This document shows positions 1-18,846 of a stretch of 18,846 nucleotides of DNA, piece by piece (positions within the stretch are counted from its first letter, which is position 1; each line of letters opens with the position of its first letter). The position numbers and the translations under genes are program-made. The stretch lies in contig CAZYCQ010000022.1 of NCBI GenBank assembly GCA_964645535.1, forward strand, positions 27,400-46,245, read 5' to 3'. The notes under the pieces were generated by a model, which made no database searches, was not told the DNA's origin, and was given only the letters and a program-made list of their open reading frames with translations. Origin of the DNA: an uncultured archaeon (lineage in GTDB: Archaea > Asgardarchaeota > Heimdallarchaeia > Heimdallarchaeales > Kariarchaeaceae).

Positions 1-2290
1 TTTGACTTGTATTGGTGGGCTGTGCTGTGTCCGTTGGCTGGCTTGTATTGGTGGGCTGTGCTGTGTCCGTTGGCTGGCTTGTATTGGTGGGTTGTCCTGT
101 ATCTGTCGGTTGACTGGTCACAATTTCATTTGAAATTAACAGGGAAAAGGTCTGATTGACCATGGCTTTTGTTTGATCGATGTATTCCACTCTCAGCACA
201 TGCATTCCGACACTCAATGCTGTAGTATCAACTATCACTGATGCAGGTGCGGTCAAAGACCCGCTTGCCAGCAATTGACTTGAATTGTCTATTTCGATGG
301 AGTAGTTCATCAGCGGTATTCCACCTAGGAACTGAATGGTGAAGTTGTCATACTGTTCCCTTTTCTGATCAAGACCCACTGGAAGTTCTACGGCAAGATT
401 ACTTATCTTTGGAAGAATTGAAAGCACATACAACGACGTAAAGGTGTATGCAATGTCGGAAGTGAAATCCGCGTGTTTTCCATATCCTCCATCATTATTT
501 CGCAAATCCCGAATATGGTTATATACCCCTGTAATATTGCTTGGTGTTGCATTGAGGATGTCAAGAGCCCTTACTGCTGCATAGGTGTAAACCGCATGGG
601 ATACGTTATTAGGGAGTACCACGTCATTCACACTTCTCTTAAACCCTCCATCTGCAACTTGAGATGATTTGAGGAATTCGACAGCTTTGGCCACATTGAA
701 TGTCATGTCCCCTAAGATGTTCAATGCCCTTACTGCCCTATAGGTGCTACTTACATCACTTATATCTCCAACAAACCCTCCAAAGCCTCCATCGGCTTGC
801 TGGGTACTTTTTAGAAAGTCTATTGCCGCTGTCCTGTTCAACGGAGCGGCTCCAAGGAGGTCAAGTGCGGCAATGCTTCGGTATGTTGATATCACATAGC
901 TTTGCGTTGCCGTTGGCGATTTTGCGAATCCCCCGTCAGCTTGCTGCAATGATTGGAGGAAACTGATGACTCCTGCCTTATTCGGGATCTCGACTCCCAA
1001 TTCATGGTAAATGGATACAGCCCTGAATGTTGATTCTGCATAGGATTGTGTCAATCCAAATCCATTGTCCTGATTTCTATATCTCTCCACATAAGCCAAC
1101 AATCCTGTAGGATCAGGCATGGTCTGTCCCATGATTCCATAGGCCATTACTGCATCAAAGGTTTCCCTTAAACTGGGTTCATCCTCTGGATTGGCTCCAA
1201 ATCCATCTTGCATGAACGGAAGATTCATCAGGAAATCCAAAACTCCCGTAATGTTGTTGGACTGCTTGTTGAGGACTGACAAGGATTTCAATGCATAGTA
1301 TGTCCCCTTAAGGGAAGAATCGACACTTGTCGGCTTCAATCTGTAGCCTCCATCAGCTGTCTGAAGTGAATGAATAAAATTCTCCACTTTCACAGGATCT
1401 ACTGGTCCTGATCCTAACAGATTGAGTGCAGTCAGCGCTCTCTCCGTATATGCGACCGATGCATTTGCCAAATAAGGACTGTCGGCAAACCCCCCTGTTG
1501 ATAGTTGCATACCCTGCAAAAATGTGATGGCTGCGGATGTATTTGCTAGGCTTCCTCCATAAGAGAAAATTGCCTCGATAGCATATGCCGAATGAACCAC
1601 TGTTGATGTCCAATAAATTCCCTTGAGTGAATTCGTCTGAAGGCCATATCCGCCTATCTCCACATTTGGAACGCTTGCAGGATTCAAATTCTGTGCATAG
1701 ACCAAAGAATCATTGATCTGTGTACTTGAGAAGATCGGTTCTCCAAGCAGATTGTAGGTAAGGACAGCTAAGCTCGTCGCGTAGATGTCTCCGTCAGTGT
1801 CTGAAAGATATGTCTTGAATTTTCCAGAAAAGGCAACAAACAACCGATCCAAAAATCCCTTTACCTTGGTTGTATTCAGGTTGGCATATCCCAACCAATT
1901 CAGAACCTGAACCGCCTTGAAGGTTGCAGAAACCGAACTCCTATCGCGTTTCCAATCGCCAAACCCCCCATTTGTATTCTCAAAGCTCAAGACCTGCGAT
2001 ATCAAGTAATCTTTCATTGATTGCGTCAGGTTGCTCAGATCTGGATCGATCTGAATCAGGGCACCAACCCTATAGAATATCCTGTCCAATGAACTGGCGT
2101 TATTCTCTTTAATATTCCTGATCGAATCAATGAATGATTTCGTCCTAGACCTTGTTACAAGATCCGGTGGGACATTCGCGTCCAATACCAAGGCATTTGC
2201 CTGCATGGTTTGGAATTCCGGAAGATTTGCGGGTTGCTGTCCTGCAACAAGCAGGATAGCTAGACCCATGACTAGAAATAGTTGTTTCAT
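1..2290 (-). CDS. Secreted prenyltransferase/squalene-oxidase-repeat (alpha/alpha barrel) protein with a C-terminal Ig-like region and T/S/Q/P-rich linker; 3'-partial, >763 aa
   Basis: Manual translation from ATG 2290 gives MKQLFLVMGLAILLVAGQQP (signal-peptide-like). Recurring repeats follow: VLSFENTNGGFGDW, FIHSLQTADGGYRL, RYRNQDNGFG, FLQSLQQADGGFA, FLKSTQQADGGFGG, FLKSSQVADGGFK, IRDLRNNDGGYG, each followed by an S..TY.A..L helix. The frame stayed the same at every point checked and runs off the left edge without a stop, which likely explains its absence from the ORF track. Confidence 0.85.
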   Translation of the reverse strand, partial: MKQLFLVMGLAILLVAGQQPANLPEFQTMQANALVLDANVPPDLVTRSRTKSFIDSIRNIKENNASSLDRIFYRVGALIQIDPDLSNLTQSMKDYLISQVLSFENTNGGFGDWKRDRSSVSATFKAVQVLNWLGYANLNTTKVKGFLDRLFVAFSGKFKTYLSDTDGDIYATSLAVLTYNLLGEPIFSSTQINDSLVYAQNLNPASVPNVEIGGYGLQTNSLKGIYWTSTVVHSAYAIEAIFSYGGSLANTSAAITFLQGMQLSTGGFADSPYLANASVAYTERALTALNLLGSGPVDPVKVENFIHSLQTADGGYRLKPTSVDSSLKGTYYALKSLSVLNKQSNNITGVLDFLMNLPFMQDGFGANPEDEPSLRETFDAVMAYGIMGQTMPDPTGLLAYVERYRNQDNGFGLTQSYAESTFRAVSIYHELGVEIPNKAGVISFLQSLQQADGGFAKSPTATQSYVISTYRSIAALDLLGAAPLNRTAAIDFLKSTQQADGGFGGFVGDISDVSSTYRAVRALNILGDMTFNVAKAVEFLKSSQVADGGFKRSVNDVVLPNNVSHAVYTYAAVRALDILNATPSNITGVYNHIRDLRNNDGGYGKHADFTSDIAYTFTSLYVLSILPKISNLAVELPVGLDQKREQYDNFTIQFLGGIPLMNYSIEIDNSSQLLASGSLTAPASVIVDTTALSVGMHVLRVEYIDQTKAMVNQTFSLLISNEIVTSQPTDTGQPTNTSQPTDTAQPTNTSQPTDTAQPTNTSQ
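2..118 (-). repeat. Coding tandem repeat, 36-bp unit (18-bp subunit), about 3 copies, encoding (TSQPTDT[A/G]QPTN)n
   Basis: cttgtattggtgggctgtgctgtgtccgttggctgg starts at 6 and 42, with a degenerate third copy at 78. It is in frame with the 1..2290 CDS. Confidence 0.95.
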
Positions 2291-2304
2291 AAATACGTAC
2301 CCCT

Positions 2305-2325
2305 ATGCGAATTTAAAACATTAAT
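2305..2325 (-). promoter_or_regulatory. Putative archaeal TATA box (TTTTAAAT) for a leaderless transcript of the prenyltransferase-repeat gene
   Basis: The minus strand reads tgTTTTAAATtcgcataggggtacgtatttATG, placing the TATA about 20 nt before the ATG. Confidence 0.5.
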
Positions 2326-2447
2326 AGGAACAAACTTTCCCACCTCCCTTCAAACTGAAGCAATCCTTTTCATGGCTCTCCCATACGATTTTCACTTCCA
2401 ACTATTTCAATGGCATCCCTCTCACTAGTTTTAGGTCAGTCCTATAC

Positions 2448-2515
2448 TAGAAATTATAAACCATGAACGAATCCTTTGGATATAGTAATTTTGCAGGCCA
2501 GAACCTGTCAGGAGT
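2448..2515 (+). promoter_or_regulatory. Putative BRE/TATA (agaaaTTATAAA) and GGAG ribosome-binding site of uvrA
   Basis: TTATAAA at 2454-2460 is preceded by a purine run. GGAG at 2511-2514 is 8 nt before ATG 2523. Confidence 0.5.
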
Positions 2516-2522
2516 CTTAATC

Positions 2523-5459
2523 ATGCAAGATAGAAAACTCCCCATCCCCCCTTTGGAAGACAGAAAGGAATGGATCATCGTCGAAGAGGCTAGGGAACAC
2601 AACCTCAAGGGAATCAATGTGGCAATCCCACGCAACCGGTTCGTGGTCATCACTGGCCTCTCGGGCAGCGGCAAGTCATCCCTTGCCATTGATACCCTTT
2701 TTGTCGAAGGGCAACGGAGGTTTGTTGAATCACTGAGCTCCTATGCCCGTCAGTTCCTCGGCCAGCTCGAAAAGCCGCATGTCAAGGCAATCTCCGGGCT
2801 CAGTCCGGCCATCTGCATTGAGCAGAAGACTTCTTCCCACAATCCACGTTCAACGGTAGCTACTGTGACTGAAATCATGGATTACCTGAGAATCATGTAT
2901 GCCACCATAGGTAAACCTCATTGTCCTGTCTGTGGAGACCCAATTACCGGTCTTTCTGCAGAGGAGATTGTGGATCAGATTCTTCAATGGCCGGAAAAGA
3001 CCCGGTTCAAGGTGATCGCTCCCATTGTGATCAATGAGAAGGGGACACACAAGAAACTCTTCGGACAGTTGAAGAAAGAGGGCTTTATCCGCCTCGAGGT
3101 AAACGGAAGGGAAGTCTCCTTGGATGACGAAATGCCAGAGCTGGATAAGAACTATCGGCATGACATCTCCATTGTCGTCGACCGGCTTGTCCTGAAAGAG
3201 GATATTCGCAGTCGATTGACCGATTCCATTGAAAAGGCCTTGGAACGGGCCAATGGTCAAGTCATTATCGAAATAGTTGACAAGAAAAATCCACGGAAGG
3301 TCACCTTCAATGAGTATGCAGGTTGTCCTAAGGATGGCATTTCCGTTCCTGAACTTACCCCTCGGATGTTCTCCTTCAACAATCCAATTGGTGCCTGTGA
3401 GGAATGCATGGGACTAGGGGTTGTCAGGCAGGTGGATCCAGCTCTCATCATTCCCGACCCATCCTTGAGCCTGAAAGAAGGCGCAATTGCCACAGTGCCC
3501 AACAACAGAGATTCTTGGCAATATCAGATGGTTAAGGCAGTGCTTGAACATTATGGGGCGACTGAAGACACTCCAATCAATAAGCTACCCAAAAAGGCCT
3601 ATCATGCACTTATCTGGGGAACAAATGAGAAAATCAAGCTCCGAGTCGCCAGAAGCGAAGAAGAGGCCAAACGAAAGAACAAATCCAGTTTCAGCTACGA
3701 GGCTGAACGCAGGGTTGAGGGTCAGGTCAACATCATCAAGAGACGATATCTGAGCACTACTTCCCCTGGAATGAGACGCTACTATGAACAGTTTATGGCG
3801 GACAATCCGTGTCAATCCTGCCATGGAATGAAGCTCAAACCCATCTTCCTCGGGGTCAAGGTCGGCGGAAAGAACATCATGGAGGTATCGCAATTCTCTG
3901 TGAAGGAAGCCATTCAGTTCTTTGATGCCATTGAACTCACGGAAAAAGAGAAGAAAATCATCGAACAGGTCATGAAAGAAATCAAGGGAAGATTGGGCTT
4001 CCTTGCCAGTGTCGGGCTTGAATATCTCACTCTTGACCGAAAGGCCTCAACCCTCTCTGGTGGTGAGGCTCAGCGCATCAGGTTGGCTACACAGATCGGA
4101 AGTCGTCTTGTCGGGGTCATGTATGTTCTTGATGAACCGTCCATCGGTCTGCATCAAAAGGACAATGAACGCCTCCTACGTACATTTCTTGAACTCAGGG
4201 ATCTGGGCAACAGCGTCATTGTCATTGAACATGATGAGGATACCATCCGGACTGCCGACTATATCATTGACATGGGCCCTGAAGCAGGAATTCACGGAGG
4301 AGAAGTGGTTGCAGCGGGGACTGTGGAGGATATTGAAAAACATGAAACCTCCCTGACAGGCAAATACCTCCGTGGAGAGCTCTCCATTCCGATCCCCAAG
4401 AAACGGAGAAAAGGAAACGGGAAATCTCTCTGGATTCGTGGTGCCCAACACAACAACCTCAAGAACATCGATGTCGAAATACCGTTGGGCAAGTTCATCG
4501 TTATCACTGGTGTCTCGGGAAGTGGCAAATCAAGCCTTATCAACGGAATCCTTTGGAAAGAGCTTGCTCGGGTGTTCAACCGTGCAACAGACCGTGCAGG
4601 TAAACATAAGAAGATTGAGAACATCGAGGCTCTTGACAAGGTGATCATGATTGACCAGAAACCGATTGGACGTACCCCCCGTAGCAATCCTGCAACTTAC
4701 ACAAAGGTATTCGATGAAATCCGCAACCTATTTGCCAACCTCCCAGAATCCAAAGTACGCGGGTTCAAACCCGGACGTTTCTCATTCAATGTCAAAGGTG
4801 GGCGGTGTGAAGCATGCCAAGGCAATGGTTACAACAAGATCGAAATGAGCTTCCTATCTGACGTCTATGTAGACTGTGAGGTCTGTCACGGAAAACGATT
4901 CAACAAGGAAACCCTTGAGATCAAATACAAAGGCAAATCCATCGCAGATATCTTGGATATGTCAATTGATGAAGCCGCTGATTTCTTCGAGAACATTCCC
5001 AAAATCAAACGAGTGCTCTCAACTCTTCAGGCAGTCGGCTGCGGCTATCTCAGACTGGGACAATCCGCAACTACGTTGTCCGGCGGAGAATCCCAACGGA
5101 TTAAGCTCTCCCGAGAACTTTCCAAACGGGCAACCGGAAAAACACTGATCCTCTTGGATGAACCCAGCACCGGTCTGCACATGCATGATGTCAAGAAATT
5201 ACTCGAAGTGCTCCACAAGCTGGTTGATCGAGGAAACACCATCATTACCATTGAACATAACCTTGACATCATCAAAAACGCCGACCATATCATTGACCTT
5301 GGTCCGGAAGGCGGTGATCAAGGTGGTGAAATCATTGCACAGGGTACCCCTGAAGAGGTTGCAAAGATTGACAGATCATATACCGGTCAATTCCTCCGAA
5401 AGGTGCTTCTCCCGAAACAAAGAGCGGTGGTCAAGAAAAAGGCAAAAAGAAAGGTCTAA
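2523..5459 (+). CDS. uvrA: Excinuclease ABC subunit A (UvrA), about 978 aa
   Basis: Hallmark motifs: AREHNLK, GLSGSGKSSLA, EGQRRFVESLSSYARQFL, LSGGEAQRIRLATQIGS, VLDEPSIGLH, GVSGSGKSSL, PIGRTPRSNPATYT, FSFNVKGGRCEAC, CxxC zinc fingers, LSGGESQRIKL. The start is placed at ATG 2523 because of the RBS; the ORF-track ATG 2463 lies directly against the TATA box. Confidence 0.98.
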   Translation: MQDRKLPIPPLEDRKEWIIVEEAREHNLKGINVAIPRNRFVVITGLSGSGKSSLAIDTLFVEGQRRFVESLSSYARQFLGQLEKPHVKAISGLSPAICIEQKTSSHNPRSTVATVTEIMDYLRIMYATIGKPHCPVCGDPITGLSAEEIVDQILQWPEKTRFKVIAPIVINEKGTHKKLFGQLKKEGFIRLEVNGREVSLDDEMPELDKNYRHDISIVVDRLVLKEDIRSRLTDSIEKALERANGQVIIEIVDKKNPRKVTFNEYAGCPKDGISVPELTPRMFSFNNPIGACEECMGLGVVRQVDPALIIPDPSLSLKEGAIATVPNNRDSWQYQMVKAVLEHYGATEDTPINKLPKKAYHALIWGTNEKIKLRVARSEEEAKRKNKSSFSYEAERRVEGQVNIIKRRYLSTTSPGMRRYYEQFMADNPCQSCHGMKLKPIFLGVKVGGKNIMEVSQFSVKEAIQFFDAIELTEKEKKIIEQVMKEIKGRLGFLASVGLEYLTLDRKASTLSGGEAQRIRLATQIGSRLVGVMYVLDEPSIGLHQKDNERLLRTFLELRDLGNSVIVIEHDEDTIRTADYIIDMGPEAGIHGGEVVAAGTVEDIEKHETSLTGKYLRGELSIPIPKKRRKGNGKSLWIRGAQHNNLKNIDVEIPLGKFIVITGVSGSGKSSLINGILWKELARVFNRATDRAGKHKKIENIEALDKVIMIDQKPIGRTPRSNPATYTKVFDEIRNLFANLPESKVRGFKPGRFSFNVKGGRCEACQGNGYNKIEMSFLSDVYVDCEVCHGKRFNKETLEIKYKGKSIADILDMSIDEAADFFENIPKIKRVLSTLQAVGCGYLRLGQSATTLSGGESQRIKLSRELSKRATGKTLILLDEPSTGLHMHDVKKLLEVLHKLVDRGNTIITIEHNLDIIKNADHIIDLGPEGGDQGGEIIAQGTPEEVAKIDRSYTGQFLRKVLLPKQRAVVKKKAKRKV

Positions 5460-5542
5460 TCTACTTTTCCCAAACTTATAGGAATCCAACTTAGAATCAG
5501 CATTCCTATGATTTCCAAATTCTCCACAATAAAGATTTTCAA
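5335..5542 (+). repeat. Direct repeat R1, copy a (uvrA 3' end plus convergent permease B 3' end)
   Basis: 5335-5446 matches 9459-9570 with 7 mismatches in 112 bp. 5472-5522 is identical to 9590-9640 (51 bp). Confidence 0.95.
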
Positions 5543-5713
5543 CAATCCGAAAGGTTGACTATACAATAATTGGTCGAGGGCTATTAAAGTAAATGCAAAT
5601 ATGAATGAAAGATTGAATATAATAATGAGGGATCGGTTAAGGATTGAAAAAAATCCCTTTTCTCCCATAGTTGAAAACTTGAGGTCTCTGATCCTTGACT
5701 TTTGTTTGAGTTG
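5456..5713 (-). pseudogene. C-terminal remnant of permease B (paralog of 9574..11880)
   Basis: QLKQKSRIRDLKFSTMGEK...SQPFGLLKIFIVENLEIIGMLILSWIPISLGKVD aligns with LLKYKLGNRGLKKSEMDDR...SQPLNLLKIFIVVNLEIIGMLILSWIPISFRKTA. About 2 kb of the 5' part is missing. Confidence 0.9.
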
Positions 5714-5716
5714 TCA

Positions 5717-6040
5717 TTACCTTTCCAATATTCCAACCCAGACATGCTTTTGGAAAGTTTCTGTATGAGATATCATTCTCCATGTCTTTCCTCTTTGGTG
5801 AAAAGCTTCCAACAAATCTGTCTGTTCTCCCTTGTCGATGTTTACTGTGAGTCATCAATTAGCACGATTTCTGAATCATTTGCAAACCCTATGATATGGA
5901 TATTCTCTGTTTTCCCCCCCCCATTCATTCCACCTTTGCATCAAGCAATAGCTTGAATGAAAGCAACTCACTTAACTCATCGATCCGCTTTCTGATCAAA
6001 GGTTATGTGCTTTTTGAAATTGAATATAATTCAGTTTTAT
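5717..6040 (-). pseudogene. Degraded ABC ATPase (paralog of 11891..12565) with Walker A deleted, frameshifts and stops
   Basis: Minus-strand pieces match the intact ATPase: IKLNYIQFQKAH ~ MKQDKIQFQRVY; RIDELSELLSFKLLLDAKVE ~ RIDELSELLSIKPLLDAKVE; GGE-QRIS; GFANDSEIVLIDD ~ GLVNDPEIVLADE; TVNIDK; AFHQRGKTWRMISH ~ GLHQRGKTLVMVSH. The start ATG has become ATA. Confidence 0.92.
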
Positions 6041-8650
6041 ACTTGCATCGTACCTTTTGAATTTGTAATATATTATGATTCCTCCCATGATTGCATAACC
6101 GATTGACCATCCAACTGCTTTCACTAACTCCTTCTCAAACAGCCATGGTATGCTTGGATAACTCGTTAACTTTCGTAAAAACCAAAATGTTCTCCACGAA
6201 TAGTACATTGCTCCAAAACTCATAGCAGATAGGAGAACGCCTATTATCTCGGTTTTGCGGTATTGTTCCAAAAATTTCCCCTTGTTCAGGCCACGTTGGT
6301 GAAGAATTTCCAAGATGTCTGGATGGATGATATTCAAAAGAACTGTTCCTACTGGAAAAACGACCAAGAATACCCAACAATGATTCATCCAATATTTAAT
6401 TTTATCTTGTAACTCTATTAAATAATAATGGGAATCGAATCCCCAATCATTCTCTCTCATGATTTTTCTTTGGGGATCAATTGATCTACTTAATTGAATT
6501 GTTGATGATGGGAATTTTGTCCCTAATTCCCTTTCTATAGTGTTGATGAGGGATGCTAGTTCCTCTGACTGAATATCGTCCTCCAGATCCAAGAAAAATC
6601 CAGATGCAGACATATTTTGTTCATTAGAACCAGTAATCTCCATATAAAGGTTCTTGGGCACGAATATGGCCTCTGAAAACATATATCCCACGTAAATTCC
6701 CGAAACTATTCCTTTTATTTTAATTTCTACTTCAAAACGAGAGAAATCATCAGTGGCAAACTCTAATTTAATTGTATCTCCAACCTGCAAATTCCATTTA
6801 ACTGCTAATGGTCCTGTTACAATCACTTCATTTTCTTTTATTTGGTTGAACAATTCCTTGGTGCCCAAAGGTTGGTATGTTCTCAGCACAAAGTTTTGCG
6901 AGCCCAAAATCAATCTAGAAAATGCTTTGAAATCGATTATCATTCCAGAAGTGAAATCAAAACCGGAGTAGATTGTTTCTGAGGAAAAAGGTACTGCCAA
7001 ATTTATGTCTTCCATATTGCTCAGGTTTTCTATGGCAGAAAACGGAGGATTACTTGGAATTGGAGACACTACTAAATCTCCTGGTGTGTACAAATCATCC
7101 TCGTTTTTAGGAGATTGGGTAAGACTTACAATAGTAAGGAAAATCAGGGCGAAGAGAACCCAATTTCTATAAGGTGCAAGATTTACTGGTTTTTTAACAA
7201 TCATTCCAACAGCCTGAATCCTCTGCTTCTTAATGGTTGGTATTTTTCTGTAGAACCCGGCAATGAAAAAGCTGTTCGCCAACATAAGTATTTGCAATAT
7301 ATTATTTATGCTTGACAACGGCACTGTCCATGGAACTATGATTGGAAGAAAATCAATAATAAGGAATATCAGTACCAAAAACTTCGAGCTAATCGTTTCA
7401 AACCGGTCGAGGAGGAAACTTTTGGGTGATGTTCTCTTTTTGGTCTCCATGGTGATTATCCGAGGTATCGAGATTTTTTCAGAAACTCCCCAACAAATGG
7501 CAGCAACTACGGTCATTAACGCAATTAATGCAGTCAAAATCCAAAACACATAGATGTTCATCCCAATGATCAAACGATCCAATCGAATCTCCAAAAACCT
7601 TATGCTCCAATAAAACAAAATGAATAAGATATCTACGGAAGCAATATTGGTCATGAAGATCAACAACAGAAACATTGAGCTTCTTTTTCTATCATATCCT
7701 CTGAAGTTCAGCATTTCGATTGTTCCTCTCAAATTCCTTCTTTGTTCTCGGATTGCAAGGACTAGTAAGCCCAAAAGCATGACTGTATTGAGAAAGTACA
7801 ATCTAAGACTGTCTCCTACGTTCCACAATAATTGTGATTCATAGTTGGCCAAAGCTTTTTCCAAATGAGGCAAAAATACAACCTCACTACTTTTGGATTC
7901 GGCTGCAAACAGTTGAACTTCTCTTGAGGCCTTGTTTGTAATATTTTTAACTTTCTTAATAAATCTGTTTGCATCTGGCATTTTTCCAATCCATCTGCTG
8001 TTAAACCATGCAAAGGAAATATTCCCTATGACCGGTAGGTATTTTAGCATATCCATATTTTTCCATGGCAAAATCATGAAATTAGTGGAAGAATAATTCA
8101 ATCCATTTTTAGTAAATGTAGACCTAAAATGTGACACCGTAAATTCATAAGACCCTTTATAAAATTGTTGTGAAATTTTTAACATGATTAGACTGTTTGC
8201 ATAGCGAATTGAATAGCCCGTCAGATTCAAATCTGTTAACATCTGATCCGAAATCGAAAAATTCAGATTCGATGAAGCAATTACCTCATCTTCCAATTCC
8301 GAAGAAAACAACAGAAGAACAGGCCTGCCTGGACCGAATTCCAATACTTGGTTGGAGAAGAACATCGAAGTGAGGTTGACGTTTTTATCAAGGGTTTCCA
8401 ACTTATCTTTTAATCCAATTATTTCGGTTACTGTTGTATCTTCATAAGAAAAAATAGGAAAGTAGGTAATATAAAGATCGAAAATTGGGTAATTACTAAA
8501 TCTCTGAAATTCTTCGACATCAACTTTGGAACTTTGAAGTTGAGGTGCCTGTACAGAAAGGAGTACCAATATGAACAGGATTGTGACTGATTTCCACTTT
8601 GTACGTCTGTAAGCTCTCAAAAGCGGAACAATTATGGAAAAAACCTTCAT
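5996..8650 (-). CDS. Permease A copy 1: large MacB/FtsX-like (type VII/ABC3) permease with two extracytoplasmic domains, about 884 aa
   Basis: Multiple hydrophobic segments. FtsX-type coupling motifs MLNFRGYDRKR and LHQRGLNKGK. MacB-PCD-like NEVIVTGPLAVKWNLQVGDTIKL. Full-length paralogy to 12562..15204. The start was moved to ATG 8650 (MKVFS...AYRRTKWK) because it aligns with the copy 2 start and lies 23 nt from a TATA box. Confidence 0.85.
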   Translation of the reverse strand: MKVFSIIVPLLRAYRRTKWKSVTILFILVLLSVQAPQLQSSKVDVEEFQRFSNYPIFDLYITYFPIFSYEDTTVTEIIGLKDKLETLDKNVNLTSMFFSNQVLEFGPGRPVLLLFSSELEDEVIASSNLNFSISDQMLTDLNLTGYSIRYANSLIMLKISQQFYKGSYEFTVSHFRSTFTKNGLNYSSTNFMILPWKNMDMLKYLPVIGNISFAWFNSRWIGKMPDANRFIKKVKNITNKASREVQLFAAESKSSEVVFLPHLEKALANYESQLLWNVGDSLRLYFLNTVMLLGLLVLAIREQRRNLRGTIEMLNFRGYDRKRSSMFLLLIFMTNIASVDILFILFYWSIRFLEIRLDRLIIGMNIYVFWILTALIALMTVVAAICWGVSEKISIPRIITMETKKRTSPKSFLLDRFETISSKFLVLIFLIIDFLPIIVPWTVPLSSINNILQILMLANSFFIAGFYRKIPTIKKQRIQAVGMIVKKPVNLAPYRNWVLFALIFLTIVSLTQSPKNEDDLYTPGDLVVSPIPSNPPFSAIENLSNMEDINLAVPFSSETIYSGFDFTSGMIIDFKAFSRLILGSQNFVLRTYQPLGTKELFNQIKENEVIVTGPLAVKWNLQVGDTIKLEFATDDFSRFEVEIKIKGIVSGIYVGYMFSEAIFVPKNLYMEITGSNEQNMSASGFFLDLEDDIQSEELASLINTIERELGTKFPSSTIQLSRSIDPQRKIMRENDWGFDSHYYLIELQDKIKYWMNHCWVFLVVFPVGTVLLNIIHPDILEILHQRGLNKGKFLEQYRKTEIIGVLLSAMSFGAMYYSWRTFWFLRKLTSYPSIPWLFEKELVKAVGWSIGYAIMGGIIIYYKFKRYDASIKLNYIQFQKAHNL

Positions 8651-8790
8651 TAATTGAATGGTTTTCTGAGTTAAATATAAATTTTGAGGAAATTTCAAAA
8701 ATTATGAATAAAATCAAAAAAAAAACAAGGATTTTTATATGCTTTTATAATGTAAAAATCACCTAATAAATCTAATTGGAGATGAATTCT
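8651..8790. promoter_or_regulatory. Divergent promoter region of module 1: minus TATA TTTATATT (8674-8681), A10 tract (8716-8725), plus TATA TTTTTATA (8732-8739), GGAG RBS (8778-8781)
   Basis: Same layout as 15205-15338, including a 22-bp block that is 21/22 identical between the modules. Confidence 0.7.
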
Positions 8791-9342
8791 ATGCAAAAAC
8801 GAATGTTGCGAACAACTGTAATTATTATTTTGTTGGTCTCTGCATTTGCTCCAATATCTACTTATCATACAGATGCTGAGGTGTTATATGAATTCTTGAT
8901 TGAATACAGGTTCTACCCCGCTCATTCCCATGATAATGGTAATACTGGCGATTTTAAAATTGAGTTTTGGTTGAACATTGATGGTGGTGAAAATAAAGTC
9001 GCAAATTCACAATTTGATAATTCTAGAGTGGGGATCCCAATTCCGATTGATGGTTATCTCACTGCTGATTCAGCATATTTAGATACCAATGACCTATATT
9101 GCTTTAAGGTATCCGAAGTGGATTTCTTAAATGCTAATGATAAGGTTATTCCAAGCAATGCTGAAACCGCGCCTAAAAATTGTTTCCCTCCATATGAACA
9201 ATTTTCACAACATAATATTGGTAGCATTATCTATTTAACGTATTATGAAGATGTTGTGCATTCGGATGGCTGTTTCTTGACAATTAGAGTAAAAATTACA
9301 GATATTTTAACAATCGGTGGTGGCCCAGTGCCCATCGAGTAA
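8791..9342 (+). CDS. Secreted hypothetical protein S1 (about 183 aa), possibly a C2-like beta-sandwich, C-terminal GGGPVPIE
   Basis: Basic n-region MQKR, hydrophobic h-region and TDA|EV signal-peptidase-I-like site. Colinear paralog of 15339..15902. Start chosen from RBS spacing and the shared MQKR; the ORF track starts at TTG 8776. Confidence 0.85.
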   Translation: MQKRMLRTTVIIILLVSAFAPISTYHTDAEVLYEFLIEYRFYPAHSHDNGNTGDFKIEFWLNIDGGENKVANSQFDNSRVGIPIPIDGYLTADSAYLDTNDLYCFKVSEVDFLNANDKVIPSNAETAPKNCFPPYEQFSQHNIGSIIYLTYYEDVVHSDGCFLTIRVKITDILTIGGGPVPIE

Positions 9343-9361
9343 CTGAAGCAAAATATTGTAA

Positions 9362-9374
9362 GAATTTTTTTTAT
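9362..9374 (+). terminator. Oligo-T (T8) archaeal-type terminator candidate
   Basis: T run at 9365-9372, 22 nt after the S1 stop. Confidence 0.45.
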
Positions 9375-9424
9375 AGGACAAAATTGCTTGTCATAGAAAC
9401 GGATTAAAGCAAGAAAGCAGAAAC

Positions 9425-9577
9425 ATTATTGATATTGATCCACCTAACAGCAAGGTCGTTGCACAGGGCACCTCTGAAGAGGTTGCAAAGGTTGACAGAT
9501 CATATACTGGTCAATTTCTTCGAAAGGTGCTTCTCCCGAAACAAAGAGCGGTGGTCAAGAAAAAGACAAAGACCTAG
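9425..9577 (+). pseudogene. uvrA: Duplicated 3' fragment of uvrA
   Basis: Translates as [50 protein letters not shown], versus UvrA [56 protein letters not shown]. No start codon. Confidence 0.93.
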
Positions 9578-9660
9578 GCTGTTTTTCTAAAACTTATAGG
9601 AATCCAACTTAGAATCAGCATTCCTATGATTTCCAAATTCACCACAATAAAGATCTTCAA
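9459..9660 (+). repeat. Direct repeat R1, copy b
   Basis: Matches 5335-5542; the two copies are about 4.12 kb apart. Confidence 0.95.
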
Positions 9661-11880
9661 TAGGTTCAGCGGTTGGCTAAGATAAAACTTGATCTGATCT
9701 CTTGAGAGGAGTATTGCATTCATGAGGATGAACAATATGTTGAGGGTAAGCAAAATGCAAAGATTAACTATGATGTATGGTTTTCGATCATCCATTTCTG
9801 ATTTCTTAAGCCCTCTATTTCCTAATTTATACTTGAGCAGGTTTTGCTTCTCCAAAATGTCGAGCCAGATCAATGACTGGAAAATCCCGACATAGCCGAA
9901 TATCAGGAGGATTGCCGGATAGATGCTTTCATACATTCCAATAAGAAAGCTGATCTCGTTTATGGCTGTATTGTCGAATGAAACCTTATGTGACAAGAAA
10001 AATCTGCTTTCAACTGATTCCTCCAAATCTTCTGTTGCTTGTTCAATAGCAATATATCGCAGAGGGACATCCGTCAGATTCATTCCAATCCTCTGTAAAC
10101 TGGTGTATGGGAAATATCCATTCATCATTTTCAAATTTCGGTAATGGAATGGGACGAGATAATCAAAGCTACCGACCAACTGAAAAACTACATCCGTATC
10201 ATTCAGGGTTCCTCGAAACCTGTCGCCGATCTGTAGGCCCTCCGTCTTGAAAAGTTCGGAAGAACCCACTAATGCAGTATGTTTCCCATCTTCACCTTCC
10301 GTGACATCAACAGCACCCGGCGTCAATCTTGCGAACTCTTCATCAATCACACCAATCGTCAAGCTTTCTCCTATGCTTCTCTCTACTCCAATGAACCCAA
10401 TTCCAGAAACTCTTGACCTATATTGGGGAGATAGCGATAGCTTCCAATCAATGAAATCCGAAACACTCGCTTCTTGAATTTCATATGTAACATCTCCCCA
10501 ACTTGTCTCATTGATCGTGGCTCTTGTAGCTGAAACGCCCAAAACAATGAAGATCATGAAGAAAACAAGCCATAACTTTCTCATTTCCTGAACAAAATCA
10601 TTTCTTTCCATATTTCTAACGGAGATTCTCTGGAAGAGAAGGTGAGGTGTCTGTTGCCTTTTCACCATGGTAAGCAGACGGATACTCAAAGTTACCAACA
10701 CTCGATCGAGGAAATACAGTAGAATTACAAGGGATAAAATGAGAAGGACGGTTCCTGAGTATTGAATGCTCCCTAACACGGAATTTTCTGTCAATAGTGC
10801 AGTAAGATTCAACAAAAATGCCACCATGGCGATATATTTGAGTAAATCCGGGGAAAATCCCCCCGAAAAAAACCAAGTGGCCTTTCCCACCAAAAGAAAC
10901 CCAAAAACAAAGAGAATTGTTCCCTTAGGTGCCGCTACATTTGGCATCGCTTCAAATACAATCCAACTCATAAGAACCAAACCAATCTCAAGACTTCCCA
11001 TCATCATCCAAAATGCCATGTTGGAATCATTTTGATTCAACCCCCTTAATCTCAATAATCTCAGGGTCTGATCCATATCCCTTTTCAAGTTCCTTGTTTG
11101 AATGCCCAATTCAATAAAAAGCAACATCCAGATCAGGAAATTCACCAAAAAATACATTCTTCCGAATTGCAGACTAACTTCCGCAAATTTCTGATCAAGA
11201 ACCTCAAAGTTTGGAATAACTGAAAATGTAACTCCCCACTTCTCGAGAAATTGCGTGATCTTTCCAACTTCTTGCTTGGCAGTTCGATCCACATGGAAAA
11301 CCGACCTATCTAGATTTTTTCCATTGATGAAATATAATAGATAGAGTTCGATTGATGTATTTGGAGGAAATTCGAAATCCAAAAGTATACTGACCGGAAA
11401 GATCAAGCCAACCCGACGGTCGGAAAACCAAGATGAAGATTGCACGGGATTGACAAACAAATCATCATTATCTCCCTTCATCTTAACTTCTATCTTCACT
11501 CTTCCCTTTTCCAATACATAACCGATCATTTGATAATTGTTTGGCCGTGCAATGGAATCCAGAATGAAGGCTGCCTCAAACGGTTTGCCCACAAGGCTGA
11601 TTGGAATAAAGGCAAACAGGTCTCCTTTCAGGTTCGTCTTCAACAGCTCATAATCATCTATGAATGCTTGATCCAACCCCCTTACGGAAAGTCTCCCCCA
11701 ATAACTCATCACCGGATCGCCTTTGAGGCCATCCCTAACCATAGAGTTGCGGGTATCAATATAGAAGGAGAAACTTAAATTAAAAAAAACAGTCAGAATG
11801 ATTAAGGTAGCCACTAACTGGAAAATCGATGTTCGCTTGTTCAGGAAAACCTTCAGGAAAATATACCGCCTTGCCAACAA
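9574..11880 (-). CDS. Permease B: divergent FtsX-like ABC permease, 768 aa
   Basis: Multi-TM protein with LRLLRLRGLNQ and KLGNRGLKK coupling-type motifs and a PCD-like EGLQIGDRF...FQLVGSFDY segment. It lies 10 nt downstream of the ATPase. The TTG start is less certain. Confidence 0.8.
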   Translation of the reverse strand: MLARRYIFLKVFLNKRTSIFQLVATLIILTVFFNLSFSFYIDTRNSMVRDGLKGDPVMSYWGRLSVRGLDQAFIDDYELLKTNLKGDLFAFIPISLVGKPFEAAFILDSIARPNNYQMIGYVLEKGRVKIEVKMKGDNDDLFVNPVQSSSWFSDRRVGLIFPVSILLDFEFPPNTSIELYLLYFINGKNLDRSVFHVDRTAKQEVGKITQFLEKWGVTFSVIPNFEVLDQKFAEVSLQFGRMYFLVNFLIWMLLFIELGIQTRNLKRDMDQTLRLLRLRGLNQNDSNMAFWMMMGSLEIGLVLMSWIVFEAMPNVAAPKGTILFVFGFLLVGKATWFFSGGFSPDLLKYIAMVAFLLNLTALLTENSVLGSIQYSGTVLLILSLVILLYFLDRVLVTLSIRLLTMVKRQQTPHLLFQRISVRNMERNDFVQEMRKLWLVFFMIFIVLGVSATRATINETSWGDVTYEIQEASVSDFIDWKLSLSPQYRSRVSGIGFIGVERSIGESLTIGVIDEEFARLTPGAVDVTEGEDGKHTALVGSSELFKTEGLQIGDRFRGTLNDTDVVFQLVGSFDYLVPFHYRNLKMMNGYFPYTSLQRIGMNLTDVPLRYIAIEQATEDLEESVESRFFLSHKVSFDNTAINEISFLIGMYESIYPAILLIFGYVGIFQSLIWLDILEKQNLLKYKLGNRGLKKSEMDDRKPYIIVNLCILLTLNILFILMNAILLSRDQIKFYLSQPLNLLKIFIVVNLEIIGMLILSWIPISFRKTA

Positions 11881-11890
11881 TCAGATCGAC

Positions 11891-12565
11891 CTAACCGTTA
11901 AGTAAATATCCTTTGTCAAATTTCAATACCCGATCCGCATCCCTGAACATCGGTTCCTCATGGGATACCATAACCAATGTCTTTCCCCTTTGGTGAAGAC
12001 CTTCAAACAGATCAATGATTTCCTTACGTCCTTCCTTGTCAATGTTTGCCGTGGGCTCGTCAGCTAGCACAATTTCCGGATCATTTACGAGACCCGTGGC
12101 TATGGATACCCTCTGCTTTTCTCCTCCACTTAAGGTTTCCACCTTGGCATCAAGCAGTGGTTTTATTGATAGTAACTCACTTAATTCATCGATCCGTCTC
12201 TCACGTTCTTCCTTTGGTTTCTCTGCAATGATCATCGGAATCTCAATGTTCTCACGGACTGTCAAGAAATCAATGAGGCCGAAATCTTGAAAGACCATTC
12301 CTACAGTTGAAATCCGGTACTGTGACAATTCTTCTTCAGTGAAATCGTGGATGATCTTCTGGTTAACAATCACTCTTCCACTTGTAGGTTTGTGTATCCC
12401 CATAATCAATTTGAGCATTGTCGATTTCCCACTCCCGTTGGGACCGTTGATGCCCACAAATTCCCCTTCTTTAATCCCAAAAGAAACGTCCGAAAGGGCT
12501 ACGGAATCCGTTCTTTGACCAAAGGCCATGTATACTCTCTGAAATTGAATTTTGTCTTGTTTCAT
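11891..12565 (-). CDS. ABC transporter ATP-binding protein, LolD/MacB/SalX-like subfamily
   Basis: Walker A GPNGSGKS, Q-loop GMVFQDF, signature LSGGEKQR, Walker B/D-loop VLADEPTANID, H-switch VSH. ATGA overlap with the permease A2 stop. Confidence 0.96.
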   Translation of the reverse strand: MKQDKIQFQRVYMAFGQRTDSVALSDVSFGIKEGEFVGINGPNGSGKSTMLKLIMGIHKPTSGRVIVNQKIIHDFTEEELSQYRISTVGMVFQDFGLIDFLTVRENIEIPMIIAEKPKEERERRIDELSELLSIKPLLDAKVETLSGGEKQRVSIATGLVNDPEIVLADEPTANIDKEGRKEIIDLFEGLHQRGKTLVMVSHEEPMFRDADRVLKFDKGYLLNG

Positions 12566-15204
12566 GCTTGCACCTCATACCTTTTGAATTTATAATATAT
12601 TATCCCTCCTCCCACCATTGCATACCCAAGCGACCATGCAATGACTTTCAGCAATTCCCTCTCAAATAGCCAAGGAATGCTAGGATGGGTTGTGGAGTTC
12701 CAGGATTGCAGACCGTTCAACAACCAGAAAACCCTCCAGGAAAAGTAGGCAACCCCTATGCTTAATGCAGACAACATGACCCCAATGAGTTCCGCTCTGC
12801 GATATTGTTCCAGAAACCTCTTCTTGTTCAATCCTCTTTGGTGAAGAACTGCCAATGTCTCAACATCGATGATGTTCAGCAGGACTGTTGCGGCTGGCAA
12901 AAGAACCATGAAAAACCAGAAATGGTTGAGGATGTAATTGTTTTCCAACTGTTGTTTCCCTAAATAATAGGCTGATCCGAATCCCCAACCGTTCTGTCGC
13001 ATGATCTTTCCTTGGGGATCGATTGCAGGGCTCAAATAAATTGTTGAATATGGAAATCTAGTTTCAAGCTTTTCTTCTATTGTTTCGATAAGCTCATATA
13101 ATCCTTCTGCGGTTTGGAGGTCGTTTTTAACATCCAAAAATAATCCAAAAGCCGTCATATTCATTTCAGTCATGCCTGTCACTTTCATGTAAAGGTCTTT
13201 AGAAAGAAACATGAGCTCTGAAAAAACTGATGAACCCATCTGGATGCTTGACGTTATGGCTTGCACTTGAACTACTGTTTCGAAGCTCTCGAAGAAACCA
13301 TCCCCAAAGGTTAATTTGATATTGTCGTTGACGTCCAAGTTCTCTTTGACTGCCAATGGACCTGTCACAATTACATCATTCATGTCCATTTGACGCCAGA
13401 TGTCTTTAGCGAAAAACGGATGATATACCCTTTGCGTAAAGCCATTCGAGGTATCAATCAAATTGGCTAATGCATCGAAATCTATTACCACCACCATTAT
13501 TGAATCAAAACCAATTTTTCCTCCTTTCAAGGTAAACGGTACTGCCTGGTTGATCTCATCCCATGTGCTCAAATTTTTCACATCCTGAAAGGACAAATTA
13601 TGGTCGGCTATTGGATAAATCCTTATATCCCCCGGCATGAATTTTTCTTCCTTAAAATCATAATTTCTTGTCAGACCTGCCATACTCAGGAGTAGCAATG
13701 CCAGAAGAATCCAGCTTCGGTACGGGGCAAGATGCCCTGGTTTTTTAATAATTGTTCCGACAACCTGGATCCTTCGCTTTTTGATCATTGGAATTTCTCG
13801 ATAGAATGCAACAATGAGGATGCTGTTTCCTATCATGAGTATTCGCATCATGTCATTCATGGTTGATGATGGCTTTGTCCATGATATTGTCAGTGGAAGG
13901 AGTGCCGTGAGAAGAATTATTCCTGCAAGAAGTTTCAATTTATTTCTTTCCAACCAAGCTGGTAGAGATTTTGACATTCCAGCACCTTTGTTGATAAACC
14001 TAAAAATCCTTTTTGGTGAAATCTTCAATGACATCTTCCAACTGATGAAGGCAACCACTGTCACCAATACGGTGAGTATGCTTAGGTTCATTATGATATA
14101 GTCGTTGAGCTCGGCTATCGTCTGATTTGTTTTAAGCTCAATAAATCCTATGACAAAATACACTAGCATCACAATGCTTCCGATCATCAATATATTGGTC
14201 GCGAAAATCAAGAACAAGGACATCGAACTCCGTTTTCTTTCAAAACCCCGGATGTTTAGGATTTCCACTGTCTTTTCCAATTGACGTCTCTGTTCCCGGG
14301 TCGCAAGTACCATCAATCCAACAAGCATCGCACTATTGAAAAAATAGGTTCCTATACTCTCTAAAACCTTTGTCCAATTTTCATACTCGTAATTTTTTAT
14401 GGCGTCTATTAATGGTGTGTTATATATAATCCGGTAACTTTCTGACTCTAATGAAAAAAATTGTACCTCTCTTGTGACTTGCTGTGTAATCTCTTCGACC
14501 TTGTCCCTAAACTTTGAACCTTTTGGAACTTTGCCGTTCCAAGGTCCCCAAAACTCTGCAAATGAGATATTCCCTACAACTGGCAATTGTTCGAGAATTG
14601 GCAACTCTTTCCATGGAAGAACCATGAAGTTATAGCTTGTGTAATTTACCCCATTTTGAGTGTAATTGGACCAAAAATGTAAATACGTAAACTCGTACTG
14701 GTATACAAAATCTAATTGTATAGGCGTTGGTAAATACTCTTCAGTATATTGGACTGTATATGTTGCAAGGTTCACATCTGCAAGCATCTGCTCCGTTATT
14801 GAGAAATTTAGGCGGGATGAAACAATTATCTCGTTTTCCAATTCTGAAGAAAACATTAAAAGGACAGGTTTACCCGAACTCAATTCCAACGCTTGGTTAG
14901 AAAAATACATTGCAGTGAAATTCATGTTATCGTTTTGGTTATCAATATCAGCCAATTTATCTCTCAATTCTGTTAACTCTGTCAATATCTTTTTGTCAAA
15001 AGAAAATACGGGATAGTATACCGCATAAAAGTCAAAAATCCAACCGTACTCAAAACGTTCAAGAGCTTCAACGTCCTGTGGAGCTCGTTGGATTTGAGGT
15101 GTCTGCACTGAAACAAGAATCAACACGAATAAAACTGATGTTGTCTTCCAATTGGTACGTCGATATGCAACTAAAAGAGGGTTGAATTTGGAAAAATAAT
15201 TCAT
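12562..15204 (-). CDS. Permease A copy 2: large MacB/FtsX-like permease, 880 aa, first gene of the intact A-ATPase-B operon
   Basis: Motifs ILNIRGFERKR, LHQRGLNKKR and NDVIVTGPLAVKENLDVNDNIKL. Translationally coupled to the ATPase. Confidence 0.88.
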   Translation of the reverse strand: MNYFSKFNPLLVAYRRTNWKTTSVLFVLILVSVQTPQIQRAPQDVEALERFEYGWIFDFYAVYYPVFSFDKKILTELTELRDKLADIDNQNDNMNFTAMYFSNQALELSSGKPVLLMFSSELENEIIVSSRLNFSITEQMLADVNLATYTVQYTEEYLPTPIQLDFVYQYEFTYLHFWSNYTQNGVNYTSYNFMVLPWKELPILEQLPVVGNISFAEFWGPWNGKVPKGSKFRDKVEEITQQVTREVQFFSLESESYRIIYNTPLIDAIKNYEYENWTKVLESIGTYFFNSAMLVGLMVLATREQRRQLEKTVEILNIRGFERKRSSMSLFLIFATNILMIGSIVMLVYFVIGFIELKTNQTIAELNDYIIMNLSILTVLVTVVAFISWKMSLKISPKRIFRFINKGAGMSKSLPAWLERNKLKLLAGIILLTALLPLTISWTKPSSTMNDMMRILMIGNSILIVAFYREIPMIKKRRIQVVGTIIKKPGHLAPYRSWILLALLLLSMAGLTRNYDFKEEKFMPGDIRIYPIADHNLSFQDVKNLSTWDEINQAVPFTLKGGKIGFDSIMVVVIDFDALANLIDTSNGFTQRVYHPFFAKDIWRQMDMNDVIVTGPLAVKENLDVNDNIKLTFGDGFFESFETVVQVQAITSSIQMGSSVFSELMFLSKDLYMKVTGMTEMNMTAFGLFLDVKNDLQTAEGLYELIETIEEKLETRFPYSTIYLSPAIDPQGKIMRQNGWGFGSAYYLGKQQLENNYILNHFWFFMVLLPAATVLLNIIDVETLAVLHQRGLNKKRFLEQYRRAELIGVMLSALSIGVAYFSWRVFWLLNGLQSWNSTTHPSIPWLFERELLKVIAWSLGYAMVGGGIIYYKFKRYEVQA
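12595..12948 (+). repeat. Direct repeat R2, copy a (3' end of permease A2)
   Basis: 12605-12948 is identical to 16405-16748 (344 bp). The match extends to 12595/16395 with one mismatch. Offset is 3800 bp. Confidence 0.97.
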
Positions 15205-15338
15205 TGATCCAATTCTTCCAATTTATTTTATAAATTTTGGGGAAATTTCAGAAATAATGAAAAAAAACAAAAAAAAAACAAGCATTTAAAAACCATACCT
15301 GTCTACATGCATCACCCAAAAATTCGGTGATGCATTCC
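15205..15338. promoter_or_regulatory. Divergent promoter region of module 2: minus TATA TTTATAAA (15227-15234), A8-C-A10 tract (15260-15278), plus TATA TTTAAAAA (15285-15292), GGTGA RBS (15326-15330)
   Basis: Layout and motifs are conserved with 8651-8790. Confidence 0.7.
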
Positions 15339-15902
15339 ATGCAAAAACGAAAGTTAAAGACAATGGTGTTCATAATTATGGTGGCGTCTGCATTGTTCCC
15401 ACTTTCTACATATCAAACCAATGCAGAGGTTCTATATGAATTTCTAATTGAATATAGATTATATGTGGCTGATATTTCTGACCCGCTTCCCAGTGGGGAA
15501 TTCAAAGTCGAATTTTGGCTACTCATTGATAATTTGGAATATAAAATTCATTCAGAGACTTACGAAGGTATGCGTCCCGGAAGTTTAACACCTTCTTCGG
15601 GTTTCCACTCAGCTTATTCTGCATATATTGACTCTGATGACAGGTATTGCACAAACGTCTTTGAATTGGATACTTGGCCCAATGCTGATGATAAGATCAT
15701 TCCAAGCGATCCTCAGGTTCAAAGGTATTGTTTCACCCCTTATTCCTTATTTACCTCTTCAACACGAACTGAGGGAAGCTTTACCTCTCTAACTTATTAT
15801 CAGGATCCTGTCAATCAGGAACTTAATTGGCTCGAAATTCGAGTGACCATTTTGGATATAACCGGCAATGGTGGCGGTGGTAGTCCAGTGCCCATTGAGT
15901 GA
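15339..15902 (+). CDS. Secreted hypothetical protein S2 (about 187 aa), paralog of S1, C-terminal GGGGSPVPIE
   Basis: MQKRKLK, h-region and TNA|EVLYEFLIEYR. GGTGA lies 8 nt upstream of ATG 15339; the ORF track starts at GTG 15327. Confidence 0.85.
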   Translation: MQKRKLKTMVFIIMVASALFPLSTYQTNAEVLYEFLIEYRLYVADISDPLPSGEFKVEFWLLIDNLEYKIHSETYEGMRPGSLTPSSGFHSAYSAYIDSDDRYCTNVFELDTWPNADDKIIPSDPQVQRYCFTPYSLFTSSTRTEGSFTSLTYYQDPVNQELNWLEIRVTILDITGNGGGGSPVPIE

Positions 15903-15904
15903 TG

Positions 15905-16394
15905 TCAAAATTTCATTTCAGATACTAAAATTTCCTCATGTACCTGCTTTTCAATCTTCTTCAATTCCAGGTTCTGTTTTGCGATTTTCAGCAAACGGAT
16001 ACTTTCTGATTTCTTTATCCTCCATTGTCCTTTGTGGTAGCTGCCCATCTTGGTATTGAACAGGAGGTAAAACCCCTTGAAACAGAAGGCAAACTTGAGA
16101 TCATCAATAATCAGGACGTAAACTTCGAATTCACCATTGTGTGTTGTACTCGGGGATTGGTGTCTCGTTAGTCAAAAATCGCGTCTGAAAAGGTGGGAAA
16201 TGTCACTATGTTGGCATCCATCGGAGTAATCAGTGTATCCTTGAAGCTTAAATTACACTTAATCAGGTATGGAATAATTCACAACTACATTTTTTCTGGA
16301 GGATATTCCCTATGGATCAATACCTCCCAAGAACTTTCCAAATGGGAAACCGGAAAAACCTTGATATTCTTGAATAAACCCAGTCCTGATTTAC
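15905..16394 (-). pseudogene. Probable degraded gene remnant of unknown family
   Basis: An 88-codon open frame (16171-15905) lacks an upstream start: ...HNGEFEVYVLIIDDLKFAFCFKGFYLLFNTKMGSYHKGQWRIKKSESIRLLKIAKQNLELKKIEKQVHEEILVSEMKF*. Protein-like, stop-interrupted pieces lie upstream (GLFKNIKVFPVSHLESSWEVLIHREYPPEKM*). Confidence 0.4.
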
Positions 16395-18846
16395 ATATAT
16401 TATTCCTCCTCCCACCATTGCATACCCAAGCGACCATGCAATGACTTTCAGCAATTCCCTCTCAAATAGCCAAGGAATGCTAGGATGGGTTGTGGAGTTC
16501 CAGGATTGCAGACCGTTCAACAACCAGAAAACCCTCCAGGAAAAGTAGGCAACCCCTATGCTTAATGCAGACAACATGACCCCAATGAGTTCCGCTCTGC
16601 GATATTGTTCCAGAAACCTCTTCTTGTTCAATCCTCTTTGGTGAAGAACTGCCAATGTCTCAACATCGATGATGTTCAGCAGGACTGTTGCGGCTGGCAA
16701 AAGAACCATGAAAAACCAGAAATGGTTGAGGATGTAATTGTTTTCCAATTCCTGTTTCAACATGAGATAGGAAGATCCGTAGCTCCATCCATTCTGCTGT
16801 GCGATTCTTCCTCGCGGATCGAACCCCGAATTCATATGGATTTGCGCTAAAAATTTGGTTCCAAATGAATTTCTTATGGTTTCAAAAAGAGTGTCTAATT
16901 CCTCTGCGGATTGAAGGTCATCTCTGACATCCAAGAAGTATCCGAAAACGTGAATGTTCGCCTCTGTTTTATTCGACAATTTCATATAAAGATCCTTGGA
17001 AAGAAAGATGGTCTTTGAAAAATCTGATCGAATTCCTGTAAAGATACCTGAGGTAATGGCTCCAACTTTGACAACTGCTTCAAATCTCTCCCTGTCGTCA
17101 TTCTCCAAGGTTATTTTCAGGTCATCATTGACCTGCAAATTCATTTTGACTGCTAGTGGACCGGTCACAATTACATCATTTATGTCCCGTTGGCTCCAGA
17201 CGTCCTTTGCAAAAAGTGGCTGATATACTCGTTGCGTAAATTCCTTTGACGTAGCAATCAACCTGGCCAATGCATCGAAGTCGATCACCATTACCGTTGT
17301 TAAATCTGTGCCAATGTACCCTGCCATTGATGCATAGGGAACTGCTTGGTTGATTTCATCCAATGTGTTCAGGTTTTCCACTTCGGGAAAGAACAGATCG
17401 TGGCTTGATATTGGGGAGACCGCGATATCTCCCGGAATGGCCTCTTCTCCCTTGTATTCATAATGTCTTGCAAGACCTGCAACACTGAGAAAAAGCAACA
17501 GCACAAGTATCACGCTCCGGTATGCTACCAGATGGCTAGGTCTTTTCACGACCGTTCCTATGACCTGAAAACGTCTTATTTTGATGGCGGGGATCTCTCG
17601 ATAGAATACCACAACGAGCAGGCCGTTGCTTGCCATGAGTGTTGGCAGCATATCATTCATACTTGACGAAGGTCTTGTCCATGACACAACCAACGGAAGC
17701 AGAACCAAAAGAAGAATTATCCCTGCTAAAAGTTTTAGCCCATTTCTTCCAAGCCAACCTTGCGGTATTGGTGATTTTGATGTGCCCCTTGTCCTACTCA
17801 ACATATCTAGCATCTTTACCAATGAGACCTTCAACGCCAGCTTCCAACAGATGGCCGCAATCCCTGCCATCAGTACGGTGAGAATGCTTAGATTCATGAG
17901 TATGTAGTCGTTGATTCCGATTATCAATCGATCTGTCCGGGTTTCAAGAAGCCATATGATAAAATACATCAATATGACTAGGCTTCCAAGAGATACGATG
18001 TTGGTCATGAAAATCCCAAAAAGAACCGATGAACTCCGTTTCCTGTCATAACCCCGAAGATTTAGGATATCGACAGTCTTTTCCAACTGACGCCTTTGTT
18101 CTCTGATGGAGAGCACCAATAATCCAACAAGCATTGCAGTGGTGATGGAATATATTCCTATACTTTCCAAAATTCTGAACCAATTCTCATTCTCATATTT
18201 TGCCAAGTTTTTATCCAAAAGTATGTTGTATATGATTTGGTTACTTTTCGACTCAGCAGTAAAAAGTTGAACCTCTCTGGTGACCTGCTGTGTGATGTCT
18301 TTGACTTTTTTCCTGAATCCGCTCCCTTGGGGAATCTCCCCGTTCCAAGGTCCCCAAAATTCTGCAAAAGAGGCGTTTCCCACAACTGGCAATTGCTCGA
18401 GAATTGGCAGTTTTTGCCATGGCAGAACCATGAAATTATAGGATGTAAAATTCACTCCTTCTTTGCTAAAGGTGGAAATGAAATGAGATTTTGTGAATAC
18501 ATAGGGATAGGCAAGGTATAGTTGTGTGTCTGTTGGTATATGTCCCTCAGTATATTGGATGGAGTATCCTGTAAGGTTCACATCTGCAAGCATCTGTTCC
18601 GTAATTGTGAAATTCAGATGCGGGGAAACCATTATCTCGTTTTCCAGCTCTGAAGAAAATATCAAAAGAACAGGTTTACCTGAACCGAATTCTAGGGCTT
18701 GATTGGAGAAGTACATTGTGGTGAGGTCCATATGTTCATCGATATCGACCAATCTGTCCCTCAGGCCTTTTAGTTCCGCCATTATTCCATTGTCATAGGA
18801 AGAAACGGGATAATAAATAGCATATAGGTCAAAAATCGATCCATTC
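16317..18846 (-). CDS. Permease A copy 3: large MacB/FtsX-like permease, 5'-partial, with a non-homologous C-terminal tail
   Basis: The frame stays open past 18782 to the window edge (NGSIFDLYAIYYPVSSYDNGIMAEL, aligning to YGWIFDFYAVYYPVFSFDKKILTEL of copy 2). The true start should be about 50 codons outside the window. Confidence 0.88.
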   Translation of the reverse strand, partial: NGSIFDLYAIYYPVSSYDNGIMAELKGLRDRLVDIDEHMDLTTMYFSNQALEFGSGKPVLLIFSSELENEIMVSPHLNFTITEQMLADVNLTGYSIQYTEGHIPTDTQLYLAYPYVFTKSHFISTFSKEGVNFTSYNFMVLPWQKLPILEQLPVVGNASFAEFWGPWNGEIPQGSGFRKKVKDITQQVTREVQLFTAESKSNQIIYNILLDKNLAKYENENWFRILESIGIYSITTAMLVGLLVLSIREQRRQLEKTVDILNLRGYDRKRSSSVLFGIFMTNIVSLGSLVILMYFIIWLLETRTDRLIIGINDYILMNLSILTVLMAGIAAICWKLALKVSLVKMLDMLSRTRGTSKSPIPQGWLGRNGLKLLAGIILLLVLLPLVVSWTRPSSSMNDMLPTLMASNGLLVVVFYREIPAIKIRRFQVIGTVVKRPSHLVAYRSVILVLLLFLSVAGLARHYEYKGEEAIPGDIAVSPISSHDLFFPEVENLNTLDEINQAVPYASMAGYIGTDLTTVMVIDFDALARLIATSKEFTQRVYQPLFAKDVWSQRDINDVIVTGPLAVKMNLQVNDDLKITLENDDRERFEAVVKVGAITSGIFTGIRSDFSKTIFLSKDLYMKLSNKTEANIHVFGYFLDVRDDLQSAEELDTLFETIRNSFGTKFLAQIHMNSGFDPRGRIAQQNGWSYGSSYLMLKQELENNYILNHFWFFMVLLPAATVLLNIIDVETLAVLHQRGLNKKRFLEQYRRAELIGVMLSALSIGVAYFSWRVFWLLNGLQSWNSTTHPSIPWLFERELLKVIAWSLGYAMVGGGIIYVNQDWVYSRISRFFRFPIWKVLGRY
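16395..16748 (+). repeat. Direct repeat R2, copy b (3' end of permease A3)
   Basis: Identical to 12595-12948 except for one base (16404 vs 12604). Confidence 0.97.

Follow-up and report, generated by a model that had tools for sequence, protein, structure and literature searches.

Two paralogous permease genes of an archaeal genome, A2 and A3, are diverged along most of their length, yet in the contig examined ~115 codons near their 3′ ends are identical at the nucleotide level. The question raised by this locus is how the two genes came to share one 3′ end: by a recombinational switch that changes which permease body heads an ATPase operon, as a sequence-only reading had proposed, by gene conversion between paralogues, which the same reading offered as an alternative, or in the course of assembly. 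The material examined is a stretch of 18,846 nucleotides (the window), which ends within A3.

Organization of the locus

Judged from its sequence, the locus is an array in which old segmental duplication has placed three copies of one unit in tandem. The unit comprises the 3′ end of uvrA, a second permease gene (P768), an ABC ATPase gene, a permease gene of the A family and then a divergent gene for a secreted protein, S. Units II and III are collinear and 74% identical over 3.7 kb, with only a 114-nt uvrA fragment (16270..16383, forward strand; 76% identical to uvrA 5056-5167) between them, and the left end of unit II is a duplicate of the uvrA 3′ end (9456..9660, forward strand; 89% identical to 5332-5542).

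The three A genes all lie on the reverse strand. A2 (12562..15204), recognized by its open reading frame, paralogue alignment and fold, encodes an 880-aa double-module protein resembling type VII ABC permeases and heads an A2-ATPase-P768 operon. A3 (16317..18846) continues onto a second contig (C2), which carries its N-terminal 53 codons and is joined through an exact 55-nt overlap; the full protein is 894 aa, and its last ~25 residues are an antisense reading of the uvrA remnant. A1 (5996..8650), the third paralogue, is 50% identical to A2. The sole intact ATPase gene (11891..12565, reverse strand) has a start that overlaps the A2 stop as ATGA, an arrangement that predicts translational coupling, and P768 (9574..11880, reverse strand), a distant (20%) paralogue of A, is the last gene of the operon. 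An ATPase pseudogene remnant (5765..5987, reverse strand; 73% identical to 11960-12196) lies downstream of A1. Between A2 and S2 (15339..15902, forward strand) lies a divergent intergenic region (15205..15338) that includes a TTTATAAA box as well as an A10 run and is conserved across units I to III; S2 is a small secreted-type partner with a signal/TM N-terminus and the C-terminal sequence GGGGSPVPIE.

By its position and matches, the uvrA fragment between units II and III marks a deletion of the unit III uvrA end, P768, ATPase and A3 tail. Units I and III lost their ATPase and P768 genes through later deletions, and the one in unit III also took the last ~11 codons of A3. A relative in the same genus has an ATPase of its own beside each A-like gene. 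The array is absent from the 30 nearest genomes, where only G002 has homologues (24-28% identical), and an A-family alignment searched against genome and metagenome contig collections recovered no relatives.

Permease fold and ATPase class

The modelled module consists of helices at residues 9-31, 264-296, 314-355 and 364-395 around an alpha/beta domain (55-240), at an overall pLDDT of only 57. In this predicted structure the topology is that of a type VII ABC permease: TM1, an extracytoplasmic alpha/beta domain and TM2-4. The top Foldseek matches of the A2 C-terminal half are all LolC/E, MacB, YbbP, HrtB or BceB (E-values down to 3.9e-10), with target-normalized TM-scores of 0.58-0.60 measured on isolated periplasmic domains, and there is a weak profile match to the ABC permease chain 9p4u (E 0.037). 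The predicted fold places the A proteins in the type VII ABC (MacB/FtsX-type) permease class. No Pfam FtsX or MacB_PCD match was found at E≤0.01, searches of Pfam and NCBIfam gave no family for A1, A2, A3, P768 or S, and the A family is nearly an orphan, with three cluster representatives in 1.84 billion. The ATPase belongs to the FtsE/LolD/MacB class; its best matches are TIGR02673 FtsE, LolD and MacB, all below equivalog cut-offs.

A 344-bp identity tract in A2 and A3

Self-comparison of the window reveals a perfect direct repeat of 344 bp (12605-12948 = 16405-16748) with a spacing of 3800 bp, present in two copies in the whole 3.6-Mb genome. Copy 1 (12605..12948, reverse strand) is part of the 3′ end of A2 (residues ~753-866) and copy 2 (16405..16748, reverse strand) the corresponding part of A3 (residues ~752-866). 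The copies occupy homologous positions in the same codon phase and, as had been noted from the sequence, flank most of A2, the promoter, S2 and the uvrA remnant. According to the helix layout of the model, the repeat encodes TM2, the cytoplasmic coupling region, TM3, the loop and TM4 of the second FtsX/MacB-type module.

Outside the repeat, A2 and A3 have 66% protein and ~68% DNA sequence identity, only ~60% of their synonymous third positions match, and none of the other 30-codon windows exceeds 84% identity. A 344-nt identical run would arise by chance at 69% background identity with a probability of ~1e-52; the synonymous-site identity of 344/344 nt is subject to the caveat of a kmax-55 assembly that we discuss below. 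The equivalent segment of A1 is 66% identical in DNA sequence, and A1 has no identity tract.

The two edges of the repeat differ in kind. The tract had been described as starting at 12595 and as sharply bounded. Homology does begin there, continuing 10 nt leftward of the repeat (12595-12604 and 16395-16404) with a single synonymous mismatch at 12604/16404, but perfect identity starts at 12605. The right edge (12948/16748) is the sole true identity step; at the left edge, a rearrangement junction, the homology of A3 to both A1 and A2 ends altogether, and this edge is, on the alignment, the breakpoint of the old deletion and not a conversion boundary.

Probable gene conversion between A2 and A3

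The tract has the marks of interlocus gene conversion: the paralogues are diverged outside it, its synonymous identity is beyond chance, and it is homologous and in phase in the two genes. There is good support for domain-restricted conversion of the last FtsX/MacB-type module, whether or not the perfection of the repeat is an artefact. The identity windows and the fold matches agree in this with the alternative offered earlier, that conversion homogenizes the C-terminal FtsX-type module as the outer domains diverge. We consider it likely that the full explanation is a duplication array, followed by deletions and then by homogenization of the A2 and A3 3′ ends through ordinary gene conversion. 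The conversion would have proceeded by homologous recombination between paralogues 3.8 kb apart, with a tract that has one limit inside the genes (12948/16748) and otherwise extends as far as homology is available. It would presumably depend on RadA, and RadA-family genes are present in the genome. A possible selective reason is that A3, which lacks an ATPase of its own, would stay compatible with the sole remaining one.

A recent simple tandem duplication was also considered and is ruled out, as the units are only 74% identical outside the tract.

A diverged patch in a second MAG

A second MAG (protein RMG30204.1, locus tag D6732_16930) is of the same species, with ~0.14% amino-acid divergence (8 differences in ~5,570 aa outside the patch described here). 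Its A2 protein (P0001) is identical to that of the window at 871 of 880 residues, and all nine differences fall within residues 818-837. This 20-codon patch, VAYFSWRVFWLLNGLQSWNS in the window (12694..12753, reverse strand), has its A3 twin at 16494-16553 and takes in the final part of TM3 together with the TM3-TM4 loop, which in A2 and A3 is 5 residues longer than in A1, P0020 and P0021. The A3 of the second MAG carries the window sequence at the patch, and its own A2 and A3 differ there at 9 of 20 codons. The 3′ ends of the two genes, taken from the window to be identical throughout, do differ in the second MAG within the patch, and this counts in part against the sequence-only reading. The remaining 66 + 29 codons of the tract are identical in this protein-level comparison.

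A search for short protein fragments over the tract that might represent other patch alleles found none, and neither the alternative patch nor a deletion junction was found elsewhere in the binned contigs of this genome. A point against the conversion reading is that a diverged patch between identical flanks calls for a second tract, for a patchy one or for selection acting on the loop, each less simple than one event.

Perfection of the repeat and the assembly

Contig ends of this genome share 55-mers in 51 cases and no longer words at k≥77, the signature of a short-read assembly with kmax of 55, and we infer from these overlaps an assembler of the SPAdes type. A de Bruijn assembly of this kind cannot report small differences between copies that are flanked by more than 55 identical bases. 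Assemblers of the SPAdes type collapse equal-length bubbles between identical flanks longer than k, within limits on bulge length. In metaSPAdes, bulges are masked aggressively and repeats are resolved on a consensus graph (PMC5411777). The patch would have identical flanks of ~198 and ~96 nt, both longer than k=55, and the P0001 patch is an equal-length alternative for one copy, different at 9 of 20 residues at the protein level. An indirect hint of strain mixture comes from contig C2, whose end falls a single base short of A3 codon 71. The two MAGs differ at this codon, suggesting that both alleles contributed to this read set.

Since the second MAG has the patch in A2, and bubbles collapse at k=55, the uninterrupted 344-bp perfection is unreliable, and the perfect identity may have been produced in part by the assembler. 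On balance we lean towards the patch having been masked by assembly in this contig; a real conversion of A2 by A3, of very recent date in this strain, is somewhat less probable but a serious alternative.

Alternative explanations

The assembly could be doubted more radically, in that the whole repeat might be a misjoin in which the end of one gene was threaded onto the other. The genome is a short-read kmax-55 MAG with apparent strain mixture, and a loop graph (entry-repeat-loop-repeat-exit) is equivalent to a deleted chromosome plus a circle unless read pairs span it. However, the independently deposited MAG encodes full A2 and A3 in which the bodies, the two distinct tails and the 66 + 29 identical codons all recur, so that four of four body/tract/tail junctions have been seen twice, and A1 and P0020 show the region to be homologous, conserved coding sequence. 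A misjoin is accordingly very improbable. The same in-frame homology to A1 and P0020 rules out a mobile element or MITE as the identity of the tract.

A programmed cassette switch, the main proposal of the sequence-only reading, is not supported. It would hold that a real repeat owes its perfection to selection, so that crossover by RadA deletes or re-inserts an A2/S2 circle and subpopulations arise with different permease bodies coupled to the sole ATPase. It is geometrically possible: the direct repeats share one codon phase, and a simulated 3800-bp deletion yields an open chimeric reading frame in which, as had been predicted, one crossover fuses the A3 body in frame to the native tail, ending ...YYKFKRYEVQA with a stop that overlaps the ATPase start as ATGA. 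There is one ATPase for three permeases, and RadA paralogues are present. A perfect 344-bp repeat at 3.8 kb recombines at some rate in any cell. But A3 is neither silent, promoterless nor truncated as a donor would be; it is a full open reading frame that has a start of its own, lies behind a conserved divergent promoter with a TATA sequence and is partnered by S3, and just its last ~11 codons have been replaced. Only one pair could switch, because A1 has no matching tract (66% identity), and the deletion could be undone only if the circle survived and integrated again. No recombinase, integrase or invertase occurs among the Pfam-scanned open reading frames of the window, which also contains no inverted repeats and no recombination-promoting element, and the neighbours on contig C2 are HAD, S9 peptidase and GFO genes. 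In the second MAG, A2, A3 and the ATPase lie together on one 123.6-kb contig; the deletion form is not seen there, and no deletion-type or chimeric protein is on record. Should this strain also have the patch, the longest perfect run would shrink to ~198 nt. We therefore hold a programmed switch to be extremely improbable. Were it true, the locus would be a system by which an Asgard-type archaeon varies a surface transporter through recombination, with the cognate S lost or retained, and the two MAGs, in differing at the patch, would show such exchange in progress.

Extreme purifying selection on DNA or protein (for example an embedded RNA or an overlapping gene) in place of recombination would suit a segment that is the most conserved part of the protein, with TM helices and the coupling region, but protein constraint cannot yield the tract, because synonymous sites are identical over ~115 codons while the A1 DNA is at 66% and A2/A3 silent sites elsewhere at ~60%; this pattern effectively refutes selection alone, which has next to no chance of being right.

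Comparison with known systems

The probable gene conversion between A2 and A3 has a close archaeal parallel. Domain-restricted conversion between tandem paralogues is described for mtrA-1/mtrA-2 in Methanococcales and Methanomicrobiales (PMC4632066), and a prokaryote-wide survey has dealt with concerted evolution among paralogues (PMC6053082). As in mtrA-1/mtrA-2, tandem paralogues in one operon region have one domain homogenized and the rest diverging, and the homogenized part belongs to proteins of one complex. The present case differs in being known from one species (two MAGs), with no long phylogenetic record, and in its short tract (344 bp), which adjoins a deletion breakpoint and whose perfection is uncertain from the assembly method. 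A2 and A3 would be a clean small case of concerted evolution confined to the ATPase-facing module after two of three paralogues lost their ATPase, and a candidate story of co-adaptation; the mechanism is not new.

The Neisseria pilE/pilS and Borrelia vlsE systems are similar in having paralogous segments near one expression site, where recombination could swap a variable body with a fixed end. Those systems have promoterless or truncated silent cassettes, many donors and non-reciprocal transfer to one locus, often with a dedicated cis element. In A2 and A3, by contrast, each gene has its own promoter and partner gene, there is one tract pair, and the predicted event is a deletion.

The bulge masking of metaSPAdes (PMC5411777) corresponds in its setting, namely equal-length paths between identical flanks longer than k, a strain-mixed metagenome and repeats resolved on a consensus graph; here it is deduced from the k=55 signature and the variant of the other MAG rather than demonstrated for the contig. 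In kmax-55 metagenome assemblies bulge masking can create or lengthen apparently perfect repeats between paralogues, and perfection in itself should for that reason not be read as a sign that an exchange was recent or that a recombination site is being maintained.

The more unusual object is the array itself, in which orphan permeases of the type VII ABC class are accompanied by secreted proteins with a PVPIE tail. Among the type VII transporters YbbAP (E. coli, 9ge6), BceAB, LolCDE and MacB, the C-terminal half of A2 is predicted to fold like LolC/E, MacB and YbbP. Its partner ATPase belongs to the FtsE/LolD/MacB class, and in its size (~880 aa) and its two modules of TM helix, ectodomain and three TM helices A2 resembles YbbP. 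The A proteins differ from the known type VII permeases in lacking a Pfam FtsX or MacB_PCD match, in forming a near-orphan family, in being archaeal and in their pairing with a small secreted S protein.

Gene content and predicted fold

Three large paralogous genes, A1 (5996-8650), A2 (12562-15204) and A3 (16317 to the window end), lie on the minus strand, each divergently paired with a small plus-strand gene, S; a 224-aa ABC ATPase of the FtsE/LolD/MacB class is encoded at 11891-12565. Neither A1-A3 nor P768 (768 aa), a distant paralogue that is last in the A2-ATPase operon, matches Pfam or NCBIfam. The model of the A2 C-terminal half (pLDDT low, 57 overall; 70-85 in the ectodomain) has a layout of TM helix, alpha/beta domain and three long helices, and its Foldseek matches are exclusively LolC/E, MacB, YbbP, HrtB and BceB (E to 3.9e-10); for the isolated periplasmic domains of LolE and MacB the target-normalised TM-score is 0.58-0.60. 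From this layout and these matches, the A proteins are predicted to be double-module type VII ABC permeases. An exhaustive profile search with A1-A3 of 1.84 billion cluster representatives returned three matches (A1 itself, the 373-aa fragment P0020 and a same-genus homologue, P0021), and A-family alignment scans of genome and metagenome contig collections found no relatives; the family is nearly an orphan despite its clearly MacB/LolC-like fold.

The three S proteins (~185-190 aa; 8791-9342, 15339-15902 and, on contig C2 of the same genome, L010:11085-11657, minus strand) all begin with a signal/TM N-terminus, keep a conserved framework containing two cysteines, and end in an invariant GGG(S)PVPIE motif, a free C-terminus not followed by any TM anchor; none matches Pfam. 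The motif may tag the protein for sorting or for docking to the adjoining transporter. An 18-nt tandem repeat of ~6 copies (3-110), encoding a short peptide repeat, sits at the 3' end of a prenyltransferase-type alpha/alpha-toroid ORF (2-2290, minus).

Contig C22, which contains the window, ends within A3. C2 ends in an exact 55-nt overlap with it inside A3 (window 18792-18846 = L010:11946-12000), and joining the two restores the missing N-terminus for a complete ORF of 894 aa. Upstream of A3 are its S3 gene and a conserved divergent intergenic region with a TTTATAAA box and an A10 run, common to all three units; these features set A3 apart from a silent cassette.

History of the locus

Self-comparison reveals three degenerate copies of one unit. 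The uvrA 3' end (5332-5542) reappears at 9456-9660 (89% identical), a more upstream uvrA piece (5056-5167) reappears at 16270-16383 (76%), and an ATPase remnant (5765-5987; 73%) adjoins A1. Units II (12595-16267) and III (16395-20082, coordinates extended onto C2) are collinear at 74% identity, separated solely by a 114-nt uvrA fragment. In G002, the only same-genus genome with distant homologues (L008:7-3466 and L009:687-2565; 24-28% identity), each A-like gene has an ATPase gene of its own immediately after it; these ATPases are 64% and 59% identical to that of the window. The arrangement fits an ancestral permease-ATPase unit. For this reason every unit would originally have comprised uvrA', P768, ATPase, A and S, with the ATPase later lost from units I and III; the unit III deletion would also have taken the last ~11 codons of A3, in whose place ~25 residues are now translated from the uvrA fragment in antisense. 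The uvrA copy by unit II is 89% identical and that by unit III only 76%, yet A1 is the most diverged paralogue, and is nearer to the foreign fragment P0020 (61%) than to A2 (52%). These figures do not fit a simple order of duplications: homogenisation may have acted on the uvrA/uvrA' pair too, or else unit I arrived separately.

A perfect repeat in A2 and A3

A perfect 344-bp direct repeat (12605-12948 = 16405-16748), spaced by 3800 bp, is present in two copies only in the 3.6-Mb genome; the A1 counterpart is 66% identical. In codon-aware comparison A2 and A3 are ~68% identical in DNA, ~60% of third positions agree where the amino acid is shared, and every other 30-codon window is at or below 84%; against this background a 344-nt run has P ~1e-52. 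The two copies share one codon phase, and a simulated 3800-bp deletion leaves an open chimeric ORF with the native A2 tail, its stop overlapping the ATPase start as ATGA. The repeat and its geometry, as described in the sequence-only reading, are thus correct. The sharp boundaries that it described hold at the right edge (12948/16748), where identity drops from 100% to ~65% between still homologous sequences; the left edge is the breakpoint of the unit III deletion, and homology continues 10 nt leftward with one synonymous mismatch. The right edge has the only identity step between homologous sequences. By the model, the part of the second module that the repeat encodes runs from TM2 through the cytoplasmic coupling region and TM3 to a loop and TM4. 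Its G+C (0.46) is above that of the rest of A2 (0.38) and A3 (0.42); since the A1 equivalent is likewise slightly richer (0.39 vs 0.36), coding constraint may account for this better than biased conversion does.

Comparison with a second assembly

A protein search recovered a same-species NCBI MAG (RMG30204.1, labelled Methanobacteriota/Euryarchaeota archaeon), whose ATPase is identical and lies with A2 and a full-length A3 on one 123.6-kb contig. Nine proteins compared between the MAGs (~5,570 residues) show eight scattered differences. A2 has nine, all in codons 818-837 (12694-12753), inside the repeat; at these positions the A3 of the second MAG agrees with the window. At the protein level, A2 and A3 of that MAG are identical over 66 codons and again over 29, flanking a diverged 20-codon patch in the most variable loop of the region, which in A2/A3 is five residues longer than in A1, P0020 and P0021. 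A short protein-fragment search over the tract found no other patch alleles.

A SPAdes-type assembler can collapse an equal-length bubble between identical flanks longer than k; metaSPAdes is described as masking bulges aggressively and as working out repeats on the consensus graph (PMC5411777). Contig ends in this genome share 51 55-mers and none at larger k, which suggests a kmax-55 short-read assembly. The patch is a potential bulge of this kind (~58 nt, equal length, between identical flanks of ~198 and ~96 nt), presumably within SPAdes default size limits, and the contig would therefore look perfect with or without A2's own patch. The binned contigs lack the alternative patch, as expected after masking, and C2 stops one base short of A3 codon 71 (N here, D in the second MAG), which suggests a strain mixture in the read set. 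Of the four residues at which A3 differs between the MAGs, three fall in codons 25-79, a clustering that suggests strain variants assembled together or a further small tract of recombination. We consider it somewhat probable that the assembler masked the A2 patch, and a genuine recent A3-to-A2 conversion there a realistic possibility. The contig does contain the repeat; its perfection is doubtful. Whether the patch was masked or converted, the flanking identity must be real, because both assemblies show it and an assembler requires anchors that are identical and exceed k in length; a conversion tract over the ATPase-facing module is therefore well supported.

Origin of the tract

A complete misjoin of the repeat is unlikely, as A2 and A3 proteins with distinct tails occur in both assemblies. 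The evidence does not support the RecA/RadA-type cassette switch first proposed: A3 comes with a promoter and a partner gene of its own, the tract is common to one pair only, no recombinase is among the window ORFs scanned with Pfam and no cis element lies near the locus, a crossover is predicted to delete in one direction only, and the second MAG keeps A2, A3 and the ATPase on one contig. Selection alone cannot explain the identity, which extends to silent sites.

The best explanation is ordinary RadA-dependent gene conversion between the tandem paralogues A2 and A3, confined to the ATPase-facing module and stopping where homology ends; six Rad51/RadA-family genes are present. Such conversion might keep A3, which has lost its own ATPase, matched to the single one that remains; A1 lacks a homogenised tract. 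Domain-restricted conversion has been described for the tandem archaeal paralogues mtrA-1/mtrA-2 (PMC4632066), and conversion between paralogues has been surveyed across prokaryotes (PMC6053082); the tract is a real conversion tract and a fresh instance of this known process.
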